From NCBI GenBank assembly GCA_018696595.1, contig JABHQW010000002.1, positions 38,420-102,419 on the forward strand: a DNA stretch of 64,000 nt. Direction: 5' to 3'. This stretch comes from Candidatus Woesearchaeota archaeon. GTDB lineage: Archaea; Nanobdellota; Nanobdellia; Woesearchaeales; GW2011-AR9. The position numbers were made by a program, and so were the translations under genes. Of the stretch, positions 1 through 64,000 are shown one piece after another. How positions within the stretch are numbered: position 1 is the stretch's first letter; every line of letters starts with the position of its first letter. The notes beneath the pieces are model-generated. The model did no database searches. It was not told the DNA's origin and saw only the letters and a program-made list of their open reading frames with translations.

Positions 1-1
1 A

Positions 2-811
2 TTGGATTTGTTTAATCAAAAGAATCTTTTGGGTAAGAATTTTCTGGAAGTTAATGAACAATTGAAATTTGCTCAAGAGAAGGTTAATTTCTTACATCAA
101 AACAATCATGAGGCAGAAACAGTGCTTAGTAATCGGAAAGATTTGACTGCAGTAATTGAAGAAAAGAAAGCCCTGTTTGATGGTTTTTTAGAAGAAGAGA
201 AGAAGTTGTCAGTTAAACAAGCAGAATTACAAACTAATTTGAATAATACTTTGCGTTTGGAGAAAGAACTGCAAATAAAAGTTGACGATTTGAAAGATAA
301 GAAGAATCAATTAACTCGTTTGAAAGAACTTTATCATTGGTTAGAACAGCATTTCTCTAAGTTGACTTACACGATTGAAAAACAGGTAATGTTAAACATT
401 CATCATTTGTTTGATCAATTATTTCAAGAATGGTTCTCGATGCTGATTGATGATGAAAATATTTATTCTCGGTTAGATGATTCTTTTACACCAGTGATTG
501 AACAGAACGGTTATGAGATCTCTTTTGGCAATTTATCTGGTGGTGAAAAGACTTCTGCGGCACTTGCTTATCGTTTGGCTTTGAATAAGGTGATTAACGA
601 TGTAATTCAAGAGATTAAAACTAAAGATATTATTATTTTAGATGAACCCACAGATGGCTTTTCTTCTGAACAGTTAGATAAAGTTCGAGATGTTTTAGAA
701 AGATTGAATCTTAAGCAGACAATAATTGTTTCTCACGAAACTAAGATTGAAAGTTTTGTTGAGAATGTTGTTAGAGTTTCTAAAAGTGGGCATGAAAGTA
801 AAGTTGTTTGA
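2..811 (+). CDS. rad50: Rad50/SbcC-type SMC ATPase, C-terminal part (5' end outside window)
   Basis: Coiled coil followed by ABC signature LSGGEK, Walker B IIILDEPT and H-loop IVSHE. Confidence 0.85.
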   Translation: MDLFNQKNLLGKNFLEVNEQLKFAQEKVNFLHQNNHEAETVLSNRKDLTAVIEEKKALFDGFLEEEKKLSVKQAELQTNLNNTLRLEKELQIKVDDLKDKKNQLTRLKELYHWLEQHFSKLTYTIEKQVMLNIHHLFDQLFQEWFSMLIDDENIYSRLDDSFTPVIEQNGYEISFGNLSGGEKTSAALAYRLALNKVINDVIQEIKTKDIIILDEPTDGFSSEQLDKVRDVLERLNLKQTIIVSHETKIESFVENVVRVSKSGHESKVV

Positions 812-872
812 GAAAAAGAATTAAATGTTGCAACAAGAGCTTATTATGAAGATATGACAATAGAATTATGAT

Positions 873-2432
873 TTATCTTTGTGGTGGTCGCCAATTCGCT
901 GCGTGTCTTGCAACTGCTCCTCTATGTGATCTATGTAAGTGGACAGCTGCTACATAAGGTTCTCCTCTAAAATATTTTAATGCATGCGTTAAACCATTAA
1001 ATTCGGGAGTACATCTTGGGTTGTCAATTTGTCCATATGGGTCTCCACAAATTATTATTTTTGTTCCACTATCTTGCCTTGAGGTAATTGTTTGCACCAC
1101 ATCTGGAAGATAATTTTGAACTTCGTCAAACACTAAAACCGTATTTTTCAAGGATCTTCCTCTCATAACGCCACTATGAGTTAATTCAATTGCTTCTCTA
1201 TGGGCCGGGAGGTAAGCTTTTTTTCCTTTATTTTTGAAATAAAGATTTTCTGTTCTTGTTATGCCAAAGTCCCCAGGGAATTTTGGATGTAAAAACATTT
1301 CTAAAAATGGAAAGGATTTCCCCATGGTTGTCATAGAATGTGCATCGTCATATGGTTTCAAGTGATCTTTAAGTTTAGCGTGCATTGCTCCAGGAAGAAA
1401 TCCAATGTTTTCTCCTCCAACGGCACTTAATGATTTAAGTAAAATCATTCTTTCATATAATCCTTTATTTTTCCCAGGATTAGGATAACCTCTAAGTCTC
1501 TTTTCTTCTTCTGGATAAGATGATATCTGGTCTGCTGCTGCTGCATAACTTAGAATTGTTTTTCCACTACCTGCTCCCCCAGTAATAAAAGCAAGTTGGA
1601 TGTTTGGATTTAAAAGTACATGTTGCATTGCTAAATATTGTTCAACATCTAATGCTTCAATTCCTAATACTCTTTTCATCTTAGATTTTCCAATGTTCAA
1701 TTCAAAATTGCTGGGGATGTCAAGTAATTCTAATCTCGGAGAATTAACACTAGTAACTGCATTCCCATCTCTATTCCATACTAAATCTCCTGTGACTTGT
1801 GCATAACGCCTATTTTTACCACCAATAAATTCTACAAATTGATTTTGATATAATTTTGATCCTTGTAATTCACAAGCTATTTCTAGGCTCATTGGATTAC
1901 CTCCCATTCCAAATATTTCTGCAGATAATTCATCAGAAGCTGTAGCAATCCATTCTTCTGCTATCTCTGGTCCAATAACCAAAAATAGTGGCTTTTCAAT
2001 TTTAATTCCTCTACTTTCATATTTAATCTGTAAATCGGCTTCTCCTGTTAGTAATGTTGGTCTTCCAGATTCTGATTTAAAGACTTTAGAAATTTTTTCT
2101 TCTAAGGTAGTCATTGAAAACCTACTTTTGTCACAGATGGGTTTATCTACTAAAGCAATGTCTAATCCTTCGCTTGCATGATAAAGTGCCACGCCATCTT
2201 CTGTTGGGATTCTTTCTGATCTTCTTTGAATTCTTCTGATTTTATTTACAAATTTGTCAGCATCTCCTCCACGGCCGTTTTTTGCTTGGGAATGTAAATG
2301 ATTAATAAATGGTAATGGGATCACTACTAAATTTTTATGGTCCTCTTTGGTTAATTCTTCTAATATTGTAGAACCTGCTTCTTCGTACACATCAGTAAAA
2401 GGTACAAAAACTTCATGATATCTCTCTGCCAT
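873..2432 (-). CDS. PhoH-family ATPase with degenerate N-terminal PIN-like domain (PhoH2/YlaK type)
   Basis: P-loop ITGGAGSGKT, IGFLPG, RGRSLKNTVLVFDEVQN, IIICGDPYGQID; N-terminus has PIN-like spacing (VFVPFT, VVIPLPFINHL). Confidence 0.85.
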   Translation of the reverse strand: MAERYHEVFVPFTDVYEEAGSTILEELTKEDHKNLVVIPLPFINHLHSQAKNGRGGDADKFVNKIRRIQRRSERIPTEDGVALYHASEGLDIALVDKPICDKSRFSMTTLEEKISKVFKSESGRPTLLTGEADLQIKYESRGIKIEKPLFLVIGPEIAEEWIATASDELSAEIFGMGGNPMSLEIACELQGSKLYQNQFVEFIGGKNRRYAQVTGDLVWNRDGNAVTSVNSPRLELLDIPSNFELNIGKSKMKRVLGIEALDVEQYLAMQHVLLNPNIQLAFITGGAGSGKTILSYAAAADQISSYPEEEKRLRGYPNPGKNKGLYERMILLKSLSAVGGENIGFLPGAMHAKLKDHLKPYDDAHSMTTMGKSFPFLEMFLHPKFPGDFGITRTENLYFKNKGKKAYLPAHREAIELTHSGVMRGRSLKNTVLVFDEVQNYLPDVVQTITSRQDSGTKIIICGDPYGQIDNPRCTPEFNGLTHALKYFRGEPYVAAVHLHRSHRGAVARHAANWRPPQR

Positions 2433-2437
2433 CTATC

Positions 2438-2959
2438 TCACTTTGTCAAGGCTCTTTCCAGCTGCCCATAATTCTGATTCAAAGCATCTATGGTTCTTAT
2501 CCTTGCTTTATCTTCCATCACCCAATGATATAATTGTGATCCTTGCCTTTTTAATCTGTCTGAAAAATCTTTTCTATGACCTCTAGTTAATTTTTCTACT
2601 AACTTAGATAATAAACCACTAGGTATTGTTGTATCTGGAACAACCCCCTCTTCTACTGCCTGTTGAATATAATCACTCAAAACTGGGTTAACTTGTCCCT
2701 TTAATTCACACAAGTGACTGTAGGGGTCAGAACTATTACATGCCATTATAGAATTCTCTAATTCTTCATAAGTAGACCGAAGTTCTTCTAATTCTCTCTC
2801 TCTACCTAATTGTTTTGTTTGAGGTTGAAAAGATATTAATCCTTTTACCACAGAATAAGCAACAATTTGTGACAAATCTCTTTCGTTATCTACATGTGTA
2901 GATAATTGTCTAAACAAATGGTAAAATTGCCTATTAGAACTCTTTGTGGGGTTCGTCAT
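2438..2959 (-). CDS. Hypothetical helical protein, 5 bp upstream of the PhoH gene
   Basis: 173-aa ORF, co-oriented and tightly spaced; no recognised motif. Confidence 0.6.
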   Translation of the reverse strand: MTNPTKSSNRQFYHLFRQLSTHVDNERDLSQIVAYSVVKGLISFQPQTKQLGRERELEELRSTYEELENSIMACNSSDPYSHLCELKGQVNPVLSDYIQQAVEEGVVPDTTIPSGLLSKLVEKLTRGHRKDFSDRLKRQGSQLYHWVMEDKARIRTIDALNQNYGQLERALTK

Positions 2960-3008
2960 GAATTATTAGAACAGCAATTTAAATATAAATACTTCTGTCC
3001 TCAAAACT

Positions 3009-3833
3009 TCACTTCACAACACTTTCTAAGGCTTTAATACCAACTTCTAACTGTTTATCACTTGGTTCTTTAGTAGTGATTCTTTGCAACCATAATCCTG
3101 GGGCAATGAAAATTTTTATCAAGAAATTATTTTTGTACTTGCCACTTAATTTAATAAATTCATAACTAATTCCCGCAATTATTGGTAATAATAAAATCCT
3201 GCCAATAAATTTGATCCATAATGGCCCTCTGATTAGGGTAAATAAAACTACAGATAAAATTAATACTACAAATAAGAATGAAGTTCCGCATCTTGGATGG
3301 AATCGTGAATACTTTTTAACATTGTGAACATTTAAATCTTCTTTAGCTTCATAACAAGCAATGCACTTGTGTTCTGCTCCATGATATCGAAATAATGTTT
3401 TTACATCTTTCATCATTGAGATTACAGTTAAATAACCTAAGAATAGGACAATTCTAATAACGCCATCAAGAACATCAAACCAAACCCCATCTGAATGGAT
3501 CCAATTTGCTGCAAAGAAAGGTAATGCTACAAAAATTAGGATTGCAAATAACATTGAAAATGTAATTGTGCCAATAATTTCTTTTTTAGTAAGTTTTTCT
3601 TCAACTTCTAATTGTTGGTTACTGCTCCAGATTAAGGCTTTAATGCCATCATAAAGAGTGTATCCTAATCCAACAATTCCTCTGATGAACGGTTTTTGAA
3701 AGAATTTTGGGAACTTGCTGCTTTCTTCTTTCTTAATTTTGATGTTGCCTTCTTTTGTTCTTACAGCTACTGCGAACTTACTTTTGTTACGCATCATAAC
3801 TCCTTCAATTACTGCTTGGCCCCCTACATCCAT
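3009..3833 (-). CDS. DUF1385 (YqhQ-like) membrane protein
   Basis: GGQAVIEGVMM, PFIRG, YHGAEHK, HPRCGTSF, PGLWLQRITTKEP motifs. Confidence 0.9.
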   Translation of the reverse strand: MDVGGQAVIEGVMMRNKSKFAVAVRTKEGNIKIKKEESSKFPKFFQKPFIRGIVGLGYTLYDGIKALIWSSNQQLEVEEKLTKKEIIGTITFSMLFAILIFVALPFFAANWIHSDGVWFDVLDGVIRIVLFLGYLTVISMMKDVKTLFRYHGAEHKCIACYEAKEDLNVHNVKKYSRFHPRCGTSFLFVVLILSVVLFTLIRGPLWIKFIGRILLLPIIAGISYEFIKLSGKYKNNFLIKIFIAPGLWLQRITTKEPSDKQLEVGIKALESVVK

Positions 3834-3887
3834 AGAATTATAAGAGTTATTAGAATATATAAATGTATTGGAGAAGAGGGGAAAATA

Positions 3888-6356
3888 CTAAAAGAAACCG
3901 CCTAACCCTTGCTGAGAACTATCAGAAGAGAATTCTTCCTCACTGATTCCTAAAACTAAGAAAATGCTATTTACAGCAGGAATTAATTGATTATTCAGAT
4001 AATAATCAGCATCATAATCTCCTTCAGAAACTTCCTCTAACAACCTGGCTCTTTCTCGAACTAATCCAGTGCCTTTGGCAATAATATATTCAACAACCAT
4101 TCCGGGAGAAACTTTAACGCCTTGCTCTAACAATCTTAATGCTACTGCAACATGCGGCCCAATAGAAATATAGTTTTGCAATTCTTTAGTAATCTGAGTT
4201 TTAATAATTAATTTCTTTTTTTTAATCTCACCATTCCTCAATTTCTCAACAACTTCTTTAACATATTCAAGGGCTTCATCTTTTTTATCATTAAGAACTA
4301 ACTCCAAAACTTTCTCTTGTAATTCTTTGGCAAGCAAGGACCAGTTTCTTCTTACCATTTCAAACCCAGTAATTTTCATTTTACCTTCATCTGATAATAA
4401 AGCATACTTTTTCTTTGCCCCTTTATCGGACCCTTTAATTGCAACAAAGATTCCTTTTGGATAATGTCCTTCATACTCTAATTCCATATGTCCCGGCAGA
4501 TCAAAATTAATTTCGTTCATGAATGTCATTGCTTCATCTTTAATTTTATCTCCAAGAAGCAAGAAACAAGAATCTGTGTCTGCATAAATTACTTCAAAAC
4601 CTTTTTCTTTAGCTTTTTCAATTGTTCTTTTAATATAATCTCGAGCGTAAGCGGTTGTTGATCGAGCACATTCAATACAGTACCAGCGAGCACCAAAGAA
4701 ACCTAAATATCCGTAAAATGAATTGGCAAGAGTTTTCAATGCGTAAGATCGGGCATCTAAAATACTAGTACTTTCTCCTTTTTCTTTTGTTTTTTTAATC
4801 AATCTTTTCAAATCAACTCTTCTTAAAACTAATCTTTCTAAAACTTTAGATAAAAATGATTTTTTATTTGTACAGAACCAATATTCTTCTTGTTCAGGAA
4901 CTTTAGCTTTTTCTTTACAACAATCACAGGCTAAACTTTCTGGTCCGATATTGTGGGCAGTAATAATTGTTGGATAAAGTGAACGGAAATCAAAGATCAT
5001 TATGTCATCATATAATCCCGGAGTGGGTTCATAAACAAATGCACCTTGGAAGGTTTCTTCATTTCTTTGTTCGATCTCGCTTCTTCCTGGCTTATTGGGG
5101 GCTAAAACATTATCTTCAATTGCTCTTTTTAGAATATAATTCTCTACTAATCTGCTAAATCGCATTCTAGTTATATCAAATAGTGGTAAGCCAATAATTT
5201 TAGCAAACTCAATCATATCAAACATTAATTTTTGACATAACTGTAATGCCAAGTATGCGTCCTGCAAATTATATTCACAGAATTCTTCTAACTGTTCTGG
5301 GTTATTATCCCAGGCATTGGCAAGATCGGAAATGTCTACATCATGCTTCTGGTGATTTAATAATTCTTTAGAAACAGAGTCTAAAGAAAAACTTTCTGTT
5401 TTAAGATTTTTACCAAAAATATAACGGATGAACTTGAAAATATCTATATGTAAAATTCCATTGATTTTACTTTTTCCTTCTCTGAAGTCTGTTTTACTTC
5501 CAGCACTAAGTTCTGAATAATCTAAGCCGATATCTAATTTAACTTTGTATTTGTCTGCTCTTGTTTTAATATAAGGGAAGTCAAAACCATCTGAGAAATA
5601 TCCTGTTAATATGTCCGGTTTGTAATCAAGAATAACTTCTCGAAATCTTTTTAACAATTCAACTTCATCACTAACAACTTCAAGATAATCTAACTTATTC
5701 TCAAATCTTTTCCAAGTTAAGACTTTTTTGAACGGTTTATTATCTTCATCAATTCCATAAAAGCCGATCATCAAGATTGGATCCTTTTCTGGGTTGATTG
5801 ATTTCTGTTTAGCGTATGTTTCAATATCTATTGATAAAATTTTTAACTTCTTTACAGATTCTTTACTAAGCGGTTCAACATTTTCTGCCAAAAAGATTGG
5901 GACTCTCGTTTTCTTATCCTCAACAAAATCTCCTTCTACTTTAACTAAAGTCATTGGCGAGATCCTTTTATCTCGCAGATAGCGATGAATGTAAAAGATA
6001 TCTTTTTCATAACAATCCAGGCCCCAAGAAGAAACTTCTTTACTAATAATTGAAACTGCTTTTGGTTGGTTAACATAAATCTTCCAGAAATCACTTTTCT
6101 TGCCTAACAGTTCTTTTTCTATTGATTCCCATTTGATTACTTTTGCTGGTTCGGAATTCGTTGGAAGCTCTAATGATTTTAATCTTTTTTTCAATTGTTC
6201 TAAATGGATGTTATGGACTTTAGCGTAGAAATAAGGTAAATAATGTTGAATCACGCAAACTTTTGTATTATCTTCTAGCTTACCATACATGTAAACGTAA
6301 GGTTGGCCTTCTCTAACTTTGTACTCAAATTCTAACGGGAAGAAGTGTATTTCCAT
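3888..6356 (-). CDS. polB: Family B DNA polymerase
   Basis: ExoI SIDIETY, ExoIII YNLQDA, PolA DFRSLYPTII, PolB KTLANSFYGY, PolC YADTDS, C-terminal PIP box QQGLGGFF. Confidence 0.97.
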   Translation of the reverse strand: MEIHFFPLEFEYKVREGQPYVYMYGKLEDNTKVCVIQHYLPYFYAKVHNIHLEQLKKRLKSLELPTNSEPAKVIKWESIEKELLGKKSDFWKIYVNQPKAVSIISKEVSSWGLDCYEKDIFYIHRYLRDKRISPMTLVKVEGDFVEDKKTRVPIFLAENVEPLSKESVKKLKILSIDIETYAKQKSINPEKDPILMIGFYGIDEDNKPFKKVLTWKRFENKLDYLEVVSDEVELLKRFREVILDYKPDILTGYFSDGFDFPYIKTRADKYKVKLDIGLDYSELSAGSKTDFREGKSKINGILHIDIFKFIRYIFGKNLKTESFSLDSVSKELLNHQKHDVDISDLANAWDNNPEQLEEFCEYNLQDAYLALQLCQKLMFDMIEFAKIIGLPLFDITRMRFSRLVENYILKRAIEDNVLAPNKPGRSEIEQRNEETFQGAFVYEPTPGLYDDIMIFDFRSLYPTIITAHNIGPESLACDCCKEKAKVPEQEEYWFCTNKKSFLSKVLERLVLRRVDLKRLIKKTKEKGESTSILDARSYALKTLANSFYGYLGFFGARWYCIECARSTTAYARDYIKRTIEKAKEKGFEVIYADTDSCFLLLGDKIKDEAMTFMNEINFDLPGHMELEYEGHYPKGIFVAIKGSDKGAKKKYALLSDEGKMKITGFEMVRRNWSLLAKELQEKVLELVLNDKKDEALEYVKEVVEKLRNGEIKKKKLIIKTQITKELQNYISIGPHVAVALRLLEQGVKVSPGMVVEYIIAKGTGLVRERARLLEEVSEGDYDADYYLNNQLIPAVNSIFLVLGISEEEFSSDSSQQGLGGFF

Positions 6357-6425
6357 TATTGTTTTCAGGGGGAAGTTGATTTATAAACATTGTGAAGAAA
6401 ATGGCAATGTTTTGAATAAGGAACA

Positions 6426-6557
6426 TTTGTATACTGCGTGCCGGCGCGTGGATTTTTGGAGTAGCGCTAAAGGAGGCACATTTTACGAATCTTATGAGTA
6501 AAATCTAGGGTGCCGTGCCCTACTCCAAAAATGCGCCTATTGCAGGCAGTATACAAA
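6426..6557. ncRNA. Unassigned GC-rich structured intergenic element (nested hairpin)
   Basis: 12-bp perfect terminal stem TTTGTATACTGC/GCAGTATACAAA enclosing GGCGC/GCGCC, ATTTTTGGAGTAG/CTACTCCAAAAAT, GGCAC/GTGCC and ATTTTAC/GTAAAAT stems. Confidence 0.55.
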
Positions 6558-6619
6558 ATAGTGTTATTCTAAACAAAGACAAAGAAAAATTTAAATAAAT
6601 CAACTTCTTACCTATTGGA

Positions 6620-6802
6620 GTGGGTGGTAAAACTAAAAAGAGGATTGATACTAGAAACAATAAACGTCTAGATGTGTTTCTCTCGGATTTGCAAATTGAA
6701 CAAGAAAAGAAAGAACAGATTATTAATTATGTTGAAGATTTGACTCAGGGAGTTATTAGTAAAAGAAAACAGCCCACGTTGAGATTAAACAAACCTAAAT
6801 GA
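6620..6802 (+). CDS. Small hypothetical protein
   Basis: 60-aa GTG-start ORF in an otherwise empty intergenic space, with a TTTAAA box about 25 nt upstream. Confidence 0.4.
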   Translation: MGGKTKKRIDTRNNKRLDVFLSDLQIEQEKKEQIINYVEDLTQGVISKRKQPTLRLNKPK

Positions 6803-6829
6803 TGCAGATAGAAATTCTACTTAAGAAGT

Positions 6830-7375
6830 TCAAGGGATTCTTCTAATAGTTTTTAATAAATAATTATCTTTATCTTCTTTTGACTTTTCTTTCTTAGCAC
6901 CTTTCCCTTGTTTCTCTACTTTTTCATCAGACTTAGTTTCTTGTTCCTTATTATCTTTAAGAACATTGTCCAACTCTTTATTTAGGGTCATTAATGCAGT
7001 TTCCATCTCATCTTCCATTAATTGTTTAGGGGCCCAAGTTAAATCCAGTCCATCTTCTTCTCTTCTTGGAATGATATCAATGGAGAAATGGGGGACATTC
7101 TGATTTGCTCCTAATCCATTTTTAATTAAGATATTTGTACCTTGTGCAGCCAGCCCGTCAAAAACAGCAACGCCAACTTTATTTGCTAGATTTGCACACT
7201 TTTCTAAAATGTTATTTGGTACTAATTCTAAGATTGTGAAATGTTCTTTTGGAAATACTGTTACTTGACCAGGGCTTACAGCTAAATCTTTGATCGCAAC
7301 AACTACTTCATTGTCTTCAAAAATAATTTTTGCTTTACTGTTCCCATTAATGATATCGCAATGTTCGCATTTCAT
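6830..7375 (-). CDS. HIT-family protein with degenerate histidine triad
   Basis: CEHC, IIFEDNEVV, GQVTVFPKEH, QNVPHFSIDIIPR (canonical HxHxH reduced to HFSID). Confidence 0.85.
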   Translation of the reverse strand: MKCEHCDIINGNSKAKIIFEDNEVVVAIKDLAVSPGQVTVFPKEHFTILELVPNNILEKCANLANKVGVAVFDGLAAQGTNILIKNGLGANQNVPHFSIDIIPRREEDGLDLTWAPKQLMEDEMETALMTLNKELDNVLKDNKEQETKSDEKVEKQGKGAKKEKSKEDKDNYLLKTIRRIP

Positions 7376-7384
7376 TTTATTATT

Positions 7385-8155
7385 TTATTTGAATAAGTTA
7401 GCTATGTCATCAAGACTAGCATCCCCTTTACTTTCTGGTTCGGCTTTTACTTCAGATTCTTTTTCATCGCCTTCACTTTCTTTCCCTTCGTCAGTGTCTT
7501 CAGTTTCATCTTCACTTTCTTTCTCTTCGTCAGTGTCTTCAGTTTCATCTTCACTTTCTTTTTCTTCAGGCTCTATTTCTTTCTCTTCTTTAGTTTCATG
7601 TTCTTCTTTTTCTTCGGCCTTAACTTCAAGAACTTCTTTCTTAATTCCCATTAATTCATTGAACTTAACTTCCACCAATGAAGCAACTTTTTCAATCATC
7701 TCATTATCAATTAACCTTTCTTCAATATTAAATATTCCGTCACCATCTTTTCTGGGAATAATGTGAATCATAAAGTGTTGTGCTTTTTGTCCAGCAACTA
7801 AGCCATTAGCAATAAAAACACTAGTGCCAGAAACTTTTAGGGCTTTTAACAATAATTGTGACATCTTTTTAGCAATCGTAAACAGATGTTTGATTTCCTT
7901 TTCAGGAATTTGTGGCATAATGGCGTAATGTTCTTTTGGTATCAATAATAAGTGTCCTTTTGTAGCCGGATTAATATCAAGAATAACAATACAAGTATCA
8001 TCTTCAAAGATTTTTTTACTGGGGATCTTTCCTGAAATTAATTGGCAGAAGATACATTGTTGTTTTTGAAATTCCATTAACTCTTCAGGAGACATCTTCT
8101 TTAGTTTTTCTTCTAACTCTTTACGTTGCTCTTCCGTCAAGTCTTGTGGATTCAT
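7385..8155 (-). CDS. HIT-family protein with acidic C-terminal tail
   Basis: CIFC, KIFEDD, DINPATKGHLLLIPKEH, GQKAQHFMIHIIPR; E/D-rich tail. Confidence 0.9.
   Translation of the reverse strand: MNPQDLTEEQRKELEEKLKKMSPEELMEFQKQQCIFCQLISGKIPSKKIFEDDTCIVILDINPATKGHLLLIPKEHYAIMPQIPEKEIKHLFTIAKKMSQLLLKALKVSGTSVFIANGLVAGQKAQHFMIHIIPRKDGDGIFNIEERLIDNEMIEKVASLVEVKFNELMGIKKEVLEVKAEEKEEHETKEEKEIEPEEKESEDETEDTDEEKESEDETEDTDEGKESEGDEKESEVKAEPESKGDASLDDIANLFK
7471..7561. repeat. 39-bp in-frame tandem repeat (about 2.3 copies) encoding EKESEDETEDTDE
   Basis: CTTCACTTTCTTTC(C/T)CTTCGTCAGTGTCTTCAGTTTCAT at 7471 and 7510, partial copy at 7549. Confidence 0.9.
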
Positions 8156-8296
8156 ATTATTAGGATTTGTTCAAGTGTTTATAAAATTAATCTCAAGGGA
8201 GACATCACTCCAGAGTGATAAAATACAAAAACTTTATAAATCACCCTTCATTTTTAAGCTTAAGTTTAAATAATATAATATTTGTGGTGATTAATA

Positions 8297-9121
8297 ATGG
8301 GAAATAATGATAATAACGATGATGGAAATAAAAGGTATAAATTAAATTTACTTCGTTCATATTTTAGTGGCTTACTATTGACCTCTGAAATTCTTGTAAG
8401 AGATCCAGTAACAGATTCTAGTCGTGAACAGTGTACATCTGTCAGAGGTGATCATGATCCCGTAGATTTACTTAATTTTAGAATTGATGATCTTGGATTT
8501 GATCCTTATCTTAAAGTTAAAAATAAGGAAAGTTATTTGGCGGGCATTCCTGTAATTAAAGAACCAGACTTTGGTGCACATGATCCTTTTGGCAAGGTGG
8601 ATGATCCTTGTGGATTAGCTTTACAAAATTTCTCTTTTTATTCTGGGATTAAAACAGAAACAAATCCATCAGAATTCGGGATTGATTCAAATGGTGAAAT
8701 CGTTCTAGATGATGAGTTAACTCCTCAAGAACTGCGAATGCTAAGAAAAGCTTTAGCAAGAGATCATATCACGGGAGATTGTTATAATCCAGTTGATGGC
8801 CCAGATAATGATTGTAATGGACCAGTAACAGGGGAAGAATCTCCTGTTCCAGGAATTATTTTTGATTTTGATGGTCCTTGTTACGGTCATCCCTGTACTG
8901 ATGAAGTTTCTGAATATATTGTTCATCCTGTTGATGGCCTAGATAATTCTAAAATTAATCCTGTTAAGGAATCATTTTCTCCAGATGTTGATCTTGATTC
9001 AAAGGTTATTAAGCTTTCACGATTTAAGATGCCATCTATTGAAGAAATTTCTGTTGAGAAATTGGATCAATTTTATGATAAGTTGATGAATCCTAACTTT
9101 GATCCTGATGATGAAGAATAG
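8297..9121 (+). CDS. Hypothetical acidic, Pro/Asp-rich protein
   Basis: 274-aa ORF with GTGGTGA RBS; no family motif recognised. Confidence 0.55.
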   Translation: MGNNDNNDDGNKRYKLNLLRSYFSGLLLTSEILVRDPVTDSSREQCTSVRGDHDPVDLLNFRIDDLGFDPYLKVKNKESYLAGIPVIKEPDFGAHDPFGKVDDPCGLALQNFSFYSGIKTETNPSEFGIDSNGEIVLDDELTPQELRMLRKALARDHITGDCYNPVDGPDNDCNGPVTGEESPVPGIIFDFDGPCYGHPCTDEVSEYIVHPVDGLDNSKINPVKESFSPDVDLDSKVIKLSRFKMPSIEEISVEKLDQFYDKLMNPNFDPDDEE

Positions 9122-9196
9122 TTTTCTTTCTTCTTTATTTTTTAATTAATTATATTTAGTTTTAATTAGATCATAAGAAAAAATAAAAATAAAAAA

Positions 9197-9760
9197 TTAT
9201 ACTTTGGAAAAACTTTCTAACTTAGTTTCAAAGCCTGCAATACCTTTTAGGATGGCTTCAGTTGAGCTTAACCATTTTATTAAATCTGCAATGCCTTCTT
9301 GAGCATCTGCAAATAGTTTGGTTAATCCTGCATGGATCTTTTCTTTTCTTTCATCATCCTTAAACTTTTCCAATAATTGTTCATGGGTTTCTATTTTATG
9401 TAGATCGTCTCTTAACTCTCCTGTGAACATGGAAGCTGCTTCTAACAATTTTCCTTCTGCAATCTCTAATTGTTTCAATAACTTCTCTTCTTCTGCCTTC
9501 AGTTCATTAGGAAGAATTTCGCCCAAGCTTTCTAAATCATCAAAGATTTTATGTTCGGTACGGTCAACTTTTCTTTGACCTCGACCAATCCAACGTAGAA
9601 TCTTAAATCCTTTTCTAATATCCTTATGCGCATCTTGTGGTTCTTCTTTCTCAATTTTCTCTAAATCTAAGTGTAGCCTCTTAGCAAAACCATACTCTGC
9701 AGCGACTAAACCTATTGCTTCTTCAATATGTTTTTTTAACTTTTGTAAATCATCAGACAT
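9197..9760 (-). CDS. Hypothetical coiled-coil protein
   Basis: 187-aa charged helical ORF with GAGGTGA RBS. Confidence 0.7.
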   Translation of the reverse strand: MSDDLQKLKKHIEEAIGLVAAEYGFAKRLHLDLEKIEKEEPQDAHKDIRKGFKILRWIGRGQRKVDRTEHKIFDDLESLGEILPNELKAEEEKLLKQLEIAEGKLLEAASMFTGELRDDLHKIETHEQLLEKFKDDERKEKIHAGLTKLFADAQEGIADLIKWLSSTEAILKGIAGFETKLESFSKV

Positions 9761-9854
9761 AATTATTCACCTCATTTAATATTATGATTTTGTTGTTTGA
9801 TTATATAAAAGTTGTGGGTTTTTTGACTGATGATGCAAATAGCAATTCTATTTA

Positions 9855-10484
9855 TCAATACTCTACTCCTCTTCTAGCCATCTGGCCTTTATCAAAATAA
9901 TGTTTTCTGGGCATCATTTCTGTTATTAAATCAGCGATTACTTTTATTTCTTCTGGGGCATCCCGGCCAGTTAAAACTAATTCTGTGTGGACTGGCTTTT
10001 TCTCGATTAGTTCCATTACTTCGGCAATATCTAATAAACCTAGGGCCATCGCCACATTAATCTCATCCAAAATAACTAATTGGTATTGTCCTGAATTAAC
10101 CACTTCCAATGTTTTTTTAAATGCTTCTTTAGCATAATCTTTCTGAATTTCATCATTCAAGAAACAGTAACGGCAGGTTCCACAATCAATATCATCACGG
10201 ATAAAATCAAACAAAGTTTTATCTCTACTTCCTTTCTGACTAAATCCATCAATCTTAAGCTGTTTCTGTTGTTTTATGCATGGTCGGCCAAACTGGGCAA
10301 TGTCCATTTTTGGAAGGTAATTCTTGATAGCAATATATTCTCCAGTGTAAGCGCCACCTTTCATAAACTGAACTACAAAAACCTTAAATCCTTGCCCAAT
10401 TGCTCTCATCCCTAAACCTAGAGCGGCGGTAGTTTTACCTTTACCTTCTCCAGTATAAACATGTATTAACCCTCTTTTAGACAT
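9855..10484 (-). CDS. cobO: ATP:corrinoid adenosyltransferase (CobA/CobO/BtuR type) with Cys-rich insertion
   Basis: IHVYTGEGKGKTTAALG, VQFMKG, LVILDEIN, ELVLTGR, KHYFDKG..ARRGVEY. Confidence 0.93.
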   Translation of the reverse strand: MSKRGLIHVYTGEGKGKTTAALGLGMRAIGQGFKVFVVQFMKGGAYTGEYIAIKNYLPKMDIAQFGRPCIKQQKQLKIDGFSQKGSRDKTLFDFIRDDIDCGTCRYCFLNDEIQKDYAKEAFKKTLEVVNSGQYQLVILDEINVAMALGLLDIAEVMELIEKKPVHTELVLTGRDAPEEIKVIADLITEMMPRKHYFDKGQMARRGVEY

Positions 10485-10507
10485 TGTTATTTTGTGTATT
10501 TTAAATT

Positions 10508-10630
10508 ATGAGCAGGGCCGAGTTCGCTTCTTCTATGTAAAATAAGAGTGCGGTTCCCCCCGGATGGGGCTTCCCCCACCGCAGACTGATGTTTTCTTCT
10601 ATAAAACGCTCACGAGTTGGCGCTGCTCAT
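10508..10630 (+). ncRNA. Unknown K-turn-containing structured RNA, copy A
   Basis: Terminal stem ATGAGCAG/CTGCTCAT plus GCCGA..TTCG/CGAG.TTGGC with G-U pairs (favours + strand); core 10546-10594 aligns without gaps to copy B with compensatory changes. Confidence 0.65.
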
Positions 10631-10639
10631 TGTATCTGA

Positions 10640-13177
10640 TTATAACTCACAGCTGCCTTTGAATCCGCACTGGCTGGAACATTCTGTACAACCACCAATC
10701 TTGACCATCACTCCTTCCTTACAAGCCGGACAACGTTGACCTGCTTTTGATCCGTACTCTTCTGAATTATCAACAAACGATTCTTTTTTTGTTGCAATAT
10801 TTTTTTCAATCTCTTCTTCATTTTTGCCTTCTGCGCTAAGAGCATTCTTAGTTTCAGTATCTTCTGAGGTAGATAAAACTTGTTCTGCTCTACTTTGGTC
10901 CACATAAACTGTTAATCCTTTACAGCCAAGATCATAACCCATCTCATAAATTTTCTTAGTTTCCTCTACAGTGAAGCCACTTGGAACATTAACTGTTTTA
11001 CTGATTGAAGAATCTGTCCATTTTTGAATTACTGCTTGTGTTCGAACATGATCTTCTGGTTTTAGGTCCATCGCAGCAACAAAGTAATTTGGGAAAGACC
11101 CATCTTCTTGTTTTGCTTCTTCAGCAATTGGAATTAAGACTTTATGGAATCCTAGTCTTGACTGTTGATAATATTCAAACGCATAGTAGGGTTCAATTCC
11201 AGTAGATGTATTTAACATACTGCCAACAGTGCCAGTTGGTGCTTGAGTAGTTAAAGTTACATTTCTCATTCCATTCTTGTAAATAGTATCTTGTACTTCT
11301 TTAGATAACTGTTTAACAAATTCTGATTGCATAAACTTTTCTCGATTATATCTTGGGAATGAACCTTTTTCACTAGCTAATTCGCTAGAAGCTAGGTACA
11401 TCTCTTCAATAATTGTTTTATACAATTTGTCTAAGAAAATTAAACTATCCTCTGCCCCATACTTGATTCTTAATTTGATTAGCAGTTCTGCCAACCCTAA
11501 AGTGCCAGCACCAATTCTTCTTTCTGATTTCTGGTTCTTTTCATTCTCTGCGAAATGATAAGGGGTTAAGTCAATGATGTTGTCCAAGAATCTAATCAAT
11601 ATGCGGGCAGATTTCTTTAACTGTTCCCAATCCATCTCATAAATCTTACCAATCGGATCAGTTCCAACTTGTTTAGCAAAACTTGCTAAATATAAATGTC
11701 CCAAATTACAAACTCCCCAGGCAGGTAAACCTTGTTCTCCACAAGGGTTTGTACAGATTAGTTCATTATAATACCAAGAATTGCTTAACTTATTGTACCG
11801 TTCCATGAACACTACACCTGGTTCGGCACTTTTATGAGCAGAACTAATAATTAAGTCCCATAATTCTCTGGCATTAATAGTTTTGTAAACTTTTGTTGGG
11901 TATCCTTTCTTTTTCCAAGTTCTAACGTTACCATCCCATTCATTTTCATAAGCTTCAAAATTTTCTTCATAATCTGGATATTCTAAATTCCACATGCCAT
12001 TACTTTTTACTTTTTCCATGAACTCATCTGATACTTTAACAGAAATGTTAGCATTTTCAATCATTCCTTTTTGTTTTTTTGATCCAATAAACTCAATTAC
12101 GTCTGGGTGCCAATCATCTAACATTAACATTAATGCTCCTCTTCTCGATCCGCCTTGTTCAATCAAACCAGTAGCGAAAGAATAAATTCCTCCCCACGAA
12201 ACAGCTCCTGAAGATTTCCCATGTACTCCTCTTACAATCGCATATCTTGGTCTTAATGTTGATAGGCAAAGTCCCACTCCTCCACCTCGAGACATGACTT
12301 CTGTTAATACTCCTAACGTTTCTAAGATTCCTCCCCTTGAATCTTTTGGGGAAGGTAAAACGTAGCAGTTATACAAAGTCCAATTAGAAATTACTTCTCC
12401 TCCTTTGCTAGAGGTTGCTCCAGCCATGATTCTTCCTGCTGGTTGGATTCTTTTTTGTTTAAGTTCTTCTAAAAATTCTTTTTCCCAAAAGTTTTTTCTC
12501 TCAATGTTATCTTCTAAGCTGGAAGCAGCTTTAGCAATTCTTTTGTAAGAATCTAATACTGCTTCTTGCGCTTTGTCAACTTTCCAGATTGATTGGGAAA
12601 ACTCTTTTTCTAAATCTATTAAATAGAACTTTCCTAATTCTCCTTCTATTGAAAGAGTAATTGCTAACTCTTTTTTTGGAAAGCGAGAATCTTCTTTTGT
12701 GATAACAATTACTAAGTCACCAACACGAATATTTCTATCTTGATCTTTTTGTGAGTATCGGTCTAAGAAAATTAATCTTCCTAACTTGCTGAAACCCTTA
12801 GAATTGTTTAAAATGTGAATTGCTTGGGCACTTAAATAGATGTCTTTACTTAATAAATTGTCTACATTTTTACAATTACTTATTGCGGACTCATTTCTTA
12901 CTAAAGATCTTCTGTATCTATAAATAATAAACTCTTTTGCTAATTCTACGTGTCCTTCTTCAATCAGAACTTTTTCTACCACATCTTGAACAATCTCAAT
13001 ATCGGGAACTTCATCATCCATTAATTCTAAATATTCAGTAATCTTATTTGCCAGTTCGTTTGCTAACGGTAAGTTTGGTTCTCCAATTGATTGTGATGCT
13101 TTAAATATTGCATTAGCAATTCTGGAAACATCAAACTTTGTAGCAATTCCATCTCTTTTTTTAATTTGTTCTATCAT
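10640..13177 (-). CDS. nrdJ: Class II (adenosylcobalamin-dependent) ribonucleotide reductase with N-terminal ATP-cone and C-terminal Zn ribbon
   Basis: IKKRDG ATP-cone, PAGRIM, LYNCYVL, GGGVG, TNPCGEQGL, CNLG, TTQAPTGT, DSSISKTVN, CPAC..GGCTEC. Confidence 0.95.
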   Translation of the reverse strand: MIEQIKKRDGIATKFDVSRIANAIFKASQSIGEPNLPLANELANKITEYLELMDDEVPDIEIVQDVVEKVLIEEGHVELAKEFIIYRYRRSLVRNESAISNCKNVDNLLSKDIYLSAQAIHILNNSKGFSKLGRLIFLDRYSQKDQDRNIRVGDLVIVITKEDSRFPKKELAITLSIEGELGKFYLIDLEKEFSQSIWKVDKAQEAVLDSYKRIAKAASSLEDNIERKNFWEKEFLEELKQKRIQPAGRIMAGATSSKGGEVISNWTLYNCYVLPSPKDSRGGILETLGVLTEVMSRGGGVGLCLSTLRPRYAIVRGVHGKSSGAVSWGGIYSFATGLIEQGGSRRGALMLMLDDWHPDVIEFIGSKKQKGMIENANISVKVSDEFMEKVKSNGMWNLEYPDYEENFEAYENEWDGNVRTWKKKGYPTKVYKTINARELWDLIISSAHKSAEPGVVFMERYNKLSNSWYYNELICTNPCGEQGLPAWGVCNLGHLYLASFAKQVGTDPIGKIYEMDWEQLKKSARILIRFLDNIIDLTPYHFAENEKNQKSERRIGAGTLGLAELLIKLRIKYGAEDSLIFLDKLYKTIIEEMYLASSELASEKGSFPRYNREKFMQSEFVKQLSKEVQDTIYKNGMRNVTLTTQAPTGTVGSMLNTSTGIEPYYAFEYYQQSRLGFHKVLIPIAEEAKQEDGSFPNYFVAAMDLKPEDHVRTQAVIQKWTDSSISKTVNVPSGFTVEETKKIYEMGYDLGCKGLTVYVDQSRAEQVLSTSEDTETKNALSAEGKNEEEIEKNIATKKESFVDNSEEYGSKAGQRCPACKEGVMVKIGGCTECSSQCGFKGSCEL

Positions 13178-13178
13178 T

Positions 13179-13622
13179 TTAACTTCCTCCTTTAATAATC
13201 GTGTTGATTTCTTTTTTCAATATTTCTGGGTCATCAATTTCTTTATGTACAGAAGCGAATCTGAGATACGATATTTTGTCATGTTTTTTTAATTCTTTTA
13301 AGACTACTTTTCCAATCTCGCTTGTTTTTAATGGGTTCATCTTTTTGTTTAATATTCTCATTTCAATTTTTTTTGTAAGGTTGGTTAGAATTTCTTCTGG
13401 GGTTTTTCCACAAGCTTTACTTACGCTTTCTTCAATTTTTTTTAGGTTGAATTCTTGCTCTTTCCCATCTCTTTTAATCACTTTAAAATGGATCTTAGCT
13501 TTTTCATAAGTTGTAAATCTGTTTGTACAATTTAAACATTCCCTTCTTCTCCTTATTGATTCATTGAGAAGTCTAGATTCAAGCACTTTTGTATCTGTTT
13601 TTGAGCAAAATGGACAATACAT
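13179..13622 (-). CDS. nrdR: Transcriptional repressor NrdR
   Basis: MYCPFC..KVLESR..IRRRRECLNCTNRFTTYE, ATP-cone VIKRDG, YLRFASVHK; 1 bp from nrdJ. Confidence 0.95.
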   Translation of the reverse strand: MYCPFCSKTDTKVLESRLLNESIRRRRECLNCTNRFTTYEKAKIHFKVIKRDGKEQEFNLKKIEESVSKACGKTPEEILTNLTKKIEMRILNKKMNPLKTSEIGKVVLKELKKHDKISYLRFASVHKEIDDPEILKKEINTIIKGGS

Positions 13623-13646
13623 CTTTTCACCTTTTTTAATAGCGAC

Positions 13647-13693
13647 ACACTACATCTGGGGGTCTTTGTTGTTTTGGTTTCCCCATCTTGTGT
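13647..13693. promoter_or_regulatory. Tandem NrdR boxes upstream of nrdR-nrdJ
   Basis: ACACTACATCTGGGGG (13647-13662) and TTTCCCCATCTTGTGT (13678-13693) resemble acaCwAtATaTwGtgt, starts 31 bp apart; TTTAAA box on - strand at about 13720-13725. Confidence 0.7.
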
Positions 13694-13809
13694 TTTCTGT
13701 TTTTTAGAAAAATAATTGGTTTAAATACTTTCTAGTGTTATGGTATATATTCTCTAAACTACAAATGTATTCCAATAATCTTTTAAACCCAAACATTTTC
13801 CTTTAACTT

Positions 13810-14328
13810 ATGATTTTAATGTTAATCTTGAAAAGTTTGTATTTCTTTTTGCCAGCTTACCTAGCAAATCTTATTCCACCATTGTTGAAGAATGTTCCTT
13901 TTCTAGACAAACCAGTTTCAGAAAAACATTTTGGCAGTCATAAAACTTGGCGAGGAATTGTAGCGGCAATTATTTTAGGGGGATTTGTATTTTGGTTACA
14001 GAAAATTTCTTACTTTAATGGGTATACCAAACTTGCTTTAATTGATTACAATGGTTTTTCGGTCTTGTTAGGCTTTCTGTTAGGTGCAGGAGCAATCTTT
14101 GGAGATTTAGTTAAAAGTTATTTTAAAAGAAAGTCTGGTGTTAAACCAGGAGAATCTTGGAAACCGTGGGATCAACTTGATTTTGTTATTGGTGCAATCT
14201 TATTATCTTTTTTTGTTTACGTTCCCAGAGCGGAAGTGATTTTAGTTCTTTTACTTGTTAGTCCTTTGTTACACATCTTGTTTAACTTATTGGGATATTG
14301 GCTGAAGATCAACAAGAGTGTTTGGTGA
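13810..14328 (+). CDS. carS: CDP-archaeol synthase (DUF46)
   Basis: LPAYLAN, KTWRG, GAIFGDLVKSYFKR..G..PG..W..WDQLDF. Confidence 0.9.
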   Translation: MILMLILKSLYFFLPAYLANLIPPLLKNVPFLDKPVSEKHFGSHKTWRGIVAAIILGGFVFWLQKISYFNGYTKLALIDYNGFSVLLGFLLGAGAIFGDLVKSYFKRKSGVKPGESWKPWDQLDFVIGAILLSFFVYVPRAEVILVLLLVSPLLHILFNLLGYWLKINKSVW

Positions 14329-14330
14329 CT

Positions 14331-14918
14331 CTACGCTTTTCTTATTTCTTTAACAAAATGCTGTAATTGTAAAGCTAAAGAATAAACGATAAACCCACCA
14401 ACAATTAAGTAAGTTGCCGTAAGGATAAAAGTATTGCCAATTGGGTGAAATAAGATTCCAATTGGATAGAACATGAACGGAATTAACAAACCGGTTCTTA
14501 CAAACACTACTGGGTATTCAAATTTAGAAGAGAAGTAAACTAATTGAGTTATAATTAACAATCCTAATATAATATAAACATAGTAATCTTGTAAGTACCA
14601 ACCTAATTTAATTAAAGTTATAATAGCAATTGTTCTGTCTGTAATCAAATCATAATATTGTCCAAATTTAGTTGGTTGAGAAGCTTTAGCAATTAGTCCA
14701 TCTAAACCATCGGCAATTAAATGTAATATTGCAAAGACAACAAATAACAAATGGTTAGAGAATAGAAAGTAAACTGTTAAGATTCCTAATATTAATGAGA
14801 TGGTGGTCATAGTGTTGGCAGAGATTCCTAAATCATAGAAAAACCGACCCCATTTTAAAAAATTCTTTTCTTTAAATTCTCTGCATTTGGCCACAAACTT
14901 TTGATTTGAACTTTCCAT
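14331..14918 (-). CDS. CDP-alcohol phosphatidyltransferase family
   Basis: ISANTMT, D-G-x2-D-G-x2-A-K-x6-FG-x3-D-x3-D signature (ADGLDGLIAKASQPTKFGQYYDLITDR). Confidence 0.88.
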   Translation of the reverse strand: MESSNQKFVAKCREFKEKNFLKWGRFFYDLGISANTMTTISLILGILTVYFLFSNHLLFVVFAILHLIADGLDGLIAKASQPTKFGQYYDLITDRTIAIITLIKLGWYLQDYYVYIILGLLIITQLVYFSSKFEYPVVFVRTGLLIPFMFYPIGILFHPIGNTFILTATYLIVGGFIVYSLALQLQHFVKEIRKA

Positions 14919-14973
14919 CAGAAAGATATATATAACAGAGACTATATAAAAAGTTTCCTATATAATGGCTTTA

Positions 14974-15113
14974 CAGTAAGTATAGTTAGCATCGACTCAC
15001 TCTTTTGTTTGTGGATCTGATTGTGGTCCTCCCCGTAAGGGACGTCCCCCACCACAGAAAGATGTTTAGTCGATTATATCGTTCGTATATTGATGCTAAC
15101 TAAACTTATACTG
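14974..15113 (+). ncRNA. Unknown K-turn-containing structured RNA, copy B
   Basis: 13-bp stem TAGTTAGCATCGA/TTGATGCTAACTA extended by CAGTA/TACTG; K-turn CTGA (15017-20) / AAA-GATG (15058-64); TATATAAA box about 25 nt upstream of the stem. Confidence 0.7.
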
Positions 15114-15124
15114 CTTATAACAAA

Positions 15125-15778
15125 ATGAAACGACTATTTATTGAGACTAAATATGAAGGCAAACTGACTTTGCCAAAGGAATTAATAGAACAATTACCAC
15201 AAAAGATTGTTCTAGCTATGCCTGTACAGTTTCTTGATTTTGTAGATTCTATTAAAGAACAATTAGTGGGGAAAGAAGTTACTTTATTCAAAAGCAAACA
15301 TGGAATGCATCCTGGACAAGCTTTAGGTTGCGCCATTGAGAAGTTTCCTGGAGATTTTGAAGTGTTCCTTTACATTGGCGATGGTAAGTTTCATCCAACA
15401 GCTTTATTATATGAGAACGAGAAGAAAGTTTATTGTTACAATCCTTTTAATAATCAGATTGAAATTTTAGATCAAGATTATTTAGAAAAAGTTCATAAGA
15501 AAAGAAAAGGTCAGTTAGCAAAATTCTTATCTTCAGATAATATTGGTTTATTAGTTACTACTAAACCTGGTCAGAATCAAAGTAAGAAAGCTGAAGAGTT
15601 ACGTTTGAAGCTAGAAGAGAAAGGCAAGAACGTTTTTGTTTTCCTTGCCGATGATATTGATTTTAATTCTTTAGAAAACTTTAATTTTATTGAATCTTGG
15701 ATAAATACTGCTTGCCCTCGAATTGTTGAGGATTTTAAGTGTTTAAATTGGATGGATTTAGCCGAGATTGGATTCTAA
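15125..15778 (+). CDS. dph2: Diphthamide biosynthesis protein Dph2-like, short form
   Basis: GQALGC, YIGDGKFHP, GLLVTTKPGQ, INTACPRI. Confidence 0.88.
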   Translation: MKRLFIETKYEGKLTLPKELIEQLPQKIVLAMPVQFLDFVDSIKEQLVGKEVTLFKSKHGMHPGQALGCAIEKFPGDFEVFLYIGDGKFHPTALLYENEKKVYCYNPFNNQIEILDQDYLEKVHKKRKGQLAKFLSSDNIGLLVTTKPGQNQSKKAEELRLKLEEKGKNVFVFLADDIDFNSLENFNFIESWINTACPRIVEDFKCLNWMDLAEIGF

Positions 15779-15821
15779 TTCCAGAAATTATTTAAATGAT
15801 TAACTTGATTTTTTTATTAAA

Positions 15822-16211
15822 ATGGCTGAAGAATTATATGTGATTAATACAGAAGTAGATTCATTTTTTGTTAATCCTTTTGTAAATGAATGTCTTAGAA
15901 CATATGCAGGAGCACATCGGGAATTTGTTGCTAAAATACAAGAAGCTCTTCCTTCTTTCAATCTCCCTTATCTTGCTTTGTTTTCTAATGGTCTCTTTTA
16001 TGCTCCAGAAATGATTAGGCCGGCTAGTGGAGATAGTGGTAATATCAATAATCTTAGAATTGGTCTTAGTGGGCTTGTTGAAGAATTATTGGAAGAAGGC
16101 CCAGGGATTAAACCAATAACGGCAATAGTAGAATTTTCTTTAGAAGAGCTTTATCCTGAAGAGATGAGACAATTAGGGGAAAGATACGATCTTAAGAGGA
16201 TGATTGTTTAA
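15822..16211 (+). CDS. Hypothetical protein
   Basis: 129-aa ORF after TTTAAA box; no motif recognised. Confidence 0.55.
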   Translation: MAEELYVINTEVDSFFVNPFVNECLRTYAGAHREFVAKIQEALPSFNLPYLALFSNGLFYAPEMIRPASGDSGNINNLRIGLSGLVEELLEEGPGIKPITAIVEFSLEELYPEEMRQLGERYDLKRMIV

Positions 16212-16223
16212 CTTTTAATTCTC

Positions 16224-16241
16224 TCGTCGGGTATTCGACGG
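16224..16241 (+). terminator. Short GC-rich hairpin downstream of the 15822-16211 gene
   Basis: TCGTCGG-GTAT-TCGACGG, 7-bp stem including G-U pairs. Confidence 0.35.
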
Positions 16242-16342
16242 ATAAAACACGAAAGATTTAAATACCCTAAAGATTTCTCTTCAGCTAAGAAAAACTTAGT
16301 TTTTCCTAATAAAATAAAACAAAAAGAGGAGGGTGATTGCAA

Positions 16343-16849
16343 ATGGCACAAGTCGTAGCAAAAACTGGAATTAAAAAAGAATCAGGCTGGCTATATTTTC
16401 TTGATAAAAGTGGAAACGTAGCTTGCGCTCAAATGAGCCGAGCTGGAAGAAAAAAAGGTCGAGCAAAGAAAAAAGTAGTAGCAAAAGTTGGTGTTAAGAA
16501 AGAATCTGGTTATTTATACTTTATCGATAAGAAAGGTAATGTAGCTAGAGCAAAGATGGCTAGAGGAAGAAAAAAGGGCAAAAAGAAAGTTGCTAAAAAG
16601 AAAGCTAAGAAAAAAGTTGCTAAGAAGAAGGTAGTTAAGAGAAAAGTAGCTAAGAAGAAAGTAACTAAAAAGAAAGTAGCTAAGAAAAAGCCTGTTAAGA
16701 AGAAAGCTGTGAAAAAGAAAGCTGTTAAGAAAAAAGTTGCTAAAAAGAAAGCTGTGAAGAAGAAAGTAGTTAAGAAAAAGGCAGCTAAGAAGAAAGTAGT
16801 TAAAAAGAAAGCAGCTAAAAAGAAAGCAGTTAAGAAAAGAAAAAGGTAA
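16343..16849 (+). CDS. Histone-H1-like Lys/Ala/Val-rich basic protein with duplicated N-terminal beta module
   Basis: Two copies of KxGxKKESGxLYFxDKxGNVA..xMxRxGRKKG followed by about 18 KKK(A/V)(A/V/T) pentapeptides; ATG at 16343 after GGAGGGTG RBS. Confidence 0.85.
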   Translation: MAQVVAKTGIKKESGWLYFLDKSGNVACAQMSRAGRKKGRAKKKVVAKVGVKKESGYLYFIDKKGNVARAKMARGRKKGKKKVAKKKAKKKVAKKKVVKRKVAKKKVTKKKVAKKKPVKKKAVKKKAVKKKVAKKKAVKKKVVKKKAAKKKVVKKKAAKKKAVKKRKR

Positions 16850-16850
16850 A

Positions 16851-16890
16851 TTCTTTTTTCTTTATTTTTTTTATTTTTATTTTTTTTTGA
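16851..16890 (+). terminator. Oligo-T archaeal terminator
   Basis: Consecutive T tracts immediately after the stop codon. Confidence 0.55.
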
Positions 16891-16926
16891 GTTAAGTTTA
16901 ATAATTAAGTGTATTTCTATCAAAAA

Positions 16927-17391
16927 ATGATTCGTAAAACTAAAGAAGATGATTTTGAACAGTTAGTTTATTTAGATGCCAATAGTGGACACATATTTTA
17001 TGAAAAAAAACCGGAATGGAAGAAAGGGATTTCAGAATGGTTTAGAGGAATGTTTGATAACATAAATAATGATTTCTATGTATATGAAGAAGATGGTAAA
17101 ATTGTTGGTGCAATTGGATTAGATAAAGATTTCCCAATACATAATTCTTGCGGGATTATTTTCTTAGCTGTTCTTAAAGAAGAACACAGGAAAGGTATTG
17201 GGAAGAAGTTGGTTCAATTTATTGAGAATAAAGCTAAAGAAAATGGTAATGAAAGAATATTTCTTTATACTGGTGATGACAATACTTCAGCTCAAGGGTT
17301 TTATTTGAAATTAGGTTATGAGAAAATTAATGAATTTCCGGGATATTATAGTTGGGGACAAACTGCTTTCTTATATGGTAAGAAATTATAA
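16927..17391 (+). CDS. GNAT-family N-acetyltransferase
   Basis: FYVYEEDGKIVG, LAVLKEEHRKGIGKKLV, A..FYLKLGY. Confidence 0.9.
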   Translation: MIRKTKEDDFEQLVYLDANSGHIFYEKKPEWKKGISEWFRGMFDNINNDFYVYEEDGKIVGAIGLDKDFPIHNSCGIIFLAVLKEEHRKGIGKKLVQFIENKAKENGNERIFLYTGDDNTSAQGFYLKLGYEKINEFPGYYSWGQTAFLYGKKL

Positions 17392-17414
17392 AAAGAAAAA
17401 GAAAAGAAAAAAAA

Positions 17415-19619
17415 TTAATTAAATAAATTCTTTAAGAAAGTTGAAATTGCTCCACCAGTAATAGCGTTTCCTTCTTCTGGTTCAGCTTCTGGTTCAGGAG
17501 TTGGTTCGGGTTCCACAACTTCGGGTTCGGACTCTTCTTCCTCTTCTTCAACTTCGGGTTCACTTTCTACTACTTCTGGCTCCTCATTACTTCCAGAATT
17601 GTCATCAGAACCTGGTGGGCCACTTTCTCCATAACCTAAGCAAACACATTGACCATCTACACAGTCTGTGTTTTGATCACCACACTCTTGTTCACAGCCA
17701 TCACTACATTCACTTGTTGGGTGAGATTTACATTCACCATACTCACAATAAGTGTCTTCTGGGCAAAGAATTGCATCACAACCTTCTTTCCAATCGTCTC
17801 CTTCTTTATCATCGTAGTAACATTCACACTGATCATCTATACAATCTGTACTAGAAGCGCCAGGACATTTACTTTCACAATCACCGCAACCTCCTTCGTC
17901 TGGGAAACATTGTCCATATTGACAACTATATCCTTGCTGGCAATCTATTGCTCCACATCCTTCATTTGAATCTGAAGTGCATTTACAATTTTTACCATTG
18001 TCATCACAGATGTGTAATTCATCAGCGGCACAATCTTGTTTTGATTCTCCTTCCATTTTCTTTTGAATTTTTTTACATTCATCCCAATCTCTTCTTCCAG
18101 AACCATCTAACCCTGCATCTAAACATTCTTGTGGGGCTTCTAACTTAAACTGAACCGGTTTACATTTTTTCCATGGGTCTCTGTCATCGGCAAATTGGTG
18201 ACATTCCTCTGGCGCATCCAACATGAAAGTAATCTTATTACACTTTTTCCAATCATCTTTACCTTCTCCAGTTAATCCTGCATCTAAACACTCTTGTGGA
18301 GAATCTAACTTGAAACGGATAGTTTCACATTTCTTCCAATCATCTCTATGTGTTCCATCAATACCTGCATCTAAACATTCTTGTGGTGCATCTAATTTGA
18401 ATCTAATTGCATCACACTTCTTCCAATCGTCTCTTCCAGAACCAGTTAAACCCGCATCAATACATTCTTGTGGTGCGTCTAACTTAAACATATATTTTTC
18501 ACATGTTCGGAAACTTTTAAGTCCTGCATCAATACATTCTTGTGGTGCGTCTTGTTTAAACATAATTTGTTCACAAGCTTCTCTAGAATCTCGTTCATTA
18601 TTAATGTCGATTTTTCCTGCTTCTAAAGCTTTAACACAAGGTTCAGGACCATGGATCTTAAACATAACTTTTGAACAGGCTTCTTTACTTTCTGCACCAG
18701 CTTCAACACATTCTATTGGAATATGGAAATCATGTTTTGAATCTCCATAATTATCTTCTAAATCTGCCATAACATTTTGTAAGTAGTCTGGAAGTAAATC
18801 TATTGGGTCTCCTGCCTTTTCCATTTCTTTACAAGCTTCTTCATCTCCAGCATCACATTGTGCCGCTAAAGGGGCAATGATATTACATTGTTCTGCAAAA
18901 GGTTTTACAGAGATATCATCACATCGACATTCACTAGGATTATCAAAACATTCAGACATAATTTCAAAAAATTCTTTAGCTTCTTGCTCTTGTTCTTCAG
19001 TTAATTCTTCATCTAAATCTCTTTTCCATTTAGGTGCATCATCATCAGTTTTACAAATTTTTGAATATTCTAATGGGTCTATGTCTGAGAGGGCTCGACA
19101 TAGTTCAGCAATCTTATTAGAAATCTTTGCAGCTAAAGCAATTTTATCTTCTTCTTTAAGATTATCATTGATACCATCTTTAACATCTTCCCAGTCTTCA
19201 TCTACTTCGAAAGAGTTTAAAATAACTTTTACAGCTTTACTACTTTCTCTAACTTCTCTTTCTATTTCTGGAGATACTTCTTTTTTAATAATTTTGTTAT
19301 ACCTTTCAACACCTTCTAAAGCTTTTTCTGCTCCTTCTTGGTTGTTATCTTCAATCATTGCTTTTAGTTCTAGAATTTTTTCCTCTTTATATTCTAAAGC
19401 AGTTTCTGGATTGTCTCCCACTAACATATTTTCTAGTAACGTTTCCATAAAATATAACGCACTGTCTGGAGTCATTCCAGCTTCACCTTTCAACTCAACG
19501 TCATTAACATCTTGATAAATATCTTCTTCTAAGACTTCATTGTACTCTTCATCATAATCTTGAGCAGTAACAGTCATTGCTAATAATATAATTAATAGTA
19601 CAGAAATTATTTTTTTCAT
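17415..19619 (-). CDS. Secreted Cys-rich repeat protein with DUF5667-like N-terminal region
   Basis: Signal peptide MKKIISVLLIILLAMTVTA, AGMTPDSALYFME, about 7 DAPQECLDAG..DDWKKC repeats, Glu/Pro-rich tail. Confidence 0.8.
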   Translation of the reverse strand: MKKIISVLLIILLAMTVTAQDYDEEYNEVLEEDIYQDVNDVELKGEAGMTPDSALYFMETLLENMLVGDNPETALEYKEEKILELKAMIEDNNQEGAEKALEGVERYNKIIKKEVSPEIEREVRESSKAVKVILNSFEVDEDWEDVKDGINDNLKEEDKIALAAKISNKIAELCRALSDIDPLEYSKICKTDDDAPKWKRDLDEELTEEQEQEAKEFFEIMSECFDNPSECRCDDISVKPFAEQCNIIAPLAAQCDAGDEEACKEMEKAGDPIDLLPDYLQNVMADLEDNYGDSKHDFHIPIECVEAGAESKEACSKVMFKIHGPEPCVKALEAGKIDINNERDSREACEQIMFKQDAPQECIDAGLKSFRTCEKYMFKLDAPQECIDAGLTGSGRDDWKKCDAIRFKLDAPQECLDAGIDGTHRDDWKKCETIRFKLDSPQECLDAGLTGEGKDDWKKCNKITFMLDAPEECHQFADDRDPWKKCKPVQFKLEAPQECLDAGLDGSGRRDWDECKKIQKKMEGESKQDCAADELHICDDNGKNCKCTSDSNEGCGAIDCQQGYSCQYGQCFPDEGGCGDCESKCPGASSTDCIDDQCECYYDDKEGDDWKEGCDAILCPEDTYCEYGECKSHPTSECSDGCEQECGDQNTDCVDGQCVCLGYGESGPPGSDDNSGSNEEPEVVESEPEVEEEEEESEPEVVEPEPTPEPEAEPEEGNAITGGAISTFLKNLFN

Positions 19620-19704
19620 TTGTATACACCTCTTTGAATTTATCTAAGTATAATTTAGTTATATATAAAAGTAATCTCTCTTTTCCGAAATCTTTATAAA
19701 TAAT

Positions 19705-19733
19705 TGTGCATTAATGCAATGCATTGACGCACA
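19705..19733. promoter_or_regulatory. 29-bp imperfect palindrome (putative operator) downstream of a TTTATAAA box
   Basis: TGTGCATTAATGCA-A-TGCATTGACGCACA, 12 of 14 positions paired; TATA at 19693-19700. Confidence 0.65.
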
Positions 19734-19734
19734 A

Positions 19735-19929
19735 ATGAGTAAAACAAAAAAAGAGTTGACAATAGGACTTCTAAAGAAAGACACAGATGGTTTGACAATT
19801 ATTGAGATTGCAAATAAGCTAAAAGTTTCTCGGAACACTGTTCCCGTTATATTGGCAGAACTTAAAGGGGAAGGCAAGATTCGTATTAGGCCAGTTGGTA
19901 AAGCAAAACTTCATTATTGGAAAAAATGA
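19735..19929 (+). CDS. Small winged-helix/HTH transcriptional regulator
   Basis: LLKKDTDGLTIIEIANKLKVSRNTVPVILAELKGEGKIRIRPVGKAKLHYW; stop overlaps the next ATG (ATGA). Confidence 0.85.
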   Translation: MSKTKKELTIGLLKKDTDGLTIIEIANKLKVSRNTVPVILAELKGEGKIRIRPVGKAKLHYWKK

Positions 19930-22900
19930 AGAAAAACATAATTGCAGGAATTGTACTTTTATTCATCGTAGTAGTCTTAGCTTTATCTATCTCCCAAACA
20001 GAAACCGCAATTACTGGTGCGGTTATTGGGATTCATCAAGAAAACTTTACTGTGGATGAAAATGTTACTATTACAATCCCGGATTCCGAAAAAACAATCT
20101 TGGATTTTAATGAAACAATAATTGAAAATGTAACTGAAAAGTTGCCTTTGGGAACAAATGAAACGATTTTTGTTAATGAAACTATTGAATTGCCTATTGA
20201 TGAACCTGAAGAAATTCCTGGTTCGGGGGAAGAATCAACTGAAAACGAAATTACCGGGGGCATTACTGTTGATTTACCCATTGAAAATATTTCTGATGAA
20301 ATTGTTGAACTGCCCATTGAAGAACCTTTAATTATTAATGAAACAATTGAAGGACCAACTGTTAACAAAACCTTTGAAACAAATAAAAAGGTGGGAGAAA
20401 TTAACACAACTAATTCTTTAGGAAAATTAAATGCAATTACTCCACTTGATTTAGGATCTCAAAATCTAGTTTTAACTAGTGGGGGAAATACCCAATCTTC
20501 CGATGCTCAAAACACTGCTGAATGGAGGATGCAGGGTCGAGATTTACAACGTACTGCTTATTATCCTGGATCTACACCAGTAAATATTTCTACTGAAACC
20601 CAAATTACTAAAACGGGTTTAAGTTTATCTTCTGCTCAAGCTGCTGTGGCTGGTGGATTTATGTACATTGGTGATAATGCTCGTCTTTACAAAGTTAATG
20701 CTTTTAATGTTAGTCAAGAAATTGATCGTTCGGGAAGTCTCTCAACATTATACATCACTGGCCCTACAGTTTGGGGAGATTTTGTTTATGTTACTAATGG
20801 GGGTACTTATTATCAAATTAACACTTCTAATTTGAGTCAAACTCTTGCTACTTTTTCTGTTGGTAGTCAAAGTTGGGCTAATCCCATTATTTATGATGGG
20901 CTAATTTATTTTGCTAGTACGAGTACAGACAAGTTATACAAGAATAACGCTAGTAACATTAGTCATTCAATTGCAAGTTATTCAATGACTAATTGCGATT
21001 CTAACATTGCTATTGATAATAATTTCATGTATATTGCTTGTGGGAATGTTGTAAGTCAACTTAATATGTCTAATCTTTCTCAAACTTACGCTTCATATAA
21101 TGTTGGGCATGTAAATAATCGGGGTGGAATAACTATTGGTGGTGGTTTTGCTTATGTTGGAGAAGAAACAAATGACAAGGTTTGGCAATTAAATGCATCT
21201 AATGTTTCGCAGTTGATTGCAACTTATAGTGCTGGTGGAGATGTAGAAGCTGCTGTTGCTTATACTTCAGATTATGTTTATGCTGGTAGTTGGGATGGTA
21301 ATTTATACCAACTAAATGCTTCTAATGTTTCTCAACTAGTTGCTAGCCTTAATACCGGAACTGTGTATTACACCCCTGTTGTTAGTAATAATCATGTTTT
21401 CGTTACGGCTGGTTCTGGTACGACATATCAATTGAATGCTTCTAATATTGCTCAAATTATTACTACTGAAAGTACAGGGGGTAATTTTAATTCCCCAACA
21501 ATTGCCAATGGAATTGTTTATGCTCATAGTGGTAGCACTATGTATCAATATGGTAGTGGTGCACCTATTGTAACTTTAAATTCTCCTGCAGACAATTATA
21601 TTAATCAAACTCAAATAGCTTCCATTACATTCAATTGTTCTGCAAGTAGTGGTGTTGGTTTGGCCAATATGAGTTTACATCTTACTAACTCATCGAACCA
21701 GAATTTAACTTCAAACCAAACCACTATCATTAATGGAACTAGTAATTCAACCACCTGGAGTGTGACTTTATCTAATGGGACTTACAGTTGGAATTGTTTA
21801 AGTTATGATATTAACGGTTTAGAAGGGTGGGGGGTACAAAGAAGTCTTACTATCGGTGATAGTTATGTTCCTACATTTACTTATACTTCTCCAACCCCTA
21901 CTGATGCGACAGCACAATCCCAAACAAATGTTAAGATTAATATTTCTATTGAAGAGGCAAACCTAAAAGAATTAAAATATAATTGGAATGGAACTAATCA
22001 TACCATTTACAACGATTCTTTAGTTTTAATGTTTAACTTTGATAATCTTTCTGCTTTAAATGAAAATCACACCTATGTTTTTGATGTAAGTGGGAATAAC
22101 AATAATGGGACTTCTGTTAATGAGGCTGGTTCTTTTTCTTCGGGGAAATATGGAGGTGCGTTTGACTTTGATGGCGTTAATGATCAAGTGATTACTCCTA
22201 GCATTTTTGGAATTGGAACTACTAGTTTTACTATTTCCAGTTGGGTTAATTTGGATTCTATCTCTGAGGGTGGTGCTTTTGTAAAAATTGGTGGCACTTC
22301 ACCAAACCAAGGGTTTGCGATTGGTGTTGGGGGAACTACTTTTGATGATACAGGTAATGATTTAATTCTTCTTTACGAAGGGATAAGATGGATTGATACA
22401 AATGATGCAATTGGTACTGGTTGGCACCATGTTGCCATGACTGTTGATAGTAGTGGATATCCTTCAGCATTTATTGATGGTAATTTAACTTATAGTGATA
22501 CCACTGGAACTGGGGCAGCACCTCAACAAGATATTACTTATGTTGGTGGGTATACTGGTTCTGGGGCTGAGAATAGACATGCTGATGTTACTATTGATGA
22601 AGTTCGTATTTGGGGTCGTAGTTTAAATGCTCAAGAGATTTACGAACAATACGCATCAAACCTTAGGAAAATAGATTTAGACTCTTGGGAATTTTATGTT
22701 AACCAAAGTAAGAACTCTACTGCGGTATTAACTGATAGTGCTTATACTTATTCGGTTTATTCCAATGATGTTTACAATCAGGCGGCCTCTAGCACACAAC
22801 AAACAATTACCATTGATACTGTCATTCCAACCTTTGTAAATATTAACAATGTTTCAATTGAACATAAGTTTGCATTGGGAAATAATATCAATGCAACAGA

Positions 22901-25900
22901 TACTGTTGCGTTAAGTTGTTTTACTGTTAATGATACAACAAACTTTAAAATTAATTGTTCTGGTTATCTGGAGAATAATACAATTGTTGATGTTGCAAGA
23001 TATGATTTATTAATAACAATCAATGATACTGCAGGAAATACTAATCAACAAACAATGTTTGTTAATATTACTCCAGATGTTACTCTACCTACATTTACTA
23101 CTATTGCAAATCAAACTGTAGAATATGGGGCTTCATTGGGTTATGATATTGAAGCAAGTGATAATAATCAGTTTGACTGTTTTGTAGTAAATGATACAAC
23201 AAGGTTTAAAGTTAATTGTTCTGGTTATTTAGAGAATAATACCGTGTTAAGTATTAACCGTTACTGGCTAAATCTTACCATTAATGATTCTTCAAATAAT
23301 GTAAATTATGACACTATGTGGGTTAATGTTTCAGATACTATTTCCCCAACAATTTCTATTGTTTATCCCACTAATGGGACTAATACCACTAATACTTTAC
23401 TAAATGTTAATTATACTGTTTCCGATTTAAATACATTATCTTGCTGGTATAGTAATGATACAATGAGTGTGAATACAACTTTGGTAAGTTGTGCAAATAT
23501 CACCTCTGTGGTTTGGGGTGAAGGGCAACATAATATCACTGTTTGGGTTAATGACACTTATAATAACAAGAATAGTTCTGGCATTACATTTACAGTAGAT
23601 TTATCAGCCCCAACATTTACTGCAATTGCTAACCAAAGCTTTCTAAGCAAGAATTCTTTAGCATATGATGTTGATGCAACGGATGTTGTTGGGGTGAGTT
23701 GCTTTACAGTTAATGACACCACTAATTTCCAGATTAATTGTTCTGGTTATTTACAAAACAATACTGCTTTGAGTGTTGGTACTTATTGGTTGAACATTAC
23801 AGTTAATGACACTTTTAATTTTAACAACTCAGCTTTAATGTATGTTGAAGTAAACACTACTCCCACTATTGGTTTAACTTTAGTTTCTCCAATGGGTAAT
23901 ATTAATGTTACTCAAAACAAATCTTTTAGTGTTTCTGCGACGGTAAGTTGTAGTAATGCTGATTGTGGAGAAGTTAATGTTAGTTTAGATCCAGCAACAG
24001 ATAGAACTCTCAGAACTTGTTCTGGAGTTTGGGGCGCTAGTTGTGTCGGTTCGGACCCAACAACAGGAGATTATAGTTATGATAGTTGTGCAGCGGGATC
24101 ATATTATTCTAATGGTTTCTGGGTTGATGAAGTTCACGTTGACGCCACTACTGTTGCAATAGGGGATACAATCAATATAACCTGTGATTATGATTGTTAT
24201 TCCTCTTCTAGCCTCAACGATATTGCAATTATGTATTATAACGGGACTTGGAATAAGATCTGGCGACAAGATAGTGCTTGCACTGATGGGAATTATTCAC
24301 AAGCTGTTGTTATTAGTGGTGCTGTTGGTGTACAAAAAGCAAGATGTTCCATTGGTTATAATTTGTACCCTAATGATGCAACAGATGATGTCTGTTTTGA
24401 TACCACTTATTCTGATAATGATGATGTTAATTTTACAGTTGTTGCATCTGGGAAATCAGGATTGGTTTCAATGAATACTTCTGCTACTCCATTTTGGACG
24501 TCTGTAACCAATCCCTATAACTTAACATTAAATGTTGGGGAATCTTCTACCATCACTTGGACAGTTAATGCAACTGGAGACACTAATGTCACTCATGAGT
24601 TTTTTGTTTATGTTAATCAGACTGCGGACAAAACAATTAGTAATATTACTGCTAAATGGAATGTCACCATTGTTAATTTTACTGTTAGTGCACAAGCCCC
24701 TTCTGTTAGTATTGTGTATCCAGTTGCGAGTACAAATTACAATACAGATGTTACTCTTATGAATTATACGGTTACTACAGATCCTGCTTGGCAAACATTA
24801 AATCAGTGTTGGTATAGTACAGATAGTGGAGTGACAAACTCAAGTAAAGTTGCTGGAGGAATTAATTTTACAGGTCTGACAAGTGTAGCTGATTCAAATA
24901 CTTGGACCGTTTATTGTGATGATAATAATAGTTTGGTAGGCACAGGTAGTGTTACTTTTCAGAGAATTCCAGTGATCAATTTGACTTTAGTTTATCCTAC
25001 TCAGAATATTAATGTTAGTCAAAATGAATTTTTTAATGTTACCACGATAGTAAGTTGTAGCAATGTGAATTGTGGAGAAATAAATGTTACATTAGATCCA
25101 GAGGTTGGTACTTATTATAACTTTACCACTTGTGGAGCAAGTGGGGTAAATGGACCCACTCAAGCAAATTGCACTGCCAATTATACTGGAACAACTCTTG
25201 CGGGTCTTGTAACAATAAATACAACTGGTTATCAAGAATTTTTAGTTCCCACAACTGGAACATATCTTATTGGGGCCTATGGTGCAAGCGGTGGAACTCA
25301 ACCGCAAAACACACCCGTAAGTGAGGGTGCTTTTATCTCTGGGAATGTGAGTCTTACTGCAGGAACAAAACTGATTATTGTTGTTGGTCAAGTTGGAGCG
25401 AGTAGTGCCATCTCAGATAATGAAGCGGGGGCAGGAGGGGGAACTTTTGTTACTTCTGGAAATAATTATACTATTTCGTCACCTTTAATTGTTGCTGGAG
25501 GGGGTTCCGGGGCAGGATCGGATAGTAACGGAGGAAATGCATATATTTTAACTGATGGAATTGGCTCTGGATGTACCTTAGGGGGAGCATGTACTAATCA
25601 GAATGATGGTGCTGGTTTTTATTTTAATAATAGTGTTGCAGCAGGTGCAAAATCATTTAGAAATGGGGCAACGGGGGGAACAACACTAAGTGGAAGCCCA
25701 AGTTTTGGAAATGGTGGTTTTGGCGGAGGCGGCGGCGGCACTAATGAAGATGGGTCTGGTGGTGGAGGATTTACAGGGGGAATAGGAGCTGATTCAGTTG
25801 TGGCAACAAGAGGTGGTGCTTCATTTATTAATACTACTTTAGTAAATTTAAGTAGCAATACCACTACTGGATATAGTGGGGATGGAAAAGTTTTTATTCA

Positions 25901-28900
25901 GTTTTTAGCAGGGGGTAGTAAGAGTGGCATTATTTCAACAAACATTTCTGCCACTCCTTTTTACACTAATGTTACTAATCCCTATAATTTATCTTTGAAT
26001 GCAGGAGATTCAGAAACTATAACCTGGTGGGTTAATGCCACCGGAGATATTGATGTTACCCACGAGTTTTTTATTTATGCAAACAAAACTTCTGACTTAA
26101 GTATTGGAACTACAACCACAAAATGGAATGTTACTATTAAAGATACCACCTCTCCAACAGTCAATATAATTTATCCTGCTGCTACAACTTATGCTGTTGT
26201 TATTACTGATTTGAATTATACTTATTCTGATGTTAATGACGGTACTAGTTGTTGGTATAGTACTGATAGTGGAGCAACTAATTCCTCTGTCAATAATGTT
26301 GGGATTAATTTCACTGGGTTAAGTAGTCCTGGCGGTGAAAATATTTGGATTGTTTATTGTAATGATAGTTCTGGCAATATTGGTTCTGATACCGTTAATT
26401 TTACCAGTTCCGTTCCAGTGATTGCTTTAAGTTCAGTTTCTCCCAACCAAAATATTAATGTTACTCAGAATGAAACTTTTACTGTTTCAGTGACGGTAAG
26501 TTGTACAAATAATGATTGTGGTGAAGTTAATGTTAGTTTAGATCCTGTGGCTAATACGCAATATAATTTTACCACTTGTGGCACTTCAGGAAAAGATGGC
26601 CCTAATCAATCTCAATGTGATACAAATTATACTGGGACAAACCTTAATGGGCTAGTGACCGTAAATGGAGGGATTCAAAACTGGACAGTACCTTCCACAG
26701 GAACCTATACAATTGAAACTTATGGTGCTTCAGGGGGAGATGGTTCGCTTTCAGAACCAGGATATGGAGCAAGAATGAAGGGTGATTTTGAATTAACTGC
26801 GGGAACAGTTTTATCAATTATTGTCGGGCAAAAAGGAAGTGTGGGTTCTGGCGAAGCAGGAGGCGGTGGCGGTGGAACTTATGTTTGGGATTCCGTGTTA
26901 AATGATCCATTAATTATAGCCGGTGGTGGCGGTGGTACAGGGGATCAGTCACAGGCCGGAGGTAATGACGATGGGAAGAATGCCTCTAATGAAACAAGTG
27001 GTACTGCGGATGGTTCTGGAGGAGGGGCCGGTGGTACTAATGGAACAGGAGGATCTTCTGCAGGTTCTGGGGGCGCAGGTGCAGGATGGTTAACTGATGG
27101 TGCTGATGGTGCTGCTAGTACTGGTGGTCATACCCCTTCAAATGGAGGAATGGGCGGCGACAAAGTTACTGATGGTGGATTTGGTGGTGGTGGTGCTGAC
27201 GGTGATGCTTCTACTGGTTCTGATTCAGAAGGTGGCGGTGGTGGCGGCGGATATTCCGGCGGTGGAGCATCTGGTAGTTCTTCGGACGCAGGTGGTGGCG
27301 GCGGCGGTTCACTTAATAATGGAACTAACCAAAATAATACGATTAGGGCTGATTTAGGTGATGGTCTTGTTACTATTACATCTTTGACTGCAACAAAATC
27401 TGGATTAGTTTCGATGGTGGTGGATACTACTCCATTCTGGACTTCAACAACTAATCCTTACAATGTTTCGTTGAATGAAGGAGAGTCTTCATCTATCTCT
27501 TGGACTGTTAATGCGACAGGAGATCTGAACACAACCCATGATTTCTTTATTTATGCTAACATGACTTCTGATCAATCAATCAATGATGCTACTGCTCATT
27601 GGAATGTTACAATTTCTAACACCACTACTCAACTTGCTCCGACAATAACAATAATTTATCCTACGACTAATAGTTTTACCAGTAACACAGAGTTTGGAAT
27701 TAATTATACTGCAACAAGTACCACTTTAGATTCTTGTTGGTATGGTTACAATGGAGCTAATACTTCATTAGCAAGTTGTGCTAATATTTCAGCTTTAACT
27801 TGGAGTGAGAGTGCACATACTGTTACAATTTATGCGAATGATACAACAGGAAATGTTGGTAGTAGTTCTGTAACTTTTACAATTGATACTATAACTCCCT
27901 TAATCTCTATAGCATATCCAAGCAATAATACAAATAGTACTAACAATGCTTTGAATGTAAACTATACTTACACTGAAACAAATTTGGGAAGTTGTTGGTA
28001 TAGTAATGATACCATGACTAGCAATACAACTTTAGCTAGCTGTGCTAATATAAGTATAACTTGGACTGACGGTCAGCATAACGTAACTGTTTGGGTAAAT
28101 GATTCGGCAGCAAACTTAAATAAAAGTAGCGTGGCCTTTACAATTGATACTACTGTTCCAAATGTTACACTTGAAACACCAGCAGCAAATTATATTGATA
28201 ATAGTGTTGGTAATGTTAATTTAGTGTTTAATTGTTCTGTTATTGATTTAATCAATTTAGCTAATGTTAGTTTGTATATCACAAATAATCTGAATACTAG
28301 TTTTGTTTTAAATCAGACCACTTCATTATCAGGGGTAACTGGTTCTGCTAACTGGACTTTACCTTTGGTTAATGGGAATTATACTTGGAACTGTTTTGTA
28401 GAAGATTTTGTAGGTAATAGTAATTGGTCAATCAATAAAACAATTCTTATCAATTCAACCCCAGATACAGACAATGACGGGATTGAAGATACTACTGATC
28501 CTTTACTTTACAACGAAACAAACGTGACTCAATCAGGAATAACCAGATTAAACATTACTGTTGGCGGTAATAGAACTAATGAAACTTATACTGGGAAACA
28601 AGAAATATTATTTTATGACCAAAATACGTTAATGATTAATTTTAGTCATAATTTTTCATCAAAAAATTTAGATTTAAGTAATGTTACAATTATTAAAGAT
28701 ACTAATTCTATCATTGTAAATCTTTCAGGACAATTGCAAGGGAATAAAACTTTGTATATTACAGATAATAGTTTTGTTACCTTATGTGTTAAAGATGCAG
28801 AAGTAAGTTCGATTTCTGAAGTCAGTTCTGGGTGCGATGGGGATAATGAAACTGATTTTACTTCTTGCTTGGGGGGAAGTCTTAGTGCAAGTGGAATTAA

Positions 28901-30164
28901 TTGTACTGATTTAGGAACAACGATAAAAATTGATAATTTGCAATACTCTGCAATTAAAGGAACTGTTGCTACTCCTGCCACTACATCTTCGTCTAGTGGA
29001 GGAGGAGGAGGAAGTGGCGGCGGCGGGGCTGGAATTATTAAAAAAGTATTAGAACTCATTAAAGAACCTGAATGTCAGTCCGATGCTGAATGTAGTCCAG
29101 ATAAAACTTGTTATCACAATCAGTGTGTTAAGTTGTTTGACGTAAAAGTTCTTGACGTTGATTCTCCTATTGGGGAAGATGGGTTATTGGGATTTACTTA
29201 TTTCATTAAAGGTATGGCGGATATTAATAGTGATGTGATTATTAATTTTTGGCTGGAGAAAGATAATCAGACTGTTAGTTCTGGTCAAGATGTGGTTTAT
29301 TTAGGTTCATTTGAAGAAAAAACAGAACAAACAAAAATATTTATTCCTCAAAATTTAATCTCTGGCGCATATGATTTTTATGTTCAAGTTAGTTTTGAAA
29401 ACTATCAGGCATTGTCTCATCGAACAATATTCGTTGAAGAGAAAGACGGTGGTAAAATGTCCGTTGAATTAATTGAATCAGAATTAAGAAAACCAGCAAA
29501 TCTTTATTCTTTTCTCATTGGTACTTTAATTATTACATTGTTAATTCTAATAATTATTCATCGGATTATTCTTCTTCCTAAATCTAAAGCTAAGAAGGAA
29601 GTTATGAGGGTGTTTGAATTAAGAAAACAGAGAAGGAAAAAGAGAAAAGTAAGGAAACATCTAAAGAAGAATCAAGCGAAGGAGAAAAGACAAAAAGAGA
29701 AGAATAAAGTAGCAGAAAATATTGTTAAGAAAAAAGAAGATGAAGGGGTAGTGGAAATTGAATTAGAAACGAAGGCAGATGAGAAATTACGGGAAACAAA
29801 ACCGGAAATCAAACCAGAGATAAAAATAGGACTCCCTTTAAAAGATTTAATTTCAAGTAAAAATGAAGTTCAGAAATCTAATGAAAAAGATAAAATAATA
29901 ACTGATGAGGAAATAATAGAAAAAAATATTGATATATTAGAAAAGTATGGTTTTAGTGCGAACAAAACAAAATTAATGCCAGTAAAAGAAAAAGTTGCAA
30001 AACAAGAACCAGTAAAAATAACAAGAGAACAAACAACAAATAAAACAATAGACAGAACAATAGAAAACAACATTAAAGCTTTGGAAGCACATGGTTTTAA
30101 AGTTGTGGGGATAATTAAAGAAAAGAAGAAGCCTAAGAACTCTGTTACTATTTCTTCTTCTTAA
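19926..30164 (+). CDS. Giant (about 3,400 aa) membrane-anchored surface protein/adhesin
   Basis: N-terminal hydrophobic helix; PQQ-like propeller (WRMQGRDLQRT, VYAGSWDGNLYQLNA); LamG (FDFDGVND, WHHVAMT, IDEVRIW); Ig-like repeats; two Gly-rich domains; DTDNDG motif; C-terminal TM and Lys-rich tail; dense N-x-T/S sequons. Confidence 0.9.
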   Translation: MKKNIIAGIVLLFIVVVLALSISQTETAITGAVIGIHQENFTVDENVTITIPDSEKTILDFNETIIENVTEKLPLGTNETIFVNETIELPIDEPEEIPGSGEESTENEITGGITVDLPIENISDEIVELPIEEPLIINETIEGPTVNKTFETNKKVGEINTTNSLGKLNAITPLDLGSQNLVLTSGGNTQSSDAQNTAEWRMQGRDLQRTAYYPGSTPVNISTETQITKTGLSLSSAQAAVAGGFMYIGDNARLYKVNAFNVSQEIDRSGSLSTLYITGPTVWGDFVYVTNGGTYYQINTSNLSQTLATFSVGSQSWANPIIYDGLIYFASTSTDKLYKNNASNISHSIASYSMTNCDSNIAIDNNFMYIACGNVVSQLNMSNLSQTYASYNVGHVNNRGGITIGGGFAYVGEETNDKVWQLNASNVSQLIATYSAGGDVEAAVAYTSDYVYAGSWDGNLYQLNASNVSQLVASLNTGTVYYTPVVSNNHVFVTAGSGTTYQLNASNIAQIITTESTGGNFNSPTIANGIVYAHSGSTMYQYGSGAPIVTLNSPADNYINQTQIASITFNCSASSGVGLANMSLHLTNSSNQNLTSNQTTIINGTSNSTTWSVTLSNGTYSWNCLSYDINGLEGWGVQRSLTIGDSYVPTFTYTSPTPTDATAQSQTNVKINISIEEANLKELKYNWNGTNHTIYNDSLVLMFNFDNLSALNENHTYVFDVSGNNNNGTSVNEAGSFSSGKYGGAFDFDGVNDQVITPSIFGIGTTSFTISSWVNLDSISEGGAFVKIGGTSPNQGFAIGVGGTTFDDTGNDLILLYEGIRWIDTNDAIGTGWHHVAMTVDSSGYPSAFIDGNLTYSDTTGTGAAPQQDITYVGGYTGSGAENRHADVTIDEVRIWGRSLNAQEIYEQYASNLRKIDLDSWEFYVNQSKNSTAVLTDSAYTYSVYSNDVYNQAASSTQQTITIDTVIPTFVNINNVSIEHKFALGNNINATDTVALSCFTVNDTTNFKINCSGYLENNTIVDVARYDLLITINDTAGNTNQQTMFVNITPDVTLPTFTTIANQTVEYGASLGYDIEASDNNQFDCFVVNDTTRFKVNCSGYLENNTVLSINRYWLNLTINDSSNNVNYDTMWVNVSDTISPTISIVYPTNGTNTTNTLLNVNYTVSDLNTLSCWYSNDTMSVNTTLVSCANITSVVWGEGQHNITVWVNDTYNNKNSSGITFTVDLSAPTFTAIANQSFLSKNSLAYDVDATDVVGVSCFTVNDTTNFQINCSGYLQNNTALSVGTYWLNITVNDTFNFNNSALMYVEVNTTPTIGLTLVSPMGNINVTQNKSFSVSATVSCSNADCGEVNVSLDPATDRTLRTCSGVWGASCVGSDPTTGDYSYDSCAAGSYYSNGFWVDEVHVDATTVAIGDTINITCDYDCYSSSSLNDIAIMYYNGTWNKIWRQDSACTDGNYSQAVVISGAVGVQKARCSIGYNLYPNDATDDVCFDTTYSDNDDVNFTVVASGKSGLVSMNTSATPFWTSVTNPYNLTLNVGESSTITWTVNATGDTNVTHEFFVYVNQTADKTISNITAKWNVTIVNFTVSAQAPSVSIVYPVASTNYNTDVTLMNYTVTTDPAWQTLNQCWYSTDSGVTNSSKVAGGINFTGLTSVADSNTWTVYCDDNNSLVGTGSVTFQRIPVINLTLVYPTQNINVSQNEFFNVTTIVSCSNVNCGEINVTLDPEVGTYYNFTTCGASGVNGPTQANCTANYTGTTLAGLVTINTTGYQEFLVPTTGTYLIGAYGASGGTQPQNTPVSEGAFISGNVSLTAGTKLIIVVGQVGASSAISDNEAGAGGGTFVTSGNNYTISSPLIVAGGGSGAGSDSNGGNAYILTDGIGSGCTLGGACTNQNDGAGFYFNNSVAAGAKSFRNGATGGTTLSGSPSFGNGGFGGGGGGTNEDGSGGGGFTGGIGADSVVATRGGASFINTTLVNLSSNTTTGYSGDGKVFIQFLAGGSKSGIISTNISATPFYTNVTNPYNLSLNAGDSETITWWVNATGDIDVTHEFFIYANKTSDLSIGTTTTKWNVTIKDTTSPTVNIIYPAATTYAVVITDLNYTYSDVNDGTSCWYSTDSGATNSSVNNVGINFTGLSSPGGENIWIVYCNDSSGNIGSDTVNFTSSVPVIALSSVSPNQNINVTQNETFTVSVTVSCTNNDCGEVNVSLDPVANTQYNFTTCGTSGKDGPNQSQCDTNYTGTNLNGLVTVNGGIQNWTVPSTGTYTIETYGASGGDGSLSEPGYGARMKGDFELTAGTVLSIIVGQKGSVGSGEAGGGGGGTYVWDSVLNDPLIIAGGGGGTGDQSQAGGNDDGKNASNETSGTADGSGGGAGGTNGTGGSSAGSGGAGAGWLTDGADGAASTGGHTPSNGGMGGDKVTDGGFGGGGADGDASTGSDSEGGGGGGGYSGGGASGSSSDAGGGGGGSLNNGTNQNNTIRADLGDGLVTITSLTATKSGLVSMVVDTTPFWTSTTNPYNVSLNEGESSSISWTVNATGDLNTTHDFFIYANMTSDQSINDATAHWNVTISNTTTQLAPTITIIYPTTNSFTSNTEFGINYTATSTTLDSCWYGYNGANTSLASCANISALTWSESAHTVTIYANDTTGNVGSSSVTFTIDTITPLISIAYPSNNTNSTNNALNVNYTYTETNLGSCWYSNDTMTSNTTLASCANISITWTDGQHNVTVWVNDSAANLNKSSVAFTIDTTVPNVTLETPAANYIDNSVGNVNLVFNCSVIDLINLANVSLYITNNLNTSFVLNQTTSLSGVTGSANWTLPLVNGNYTWNCFVEDFVGNSNWSINKTILINSTPDTDNDGIEDTTDPLLYNETNVTQSGITRLNITVGGNRTNETYTGKQEILFYDQNTLMINFSHNFSSKNLDLSNVTIIKDTNSIIVNLSGQLQGNKTLYITDNSFVTLCVKDAEVSSISEVSSGCDGDNETDFTSCLGGSLSASGINCTDLGTTIKIDNLQYSAIKGTVATPATTSSSSGGGGGSGGGGAGIIKKVLELIKEPECQSDAECSPDKTCYHNQCVKLFDVKVLDVDSPIGEDGLLGFTYFIKGMADINSDVIINFWLEKDNQTVSSGQDVVYLGSFEEKTEQTKIFIPQNLISGAYDFYVQVSFENYQALSHRTIFVEEKDGGKMSVELIESELRKPANLYSFLIGTLIITLLILIIIHRIILLPKSKAKKEVMRVFELRKQRRKKRKVRKHLKKNQAKEKRQKEKNKVAENIVKKKEDEGVVEIELETKADEKLRETKPEIKPEIKIGLPLKDLISSKNEVQKSNEKDKIITDEEIIEKNIDILEKYGFSANKTKLMPVKEKVAKQEPVKITREQTTNKTIDRTIENNIKALEAHGFKVVGIIKEKKKPKNSVTISSS

Positions 30165-30175
30165 TTGCTTTTTAA

Positions 30176-31180
30176 TTAAATTACTTTCTCTAATAACTCT
30201 TTAACACATTCACTGACAGAATTACAATTTACTTCAAAAGAATAATCTAATTTACTTAAAGAATGATCATAAAGGGGATCGTAATAATATACTAATAAAA
30301 TCTTTGCAGCTTTCTCAAACTCGCCAGCGTCAATAAAATCTAACATCTCTTGCTTCTTAGCTTTAGAAATAACTTTCCACAATCTAGAAGAGATCTCTTT
30401 AATATCTTTAACAATTTCTGCATCTAAAAAATATTCTTTAACCATCTCTTTTACACGAATATCAAGATCTCGAACAACTTCAATATTTTCACCATTACAC
30501 ATTGCTTTCCAAAGAAATTCTGGCAACATTAAATTACCAATTCGTCTAGATTCACCTTCAATAAATATAAACTTTTCAGAATTCAACTCTTTCAATCTTT
30601 TCAATAATAAATTATCAAACATTTTTTGGGAACGAGGTTTCAAACCAATGGCGCCATATAAACTTCCTCGGTGGCATGCCAGACCTTCTAAGTCAACAGA
30701 GTTCGGTAATTTCTGTAAGAGGGCAGTTTTACCGGTACAAGTTAAGCCATGCAGAACATACAATTTTGGTTTTAATTTAAATTCTTGTAATTCTTTCAAT
30801 AATGAAGCACGATATGCTTTATATCCATCTTTCAACTGAAACGCTTTAAACCCTAACGATTCAAATAAAGTTGTCATAATTTTTGATCGAAGACCGCCAC
30901 GCCAACAATAAACTACTAAAGTTTTCCCTTCAAAAGGTTTAACTTTTTTTGTTATGGAGGGAATTTTATCTTCATAATATTTCATTCCTGTTTCTATGGC
31001 TTTATCTTGACAAACTTGTTTATACATTGTTCCCACAATTTCTCTTTCTTCATCAGTTAAGATTGGGACATTAATTGCTTCTAGAATATGATCTTTTTCG
31101 AATTCAATTGGCGCTCTAACATCTATAAAAACTGAATCTTTTAAGTCCATTGCTTTGTTAACAGATATCTTTTCTGGCAT
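30176..31180 (-). CDS. selU: tRNA 2-selenouridine synthase (rhodanese plus P-loop)
   Basis: IDVRAPIEF..DHI..AINVP, YCWRGGLRS, GGY-like DGYKAYR, GLTCTGKT, DLEGLACHRGS, EGESRRIG. Confidence 0.92.
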   Translation of the reverse strand: MPEKISVNKAMDLKDSVFIDVRAPIEFEKDHILEAINVPILTDEEREIVGTMYKQVCQDKAIETGMKYYEDKIPSITKKVKPFEGKTLVVYCWRGGLRSKIMTTLFESLGFKAFQLKDGYKAYRASLLKELQEFKLKPKLYVLHGLTCTGKTALLQKLPNSVDLEGLACHRGSLYGAIGLKPRSQKMFDNLLLKRLKELNSEKFIFIEGESRRIGNLMLPEFLWKAMCNGENIEVVRDLDIRVKEMVKEYFLDAEIVKDIKEISSRLWKVISKAKKQEMLDFIDAGEFEKAAKILLVYYYDPLYDHSLSKLDYSFEVNCNSVSECVKELLEKVI

Positions 31181-31212
31181 CTTTATTCTCGGAACGATAA
31201 ATCTTTATAAAC

Positions 31213-31851
31213 TTGTTCTTCGGATTGTTTTTTATGGTGGTTTATTCTGTGCTTGGTGCTGGAAGAAGGTGGACTGATAAATTAGCGGATGAGTTAATAG
31301 GCCATGATGGTGGTTGGTCTAGATTTATTACCAGATTTAGTCAGTTAGAAGAGTTTATTGAATCTTATTCTGATAGTTCTCCAGAAGATTGTGGTTCATT
31401 AGTTAATTGTTATTTGGCTTTAACTAATCTTCCTAGACAATTAGACTTATATCGTAAATCTGTTGACCTTCATATTAGAAAAGCTGCCAGGGAAGGTAGA
31501 ATTGAACCTAAATCTGAAGCGATGAAACAAGGTAAGAAGATTATAAAAGATTTGGAAAAAATTACTGAAGGAATTGAAGATTGTTTTAATGGTGGAACAA
31601 CTTACAAAGGTTTGAATGAAAGGGTAGATTCATTAAGAGAAAATTCTTCTTCTGAGAACATCCAAAGACAACTTTATTCTGGATTAAGAAAGAGTAAACA
31701 AGGGGTCGCTTTATTGCAACAACTAAACGTTTATCTACAACAGATTTCAGATTATGAGGTTGAGATTGTCCACAAAGTTTTCAGAGATGAAGAAAAACCT
31801 GCAATCCATACTGTCAGACGCAAATTGGTTGCTGAAGTTTCTAAAGAATAA
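31213..31851 (+). CDS. Hypothetical protein with N-terminal hydrophobic segment
   Basis: 212-aa helical ORF; start codon uncertain. Confidence 0.55.
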   Translation: MFFGLFFMVVYSVLGAGRRWTDKLADELIGHDGGWSRFITRFSQLEEFIESYSDSSPEDCGSLVNCYLALTNLPRQLDLYRKSVDLHIRKAAREGRIEPKSEAMKQGKKIIKDLEKITEGIEDCFNGGTTYKGLNERVDSLRENSSSENIQRQLYSGLRKSKQGVALLQQLNVYLQQISDYEVEIVHKVFRDEEKPAIHTVRRKLVAEVSKE

Positions 31852-31893
31852 AATCGCGTTAGTTTTTTAAATCTTGGAAGATTACTCGATTTT

Positions 31894-32394
31894 ATGGATT
31901 ACTTTGCACATGGATTATGGAGTTATATTCTTTTCAATAAAACAAAAAAACCGCTTTATGCTATTTTGTTTGGGATACTTCCAGATACTTTCTCTTGGTT
32001 GATTTATATGTTTTTCAGAATATTTACTGGTTCTTTAGCTTTTGGTAAGCCTAATTTAAATACCATTCCTGCTTGGATGGATACACTTTACGGATTGAGT
32101 CATAGTTTGGTTATTTTTTCGTTAGTGGCAGTTATAGTTTATTTAGTTTACAAAAAGATTCCAATTTACATGTGGGCTTGGCCGATACATATTTTGATAG
32201 ATATTCCTACACATAGTAGGGATTTTTTACCTACCCCTTTTTTATGGCCAATATCTAATTGGGCTTTTCCAGGAATTAGTTGGGGGACAAGTTGGTTGTT
32301 TATCTCTTATTGGAGTCTGATTATTGTTTCGTTAATTTATATTCTAGGAAAAAAGAAAAACTGGTTCAAGAAATCAATTGTTAGAAAGTCTTGA
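31894..32394 (+). CDS. Membrane-bound metal-dependent hydrolase (YdjM/DUF457-like)
   Basis: MDYFAHG, GILPD, SHSL, HILIDIPTH, PFLWP. Confidence 0.8.
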   Translation: MDYFAHGLWSYILFNKTKKPLYAILFGILPDTFSWLIYMFFRIFTGSLAFGKPNLNTIPAWMDTLYGLSHSLVIFSLVAVIVYLVYKKIPIYMWAWPIHILIDIPTHSRDFLPTPFLWPISNWAFPGISWGTSWLFISYWSLIIVSLIYILGKKKNWFKKSIVRKS

Positions 32395-32408
32395 TGATTG
32401 AAAAAATG

Positions 32409-32540
32409 CGCCCCGACCGGGACTCTCAAATCCTGGAGATTTGTGGTCTCCAAATGGATATTTGAACCCGGGTCGCTGCCTATCTTCCTTTTCGGAAAGC
32501 CGAAAGGGCAGAATGATAGTCCGGACTACACCATCGGGGC
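32409..32540 (-). tRNA. tRNA-Glu(UUC) with two introns (37/38: 32482-32500; 59/60: 32423-32460)
   Basis: Acceptor GCCCCGA/TCGGGGC, anticodon arm CTGCC-CT-TTC-GA-GGCAG and T arm CCGGG-TTCAAAT-CCCGG after removing BHB-flanked introns. Confidence 0.93.
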
Positions 32541-32593
32541 GTAGAACTGAAAATATATGTTGGCTTTAAAAATGTTTTGGAAATATTCGCTGA

Positions 32594-32709
32594 TCCAGAA
32601 AGGAATAAAATTGTATACTAGGGCACGGTGCCTATTACAAGTTGTCTGCGACACCTCGTGCACCTCGGCAAGCCAGGGCGCCAGTATACAAAAATCATCC
32701 CTTTCTGGA
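32594..32709. ncRNA. Unassigned structured intergenic element with TTGTATACT/AGTATACAA stem
   Basis: Outer 10-bp stem TCCAGAAAGG/CCTTTCTGGA, inner 9-bp stem identical to that of the 6426 element, GC-rich interior with possible pseudoknot. Confidence 0.5.
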
Positions 32710-32760
32710 AATACTTACTATACCAAAAAACTTATATAACAAAAAAGGAATATTGGGCTT

Positions 32761-33120
32761 ATGGCTGAGAAACGAGCAGTATTAGGATTAATTGAGAAAA
32801 TAGTAGTCTTTGGCCCAGATAATAATGAAGAAAAAGTTATCGCTAGAATTGATTCTGGAGCTACTGCATCTTCAATCGACTTCAAATTATCTGCAAAACT
32901 GGGTCTAGGGCCAATTACAAGAACAAAAATCGTTAAATCTGCTTCTGGTGTTAAAAGAAGACCAATTATCATTGTTAAAGTTAGAGTTGGAAAGAAGGAA
33001 ATTGAAGCCGAATTTACTTTAGCAGATCGGGCACATATGACTTATCCTGTTTTAATTGGTCAAAATATTCTTCAGGAAGGGAATTTCTTAATTGACCCGA
33101 ATAAAGGTGGTAAAAAATGA
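32761..33120 (+). CDS. RimK-associated retropepsin-like protease (RimB / ATP-dependent Zn-protease family)
   Basis: ARIDSGATASSID, EFTLADRAHMTYPVLIGQNIL; overlaps the rimK start. Confidence 0.88.
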   Translation: MAEKRAVLGLIEKIVVFGPDNNEEKVIARIDSGATASSIDFKLSAKLGLGPITRTKIVKSASGVKRRPIIIVKVRVGKKEIEAEFTLADRAHMTYPVLIGQNILQEGNFLIDPNKGGKK

Positions 33121-34208
33121 AAGCTGCTGTAATCTCTTTAGGTAGTACAAGTTCTCAAATGGTGGCTGAATCCATGAAAAAATATTTCAAAAAAGTTGAC
33201 ATGATCCAATTAAAAGAAATTGAAGTTAGCATGGGGAAAGACGGCGGAATTCTTTATCAAGGCGAGCCTATGAAGAATTACGATTGTATTTATGTTAAAG
33301 GTAGTTTTCGTTACGCTAACTTATTGGCATCAATTGCTAACTTACTTGAAGGAAAAGTCCCTTACATGCCTATTGCAGGAAGTGCATTCACTATTGTTCA
33401 TAATAAATTATTAACTCATCTGGCTTTACAACAACATAATATTCCTATGCCTAAAACTTATGTTTCTTCTACAGTTGAAGCTGCTAAGGAATTACTTGAC
33501 AAAGTTAATTATCCAATTGTGATGAAGTTTCCTGAAGGAACACAAGGCAAGGGTGTGATGTTTGCAGATTCTAAAAGTTCTGCCGCTTCTTTGTTAGATG
33601 CATTAGTGGCTTTAAACCAACCGTTCATTATTCAAGAATATATTGAAACTGGTGGTTGTGATGTAAGGGCTTTAGTTGTTGGTGGCAAAGTAGTGGCCGC
33701 AATGAAACGTAAAGCACAGAAGGAAGAGAAACGTTCAAACATTCATGCTGGTGGCACTGGTGAATCTGTTGAATTAACACGGGAATTAATTAATATTGCA
33801 TTGGATACAGCTAAAGCATTGAAAGTAGACGTTTGTGGTGTAGATATTTTAGAGAGTCCTCTTGGTCCATTAGTTATTGAAGCGAACATTTCTCCAGGAT
33901 TGCAAGGGTTAAGTAAAGCTGTTGATGTAGATGTTCCTAACGAAATTGCTAAACATTTATTTTTAGAAACTGAAGCAATAGTGAAAAAGAAAAAACGTGT
34001 TGAAGAAAAGAGAGCAATGGAAGAAATGAAGTTGGATGATTTGAGTGAAAGGATGCCACAGCAAGAAATTATTACTAATTTACAATTTCGTGGAGAAAGG
34101 ATTTTACTTCCAGAAGTTGTTACTAAATTATGTAAGTTCAATGACCGTAAAGAGTATACTTTGAAAGTTAAGAAAGGTAAGTTAGAGTTGGAAGAGTTCA
34201 AGATTTAG
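33117..34208 (+). CDS. rimK: RimK-family ATP-grasp amino-acid ligase with C-terminal AbrB-like extension
   Basis: NKLLT..L..H.IPMPKT, YPIVMKFPEGTQGKGV, IIQEYI, DVRALVVGG, RSNIHAGG, GVDILE, IEANISPG. Confidence 0.92.
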   Translation: MKAAVISLGSTSSQMVAESMKKYFKKVDMIQLKEIEVSMGKDGGILYQGEPMKNYDCIYVKGSFRYANLLASIANLLEGKVPYMPIAGSAFTIVHNKLLTHLALQQHNIPMPKTYVSSTVEAAKELLDKVNYPIVMKFPEGTQGKGVMFADSKSSAASLLDALVALNQPFIIQEYIETGGCDVRALVVGGKVVAAMKRKAQKEEKRSNIHAGGTGESVELTRELINIALDTAKALKVDVCGVDILESPLGPLVIEANISPGLQGLSKAVDVDVPNEIAKHLFLETEAIVKKKKRVEEKRAMEEMKLDDLSERMPQQEIITNLQFRGERILLPEVVTKLCKFNDRKEYTLKVKKGKLELEEFKI

Positions 34209-34274
34209 GAAGTTCATCACATACTTTTATAAATAAAAAAATAATTCTTTATACATAAAAGAGGTAGATATATA

Positions 34275-36155
34275 TTGGCTCAACTGAAAAAAGTATTAAG
34301 TTATCCTGCGATTCTTCTAATTACAATTAACTCGATTATGGGTACGGGTATTTTCTTTTTGCCAGCAGTTGGTGCAGGAGCAGCAGGACCAGCTTCACTT
34401 TTATCCTGGATAATCCTTTCTATAATCTCGATCTATATCGCCATGTGTTTTGGAGAACTTGCTTCTATGTTTCCAAAGTCTGGAGGGATTTATGAATATT
34501 GTAAACAGGCTTACGGAAGATTCTTTTCATTCATTATTGGTTGGATGACTGTTGTTGCTGGAAACGTTACGATTGCCATGCTGGTGGTTGGGGCCGTACA
34601 ATATTTGCTTCCATTAGGGGCCATTTGGATGAAAATAGCCATTTCATTATTATTCATTTTTGCTTTCAATTACATCGCTTTCAAAGGGATGAAAACTAGT
34701 GCAGTAATGTTAGTAGTTTTTGCTTTCATTACTTTAGCAGCAATTCTAGGTTTAACAATTCCAGGATTATTCAAATTTAATGTTGGAAACTTTAAACCAT
34801 TCTTTATTTTCCCAGCATCTTCGTTAGTGCTAGCGATATTTCTAATAGCAGAAACTTTTTTTGGTTGGGAGACTGCTACGTTCTTAGCAGAAGAAACTAA
34901 AGATGGCCAGAGAGTTATGCCTAAAGCATTAATTTGGGGAACAGTAATTATTGCCATAATTTGTATTCTATTTGTAGTTACTTCTTTAGGGGTTATGCCT
35001 TGGAACATTTTTGGAAGTTCCGCTACCCCATTAACAGATTTAGGAATTTTACATTATGGTGGATTGGGTGGAGATATTTTCACGATTCTTGTTTACTTAG
35101 CAATTATTGGTTCTGTGGCAGGGTGGGTTGTTTCTGCCCCAAGATTATTATTAGCAATGGCGAAAGATAAATTGTTCTTAGACCATTTTGCTAAAATTCA
35201 TAAAAAGAATTTAACACCTCATCGAGCTATTCTTTTTCAAACTATTCTGACAACAATTCTGGTTATTGTTGGTGCGGGTTCTTATACTACAATGTTACAT
35301 TTACTAGTGCCCATAGTTTTGGTGGCATATTCATTTGTTCTGGTTAGTGTAGTTGTGTTAAGATATAAAAAACCAGACCAGAAAAGATTTTATACTGCTC
35401 CTTTTGGTAAAGTTGGTCCAATAATTATTGCGTTATTTATGTTATTTTTAATTTATATGTGGATGACTCATACTCCTGGTGCATTAGATATTGTTAAAGT
35501 GGCTCTGTCACTAATTTTCTTGGGTGTTCCTTTATATTTCCTTGTAGAGATGTATCATGATGCTAAAGCCATTTATGGAGTTAACGAAAAGTTATCTTAC
35601 ATCTTGGTTTTGTTTGAAAACATTTTCTTTCCAATCTCAATAAAGAAAAGAATTCTTTTGATGCTTGGTGATGTAAAGAATAAAAACATCTTGGAATTTG
35701 GTTGTTCGGTTGGAACTTTAACTAGAAAACTTTCTCAGAAAGTTTTACCTAAAGGAAGAGTTTATGCTTTTGATTTTATTGAGCATAATGTTAGGGTTGC
35801 TTTATCTCATATGAAGAGACACGGACATGTTAACTTTTACCACCATAAACATTTAGATCATTTTAAAACAACTATCAAATTGCCGAAGATGGATGCTTTA
35901 GTTTCTACTGGTTCTTTGTCTTATATGCAAAAGCCACAAAATGTTTTGAACCATTTAGGTAAGCATGTCAAGAAAGGTGGCCGAGTTGTATTCTTAGATT
36001 ACGATCAGTTCTTTTTCTTTATTCCTAATGTGCCCTGGATTAGTGATGAGAAAAAACTTAAAAAGATGTTTAAGATTGCTAGTTTTGAAGTTGAAGTTAT
36101 TAAGAAACGCGGATTGTTATGGAGACATATCTTTATTCATGGTAAGAAAGTTTAA
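34275..36155 (+). CDS. APC-family amino-acid permease fused to a C-terminal class I SAM-methyltransferase-like domain
   Basis: INSIMGTGIF, ELASMFPKSGGIY, FFGWETATFLAEE, PRLLLAMAKD; then ILEFGCSVG, VYAFD, MDALVS, VKKGG. Confidence 0.9.
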   Translation: MAQLKKVLSYPAILLITINSIMGTGIFFLPAVGAGAAGPASLLSWIILSIISIYIAMCFGELASMFPKSGGIYEYCKQAYGRFFSFIIGWMTVVAGNVTIAMLVVGAVQYLLPLGAIWMKIAISLLFIFAFNYIAFKGMKTSAVMLVVFAFITLAAILGLTIPGLFKFNVGNFKPFFIFPASSLVLAIFLIAETFFGWETATFLAEETKDGQRVMPKALIWGTVIIAIICILFVVTSLGVMPWNIFGSSATPLTDLGILHYGGLGGDIFTILVYLAIIGSVAGWVVSAPRLLLAMAKDKLFLDHFAKIHKKNLTPHRAILFQTILTTILVIVGAGSYTTMLHLLVPIVLVAYSFVLVSVVVLRYKKPDQKRFYTAPFGKVGPIIIALFMLFLIYMWMTHTPGALDIVKVALSLIFLGVPLYFLVEMYHDAKAIYGVNEKLSYILVLFENIFFPISIKKRILLMLGDVKNKNILEFGCSVGTLTRKLSQKVLPKGRVYAFDFIEHNVRVALSHMKRHGHVNFYHHKHLDHFKTTIKLPKMDALVSTGSLSYMQKPQNVLNHLGKHVKKGGRVVFLDYDQFFFFIPNVPWISDEKKLKKMFKIASFEVEVIKKRGLLWRHIFIHGKKV

Positions 36156-36198
36156 ATACTATTAAACAATAATTATTATTACAAAAAGAGGTAATAAA

Positions 36199-38532
36199 GT
36201 GGTGAGAAACAAATTAGACAAAATAATACAACTATTAATCCCTCCCTCATTAGTTCTCCTTCTTGTTGTTACTATCATTGAACTTTTTTATGGTGTTGGT
36301 AAATCTATGTCAATATTTATTGATATTTTTGATGTCTATGTGATTATTATTTTTGCTATTGATTTGTATTACCGATGGTTTGAAACTCCACGCTTTTGGC
36401 CTTATATTAAAAAACACATTCTTGATATTATTGCTACTATCCCTTTCAACTTAATTTTTTTAGGAATTGAAGCACTCGCTTTAATAAGAGCGTTAAGGGG
36501 TGTTCGTATTATTGCTAGAATTGTTAAGTTTGCACGATTTGCACGTTATGGTCGTTTATTAAGATTATTAAGATTTGGTGCAAGAGCACCGAGATTTATT
36601 AGGGTAAGAAAGCAAGTAAAAAAAGGTAAAATTCGTAAAGTTCAACCGCACGAAAAAGAGTTGAAGAAAACATTGAGTTTTAAAGTAATCCTCCTAATCA
36701 CAATTAACTCCATTATGGGTACTGGTATTTGGTTCCTTACTTCTGCAGGAGCTAAACATGCTGGTCCCGCTTCTTTAGTTTCTTGGGGTGTATTGTCTTT
36801 AATTTCTGTTTATATTGCGATGTGTTTTGGAGAATTAGTTTCTATGTTTCCAAAAGCAGGTGGCGTTTATGAGTTTGCTAAACAAGCTTACGGTAGATTT
36901 TGGAGTTTCGTTATTGGTTGGACCACATCTATTGCTGGAAGTGTAACTATTGCTATGCTTCTTTTAGGTGCGTTACAATATCTTATTCCTCTTAAATATT
37001 CTTTTACCTATATCCCTATTGCAATTTTTTTAATTATTGCTTTCAGTTATGTAGCATTTAGGGGGATGCAAACTTCAACCGTTGTTTTGGTGACCTTTGC
37101 AATCATTACTTTAACTGCGGTTGTTTCAATTATCATTCCTGGATTTATTAATTTTAAACCGGGCAATCTTGATCCTTTCTTTGTTTTCCCAGCAATGAAT
37201 GTCTTGTTAGCAATATTCTTTATTGCGGAAACTTTCTTTGGTTGGGAAAGTGCTATTTTTCTTTCTGCTGAAACAAAAAATCCTTCTAAAATAATGCCTA
37301 AGGCGTTAATTTACGGAACTCTTATTATTGCGGTTTTGTCTTTCTTTTTAGCTCTTACAGCTATGGGTACTATTCCCTGGGCAGAATTTTCAGAATCTGT
37401 AGCACCACTAAAAGATTTAGGAAGCGTCCATTTTGGAAATATTGGGGGGATAATCTTTGCAATATTGATTTTTATTTCTGTAATTGGTGCTACTGCAGGT
37501 TGGATTGTAACTGCACCAAGATTATTAATGTCTATTGCTGAAGATAAATTATTTTTCACTCAATTTGCAAAAATTCATCCCAAACATAAAAGCCCTTACG
37601 TTTCAATAATTTTTCAAGTTTTAGTTGTTTCAACTTTAGTTATTGTTGGGGCTGGTTCGTATGAAACTTTATTGCATATGCTAATTCCTTTAATTTTGGT
37701 TGTCTATTCTGCTGTCTTGTTAAGTCTCGTTATTTTACGTTTTAAAAGACCAGAATTAAAACGACCTTACAAAGTTATTTTTGGAAAAGTTGGCCCTCTT
37801 ATCACGATGCTGTTTATGGTTTTTCTATTAATAATGTTTATTAAAGAAACTCATAGTGCTTTTGACATCTTGAGGATTTCTGCTGGTTTAGTTGCTTTTG
37901 GTATCCCTGCTTATTTCGCAATTGAATTATTTTATGATAAGAAATATGTTACTCTTAGAAGAAATTTGATGGCTAAGTTATCACATCATTATAATAAATT
38001 TCCTTTAACTAAAATGACATTTAATAAAATAATTTCTTTAGTTGGACCATTTAATAAGAAATCTTCTCTTATGGTTTATAATTCTCCAATGGGGGCTTTT
38101 ACTCAAAAAATTGTTAAATCTAAAATTCCTTTCCGTAAAATAATTATTGCCAATCAGTCAAAAGAAGAAATTAAAGTTTTCAAAGAAAAAATTTCTTCTG
38201 AAAATAGAAAACATATTGGTGTGCATTTGTTGAGAAAATTAAGTGTCCCTGTAAATGTGGGGAAAGTAAATGCTTTTGTTTCATTTAATAGTTTAGGACA
38301 TGTTAAAGACGTAGCTGGGTTTGTTCACAATGTAAAGAAAGTTCTTAATAAAAAAGGCAAGTTCTGTTTTTATGTTAAAAACAATTTTCTGAATATGACT
38401 CCTAATGCTTTATTAGTTGAAGATAAGAAAAAGATGCTGGCTTTGTTTAAGAAAGAAAAATTAGTGGTAACTTATAACAAAAAAAGAAGATTGTTTAAGA
38501 CAGAAATATTTATTTGTGGTAAAAAAGTTTAA
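36199..38532 (+). CDS. Voltage-sensor domain + APC permease + degenerate methyltransferase-like domain (triple fusion)
   Basis: S2 IIFAIDLYYRW, S3 HILDIIATIPF, S4 RALRGVRIIARIVKFARFARYGRLLRLLR; APC motifs INSIMGTGIW, PKAGGVY, FFGWESAIFLSAE; MTase-fold tail. Confidence 0.88.
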   Translation: MVRNKLDKIIQLLIPPSLVLLLVVTIIELFYGVGKSMSIFIDIFDVYVIIIFAIDLYYRWFETPRFWPYIKKHILDIIATIPFNLIFLGIEALALIRALRGVRIIARIVKFARFARYGRLLRLLRFGARAPRFIRVRKQVKKGKIRKVQPHEKELKKTLSFKVILLITINSIMGTGIWFLTSAGAKHAGPASLVSWGVLSLISVYIAMCFGELVSMFPKAGGVYEFAKQAYGRFWSFVIGWTTSIAGSVTIAMLLLGALQYLIPLKYSFTYIPIAIFLIIAFSYVAFRGMQTSTVVLVTFAIITLTAVVSIIIPGFINFKPGNLDPFFVFPAMNVLLAIFFIAETFFGWESAIFLSAETKNPSKIMPKALIYGTLIIAVLSFFLALTAMGTIPWAEFSESVAPLKDLGSVHFGNIGGIIFAILIFISVIGATAGWIVTAPRLLMSIAEDKLFFTQFAKIHPKHKSPYVSIIFQVLVVSTLVIVGAGSYETLLHMLIPLILVVYSAVLLSLVILRFKRPELKRPYKVIFGKVGPLITMLFMVFLLIMFIKETHSAFDILRISAGLVAFGIPAYFAIELFYDKKYVTLRRNLMAKLSHHYNKFPLTKMTFNKIISLVGPFNKKSSLMVYNSPMGAFTQKIVKSKIPFRKIIIANQSKEEIKVFKEKISSENRKHIGVHLLRKLSVPVNVGKVNAFVSFNSLGHVKDVAGFVHNVKKVLNKKGKFCFYVKNNFLNMTPNALLVEDKKKMLALFKKEKLVVTYNKKRRLFKTEIFICGKKV

Positions 38533-38605
38533 TGAAAGTTTTATAAATAAAATCGTTTTTAAGAAATAAAGAGACTGATTCTGATGTTGGTGGAGGGAAG
38601 TAAAA

Positions 38606-38956
38606 ATGGTAAAATTAACTTATATTGAAAAAAAAGGATTTACTCAGAACAACCGTTATGACGCTGGAGTTCAAGCTATTAAGGCTACTGGTGTATTGGA
38701 AGCTTTTTATAATTTATTGCCTAGTCATGATCAAAGAGGATTTAATATTTCTTCTGGTATCGTTGATACTCTCCCTTCTTACTTTGCGGTTCCTATCAAA
38801 CGAAAATTAGAAAAAAGTTTTAACCCTAATATACATCCGCAGGATCCAGTAATTGCGGTTGCTGATTACAGATTAAATGAAAGAATTAATCTCAATCCAG
38901 AAGAAAACCAAACTCTTGATAAATTAATGGAAGGAATAAGTATGGTGCCATTGTAA
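38606..38956 (+). CDS. Hypothetical protein
   Basis: 116-aa ORF with GGAGGGA RBS and upstream TTTATAAA. Confidence 0.6.
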   Translation: MVKLTYIEKKGFTQNNRYDAGVQAIKATGVLEAFYNLLPSHDQRGFNISSGIVDTLPSYFAVPIKRKLEKSFNPNIHPQDPVIAVADYRLNERINLNPEENQTLDKLMEGISMVPL

Positions 38957-38964
38957 TCTTTCAT

Positions 38965-39543
38965 CTACTTTTTATTTTTGTTTTTCTTCAAATTTCTTTT
39001 CTCTAGAACTTTTGTATGTTTCTTCTGATACTCTGGTTTGTGTCTATGAACATGATGTGTGACTTTTGTAAACAATCTTGATTTGGTAACAATTCTTAAT
39101 GATCGAGCAGCTAATCTAATATACTTAGCAATTTTCTGACTTCTACTTAAGGCAGAGATGCCTTTTCTTGCTTCTAATGACTCATGTAATATTGCTTGAC
39201 TAATGGTGTATTTTCCAGCAGTTGCAGCGACTCGCCAAACTCGACTTACAATAGTAAATACAATCACTAGGGGGACAACTGCGACTATATCTAACCAGTA
39301 ACTTTTGAAAAAGAATTTCCAGGTTTTAGCTTTGATTGCCAAGAAGATCAAATCAATGACAAAGATGACGATGATAAAGTAATCTAATGCCACAATCGGT
39401 GTATGGTAAAGTTCAACAAAATGATGAACTGATTCGTTAAAGTACCCGATGACTTCTAAAACGATAATTATCAGCAAACCCACAATCGCTGCTGGAATTA
39501 ACTTGGCATTCCAATGTTCAACCTTTTCCCAAAAATTATTCAT
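38965..39543 (-). CDS. Stand-alone voltage-sensor-like (S1-S4) membrane protein with no pore domain
   Basis: Likely start MNNFWEK (39543); S2 IIVIFVIDLIF, S3 YWLDIVAVVP, basic KIAKYIRLAARSLRIVTKSR segment, His/Lys-rich tail. Confidence 0.8.
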   Translation of the reverse strand: MNNFWEKVEHWNAKLIPAAIVGLLIIIVLEVIGYFNESVHHFVELYHTPIVALDYFIIVIFVIDLIFLAIKAKTWKFFFKSYWLDIVAVVPLVIVFTIVSRVWRVAATAGKYTISQAILHESLEARKGISALSRSQKIAKYIRLAARSLRIVTKSRLFTKVTHHVHRHKPEYQKKHTKVLEKRNLKKNKNKK

Positions 39544-39636
39544 AGAAGAAAGTAATTTTTTTAGGTATATAAATTTTGTCCTGTGATAACTTTTATAAAT
39601 GATAGAACAATAGTTAACTATGAAAAGAGGCATGAG
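39544..39636. promoter_or_regulatory. Divergent promoter region shared by the VSD-only gene and APC paralog 3
   Basis: TATATAAA at about 39567 and TTTATAAA at about 39592; AAGAGG RBS before the ATG at 39637. Confidence 0.5.
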
Positions 39637-41712
39637 ATGAAACTTAAACAGTTCTGGCAGTATTTAGTTACGGATAGTTCTAAGAAGAAGAAAGTTACAA
39701 CTCTAACTTCTAATAAATCTATTTCTACTAAAACTGTAACTGTAAAAAGGCATCAATCTACCGCAAAAAGACTTCTCTCATCACCGGTTGTACTATTTAT
39801 TTTAATTAACTCTATCTTAGGGAGCTCATTATTTTACCTCCCCAGCCTAGGAGTTGTTTCTTCTGGGGCGGCATCACTTATTGCTTGGATTCTATTATTT
39901 GCTCTTTCAACATTTATGATGCTTTACGTTTCTGAATTAATTACTTTACATCCTACCTCAGGTGGAACTTACGAGTTCTGTAAACGAGCTTACGGAAGAC
40001 AAATCTCTTTTTTTGCTGGCTGGATTATTTGGATTGCTGGAAATTTCGGAATGGCTCTTAATGTAGTGGCGGCTTCTGAATACTTTATCCCAGATACTTA
40101 TTCTTACTACTTCATTTTACGACTAGTTTTTGCAGCAATCTGGATTCTTGTTCTTAACTTTATGGCTTTTAGAGGAATAGATGCGGGAGCAACAATGTTA
40201 GTTGTTTTCGGAATTTTAACTGTGGTTGTAGTGATTGCAATGATCTTACCTTCTTTCATTGACATTCCTACTTTGTTTCAAGGAAGTTTAACCAGCCCAT
40301 TTCAATTAGAAATGATGCAACCTTTCTTCCGTCATACTGGATTAGGAATATTTAGTTTCTTACTTCTCTCGGTTTTCTTAATCGCGGAAGCATTCTTTGG
40401 TTTTGAAACAGTAAGTTATATGGCTAACGAAGTTAAAGATAAAAAGAATTTACCAAAAATAATGATTTCTGCAATGGTCATTTGTGGTGTTATCATGACG
40501 ATTTATCTGTTAAGTTCGTTGGGGACAGTTTCTTATCATGATTATGTTAGTGATGCTCGGCCTTGGGCAGTACAGGCATTAAACAATATGGGCAGTTTAG
40601 GACAGAACTTTGTTGTTTTTGGTATGTACCTAGTAATTATTGGTGCGGCAGCAGCGTGGCCAATTGCTAGTTCAAGATTGATTAGGGCGATGTCTAGCGA
40701 TAAATTGTTTTTGAAACATTTCTCAAAGTTACATCCAAAACACAAATCTCCTTATCGTGCAGTTTATTTTCAAACAATCATAATTTTCTTATTTGCTTGG
40801 TTTATTTTTCGTGGATATATTGTTAAATGGGGTGATCCATATCGGACCATTTACTTAATCTACTTATTACTAAGTTTAATTGTACTATCACTTGTCCTTT
40901 TTGCAGTTCCTATCTTGAGGAAGAAAGAAGCACATTTGAAAAGAACATTTAAGGCGCCATTACCTTGGCTTGGTCCAATATTCTTTGTTGGTCTTTTTGT
41001 TTTCATGATTATTAATTGGATCAGAATTGAAGGTGGTGTAGCAACGTCTGTAATTTTAATGGCAGGGTCATTTGTTGTTTTAGGAATTCCATTTTATTTC
41101 TTAGTGGAAATGTTTTACAATCCTAAGGCTATCATCTCAGTTAATGAAAGGTTATCTTATTTTGTAGTTATTGGAGAAAAATTATTTTTTCCTTTTACTA
41201 TTAGAAACAGATTGATTAAAGACCTAAAAACTTTGCGAGGGAAGTCTGTTTTAGAGTATGGTTGTTCTTTCGGAACACTAACTCGGAAGTTGGCAAAGAA
41301 AGTTACTTCTACTGGAAAAATTTACGCGACAGATTTATCTTTACACAAAGTTAAGATTGCTGATCAAAGAACAAAACGAATCAAGCATGTTTTTGTTCAT
41401 CATCATCCTCATTTGAGTGATTTCAAATTGAAATTGCCTCAGAAGGTTGATAACGTGCTCTCTGTGGGGATGTTATCTTACATGCAGAATCCTTTGAAAG
41501 TATTGTCAAGTTTAGCGAAGCGAGTAAAAAGGGGTGCTGACGTAGTATTCTTGGATTATGATAAATTCTTTTACTTTATTCCTAACGTGAAGTGGATTGA
41601 AGAAGATAAAAAGCTAATTGCTTTATTCAAACGAGCGGGTTACAAAGTCAAAGTAGAAAGAAAACGTGGTTTATTATGGACTTATGTTATTATTAGTGGA
41701 AAAAGAGTTTAA
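39637..41712 (+). CDS. APC-family permease fused to a C-terminal class I SAM-methyltransferase-like domain (paralog 3)
   Basis: INSILGSSLF, PTSGGTYEF, FFGFETVSYMANE, SRLIRAMSSD; VLEYGCSFG, IYATD, VDNVLS, VKRG. Confidence 0.9.
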   Translation: MKLKQFWQYLVTDSSKKKKVTTLTSNKSISTKTVTVKRHQSTAKRLLSSPVVLFILINSILGSSLFYLPSLGVVSSGAASLIAWILLFALSTFMMLYVSELITLHPTSGGTYEFCKRAYGRQISFFAGWIIWIAGNFGMALNVVAASEYFIPDTYSYYFILRLVFAAIWILVLNFMAFRGIDAGATMLVVFGILTVVVVIAMILPSFIDIPTLFQGSLTSPFQLEMMQPFFRHTGLGIFSFLLLSVFLIAEAFFGFETVSYMANEVKDKKNLPKIMISAMVICGVIMTIYLLSSLGTVSYHDYVSDARPWAVQALNNMGSLGQNFVVFGMYLVIIGAAAAWPIASSRLIRAMSSDKLFLKHFSKLHPKHKSPYRAVYFQTIIIFLFAWFIFRGYIVKWGDPYRTIYLIYLLLSLIVLSLVLFAVPILRKKEAHLKRTFKAPLPWLGPIFFVGLFVFMIINWIRIEGGVATSVILMAGSFVVLGIPFYFLVEMFYNPKAIISVNERLSYFVVIGEKLFFPFTIRNRLIKDLKTLRGKSVLEYGCSFGTLTRKLAKKVTSTGKIYATDLSLHKVKIADQRTKRIKHVFVHHHPHLSDFKLKLPQKVDNVLSVGMLSYMQNPLKVLSSLAKRVKRGADVVFLDYDKFFYFIPNVKWIEEDKKLIALFKRAGYKVKVERKRGLLWTYVIISGKRV

Positions 41713-41717
41713 GAAAT

Positions 41718-42782
41718 TTATTTTCTTTTCTTTTTCTTTACTACTTTTTTTTTAATAACTTTCTTGGCAGTTTTCTTTTTGAGAGTTTTCTTCTTTACTG
41801 GTTTCTTTTTAGCAACTTTTTTTACTGTCTTTTTCTTTGTTACTTTCTTTTTAGCTACCTTTTTCTTGACAGGTTTTGTTACAACTTTCTTTTTAGAAGA
41901 TTCTTTCTTACTAAAACTTACACTTTTCTTAGCAGCTAAATTTAATTTCTCTAAATCTTCAACAATATCAGAAGCAATGAAACAGTAACCTTTTTTTCTC
42001 TTCAATAATTGGTCGCCAACCCAGCCATTAACATAACTTGCCGCAACTGCACTTTTAAACAAGTCTCTTGTCTTAGATAAAAATCCCACTGCTAGACCCG
42101 CTAAAACATCTCCTGTGCCAGCTTTAGTCATTCCTTGATTGCCAGTTCTATTGTAAGCAACTTTATTTCTTGAAATAATTATATCTGTGGCTCCTTTCAG
42201 AAGTAGAACATTATTGTTTTGTAAAAAGTAACGTAAGTTTCCTTGCAGAATATCTGCTTTTTCTTTAGCATTAGCTGATTTTAGTTTTGGTAACAGAAAC
42301 TCTTTGCCACTGTTAGCTAACATCATTTCTAATTCTGCTTCGTGTGGAGTAATGATAGAATTGTTGAAATCTTTAAATGACATTGATTTTAATGCATCAG
42401 CATCAACAACTTTTAATCGTGGTGATTTTCTGATAAAATATTGGCTGAACTTGTCTGCTTTTCTGGTAATACCATTGCCTAAACAAATTGCATCAAATAA
42501 TTCTGCATACTTAACCATTTCTTTTGCGTTTTTAATATTAAAATTACTGCCTTTGATTTTGTGAGTTATTAAATCTGGAGAGTAAGAGTTAATTATCCAA
42601 GCAACCTTTTCTGGGGCTGCAATCGTTACTGAATCACAACCAGCTCTTAGTGCTGCTAATCCTGCAAGGGCTGGAGCACCAACATAATCTTCAGAACCGC
42701 CAATAATTAAGGCATAACCATTTTCTCCTTTAGAAGAATTTTTCTTTCTGTCCATTAACTTTTTCACTTGATTAAGATTCAT
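41718..42782 (-). CDS. nnrD: ADP-dependent NAD(P)H-hydrate dehydratase (YjeF C-terminal domain only) with H1-like Lys-rich tail
   Basis: SSKGENGYALIIGGSEDYVGAP, AICLGNG, VVDADAL, ITPHEAE, LLKGA, GMTKAGTGDVLAG. Confidence 0.92.
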   Translation of the reverse strand: MNLNQVKKLMDRKKNSSKGENGYALIIGGSEDYVGAPALAGLAALRAGCDSVTIAAPEKVAWIINSYSPDLITHKIKGSNFNIKNAKEMVKYAELFDAICLGNGITRKADKFSQYFIRKSPRLKVVDADALKSMSFKDFNNSIITPHEAELEMMLANSGKEFLLPKLKSANAKEKADILQGNLRYFLQNNNVLLLKGATDIIISRNKVAYNRTGNQGMTKAGTGDVLAGLAVGFLSKTRDLFKSAVAASYVNGWVGDQLLKRKKGYCFIASDIVEDLEKLNLAAKKSVSFSKKESSKKKVVTKPVKKKVAKKKVTKKKTVKKVAKKKPVKKKTLKKKTAKKVIKKKVVKKKKRK

Positions 42783-42858
42783 TTGCTTACCTCTTTTTTA
42801 AACTACGATTTAAAAAAAGGTCAAAAGGAATTTGTTCCTTTGCTTACCTCTTTTTAAA
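42782..42858. repeat. 20-bp direct repeat duplicating the nnrD RBS region
   Basis: TTTGCTTACCTCTTTTT(T)AAA at 42782-42802 and 42839-42858. Confidence 0.7.
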
Positions 42859-43029
42859 TACCTTTGATTTTTAATTATGTTATTTATAAAGTAGGCTAGT
42901 TTTTGAGGTTTATTAATCTTTGTAATTATTAAAGGGTAGATAATCTTCTTTTTTATTGTATTTAGGGTTATTATTTGTATTTGTTTGAAGAACGATAACA
43001 ATATAAACTTCTTTTAGATTTCTAATAGA

Positions 43030-43533
43030 ATGAAACATACTTTTGTATTTATTGATAAAATTGTGGATTTGCTTAGTGGTGGTCCGCGTCAGACTATAGA
43101 AACTCCAGAAAGGAAAGAAGAAGCTAGAAAAATTTGCACCGAACTTCTGAAGTATATTGGGATTCTTGATACGCTCATTAAGAACCATAAAGAAGAAAAA
43201 TATTTGAAAAGATTACACGATGCCCACATTTCTAAGATTAGCGATTGGGCAGATCAAGTAGCTAAATTGTTTGAAAGATTTGATTCTTTCTTAAGGATCT
43301 TAGAAGCTGACATTAAAAAATTACAAGCAATTATAGAGGGTGATAGAGATGAAGAATGGTCAACACGGTTTGGTTCTACTGGTTTTGGTTTATATATGTC
43401 TGGATTGCATGATAAAGAAAATGAAATGAAAAGGTTCAGAGAGATTGCAGTTTTTGAAATGCATGAACTTAAAGGAACGATTTCAGCCGAACATCTGGCG
43501 GAATTGGAACAAGTTTTAGATTTATTAGAATGA
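43030..43533 (+). CDS. Hypothetical helical protein
   Basis: 167-aa ORF; no motif recognised. Confidence 0.65.
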   Translation: MKHTFVFIDKIVDLLSGGPRQTIETPERKEEARKICTELLKYIGILDTLIKNHKEEKYLKRLHDAHISKISDWADQVAKLFERFDSFLRILEADIKKLQAIIEGDRDEEWSTRFGSTGFGLYMSGLHDKENEMKRFREIAVFEMHELKGTISAEHLAELEQVLDLLE

Positions 43534-43590
43534 TTTATTTGACTCTTAAAGAAAAACCTTTTAAATAAACTAACATATTCTTCTGAGTGT

Positions 43591-43771
43591 GGCCCCATAG
43601 CTTACCCTGGTGGAGCGCCAGTCTTATATGGCAGTGTTCTACACAATCGCAAGACAGCTGGAGGTTCCGGGTTCAAAACAGTTATTTCGCCAACTGGGAG
43701 CGAGAGGCGGCGTAATCTCGCGTTGCTCGCTTAACCCCCTGCGAAAAACTATGAAAGTCCCGGTGGGGCCA
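43591..43771 (+). tRNA. tRNA-Ile(UAU) with two introns (37/38: 43629-43655; 59/60: 43678-43757)
   Basis: Acceptor GGCCCCA/TGGGGCC with A73, CCAGT-CT-TAT-AA-GCTGG, CCGGG-TTCAAAT-CCCGG after splicing; D loop slightly atypical (C15, G21). Confidence 0.8.
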
Positions 43772-43831
43772 TATTTTTTATTTCTTTTACCACAATCTTA
43801 ATAAATCAGTTAAGTTTTTGCAGAACTTAAT

Positions 43832-43924
43832 GCGGGAGTAGTATAGTGGTTAGTATACGGCGTTGCCAATAGCTTTTCGCTAAGTAAAGACGCTGTGACC
43901 TGGGTTCAAGTCCCAGCTCTCGCA
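43832..43924 (+). tRNA. tRNA-Gly(GCC) with canonical intron 43869-43889
   Basis: GCGGGAG/CTCTCGC, CGGCG-TT-GCC-AA-CGCTG, BHB helix TTGC/GTAA. Confidence 0.95.
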
Positions 43925-43959
43925 CTTCATTTTCTAATAAATAAAAAAATAAAAAGAAA

Positions 43960-44358
43960 TTATCTTTGGGCGTAAGCAAATGTTGCTTTCAAGGCCACAA
44001 TTATTGTTGCTGGCACAAACAATGTTAAGATTCCTGTCAACATATTAGTTATTGACGGAGCAACAGCATCAAAAATTCCCACTTGAATTCCTAAGAACGA
44101 GATTAATACTAATACTGTTCCACTAGTTAAGAATCCAGAAATCTCTTCAACTGCAATGTTTAGTAATCCTACTATAATCCCTAATAGAAATACTGTCCAT
44201 AAAATTTCTTTCTGGTAAGCACCAGTAAAACCCAATCCTAATACTATAGCAAGAAACAGCCCAATTAAGAATGACCAACTGCCAACTAAATTTCTACGGC
44301 AATAACTTCCTTCACATTTGACCTGTTTTGCAACTTTTTTTTTCTTTCTTTTAACCAT
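43960..44358 (-). CDS. Small four-TM hypothetical membrane protein
   Basis: ATG at 44358 after GAGGTGA; GSWSFLIGLFLAI..LGIIVGLLNI..E...FL pattern. Confidence 0.75.
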   Translation of the reverse strand: MVKRKKKKVAKQVKCEGSYCRRNLVGSWSFLIGLFLAIVLGLGFTGAYQKEILWTVFLLGIIVGLLNIAVEEISGFLTSGTVLVLISFLGIQVGIFDAVAPSITNMLTGILTLFVPATIIVALKATFAYAQR

Positions 44359-44437
44359 AAATTTCACCTCTTTTTCTCTAGAATTATTTTATGGTATAAA
44401 AAGTTTTATAAATTAGGTGCGTTTCTGCTAAAAGTAA

Positions 44438-44582
44438 CCCTTCATAGTTTAGTGGCTAGAACGTCCGGCTGTAGAAATCGTTTGATTTTGCCATAATGGC
44501 TAGAAATGAAAAACGATCAGCTGTAGTCACCGGAAGATCCCCGGTTCAAATTGTTTTAAACATGAAAGTCCGGGTGAGGGGA
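44438..44582 (+). tRNA. tRNA-Tyr(GUA) with two introns (37/38: 44475-44528; 59/60: 44551-44568)
   Basis: C1-G72 acceptor CCCTTCA/TGAGGGG, A73, TCCGG-CT-GTA-GA-CCGGA, BHB helices CTGT/GTAG and TTCA/TGAA. Confidence 0.93.
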
Positions 44583-44586
44583 CTCA

Positions 44587-44618
44587 TTTGGGAAGAATTG
44601 CGTTTTATTCTTCCCAAA
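44587..44618 (+). terminator. Perfect 12-bp hairpin after tRNA-Tyr
   Basis: TTTGGGAAGAAT-8nt-ATTCTTCCCAAA followed by CTTTT. Confidence 0.6.
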
Positions 44619-44791
44619 CTTTTCTCAATGATTTATTGTTATTTTTAACATATATATTGCACAATCTTCTTTTTAACTAGAAATTACCAAAAGCTTTATA
44701 AACCCCCCATTTAACTATCTTTCAAAATGGCTAAAGATCTTTCTATGAGTAACAATCTAAAAATTTTACTTGTAGATAGTGCTATATGAAT

Positions 44792-44939
44792 GCCCTGGTA
44801 GTGTAGCCAGGTTTAGCATGAAGCCCTGTCGGAAACTTTTACGAAAAGAAAAATTCGTGAGGTTTTTAGAAAGGCTTCGACCCGGGTTCAAATGGGTTGT
44901 AGATGTTATTTACAATCACTGAATGTCCCGGCCAGGGCG
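44792..44939 (+). tRNA. tRNA-Asp(GUC) with two introns (37/38: 44832-44871; 59/60: 44893-44925)
   Basis: GCCCTGG/CCAGGGC, G73, AAGCC-CT-GTC-GA-GGCTT, T-loop BHB TTCA/TGAA. Confidence 0.93.
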
Positions 44940-44974
44940 TTTCCTTTACCTTAGGTTAGGGAATTAAACGAAAT

Positions 44975-45048
44975 GGGCCGGTAGCTTAGCTTGGAAGAGC
45001 GCCTGACTTTTAATCAGGCGGTCGAGGGTTCAAATCCCTTCCGGCCCG
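44975..45048 (+). tRNA. tRNA-Lys(UUU), intronless
   Basis: GGGCCGG/CCGGCCC, CCTGA-CT-TTT-AA-TCAGG, GAGGG-TTCAAAT-CCCTT. Confidence 0.97.
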
Positions 45049-45079
45049 CTCATATTCAACAAATGGAGAAAAATCAAAA

Positions 45080-45316
45080 ATGACTCTTGATGGAAACAAA
45101 CACCTACTAATTCCGAAACATAGTAAATTAAATGAATCAGATAAAAAGAAGCTATTAGAAGAATACAAAATCAATGTTTTCTCTTTACCTAAGATTACTA
45201 GTGAAGATCCTGCTATTGTTAAATTTAATGCAAAAGTTGGAGACGTAATTAAAATTGAGAGAGACAGTAAAACTGCTGGAACTACATCCTATTATCGTGT
45301 TGTAGTGGAAAGCTAG
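45080..45316 (+). CDS. rpoH: RNA polymerase subunit H (Rpo5)
   Basis: HLLIPKH, LPKI..EDP, GDVIKIERDSKTAG..YYRVV. Confidence 0.95.
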   Translation: MTLDGNKHLLIPKHSKLNESDKKKLLEEYKINVFSLPKITSEDPAIVKFNAKVGDVIKIERDSKTAGTTSYYRVVVES

Positions 45317-45333
45317 AGGGAGGAAAAAATCAA

Positions 45334-46809
45334 ATGGACCGATCCATCTTAATCAAAAAATATTTCGAAGAAAAACGATTTGTGGACAGTAGTATTCAGT
45401 CTTTTAATAACTTTATAGATAATGGTTTGCAAGAAGTTGTTGAAGAGAATAAAGAAGCAGAGCCTGCAATTATCCCACATAATATTGAAAAATTTAAAAT
45501 CAGGTTCGGAAGAATTACTGTTGGTAAACCTGAAATTACTGAAGCCGATGGAAGTAAGAGGCCAATTTATCCTGCTGAAGCAAGATTAAGAAAAATTTCT
45601 TATTATGCTCCTATCTATTTGGAAGTTAGTACTTATATTAATGATGTTCAAAGAGAAAGTTTTGTTGCAGAAATTGGAAAAATGCCAATCATGCTTAGAA
45701 GTAAATATTGTCATCTTGACGGGTTAAGCCGAGAAGAACTAATTAAACATGGTGACGACCCAACTGATCCTGGTGGATACTTTATTATTAACGGAACTGA
45801 AAGAGTAATTGTTAATGTTGAAGATTTGGCAGCTAACAATTTTATTGTTGAAGGTAATCCCATTAAAGGATATAATGGGAGATTCTTTGCAGCAAAAGGA
45901 TCTTACAAAATTCCTCATTCTTTTGAAAGGAAGAAAGATGGGATTTATTATATGACATTTACTCGGGTTAAGAATATGCCCATTATAGTTGTATTAAAAG
46001 CATTGGGGCTAACTAAAGACGAAGATATCATGCGAGCAATCTCTGCTAATGAAACTTATGAAGAAGTAATTCTTAACTTGTTTGAATTTGTTGATATCAA
46101 AACTCAAGAAGATGCAGTGGATTACATTTCTAAAAGAATTGGAATCGCTCAAGCTAAAGAAATTAGAATTGAAAGAACTAAAGAAATCTTAGACAAGTTC
46201 TTGTTACCTAATATTGGTATGGATATTGGCTTGAAATCAATAAAAGCAAAAAACATTTGTAAGATGTTAAAGAAATTCATTGATGTTAGAAAAGAAACAA
46301 GACCTTCTGATGATAAGGATCATTACATGAATAAAAGACTGAGACTTAGTGGAGACTTAATGATTGATTTGTTTAGAGTTAATTTTAAAATTCTGGTTGG
46401 AGATATTCTTTACAACTTTCAAAGAATTATCAAACGGGGAAAATTACCTTCAATCCGAGTTATTATTAGAGATAAGTTGTTAACTTCTAGACTTTATTCT
46501 TCAATGGCTACCGGAGAATGGGTTGGTGGGAGACAAGGAGTATCTCAAAGAATGGATCGTTCAAATTTTTTGGCAATGGTATCACATTTACAAAAGGTTG
46601 TTAGTCCGTTATCTTCAAGTCAAGAGAATTTTGACGCAAGAGCATTACATTGTACGCACATTGGTAGGTTGTGTCCAATTGAAACTCCTGAAGGTACAAA
46701 CATTGGGCTAAGAAAAAACATGGCAATGTTATGTTCAATCTCACAAGACGTTGGGGAAACTAGCGTTCTTGAGAAAGTTAAAGAATTAGGTTTAAAACCT
46801 ATCGAATAA
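45334..46809 (+). CDS. rpoB2: RNA polymerase subunit B'' (Rpo2N)
   Basis: QSFNNFI, P.EARLR.ISY, DPGGYFIINGTERV, DKDHYMNKRLRLSGDL, GRLCPIETPEGTNIGL. Confidence 0.97.
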   Translation: MDRSILIKKYFEEKRFVDSSIQSFNNFIDNGLQEVVEENKEAEPAIIPHNIEKFKIRFGRITVGKPEITEADGSKRPIYPAEARLRKISYYAPIYLEVSTYINDVQRESFVAEIGKMPIMLRSKYCHLDGLSREELIKHGDDPTDPGGYFIINGTERVIVNVEDLAANNFIVEGNPIKGYNGRFFAAKGSYKIPHSFERKKDGIYYMTFTRVKNMPIIVVLKALGLTKDEDIMRAISANETYEEVILNLFEFVDIKTQEDAVDYISKRIGIAQAKEIRIERTKEILDKFLLPNIGMDIGLKSIKAKNICKMLKKFIDVRKETRPSDDKDHYMNKRLRLSGDLMIDLFRVNFKILVGDILYNFQRIIKRGKLPSIRVIIRDKLLTSRLYSSMATGEWVGGRQGVSQRMDRSNFLAMVSHLQKVVSPLSSSQENFDARALHCTHIGRLCPIETPEGTNIGLRKNMAMLCSISQDVGETSVLEKVKELGLKPIE

Positions 46810-46818
46810 GGAAATAAA

Positions 46819-48621
46819 ATGGCAGACGTTTATATTAATTCAAGATTTGTAGGAACAGTAGATGACATTAATCTATTTGTTGAGAACATAAAAGATGAAA
46901 GAAGAAAAGGTTCTTTGGCAGAAGATGTTAATGTTTATACTGATATAGAAAACAATGAAGTTCACGTTAATTGTGATGGTGGAAGAGCAAGAAGGCCTTT
47001 AATAATTATTAAAGAAGGAAAATCTTTGCTAACAGAAAGACACTTGAAACAATTAAAAGATGGCGAAATCACTTGGGCTGATTTAGTGAGACAAGGAGTC
47101 GTAGAATATTTGGACGCTGGTGAAGAAGAAAATGCATTAGTGGCTTACGACGAAACTCAATTAACCGAGAAACATACGCACATGGAAATTACTCCTGGGT
47201 CTATTAGTGGAATTGCAACTGCATTGGTTCCTTTTGGAAACTTTAACCAATCTTCAAGATTAATTATTGGAAGTAAGAACCAGAAACAATCTTTAGGATT
47301 CTATGCTGCTAATTATCACATTAGATTAGATATGGATACAAACTTATTACATTATCCACAATTTCCTTTAGTTAAAACTAAGTTACACGATGTTACTAAT
47401 TATGATGAACATCCGGCCGGCCAGAATATGGTTGTTGCTATAATGTGTTTCGATGGTTATAACATGGAGGATGGAGTTATATTAAACAAGAGTTCTGTTG
47501 AGAGAGGATTGGCAAGAAGTACTTATTTCCGTCCAGTATCTGCAGAAGAATTACGTTATTCTGGTGGTTTAATTGATGAAGTTTCTATTCCTGATAAAGA
47601 AGTTAAAGGTTATCGTAGTGAAGCCGATTACAAGTTCCTTGAAGGGGACGGAATTATCTATCCTGAAGCAAAAGTATGTGATGGTGACGTGATTATTGGA
47701 AGAACATCTCCTCCTAGATTCTTGAGTAGTTTGGATGAATACAATTTATCTGCTGCCATTAGAAGAGAAAGTTCTGTTTCTTTGAAACATGGAGAAAAAG
47801 GTGTGGCTGACTTTGTCGTTATTACTGAAAATGAAGAAGGTAACAAACTTGTTCAAGTAAGATTAAGGGAGGAAAGAATTCCAGAGATTGGAGATAAATT
47901 CACTTCTCGTCATGGTCAGAAAGGAGTTACAGGTATTTTAGTTCCTGTGCAAGACATTCCTTTTTCCGCTAATGGAATTACTCCTGACTTAATTTTCACT
48001 CCGCACGGTATTTCTTCTCGGATGACCATTTCTCATTTATTAGAATTAATTGGTGGGAAAGTTGGTGCATTATCTGGAAGATTTGTTGATGGGACTTTAT
48101 TTGAGGCAGAATCTGAACTTAATATGCGAGCAGAATTATTAAATCTTGGTTTTAAAGAAGATGGAACCGAAACATTTTATGATGGTCGGACTGGAAAGCA
48201 GATGTTAGCTAAGATTTATGTGGGAAACATGTATTATCTGAGACTAAGACATTTAGTTGCTAACAAAATGCAATCTCGGGCAAGAGGACCAATCCAATTA
48301 CTAACAAGACAACCAACTGAGGGTAAGGCTAAAGAAGGTGGTCTAAGGTTGGGAGAGATGGAGAAGGATGTTTTCATTGCTCACGGTGCTTCATTATTAT
48401 TGAAGGAAAGGTTTGATTCTGATAAAACAAACTTACCAGTTTGTGAAAAGTGTGGCCTAGTGGCAGTTGAAGACCAATACAAGAATAGAAAGTACTGTTT
48501 GATGTGTGGCGAAGATGTTAACATTAATTATGTTGAGATGAGTTACGCATTTAAATTACTGTTAGACGAAATAAGAAGCTTAGGTATCTACCCTAAGTTG
48601 AATTTAGAAAATAAGTATTAA
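46819..48621 (+). CDS. rpoB1: RNA polymerase subunit B' (Rpo2C)
   Basis: GYNMEDG, GDKFTSRHGQKG, YYLRLRHLV..K..SRARGP, RQPTEGKAKEGGLRLGEMEKD, Zn ribbon. Confidence 0.97.
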   Translation: MADVYINSRFVGTVDDINLFVENIKDERRKGSLAEDVNVYTDIENNEVHVNCDGGRARRPLIIIKEGKSLLTERHLKQLKDGEITWADLVRQGVVEYLDAGEEENALVAYDETQLTEKHTHMEITPGSISGIATALVPFGNFNQSSRLIIGSKNQKQSLGFYAANYHIRLDMDTNLLHYPQFPLVKTKLHDVTNYDEHPAGQNMVVAIMCFDGYNMEDGVILNKSSVERGLARSTYFRPVSAEELRYSGGLIDEVSIPDKEVKGYRSEADYKFLEGDGIIYPEAKVCDGDVIIGRTSPPRFLSSLDEYNLSAAIRRESSVSLKHGEKGVADFVVITENEEGNKLVQVRLREERIPEIGDKFTSRHGQKGVTGILVPVQDIPFSANGITPDLIFTPHGISSRMTISHLLELIGGKVGALSGRFVDGTLFEAESELNMRAELLNLGFKEDGTETFYDGRTGKQMLAKIYVGNMYYLRLRHLVANKMQSRARGPIQLLTRQPTEGKAKEGGLRLGEMEKDVFIAHGASLLLKERFDSDKTNLPVCEKCGLVAVEDQYKNRKYCLMCGEDVNINYVEMSYAFKLLLDEIRSLGIYPKLNLENKY

Positions 48622-48641
48622 ACTTATGTTGAGGAAAAAAA

Positions 48642-51212
48642 ATGGATCGACAAGTGCATAAAAAAGTATGTAATATTAACTTTAGTTTGTTTTCTCCAAA
48701 ACAAATTATGGATCTAGCTGCTGCTAAAGTAGTTACTCCTGAATTATATGATCGTGAAGGATATTCTGTTGACGGTGGTTTAATGGATATTCGTTTAGGG
48801 GTTATTGATCCAGGGTTAAGATGTAAAACCTGTGGTCAAAAGCTTAAAGAATGTCCTGGTCATTTTGGATATATTGAATTAGCAAGACCTGTAATTCATA
48901 TTAAGTTTGTTAGACAAGTTCTTGATTTGTTAAAATCTACTTGTAAATATTGTGGTCAGGTTCTTATTCCTGAAAATAACATTAGCAAGTTTACCGATGT
49001 TTTTGATAAAGTGGGTAAGGAAGAAGGTTTTGAAGCAAGAAGAAGAAAAATTAAGGAAGTTGTTAATAAATTTAAAACTAAAGAAAAGTGTCCTCATTGT
49101 GAGAAAAAACAAGAAAAAATTAAAATTGAAAAACCTTATACTTATTACGAAAGTGATTTACGTCTAAGTCCAATTGAAGTGCGAGCAAGATTAGAAAAAG
49201 TACCTTCAGAAGATCTTAAAATCTTTGGATACGTAGAAGGTTTCCGTCCAGAATGGATGGTTCTAACTGTTTTACAAATTCCTCCAGTTACGATGCGTCC
49301 AAGCATTACTTTAGAATCTGGAGAACGAAGTGAAGACGACTTAACTCATAAGTTAGGTGATATTGTTAGAATTAATCAGCGTTTATTTGAGAACATTAAT
49401 GCTGGTGCTCCTGAAGTTATTATTGAAGATTTATGGGATCTGTTACAATACCATGTTACAACTTTCTTTGACAATGCAGTTTCTCAACTACCTCCTGCAA
49501 GACATCGGGGCGGACAAGTACTAAAAACATTAGCTGCAAGAATTAAAAGTAAAGAAGGTCGGTTAAGACATAATCTTGCTGGTAAGAGAACTGACTTTTC
49601 AGCGAGAACAGTTATTAGTCCTGACCCTTTTATTGATTTGAACCAAGTTGGTGTTCCATTATCAATGTCAATGAATTTAACAGTTCCAGAAAGAGTTACT
49701 GAATGGAACAAAGAATACCTGTTAAAGTTTGTTAAGAACGGACCAAAAAAATATCCTGGTGCTAATTATATTATCAAGCCTGATGGAAAAAGAAAATCCA
49801 TAACTGAAGATACACAAGAAGAAATCTTAGAAGAGTTAGAAGAAGGTTATCTTGTAGAAAGACATTTACTTGACGGTGATGTTGCTTTATTTAACAGACA
49901 ACCAAGTTTGCACAGAATGAGCATGATGTGTCATAAAGTAAAAGTTCTTCCAGGTAAAACATTCCGTTTGAATCCTGCAGTTTGTAATCCTTATAACGCT
50001 GATTTTGATGGGGATGAAATGAACTTACATATTCCACAGAACGATGAAGCAAGAGCAGAAGCAAAAATTTTAATGTTGGTTGATACTCAAATAATTAGTC
50101 CCCGTTATGGATTAAGTGTTGTGGGTTGTATCCAAGATGCAATTACTGGTAATTATCTTTTAACTAAAGAATTAGTTTTAAGTAGGGCTGAAGCAACTGA
50201 CTTATTATATAATTGCGGGGTTACTGATTTGTCCCCTTTACCTAAGAAAGAGAAGGTTGATGGTAGTGAAGTATTCTCTGTTTTATTACCTAACGACTTT
50301 AGTTTCATTGGTAAAGATAAGAGTGGTAATGACGTTAAGATTGTTAATGGAAAACTAAAATCTGGTTACATGGACAAATCTAACTTAGGTCAAGAAAGTG
50401 GACTGATGTTAAGAAACATTTATGAAAAATATGGTCCTGCTTATACTGCTGAACTTTTAGGTAAGATCTCAAAATTAGGTATTTCTGTATTGGCAAGAAG
50501 AGGGTTCTCGATTGGAATTGGGGATATGGACTTACCATTAGAAACACAAGATGAAATTAGGGCAACTGTAAAGAAATCCGAAGATGAAGCACTAAAAATA
50601 ATTGATGAATTTTATGCTGGAAAATTGGATGCATTGCCTGGAAGAAGTGTTGCTGAAACTCTTGAACTTAATGTTCTTGGTGCACTTAACAAAGCAAGAA
50701 ATAAGAGCGGAGATATTGCTATGAAACAAGTACAAAATAGTGCAGCAATTACTATGGCTCGGAGTGGTGCAAGAGGAAATCCTTTAAACATTGCTCAAAT
50801 GACTGCTGTTGTTGGTCAGCAAGCTTTAAGAGGTAAAAGAATTGAGTCTGGTTTTAAAAATAGAACCATGTCTTATTTTGGAAATAAAGATCTTAGTCCT
50901 AAGGCTAGGGGTTTTGTTAAAAATAATTTTAAAAGCGGTTTGACCCCTGCAGAGTTCTTTTTTGGAGCGATGACTGGGAGAGACGCATTAATGGATACTG
51001 CTTTGAGAACACCTAAATCCGGTTATCTTTATCGAAGATTATCTAACGCTTTACAAGATCTTAAAGTTGAATATGATGGCACAGTTAGAGATGCAAGTAG
51101 TAGGATTGTCCAGTTTAGTTATGGAGAAGACGGATTAGATGTTTCCAAAACTAAGAATGGTGTTGTTGATGTAAAAAGTGTCATTCAAAATGTTATAGGT
51201 GCAAGCAAATGA
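48642..51212 (+). CDS. rpoA1: RNA polymerase subunit A' (Rpo1N)
   Basis: [58 protein letters not shown]. Confidence 0.98.
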
Positions 51213-52354
51213 AAGCAGAACACACAAAAATAATTAATAGCTATGCTGATAAATTACCTCCATTAGTATTGAAAACAGTGGAAGAAGAAGTTCCTGGAAA
51301 TATTAGTGCTAGCAATCTATCTAAGATTATGGAAGGAGTTATTGCAGCTTACAAATATGCTGAAGTTCATCCTGGTGAAAGTGTTGGTTTAGTTGGCGCT
51401 GAAAGTATTGGTGAGCCTGGTACACAAATGACTTTGAATACGTTTCACTTGGCTGGGGTTGCTGAAGTACAAGTTACTACTGGTTTGCCAAGGATTATTG
51501 AAGTTTTTGATGCAAGAAAAGAAATCAAAACTCCAATGATGGAGATTTATCTTAAAAGTCCACATAATAAAAATATGGAAAAAGTTCGTAAGTTTGCTGC
51601 TAATATTAAAGAGATGAAATTTGAAGAATTTGTTTCCGAATATTCATTAAGTATCTTTGATCAGACTCTTAAAGTAGTTTTAAATAAAGGTTTGTTAGAT
51701 GACAATGCTTTAGTTGCAAAAGACTTAATCAAGTTAATTAAGACTAAAGCAAAGGGATTTAATTTAACAAGTCAAAATGAAGAGATTCTTTTTACTCATA
51801 AAGGTAAAACTGAGGAAATTAAAGATCTTTATGCAATCAAGGAAAAAATTAAAGATGTTAAAGTTGGCGGAGTCAAGGGTTTGAAACAAGTTCTTCCAGT
51901 AAAGCGAAATGAAGAATATGTTGTTTTAACTTCTGGAAATAATTTGAAAGATGTTTTGGCTTTACCTGAGGTTGATTCAAATAGAACAACTAGTAACGAC
52001 ATCTATGAAATTTATAAAGTTCTGGGCATTGAAGCGGCTAGACAAGCAATAATTAATGAGGTTTACAAAGTTGTTGAATCTCAAGGATTGAATGTTAATA
52101 TTCGTCATATTATGCTTGTAGCAGACGTGATGTGTGCTAGTGGTGTGGTTAAAGGAGTTACTCGTTATGGTGTTGTTAGTGAGAAAGCTAGTGTTTTAGC
52201 AAGGGCATCTTTTGAAACTCCATTAAAACATTTATTTAATGCTGCATTGGAAGGGGAAGTTGATGACCTGACTTCTGTAGTTGAAAATGTAATGATTAAT
52301 CAGCCAGTTCCAATTGGTACTGGGTTACCTGGATTAATAACAAAGATGAAATAA
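51209..52354 (+). CDS. rpoA2: RNA polymerase subunit A'' (Rpo1C)
   Basis: [48 protein letters not shown]. Confidence 0.97.
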
Positions 52355-52369
52355 TGACGGTGAGTTTAT

Positions 52370-52657
52370 ATGGCAAAGAAAAAAGAAATTAATGAAGAAA
52401 TTAAATTACTGAAAGCTAAAGTTCAAGAGGATAAAGCAATTATTGGGACTGATAGAGTAGTCAAAGAGTTAAGAAAGAAAAGCCTTAGTAAGGTGTTTTT
52501 GTCCAGTAATTGTCCTGATAACACTAAAAGTGATATTCAACATTACGCTGATTTAGTGAAGGTTCCAGTTGTTCAATTAGATTTGAATAACGAAGAACTA
52601 GGAGTTGTTTGTAAAAAAGAATTCTTCATCTCTGTTTTAGGTATTAGCGGAGAATAA
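52370..52657 (+). CDS. rpl30e: 50S ribosomal protein L30e
   Basis: IIGTDRVVKEL, VFLSSNCP, NEELGVVCKK.F.IS; conserved synteny. Confidence 0.9.
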   Translation: MAKKKEINEEIKLLKAKVQEDKAIIGTDRVVKELRKKSLSKVFLSSNCPDNTKSDIQHYADLVKVPVVQLDLNNEELGVVCKKEFFISVLGISGE

Positions 52658-52658
52658 A

Positions 52659-53075
52659 TTGGTAAGGTTAAAACTCGATCAGGAAACTTTGGGGTTATCT
52701 TTACTTATGGAAAGAATTTCTGGTGTTAGGGTTAAAGATTGTTTTAGGGACGAAGATGTGCTTTATTTTGTTGTTTCTCCTGGTTATTTGGGGAAGGCAA
52801 TTGGTAAGGGTGGAGCAAATATTAAAAAGATTCAAACCGAACTTGGTAAGAAAATCAGAATTATTGAGTTTCGGGATAATATGATAGATTTTGTTAAAAA
52901 TGTCATTTATCCTTTAAAGGTGGCGGAAGTTGTTGAGGAAGAAAATATTGTTTATATTAAAGATCCTAATAAAAAAACAAAAAGTTTATTAATAGGACGG
53001 GATGGAAAGAATCTAAAATTAATAAATAGGGCTGTCAAACGCTTTTTTAGTGTTGATGATGTCAAAGTTATATAA
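52659..53075 (+). CDS. nusA: Archaeal NusA (KH domains)
   Basis: GKAIGKGGANIKK, KIRIIEF, LIGRDGKNLK; conserved synteny. Confidence 0.92.
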   Translation: MVRLKLDQETLGLSLLMERISGVRVKDCFRDEDVLYFVVSPGYLGKAIGKGGANIKKIQTELGKKIRIIEFRDNMIDFVKNVIYPLKVAEVVEEENIVYIKDPNKKTKSLLIGRDGKNLKLINRAVKRFFSVDDVKVI

Positions 53076-53084
53076 AAATAAAAA

Positions 53085-53504
53085 ATGGCTAACAAATCAA
53101 GAGGATTAGGAGCTGCAAAGAAATTGCAGAAAAGAAGGAAGACTTACAAATTGGCTAGAAGGTCAATCTTAAAAAAGAAATCAGATCCCTTAGCAGGAGC
53201 TTCTCAAGCAAAAGCTATTGTATTAGAAAAAATTCAAATTGAAGCTAAGCAGCCAAACTCAGCTATGCGTAAGTGTGCTAGAGTTCAATTAGTAAAAAAT
53301 GGTAAACAAGTAACTGCTTTTATGCCAGGAGATGGCGCTCAGAAGCTAATTAACGAACACGATGAAGTTATTGTTGAGTGTATTGGTGGAAAGATGGGAA
53401 GAGCAAAAGGTGATATCCCAGGAGTTAGATGGCAAGTTCTTAAGGTTAATGATCAAAGTCTAAATGCTTTATTAAAAGGTAAGTTAGAGAAAGCAAGAAG
53501 GTAA
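53085..53504 (+). CDS. rps12: 30S ribosomal protein S12 (uS12)
   Basis: [32 protein letters not shown]. Confidence 0.97.
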
Positions 53505-53511
53505 ACATAAA

Positions 53512-54114
53512 ATGAGTGACGAAATTAAATTTTTCAATCGATGGACTGCAGAAGGAGTTAAAGTAGAAGATCCTGGTTTGATTAATTACATTACTTTAAG
53601 TCCAAGAATCATGCCAAAAACAGGTGCAAGATATGCAGGAGCAAGATTTCATAAATCTTATACTTTTATTGTTGAACGGTTAGCTAGTAAGTTAATGGTT
53701 TCTGGTCATAAAAGTAAGAAACACTTTATGAGTTCTGGCCACAATACGGGTAAGAAAAATAAAGTTCTAAAAGTAATTGAAAACGCATTAGCAAAATGTG
53801 AATTACAGTTGAAGAAAAATCCTTTGGCTATTTTAGTAAAAGCAATTGAAAACGCTGCTCCTCGTGAAGAAGTTATCGCGATTGAGTATGGTGGTGCTCG
53901 TTATCCTAAAGCGGTTGATGTTGCTCCTCAAAGAAGAATTGACATTGCTTTGAGATACATGGCTCAGGGAGCTTACACTAAATCTTTTAATAAGAAAAAG
54001 AAAATTGAAGAAGCTTTAGCTGAAGAGCTTATTGCGGCTTACCAAAGTTCTGGAAAGAGTAATGCAGTTGCTAAGAAACGTGATACTGAAAGACAAGCTG
54101 CTAGTAGTAAGTAG
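53512..54114 (+). CDS. rps7: 30S ribosomal protein S7 (uS7)
   Basis: AIENAAPREE, YGGARYPKAVDVAPQRRID, EELIAA, RQAASSK. Confidence 0.97.
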   Translation: MSDEIKFFNRWTAEGVKVEDPGLINYITLSPRIMPKTGARYAGARFHKSYTFIVERLASKLMVSGHKSKKHFMSSGHNTGKKNKVLKVIENALAKCELQLKKNPLAILVKAIENAAPREEVIAIEYGGARYPKAVDVAPQRRIDIALRYMAQGAYTKSFNKKKKIEEALAEELIAAYQSSGKSNAVAKKRDTERQAASSK

Positions 54115-54155
54115 ATTTACAAAAACTTTTTATATTTCTTATCTTTTCTTTTATT

Positions 54156-54656
54156 ATGACATACGAACCACATCATTGTTTGAACTTTAGAATTAATGAT
54201 CATAATGTTGATTACTTTGTTGAAGCTTTTTCTAAAGAAGAACAACCAACTCAACTTTTAGTTCCTTGCGATTATGATGGAAATGAAATTGTTGTTCCAG
54301 CTCCAAGTAGGCGGGTTGTAGAGGAAGAAATTTTCAAATATGATGTTCGTAAAAGATTGGGTGACGATAGTTTAGATGTTTCTTCAATTAAATGGCCCTT
54401 TGCTTGGAAAACAGGAAAAGTTAATGTTAGTGATCCAAATGATAGAAAACCAACCTTTATGGAATGGCATAAAGTTTATGGAAACTTATCAGAGTTGCGG
54501 TTTAGAGCTCATCCTGAAGAAATGTATCAATTCTCAGCAGAAGATCAAGGCAATTTAAGAAGAATGACTCGGTTAGAAAAACAAGTTATTTCTATTGAGA
54601 TTGGTGGGATTTCAAGAACTCTCGAGAATCCTCTTTTGCAATGTTTGAGATTTTAA
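54156..54656 (+). CDS. Hypothetical protein
   Basis: 166-aa ORF between rps7 and kae1; no motif recognised. Confidence 0.6.
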   Translation: MTYEPHHCLNFRINDHNVDYFVEAFSKEEQPTQLLVPCDYDGNEIVVPAPSRRVVEEEIFKYDVRKRLGDDSLDVSSIKWPFAWKTGKVNVSDPNDRKPTFMEWHKVYGNLSELRFRAHPEEMYQFSAEDQGNLRRMTRLEKQVISIEIGGISRTLENPLLQCLRF

Positions 54657-54704
54657 TAATTTTATACTAAAATCTTTTAAATATACATTAGAATTACTTC
54701 TTTT

Positions 54705-55652
54705 ATGAACATATTAGGTATAGAATCAACTGCACATACATTTGGTGTGGGAATTGTAACAGATGAGGGAAAAGTATTAGCGAATGCTGTTGATAGTTAC
54801 ACTTCTAAGGACATTGGGATGATTCCGCACGAGATGGCGGAGCATCATAATAAAGTGGCTGAGAAGCTCTTAAAACAGGCCTTGAAGGACGCTAATGTGT
54901 CTTGGGGCGATATTGAATTTATTGCTTATTCTGCTGGTCCTGGTTTAGATCCTGCATTATGGGCTGGGTATCATATTGCTAAGAAATGGGCTGAAGAGAA
55001 TGGTAAAAAATTGGTGGGTGTAAATCACTGTGCAGCTCATTTGTCTATTGGAAAAGTGTGGAATAAACTGAAAGATCCTTGCTATCTTTATGTTTCTGGT
55101 GTAAATACTCAAATTATTGCTTATGAAGCCGGAAAATATCGTGTGTTTGGAGAAACCTTAGATCTTGGTTTAGGAAATATGTTAGACAAGTTTGGTCGTA
55201 TTTTAGGTTTGGGATTTCCTGCTGGTCCAAAAGTTGAGGAACTGGCTAAGAATGGGGGGTTTGTTGAATTACCTTACACTGTGAAAGGGATGGATTTTTC
55301 TTTTTCAGGAATTCTGACTAAAGCAGAACAATTATTGAAGAAGGGCATTTCTAAAGAAGATCTTTGTTTCTCTGTACAGGAAACTTGTTTTGCTATTCTT
55401 GCCGAAGCTACTGAAAGAGCAATGGCTTATATTGATAAAAAAGAATTGTTGTTAGTTGGTGGTGTAGGGGCTAATAAACGGTTTTGTGAAATGCTCGACA
55501 TTATGTGCAAAGAACGGGGTGCTAAATTCTATAAAGTTCCAATGGATCTTGCTGGTGATCAAGGAGCAATGATTGCTTGGGAAGGTTTTCTTAGAAAAGA
55601 TGAATCTTCTGATATAGAAGTTAATCCACATTGGCGGACTGATGAAGTTTAG
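54705..55652 (+). CDS. kae1: tRNA t6A biosynthesis protein Kae1 (not fused to Bud32)
   Basis: ILGIESTAHTFG, SAGPGL, VNHCAAH, LYVSG..TQ, GETLD..LGN.LDKF, GFPAGP, DQGAMIA. Confidence 0.95.
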   Translation: MNILGIESTAHTFGVGIVTDEGKVLANAVDSYTSKDIGMIPHEMAEHHNKVAEKLLKQALKDANVSWGDIEFIAYSAGPGLDPALWAGYHIAKKWAEENGKKLVGVNHCAAHLSIGKVWNKLKDPCYLYVSGVNTQIIAYEAGKYRVFGETLDLGLGNMLDKFGRILGLGFPAGPKVEELAKNGGFVELPYTVKGMDFSFSGILTKAEQLLKKGISKEDLCFSVQETCFAILAEATERAMAYIDKKELLLVGGVGANKRFCEMLDIMCKERGAKFYKVPMDLAGDQGAMIAWEGFLRKDESSDIEVNPHWRTDEV

Positions 55653-55655
55653 AAA

Positions 55656-56732
55656 ATGGTTTTGTTAAAACCTACAGATTTAAATGATTCTCAAGATTTA
55701 GTTAGATTAATTGGTTTTTTTCTTGCTCGCAAAGGTAAAGCTAAAGATAACCATTTTGGTGCTGCTGCTCGAGAATTAGATGTAGTAGAAAATGCTTTAG
55801 CATTGATTTTAAGAAATTTTGATTGTGATATTTCTATTTCTAGTTATGCGGATAATTTGTTTCGTTTTAGATTTTATAACGATGATTTACAGGAAACTTA
55901 TAATCATTATACCAAAGAAGGAACAAGTTTACCCTGGGAATTGTTTTCTTCAACTGGTGATCAAGAAGAGTTATTTAAATGGTATTTCTCTAGAGTTGGT
56001 TCTGTTGCTGTTGAAGAGCAATCTGCGGGTGCAAATATAAGAACCCGGTTTATTTTTAGGAATAGTCCAAACCTGGGAGAAGATTTTGCTGTCTTGTTAT
56101 TTAATTTAGGGATGTTACCTTACCATTCTGTTACAGGAGTAGAGATTTGTGATCATAGTGATTTAATAAAAGCTAAAGAACTTTGTTTTAATGCGAGAAA
56201 GAAAGTTTTTTTAGAAGATTTACTTAAAACGGTTTCCAATAAAACAGAAATGCCCCCTCAAATGGTCTTGTCAGTAATTGATCAAGTAAACTCTGGGATT
56301 ATTTCGCGTAAGGAAGGACAAGAAATTCTTAAAGATTACAATGTTCCAGTTACTCGTTTAGATCAATGGCGTTTTATGGGGACGCGTCCTAATAATGTTA
56401 AAAGATATCTTCACTTAAAAGAATTAAAAGAAACGGTCTATGAAAGAAATGAGGTTATTAAACTAAGAGGATACGTGCCAATAACACAGATTTTTAATAT
56501 GTATCTTTCCGAAAGATATCTATCTGATGACTCAGTTGTAAAAGCCTGTCATTCACAATACCTCGTGGCTGTTCGCAATGCTTCAATTGATATTATTGAA
56601 ATTGGTTCCAGTTCTTATGTTGCTAAAGAAGTGCAGAGAGATATTGGGGAGATTCTAGAAAAAAAATTATTTTGTCATAAAGAAAGAACATTTGATGAAG
56701 CTAAGGAACTAACTGAAAAGCTTGGTTCTTAA
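55656..56732 (+). CDS. Hypothetical protein with a possible degenerate LAGLIDADG-like N-terminal region
   Basis: LVRLIGFFLARKG and ELFKWYFSRVGSV resemble paired LAGLIDADG helices lacking the acidic residues. Confidence 0.45.
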   Translation: MVLLKPTDLNDSQDLVRLIGFFLARKGKAKDNHFGAAARELDVVENALALILRNFDCDISISSYADNLFRFRFYNDDLQETYNHYTKEGTSLPWELFSSTGDQEELFKWYFSRVGSVAVEEQSAGANIRTRFIFRNSPNLGEDFAVLLFNLGMLPYHSVTGVEICDHSDLIKAKELCFNARKKVFLEDLLKTVSNKTEMPPQMVLSVIDQVNSGIISRKEGQEILKDYNVPVTRLDQWRFMGTRPNNVKRYLHLKELKETVYERNEVIKLRGYVPITQIFNMYLSERYLSDDSVVKACHSQYLVAVRNASIDIIEIGSSSYVAKEVQRDIGEILEKKLFCHKERTFDEAKELTEKLGS

Positions 56733-56835
56733 AATAAACTTCTACTCTAAAACCGATATGTTTATAAAGCCTCCCTTCCTAATAATATTATCAATTTATC
56801 GACGTTAAAAGAGGATTAAAAAAGCTTATTTTTAA

Positions 56836-58872
<2,037 letters not shown>

Positions 58873-58966
58873 ATTGTTAATTTTCTTCCGAAAGCTTTTA
58901 ATATAATTGTGCTATATAATAATAAAATAATATTATAAACATAAATTTGAGGGGTTCAATGAAAAA

Positions 58967-59203
58967 ATGGCTGGATATGACAAGGAATTAGATAAAGAAT
59001 TATTTTCAGAAGTGGTTGAGTTCGAAAGGTGCAGAATCAATGTTGCAGTTTTCGCTTATAACGAAGGGGTAGCTAAGTTACAAATTACTCGAGAAAATAA
59101 GAATGCTGCAGGTGAGTTCTCTTTTGCTAAGTTAGGTAGAATGACAAAAGAAGAAGTTGAAGCAGTAATGCCTTTAATGGAAAAAGCTAAAGCAAGTCTT
59201 TAG
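58967..59203 (+). CDS. Small conserved protein, possibly a PC4/YdbC-like ssDNA-binding fold
   Basis: beta-rich core INVAVFAYNEG.AKLQITRE followed by F.KLGRMTKEE helix; fold assignment by resemblance only. Confidence 0.45.
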   Translation: MAGYDKELDKELFSEVVEFERCRINVAVFAYNEGVAKLQITRENKNAAGEFSFAKLGRMTKEEVEAVMPLMEKAKASL

Positions 59204-59237
59204 ATTTTTTAATTTTGTTTTTTTCTTATTTATTTTT

Positions 59238-59969
59238 CTAACTTTCTTCCCATTCTCTTTTGATCCAAGCATGTAAACAATGAATACATTTTTTATATCC
59301 TATTGTTTGTGCTTGTAATCCACTACTTTTGTAGTAAGTGTTACAATAAAAACTATAATCCACTAATATGTTACCATGAATCACATTTTCTTTACTTACT
59401 TTAACTTGTGCAAAAGTTAATAACTTTCTTTTAAAGCTTAAAGAATCATCTTTTTTATTTAGTAATATTCTTATTTCCACTCCTCTTTTCTTAGCTTTAG
59501 TTAATTCAATCATTAGTTTTTCTAACCATTTCTTGTTCAAATAATGTATTGAAATGTTTTTTTCTGCTAAAGAAATTGTTCTACTCAGTAAATTTAATGT
59601 TCTTTTTGTTTCTACAAATAAATCTGATCCTATCTCAGAAGAAAGCTCATTCTCATTTTTGATTTTTGAAGCTAATTCTTCAATCACAAACTCACTTGCT
59701 TTTTTCATTTCTTCTTCAATTTGTTTTAACTTCTTTTTCACATGATTAATATCTACTAAAGAATATTTGATTGGTGTTGTATCTAATATTTGTACCCAGC
59801 CTTTTCTGGCTAAAGAAGAAAGAACATCATAGATTCTAGCACGAGGTACTTTCGATTCAGTACTAATTTCTGTAGCGGTGGATATATTCTGGTTAAGTAA
59901 GGCATTGTAAACTTTGGCTTCGTATTCAGTTAGTCCAAAACTTTTTAATGCTTTGATAATATTGTCCAT
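59238..59969 (-). CDS. TrmB-family transcriptional regulator
   Basis: LKSFGLTEYEAKVYNALL, SKVPRARIYDVLSSL..KGWV, PIKY; C-terminal effector domain. Confidence 0.9.
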   Translation of the reverse strand: MDNIIKALKSFGLTEYEAKVYNALLNQNISTATEISTESKVPRARIYDVLSSLARKGWVQILDTTPIKYSLVDINHVKKKLKQIEEEMKKASEFVIEELASKIKNENELSSEIGSDLFVETKRTLNLLSRTISLAEKNISIHYLNKKWLEKLMIELTKAKKRGVEIRILLNKKDDSLSFKRKLLTFAQVKVSKENVIHGNILVDYSFYCNTYYKSSGLQAQTIGYKKCIHCLHAWIKREWEES

Positions 59970-60079
59970 GTTAATGTTAATATTATTTATTCTTTAAAAA
60001 TGTTACTGTTGTTACGACAAGAGTTGCAAATGGCTTAAATAGTTCTTCTATTGTTCTTTATAATTAAGGAGGTTAAGAA

Positions 60080-60415
60080 ATGACATATGCAATGAAAAAA
60101 ACACAAAAGTATGGGGCTTTAATAGTCAAAAGAGACTTTAGACCACAAGTTTACCAAACTTTAGAAACACTGTATGGTGCGGATTATCAAAGAGACTTAG
60201 AGAAAGCAAAACAACATTTTGCAGCAAAACTAAAAGTTACTAAAACTGAAGACAATGTCGTTTACGTTGATTTTGGCCCTTATAATGAGAAACTAAACGG
60301 GTCTGAGAAACTGAGTAAAGATCTTGCTTGGCAGAGGAAGAAGTTTGGTTCATTAGTTAATATTCCAACCAAAGAAGATGACAACCTTGAAAGAATTACA
60401 GAAATTATCATGTAA
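60080..60415 (+). CDS. Hypothetical protein divergent from the TrmB gene
   Basis: 111-aa ORF with GGAGGT RBS; overlaps the next gene by 38 bp. Confidence 0.6.
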   Translation: MTYAMKKTQKYGALIVKRDFRPQVYQTLETLYGADYQRDLEKAKQHFAAKLKVTKTEDNVVYVDFGPYNEKLNGSEKLSKDLAWQRKKFGSLVNIPTKEDDNLERITEIIM

Positions 60416-61232
60416 CTATATTGATAATTTAATTTTTTATCTTTATCAGTTTTTAGATAAGCAATACAATCATTACCGCCAGAAAGGATTTTTACATGGT
60501 TTAAGTGGTGGAGTGGATTCTGCCACTTTACTTAAACTGATTGTTGATCGTTATGGACCAGAAAGTATTACTTGTTTAATTACTAATTTGGATGACTTTA
60601 GTAATCCTAATGATCTTAACGATGCAAAGGAGTTATGTGATGAATTGGGTGTCAAATATCATTTTATTAATATTACAAAGGCTGTTGAAGCATTAAAGAA
60701 AACTTTTAATGGATTGAATGATTGTCCAAAAGATAATTTAGCTTCTCGTATCAGAATTGCTATTGCTTGTGAGTTATCTGTTAAACATAATTTACGTTTA
60801 CTTTTTGCAGGCCCTTATTCGGAATGGGCCATTAAAGGAGGTGACATTATTGGGGGTGCTACTGCTCATTGTTATCCTTTCGGGGGGTTGTATAAATCAG
60901 AAGTTTATGCTATTGCTAAGAAAATTGGTTTGCCTGAGAAATTTATTAAGAAAGTAACTTCTAATAGTTCATTAGAGAAAGAAAATTATAAACAAGTTAC
61001 AAATTATGGACTTAAGTTTAGTGATGTTGAGAAATTGTTGATGTTCTTTAATGGTTTAATTTCAGAGGAAAAAGTGGCCCATATTCCAAACGATAAGCGT
61101 GTTTTCTTTCATTACTTGCTGAAGGTTTTTGAAAAAGATATTGATTATCCTTCATTGGATAGAGATGAGCCAGAAAGGTTTGGCAGAAAGGAATTCTTTG
61201 CCCAGTTCGACAAATTTCCTTTTGAAACTTAA
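60378..61232 (+). CDS. NH3-dependent NAD synthetase-like (NadE) PP-loop ATPase, divergent
   Basis: GLSGGVDSA, NLASRIR, PFGGLYKSEVYAIAKKIGLP; several other NadE motifs degenerate. Confidence 0.75.
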   Translation: MTTLKELQKLSCNYIDNLIFYLYQFLDKQYNHYRQKGFLHGLSGGVDSATLLKLIVDRYGPESITCLITNLDDFSNPNDLNDAKELCDELGVKYHFINITKAVEALKKTFNGLNDCPKDNLASRIRIAIACELSVKHNLRLLFAGPYSEWAIKGGDIIGGATAHCYPFGGLYKSEVYAIAKKIGLPEKFIKKVTSNSSLEKENYKQVTNYGLKFSDVEKLLMFFNGLISEEKVAHIPNDKRVFFHYLLKVFEKDIDYPSLDRDEPERFGRKEFFAQFDKFPFET

Positions 61233-61241
61233 TATAAAAAT

Positions 61242-63029
61242 TTATGTTTTAGGGTGTTCGTGTCCAACATCTTTACGTTCTTTAAGATGTTCCATATGCT
61301 TTTCTTTCTCTTCTTTAAGATCAATTTTCCTTTTACGATGATCTGAAATGATATTTCCAACATGTTCTCCACCTAAGAAATGTGGTAAAATTACATAATC
61401 TGCACCATTGTTGTAAAGGCGTAATGCTTCATCAATTTCGTTAGCAGCAACAAATATTTTTGCTCTTTTGTTAACCTCTCTTACTTTTCTTATTAACAAT
61501 AAGTTTTCAGAAACTTCTGGAACTGTTGAGACTAAAATGCTTATTCCTTCTAAGTTCATTTTTTCAATAATCTCGTTATCTGTAACGTTTCCATAAATAC
61601 AATGATAACCTTCTTTGACCATCTTGTTAATTATTTCTGGATTATAATCTACTACTAAAATCTTTTTCTTAGATTTTCTTAAACTTTTTAAGATGCTATA
61701 TCCAATCCTATTATGACCACAAAGAATAATTCTTGGTTTTACTTCTGTTGGTAAGTATTCTAACCCTTCGGTTGTAAAGACATCAAAAAGTTTTAATGGT
61801 TTCTCCATGACTTTGAATAACCAATGATCATATTTGATTAAGTAAGATGTTAATGTGATTGAAATTAATGTAATTAAAACAGCTAAAGAAAATAATTCTT
61901 GTGAAATGTGGCCTAAAATTAAACCTTGGGCAACTAATATTAATGAGAATTCTCCTACTTGTGCTAAGGATAATGCCGTTAAGAACGACGGTTTTTTTGT
62001 GTACTTAAACAATGAACAAATGAACATGATAATGAATGGTTTCAAGAAAATTACTGCAAGCAATAATACTGTGAAGGGTAACCACATTTTCACAATAACT
62101 TCTGGAGATAAAGCCATTCCTAATGAAACAAAAAATAGTAATGAAAAGAAATCCCTTAGGCTTGTAATTTTACCAATAATTTCTGTACTATATTGTAGAT
62201 TACCTAACGCGACTCCTGCTATAAACGCTCCAATGGCTAAAGAAAAGCCCGGACTAATAGACGCGATAATTTCTGTGGATAAGTTTAATGTCCATAATGG
62301 ATTTTGAAAAATATAAAGTAATACTACTCCAATCTTATCTGCTAATAAAGAAAAGATAAAACAAACGGCTAAAGAAGTAATCAATAATAATTCTTGATTT
62401 CTGGCAGCGAACCTAAAGAAACTTGGAAAAATCAATTTAGCACATAAATATGCTACTGCAATAATAATTAAGAATTTTAATAACGCAATTCCAACTAAGG
62501 CGGCACTAAAACCATTTGCTGAAGTCATTAATGAAATTGCGATAATTGCCACAATGTCTTGCATTAACAAAATTCCTACTACAATTCTTCCGTGTAATGT
62601 GTTTAGTTCTCTTTTATCTGATAATAGTTTCATTACTACCATTGTTGAAGAGAACGCTAACATCAAACCAATGTAAGCTGCTTCTAAACTAAGATAACCT
62701 AAAAAGATCGCAATTAAGTAACCTAATACTCCTGTAATTAATATTTGGATTGCTCCACCTAAACTAGAAACTAAAGCTACATTTCTTAGCTTTTTTAGTT
62801 CCATCTCCATCCCAACAATAAAAAGTAGGAAGGCAATTCCAATAACTGACATGGATTCAATAATTGTTGTGTCTGTAACTAACTGAAATACTGGAGTGAT
62901 TAATATTCCCACAACTACGTAAGCAAGGATTTGTGGTTGTTTAATTAAACGTAGAACAAATGCAGCTAAAGCAGCAATAATTGTAATTGCTCCTATCTGT
63001 AAGAAAATATTTCCTCCATCCATTACCAT
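61242..63029 (-). CDS. CPA2-family cation/H+ antiporter with C-terminal TrkA-N (RCK) domain (Kef-like)
   Basis: KQPQILAYVVVG, LLFIVGMEM, FSSTMVV, ILLMQD, FFVSLG, LAQVGEFS, ILCGHNRIG, VDYNP, YGNVT, GADYV. Confidence 0.92.
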   Translation of the reverse strand: MVMDGGNIFLQIGAITIIAALAAFVLRLIKQPQILAYVVVGILITPVFQLVTDTTIIESMSVIGIAFLLFIVGMEMELKKLRNVALVSSLGGAIQILITGVLGYLIAIFLGYLSLEAAYIGLMLAFSSTMVVMKLLSDKRELNTLHGRIVVGILLMQDIVAIIAISLMTSANGFSAALVGIALLKFLIIIAVAYLCAKLIFPSFFRFAARNQELLLITSLAVCFIFSLLADKIGVVLLYIFQNPLWTLNLSTEIIASISPGFSLAIGAFIAGVALGNLQYSTEIIGKITSLRDFFSLLFFVSLGMALSPEVIVKMWLPFTVLLLAVIFLKPFIIMFICSLFKYTKKPSFLTALSLAQVGEFSLILVAQGLILGHISQELFSLAVLITLISITLTSYLIKYDHWLFKVMEKPLKLFDVFTTEGLEYLPTEVKPRIILCGHNRIGYSILKSLRKSKKKILVVDYNPEIINKMVKEGYHCIYGNVTDNEIIEKMNLEGISILVSTVPEVSENLLLIRKVREVNKRAKIFVAANEIDEALRLYNNGADYVILPHFLGGEHVGNIISDHRKRKIDLKEEKEKHMEHLKERKDVGHEHPKT

Positions 63030-63142
63030 CTTTTAAGTATTAAAGTAAATAAAAGTATTTTATAAAGGTTTTTGTTTTGTACTTCCATCATTTATTTTGA
63101 AGAGCAATAATTATTATTAATGACCAAGCCATAATCTGGTCT

Positions 63143-64000
63143 ATGTTCGTAGAAACTATCATCGCTTTAATCATCGGAGTTTTATCTGGAGTCATCACAG
63201 GCTTAATCCCTGGGATTCATGTAAACCTAATTTCTCTAATCGTTCTTTCAGTTTCTCCGTTACTATTAGCGATAACTTCTCCAGTTGTTGTCGGAGTTTA
63301 CATCATTTCATTGGCTTTAACACATACTTTCTTAGATTCTCTTCCTAGTATTTATCTTGGAGCCCCAGATGAAGCTCAAGCTCTTAATGTTCTTCCTGGA
63401 CACAGATTATTACATCGAGGAGAAGGACACAATGCAATTGTTTACACTGTAATTGGTTCCTTCGGATGTTTATTATTGGGAATTGCTTTGTTTCCATTAT
63501 TTATTCTCAGCATGGCAAAAGTTTATCCTCTGGTTAAAGGAGCGATTGGTTATATTTTGGCTTTGATAATGATTTTTATGATTGGTAAAGATAAAGGTAA
63601 GAGATTAAAAAGTTTAGTTCTTTTTTTAATCGCTGGTTGTTTGGGATTACTTATTTTTAGTATTCCAACATTAAATCAGCCGTTGTTTCCGCTTCTGTCT
63701 GGGCTATTTGGTTTTTCAATTTTATTGTTAAGTTTATTACAGAAATCTAAAATCCCAAAACAGGATTTGTCTAAACCATTAACAATCTCTAAAAAGAATG
63801 TTGCCAAATCAGTGACTGCTGCTTCAGGCGTTGGTTTTATTGCAGCATTCTTACCTGGTTTTGGTTCCTCGCAAGCAGCAATTGTTGCTACTAACATTGT
63901 TGGCGATATTGGGGACGAAGGTTTTCTTTCTTTAGTTGGTGGTATTAACACAGCAAACTTTCTAATTAGTATCGGAACTGCTTACGCTCTTCAAAAAGCT
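63143..64000 (+). CDS. TctA-like (DUF112) tripartite tricarboxylate transporter permease, runs off the window
   Basis: Translated by hand from ATG 63143: MFVETIIALIIGVLSGVITGLIPGIHVN..THTFLDSLPSIYLGAPD...VLPGHRLL..GEG; LFPLLSGLFG, FLPGFGSSQAA. Confidence 0.88.
   Translation, partial: MFVETIIALIIGVLSGVITGLIPGIHVNLISLIVLSVSPLLLAITSPVVVGVYIISLALTHTFLDSLPSIYLGAPDEAQALNVLPGHRLLHRGEGHNAIVYTVIGSFGCLLLGIALFPLFILSMAKVYPLVKGAIGYILALIMIFMIGKDKGKRLKSLVLFLIAGCLGLLIFSIPTLNQPLFPLLSGLFGFSILLLSLLQKSKIPKQDLSKPLTISKKNVAKSVTAASGVGFIAAFLPGFGSSQAAIVATNIVGDIGDEGFLSLVGGINTANFLISIGTAYALQKA

What the first reader, a model, noticed from the sequence alone, without database searches (positions are those of the whole stretch)
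38965..39543. Pore-less stand-alone voltage-sensor protein embedded in the permease cluster
Seen: S1-S3 similar to those of the neighbouring fusion (LIP..I..LL.I..LE; IFxIDL; xLDIxAxxP). S4 is split into SRVWRV and, about 35 aa later, KIAKYIRLAARSLRIVTKSR. Several His residues; divergent promoter shared with the VSD-less paralog 3. Known: Hv1 proton channels are VSD-only proteins. Inference: a trans-acting sensor subunit for paralogs 1 and 3, or an Hv-like proton conductor.
Basis: partly seen in the sequence, partly recalled or inferred. Interest (0 to 1): 0.7.

Follow-up and report, generated by a model that had tools for sequence, protein, structure and literature searches.

The report
Pore-less voltage-sensor protein of DPANN archaea
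A tiny archaeon carries an intact, strongly conserved gene for the voltage-sensing module of nerve-type ion channels with no channel pore attached; related archaea hold hundreds of such genes although reviews say prokaryotic voltage sensors always come with a pore, and it is not a dedicated partner of the neighbouring amino-acid permeases.

Summary
The gene is real: 38965-39543 (-) encodes a 192-aa membrane protein with the S1-S3 scaffold of a voltage-sensor domain (VSD). It keeps the whole charge-transfer signature (E30, D54-x6-F61-x2-D64, D85). A basic S4-like helix (137-156) follows a conserved, probably extracellular 35-residue hairpin that carries Q116/H120/E124. It is not a Kv pseudogene: 443 clusters of relatives are nearly all 150-250 aa, dN/dS is about 0.1, no pore remnant lies nearby, and no K-channel pore was found in the 97%-complete genome. 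The family was found only in MAGs labelled Woesearchaeota or Nanoarchaeota. Of 301 related genomes, 102 have the stand-alone VSD and 107 have the permease-methyltransferase, but only 23 have both. The two genes are adjacent only within the window's own family, and no neighbour is conserved across 49 loci. Hv1 membership also fails: there is no mid-S1 acid, and the RVWRV look-alike is not conserved. What the sensor controls is unresolved. I favour an autonomous sensor that itself passes H+/cations (about 0.3). The main rival is action in trans on another membrane module. One candidate is a 4-TM protein that is fused to a VSD in 18 other genomes. An earlier pass of this scan noted the same stretch, in this genome only.

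The parts
38965..39543 (-). Complete CDS of the stand-alone voltage-sensor-like protein (192 aa plus stop; P0002)
   Evidence: Searches give the ORF. The start is fixed by alignment with homologues. dN/dS is 0.07-0.19 against five relatives.
39505..39537 (-). S0: N-terminal amphipathic helix (residues 3-13, FWEKVEHWNA), inferred to be cytoplasmic; E9 is kept in 86% of the family
   Evidence: AF2 helix 3-35; conservation table; loop charges.
39445..39504 (-). S1 (residues 14-33) with the outer countercharge E30 (E/D in 93%). There is no other acidic residue in S1.
   Evidence: hhalign to regular sensors.
39343..39399 (-). S2 (residues 49-67) with D54, F61 and D64: the outer acid, the Phe cap and the inner acid of the charge-transfer centre, spaced 7 and 3
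   Evidence: Translation. D54 is kept in 95%, F61 in 98% and D64 in 97% of the family. F-x-x-acid aligns with NavMs FIVE.
39244..39297 (-). S3 (residues 83-100) with W83, D85 and P91. It is preceded by the basic S2-S3 loop, which holds F78 (100% conserved).
   Evidence: D/E85 100%, P91 100%; the loop has net charge +4.4, so it lies inside.
39139..39243 (-). Family-specific S3-S4 insertion (residues 101-135). It is predicted to be a helical hairpin outside the membrane. It holds the non-conserved RVWRV and the conserved Q116, H120, E121 and E124.
   Evidence: Translation. AF2 helices 92-110 and 115-133. Q116 is kept in 96% and H120 in 95%. The region is net acidic across the family. It is absent from the fused sensors.
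39076..39138 (-). S4-like helix (residues 136-156) with basic residues at 137, 140, 143, 147, 150, 154 and 156
   Evidence: Translation. R147 is kept in 88% and R150 in 91% of the family, which averages 6.9 K+R in this segment. AF2 helix 136-154 is included in superpositions on solved VSDs that run to about residue 160.
38968..39075 (-). Polybasic, His-rich C-terminal tail (residues 157-192), variable in length and sequence across the family, inferred to be cytoplasmic
   Evidence: net charge +11 here, +4.7 on average in the family.
39544..39636 (.). 93-bp divergent spacer to the third permease gene (ATG at 39637) with two TATA-like boxes. The box for the minus gene is centred about 27 nt before its ATG, which fits a leaderless or short-leader mRNA.
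   Evidence: Read directly. The promoter assignment is inference from the usual archaeal TATA-to-start distance.

Best explanation
This is a working gene for a free-standing four-helix voltage-sensor domain, with the N-terminus and the C-terminus both inside the cell. It belongs to a large, unannotated family found so far only in DPANN archaea labelled Woesearchaeota or Nanoarchaeota. S1-S3 form the usual scaffold with its acidic countercharges and Phe cap. A basic S4-like helix would move through that scaffold when the membrane potential changes. A family-specific external hairpin between S3 and S4 carries an invariant Gln/His/Glu patch. That patch, with the His/Glu-rich S1-S2 loop, would sit at the mouth of the outer crevice. 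The protein works independently of the neighbouring permease-methyltransferase genes; their adjacency is inherited gene order within one family. Shown: homology of S0-S3, conservation, purifying selection, absence of a pore, and absence of co-conservation. Inferred: topology, S4 placement and voltage sensitivity. As the output, I think it most likely (about 0.3) that the sensor itself is the permeation path, a voltage-gated H+/cation leak like Hv1 or the isolated Shaker sensor, with the outer His/Glu patch acting as a proton or metal site. My odds for the parts are: identity as a VSD about 0.85, independence from the permeases about 0.8.
For: Homology: Pfam Ion_trans matches positions 9-124 only, E 1e-4; 94 of 147 members hit Ion_trans; hhalign to regular DPANN sensors gives 99.7%, E 4.7e-26 over residues 6-100. 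Signature residues are kept in 93-100% of 139 cluster representatives. The AF2 model has pLDDT 85 and pTM 0.73. Sixteen of its top 20 structural rows are VSDs, for example Kv4.2 at Z 9.4, rmsd 4.0 over 119 residues, and SLC9C1 at Z 8.8, rmsd 3.0 over 102. The family is stand-alone: 158 near homologues of 125-226 aa; 443 clusters whose best 150 are 87-351 aa; no longer forms found. dN/dS is 0.07-0.19. The own genome is 97% complete and has no Ion_trans_2 match and no Ion_trans pore match. Loop charges give N-in/C-in. Independence: 23 genomes have both genes, 79 have the VSD only and 84 have the permease only, out of 301; no neighbour family occurs in more than 8 of 49 loci. Precedent for conduction: the Shaker sensor cut free of its pore forms a proton-preferring cation channel (PMC5092046).
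Against: The window protein scores below Pfam's cut-off (21.9-23.1 against 25 bits). Foldseek finds nothing below E 0.6. The Z values of 8-9 are in the range that unrelated helical bundles reach (TIP47 Z 9.1). The region after S3 does not align with regular S4 segments. Its basic residues are spaced 3-4-3-4, and many relatives have prolines in it. For conduction specifically: S1 is wholly hydrophobic apart from E30, S4 carries a full set of charges, and the vertebrate VSD-only protein TMEM266 is described as not forming an ion channel. Nothing here measures voltage dependence or flux.
Confidence: 0.55

Rival explanations
1. It is a trans-acting voltage sensor that docks onto a separately encoded membrane module and regulates it. 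The best candidate is a small 4-TM protein of no known family, not the permeases.
For: In this archaeal class, sensors are repeatedly fused to pore-less membrane modules. VSD-APC-methyltransferase fusions occur in about 21 genomes. A 4TM-VSD fusion occurs in 18 of 301 genomes, and 17 of those lack the stand-alone sensor. The free 4-TM gene is present in 238 of 301 genomes and twice in this genome, once 4.4 kb away at 43960-44367. In the S1-S3 tree, both kinds of fused sensor lie among stand-alone lineages.
Against: The 4-TM gene lies within 5 kb of the stand-alone sensor in only 1 of 49 loci. It also occurs in most genomes that lack the sensor. No conserved neighbour of any kind was found. The fused sensors lack the Q/H/E hairpin, so the free form has features of its own. 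The tree is weakly resolved (81 columns, no outgroup).
Confidence: 0.2
2. It is a dedicated sensor subunit for the neighbouring APC-methyltransferase permeases.
For: It lies inside the permease cluster here, divergent to paralog 3. In the window's own family, 7 of the 9 genomes that hold both genes have them within 4 kb of each other. A paralogous permease carries a covalently fused sensor.
Against: 79 of 102 genomes with the sensor have no such permease, including 18 of 26 in the same family and 20 of 20 in family f4. The odds ratio is 0.40. The two genes are adjacent in 0 of 14 genomes outside the family. Orientation and neighbouring paralog vary. A 73%-identical relative keeps the same backbone (Carb_kinase, DUF5652, RimK) without any permease. 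The fusion sensor of the same genome is not its close relative.
Confidence: 0.07
3. It has the VSD fold but does not sense voltage. It could be a structural membrane anchor for the polybasic tail, or an external metal or ligand receptor built on the hairpin.
For: The post-S3 region is atypical and not alignable to regular S4. The best-conserved residues beyond the scaffold are the external Q116 and H120.
Against: All four countercharges, the Phe cap and four to five S4 basic positions are kept at about 90% or more across a family that has diverged to about 25% identity. That is hard to explain without charge pairing inside the bundle. The tail itself is not conserved.
Confidence: 0.15
4. It is a truncated Kv/Nav channel pseudogene, or half of a split channel whose pore is encoded elsewhere.
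For: The only Pfam match is to the S1-S4 part of a 6-TM channel model.
Against: Hundreds of relatives have the same short length. dN/dS is about 0.1. A convergent gene ends 8 bp after the stop codon, and a six-frame search finds no pore remnant nearby. The genome has no PF07885 match. Its only weak match to the pore part of PF00520 is a 117-aa protein without a GYG filter.
Confidence: 0.01

Closest known systems
Hv1 (HVCN1) voltage-gated proton channel
   Same: Both are S1-S4 only, with no pore domain. Both have a charge-transfer centre with a Phe and inner acids, and His/acidic residues on the outer face. This window's subclade even reads RVWRVA, like the Hv1 S4 motif RLWRVAR (the Hv1 motif is recalled from my own knowledge).
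   Different: There is no acidic residue in mid S1: the position seven residues before E30 is Leu in 96% of the family. The RVWRV piece lies before the hairpin, not in S4, and is not conserved. S4 carries 6-7 charges rather than 3. There is no conserved coiled coil. Reviews state that Hv channels are not found in bacteria or archaea (PMC10377628, PMC13095418).
TMEM266 (vertebrate VSD-only protein)
   Same: It is a free-standing functional voltage sensor with no known effector and an extracellular Zn2+ site (PMC6392501, as summarised).
   Different: TMEM266 extends S4 into a dimerising coiled coil and is vertebrate-specific. The archaeal family has a variable polybasic tail and an S3-S4 hairpin insertion. 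No sequence relationship beyond the shared fold was seen.
Isolated Shaker voltage sensor (Shaker-iVSD, engineered)
   Same: It is a regular sensor without its pore. It shows that such a module can by itself be a voltage-gated, proton-preferring cation channel (PMC5092046). The acid-Phe-acid spacing in S2 is the same (the Shaker numbering is from my own knowledge).
   Different: It is an artificial truncation, whereas the archaeal protein is a natural gene under selection with an added external hairpin.
Fused sensors: SLC9C1 (sperm Na+/H+ exchanger) and the neighbouring VSD-APC-methyltransferase protein (36199-38532)
   Same: Both are pore-less uses of a VSD on a transporter. The SLC9C1 sensor is among the best structural matches (Z 8.8, rmsd 3.0 over 102 residues). 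The neighbour shares S0-S3 at 24-26% identity.
   Different: Those sensors are covalently attached, have a regular S4 and lack the Q/H/E hairpin. The stand-alone family is far more widespread than the fusion (102 against about 21 of 301 genomes) and forms separate lineages.
Prokaryotic 6-TM channels (KvAP, NavAb/NavMs)
   Same: S1-S3 show weak profile similarity to NavMs (E 0.07). The FFKxYWLD motif at the S2-S3 turn resembles the Nav/Cav type (my own knowledge). The KvAP sensor is the top Foldseek row (E 0.6).
   Different: There is no S5-P-S6 pore in this protein, in the family or elsewhere in the genome.

Membership tests
Voltage-sensor domain superfamily (S1-S4 of Pfam Ion_trans PF00520) | Significant profile match to the S1-S4 part of the family model | tested here: inconclusive
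   The window protein scores 21.9-23.1 bits, E 5e-5 to 1e-4, below the 25-bit cut-off. However, 94 of 147 family members match (best 1.1e-8), and hhalign to regular DPANN sensors gives 99.7%.
Voltage-sensor domain superfamily (S1-S4 of Pfam Ion_trans PF00520) | Charge-transfer centre: aromatic cap and acid in S2, acid in S3, plus outer acids in S1 and S2 | tested here: met
   F61 98%, D64 97%, D/E85 100%, D54 95%, E/D30 93% across 139 representatives. The D54-x6-F61-x2-D64 spacing equals that of Shaker/Kv1.2 (my own knowledge).
Voltage-sensor domain superfamily (S1-S4 of Pfam Ion_trans PF00520) | S4 helix with four or more basic residues at every third position | tested here: inconclusive
   Basic residues sit at 134, 137, 140, 143, 147, 150 and 153/154, each kept in 63-94% of the family. 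The spacing is 3-3-3-4-3-3. The segment is not alignable to regular S4 by hhalign, and relatives often have prolines in it.
Voltage-sensor domain superfamily (S1-S4 of Pfam Ion_trans PF00520) | Four-helix bundle fold superposable on solved sensors | tested here: inconclusive
   Sixteen of the top 20 VIA rows are VSDs (Z 8.2-9.4, rmsd 3.0-4.8, 15-22% identity). Unrelated bundles reach the same Z, and Foldseek's best is E 0.6.
Voltage-sensor domain superfamily (S1-S4 of Pfam Ion_trans PF00520) | Gating charge movement with voltage | not testable with these tools
   This needs electrophysiology or voltage-clamp fluorometry.
Hv1 voltage-gated proton channel | S1-S4 only, without a pore domain | tested here: met
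Hv1 voltage-gated proton channel | Acidic selectivity residue in the middle of S1 (human D112) | tested here: not met
   S1 (residues 14-33) has no acidic residue except the outer E30. Position 23 is Leu in 96% of the family. The register relative to Hv1 is my inference.
Hv1 voltage-gated proton channel | S4 signature RxWRxxR with an invariant Trp | tested here: not met
   RVWRVA at 101-106 lies outside the S4-like helix and varies in the family: position 101 is E/G/R, 103 is A/Y/L, 104 is L/E/R. Helix 136-156 has no Trp.
Hv1 voltage-gated proton channel | C-terminal coiled coil that dimerises the channel | tested here: inconclusive
The tail is polybasic and variable in length and sequence. 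No oligomer prediction was made.
6-TM voltage-gated cation channel (Kv/Nav), as a truncated or split member | S5-P-S6 pore domain in the same gene, as a nearby remnant, or elsewhere in the genome | tested here: not met
   No ORF and no six-frame match lies downstream. There is no PF07885 match and no credible PF00520 pore match in the 97%-complete genome.
Dedicated subunit of the APC-methyltransferase permeases (proposed system) | Co-occurrence and linkage with the permease genes across genomes | tested here: not met
   23 genomes have both, 79 the sensor only and 84 the permease only, of 301; odds ratio 0.40. Adjacency occurs only in family f1. None of the 40 broadly sampled loci has a permease within 5 kb.

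The most novel reading that the evidence does not exclude
This is the first natural prokaryotic voltage-sensor-only protein family. It would be a minimal voltage-gated proton/cation conductance made by S1-S4 alone, which arose independently of eukaryotic Hv1. It may also represent the free-living sensor module from which the fused forms of these archaea were assembled (VSD-permease and 4TM-VSD).
Probability: 0.25. Interest if true: 0.85.

Novelty: new variant of a known kind. Interest (0 to 1): 0.62.

Why it matters
Two recent reviews state that every known prokaryotic voltage sensor comes with a pore domain and that VSD-only proteins arose in eukaryotes (PMC10377628, PMC13095418). A large, conserved family of free-standing sensors in genome-reduced archaea contradicts that. 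It gives the modular-origin idea of voltage-gated channels a living example of the sensor on its own. It also offers a 160-190-residue natural VSD for biophysics, which can be tested directly by expression and recording. With the VSD-permease and 4TM-VSD fusions, it suggests that these archaea use voltage sensors widely on non-channel membrane proteins.

Tried and rejected
1. Complex prediction of the sensor (residues 1-165) with the APC domain of paralog 3 (residues 40-505) gave ipSAE 0.00 in both runs. That is no verdict, and I do not use it either way.
2. Foldseek against the PDB with both models found nothing at E <= 0.001.
3. A phmmer search of the single protein against PDB sequences gave only noise.
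4. A search for longer, fused relatives of this subfamily found none. That is weak evidence, as the tool itself notes.
5. The hit to the pore half of Ion_trans at contig 7 is a 117-aa two-helix protein without a selectivity filter (E 0.006). I rejected it as a pore partner.
6. A look-up of ten distant cluster representatives returned no organism names.
7. The scan of named genomes failed with the most diverse alignment and was repeated with the closer one.
8. The 4-TM module has no Pfam or PDB match.
9. The literature searches found no paper describing this family. The library lacks most subscription journals, so an earlier description cannot be excluded.
10. I rejected the reading that SRVWRV is the first half of a split S4, because it is not conserved and directly continues S3.

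Full report
THE GENE. The minus-strand ORF 38965-39543 encodes 192 residues. A longer frame reaches 39633, but homologues begin at the Met of MNNFWEKVEH. A TATA-like box at 39566-39573 is centred about 27 nt before that ATG (the promoter assignment is inference). The gene is flanked by a convergent 116-aa gene that ends 8 bp after its stop codon. On the other side lies a divergent permease-methyltransferase gene, ATG at 39637, with its own TATA-like box at 39591-39599. The 9-kb cluster holds a RimB-like protease, RimK, two APC-permease/SAM-methyltransferase fusions and one VSD-APC-methyltransferase-like fusion. An NnrD-type Carb_kinase gene follows it.

WHAT IT IS. Pfam matches only Ion_trans, over profile positions 9-124 of 241, which is S1-S4 without the pore. 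The E-value is 1e-4 and the score is just below the curated cut-off. The family-level evidence is much stronger. Of 147 diverse members, 94 hit Ion_trans on their own (best 1.1e-8), and no other Pfam family is hit by more than one member. A profile-profile comparison with sensors that have a regular S4 gives 99.7% probability, E 4.7e-26, over residues 6-100. Those sensors were the neighbour's N-terminus and a second DPANN architecture.

Across 139 representatives of 50%-identity clusters, the classical functional positions are nearly invariant:
- E/D30 at the outer end of S1 (93%).
- D54 (95%), F61 (98%) and D64 (97%) in S2.
- D/E85 (100%) and P91 (100%) in S3.
The D-x6-F-x2-D spacing is that of the Shaker/Kv1.2 outer acid, Phe cap and inner acid (my own knowledge).

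After S3 the protein departs from regular sensors. Residues 101-135 are an insertion, net acidic in the family, with Q116 (96%) and H120 (95%) plus E121/E124. Then comes a basic helix, K137/K140/R143/R147/R150/K154/R156 here. The family averages 6.9 Lys+Arg in this segment, and R147 and R150 are kept in about 90%.

Loop charges support an N-in, four-helix, C-in topology, which is inference. The N-terminus is +1.4, the S1-S2 loop -0.9, the S2-S3 loop +4.4, the insertion -1.5 and the tail +4.7.

STRUCTURE. With a shallow alignment AF2 gave pLDDT 69. With 147 diverse sequences it gave pLDDT 85 and pTM 0.73, with helices at 3-35, 47-71, 83-89/92-110, 115-133 and 136-154. Foldseek found nothing significant; its best row was the KvAP sensor at E 0.6. 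VIA-align put voltage sensors in 16 of the top 20 rows:
- Kv4.2: Z 9.4, rmsd 4.0 over 119 residues, 19% identity.
- Nav1.5: Z 8.9.
- CatSper: Z 8.9.
- SLC9C1: Z 8.8, rmsd 3.0 over 102 residues.
The aligned ranges reach about residue 160, so the basic helix takes the S4 position. Unrelated helical bundles score the same (TIP47 Z 9.1). The fold evidence is therefore consistent with a VSD but not decisive alone.

NOT A PSEUDOGENE OR A SPLIT CHANNEL. The evidence is:
- 158 near homologues of 125-226 aa.
- 443 clusters in an exhaustive search, whose best 150 are 87-351 aa.
- No longer forms.
- dN 0.1-0.35 with saturated dS, giving ratios of 0.07-0.19.
- No pore remnant in any frame near the gene.
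- No Ion_trans_2 match and no credible Ion_trans pore match in the whole 1.19-Mb, 97%-complete genome.
Named relatives are MAGs labelled Candidatus Woesearchaeota, Nanoarchaeota or Nanoarchaeia, with one Diapherotrites. Many third-party assemblies carry an 'uncultured Methanosarcinales' label that I take to be a placeholder.

THE PERMEASE-SUBUNIT IDEA. I searched the same 301 genomes of the phylum with the family profile and with paralog 1. I defined the stand-alone sensor as E <= 1e-17 in a frame of at most 330 aa. By that measure 102 genomes have the sensor and 107 have an APC-methyltransferase. Only 23 have both, 79 have the sensor alone and 84 have the permease alone; the odds ratio is 0.40. 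Genomes are related, so that figure is descriptive only. The tallies include two unpublished genomes, G242 and G243, and no conclusion depends on them.
- In the window's own family, 18 of 26 sensor-bearing genomes lack the permease.
- In family f4, 20 of 24 genomes have the sensor and none has the permease.
- In f15, 9 of 10 have the permease and none has the sensor.
- The two genes lie within 4 kb of each other in 7 of the 9 f1 genomes that have both, and in 0 of 14 genomes outside f1.
- Even in f1, the neighbour is sometimes paralog 1, sometimes the fusion and sometimes paralog 3. The orientation can be divergent, convergent or tandem.
- A 73%-identical relative keeps the backbone (Carb_kinase, DUF5652, RimK, RimB-like) with a Na/Ca exchanger gene and no permease.
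I clustered all ORFs within 5 kb of the sensor gene in 49 loci. No family occurred in more than 8 loci: DUF5652 in 8; the CCA-adding enzyme, NFACT, YdjM and RimK in 5 each. Permeases occurred only in the window and four close relatives. The complex prediction gave no verdict.

OTHER PORE-LESS SENSORS AND A PARTNER LEAD. The profile also hit two other architectures in related genomes. The first is the VSD-APC fusion, in about 21 genomes. The second is a set of 263-351-aa proteins in which a 130-residue 4-TM module of no known family precedes a sensor with a regular S4 and no pore. That fusion occurs in 18 of 301 genomes, and 17 of those lack the stand-alone sensor. The free 4-TM gene is in 238 of 301 genomes and twice in this one, once at 43960-44367. 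This is domain-fusion evidence for a possible partner. However, the free 4-TM gene lies near the sensor in only 1 of 49 loci, and it is common where the sensor is missing.
A tree of S1-S3 (81 columns, poorly resolved, midpoint-rooted) puts each fused type in one clade (SH-aLRT 99 each), among stand-alone lineages. The window's sensor groups with its orthologues, not with the fusion sensor next door. The neighbouring pair is therefore not a recent fusion or fission.

HOW IT PROBABLY WORKS. Shown: the scaffold, its conservation, its autonomy and the absence of a pore. Inferred: that the basic helix moves in the field. For the output I weigh three readings.
1. Conduction through the sensor itself, about 0.3. 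There is no effector domain and no conserved partner. The stand-alone form alone has gained a conserved His/Glu/Gln patch where the outer crevice opens. The Shaker sensor freed of its pore conducts protons and cations (PMC5092046).
2. Action in trans on another membrane module, about 0.25 in all. The 4-TM protein is the leading candidate, and the permeases are at most a lineage-specific target.
3. A non-conducting sensor or a scaffold that does not sense voltage.
Hv1 is the closest functional analogy, but the protein is not a member. It lacks a mid-S1 acid and a conserved S4 Trp motif. Its local RVWRVA look-alike is outside S4 and confined to close relatives.

NOVELTY. All database names for the family are 'hypothetical protein'. 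[quoted passage not shown] A 2024 review repeats the point about Hv channels. I found no paper on this family in the held library. An earlier pass of this scan had noted the same stretch in this genome; no look-alike in other genomes was on record.

Noticed in passing
L033-L037 (e.g. L034:615-1406, minus strand); 18 of 301 related genomes: A third pore-less sensor architecture. It has an N-terminal 4-TM module of no known family, followed by S1-S4 with a regular S4 (e.g. AKVARVARIARIARLMR) and no pore, in proteins of 263-351 aa. Pfam Ion_trans scores 30.5 bits, above the cut-off. Seventeen of the 18 genomes lack the stand-alone sensor.
   Followed up: partly
window 43960-44367 (-), and contig 4:76865-77194 (-) of the same genome (L168:1498-1887): Two free-standing copies of that 4-TM module (135 and 129 aa, motif GLLNI..E..FL). 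The family is present in 238 of 301 genomes of the phylum sample and has no Pfam or PDB match. It is a possible partner of the sensor by domain-fusion logic.
   Followed up: partly
L044, L055, L057, L066 (adjacent); also L007, L008, L038, L039: A small two-helix DUF5652 protein is the commonest neighbour of the stand-alone sensor gene (8 of 49 loci, directly adjacent in 4), in more than one archaeal family.
   Followed up: no
L003, L005, L042, L043, L046, L040: In several lineages the sensor gene sits tail-to-tail with the tRNA CCA-adding enzyme gene, with NFACT-R_1 and YdjM genes nearby. This gene order is conserved and unrelated to the permease cluster.
   Followed up: no
L040:1210-2222 (G129 contig 12): There is a tandem duplicate of the sensor gene. 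One copy is intact. The second changes frame just after S3 and loses the Q/H/E hairpin and S4, so it looks like a decaying paralog.
   Followed up: no
window 38606-38956 (+): A 116-aa soluble protein with no family match lies between the fusion permease and the sensor gene. An ORF of the same length follows RimK in a related genome (L038:1631-1981).
   Followed up: no
window 36199-38532 (+): The methyltransferase-like end of the VSD-bearing permease scores far lower on SAM-methyltransferase models than its two paralogs: best 20.8 bits, against 44 for paralog 1 and 44 for paralog 3. The domain looks degenerate.
   Followed up: no
P0161 (351 aa, metagenomic): One family member carries a C-terminal extension after the sensor, with an extra hydrophobic helix and a Cys-containing, probably external domain. 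It is the only longer form among the best 150 representatives.
   Followed up: no
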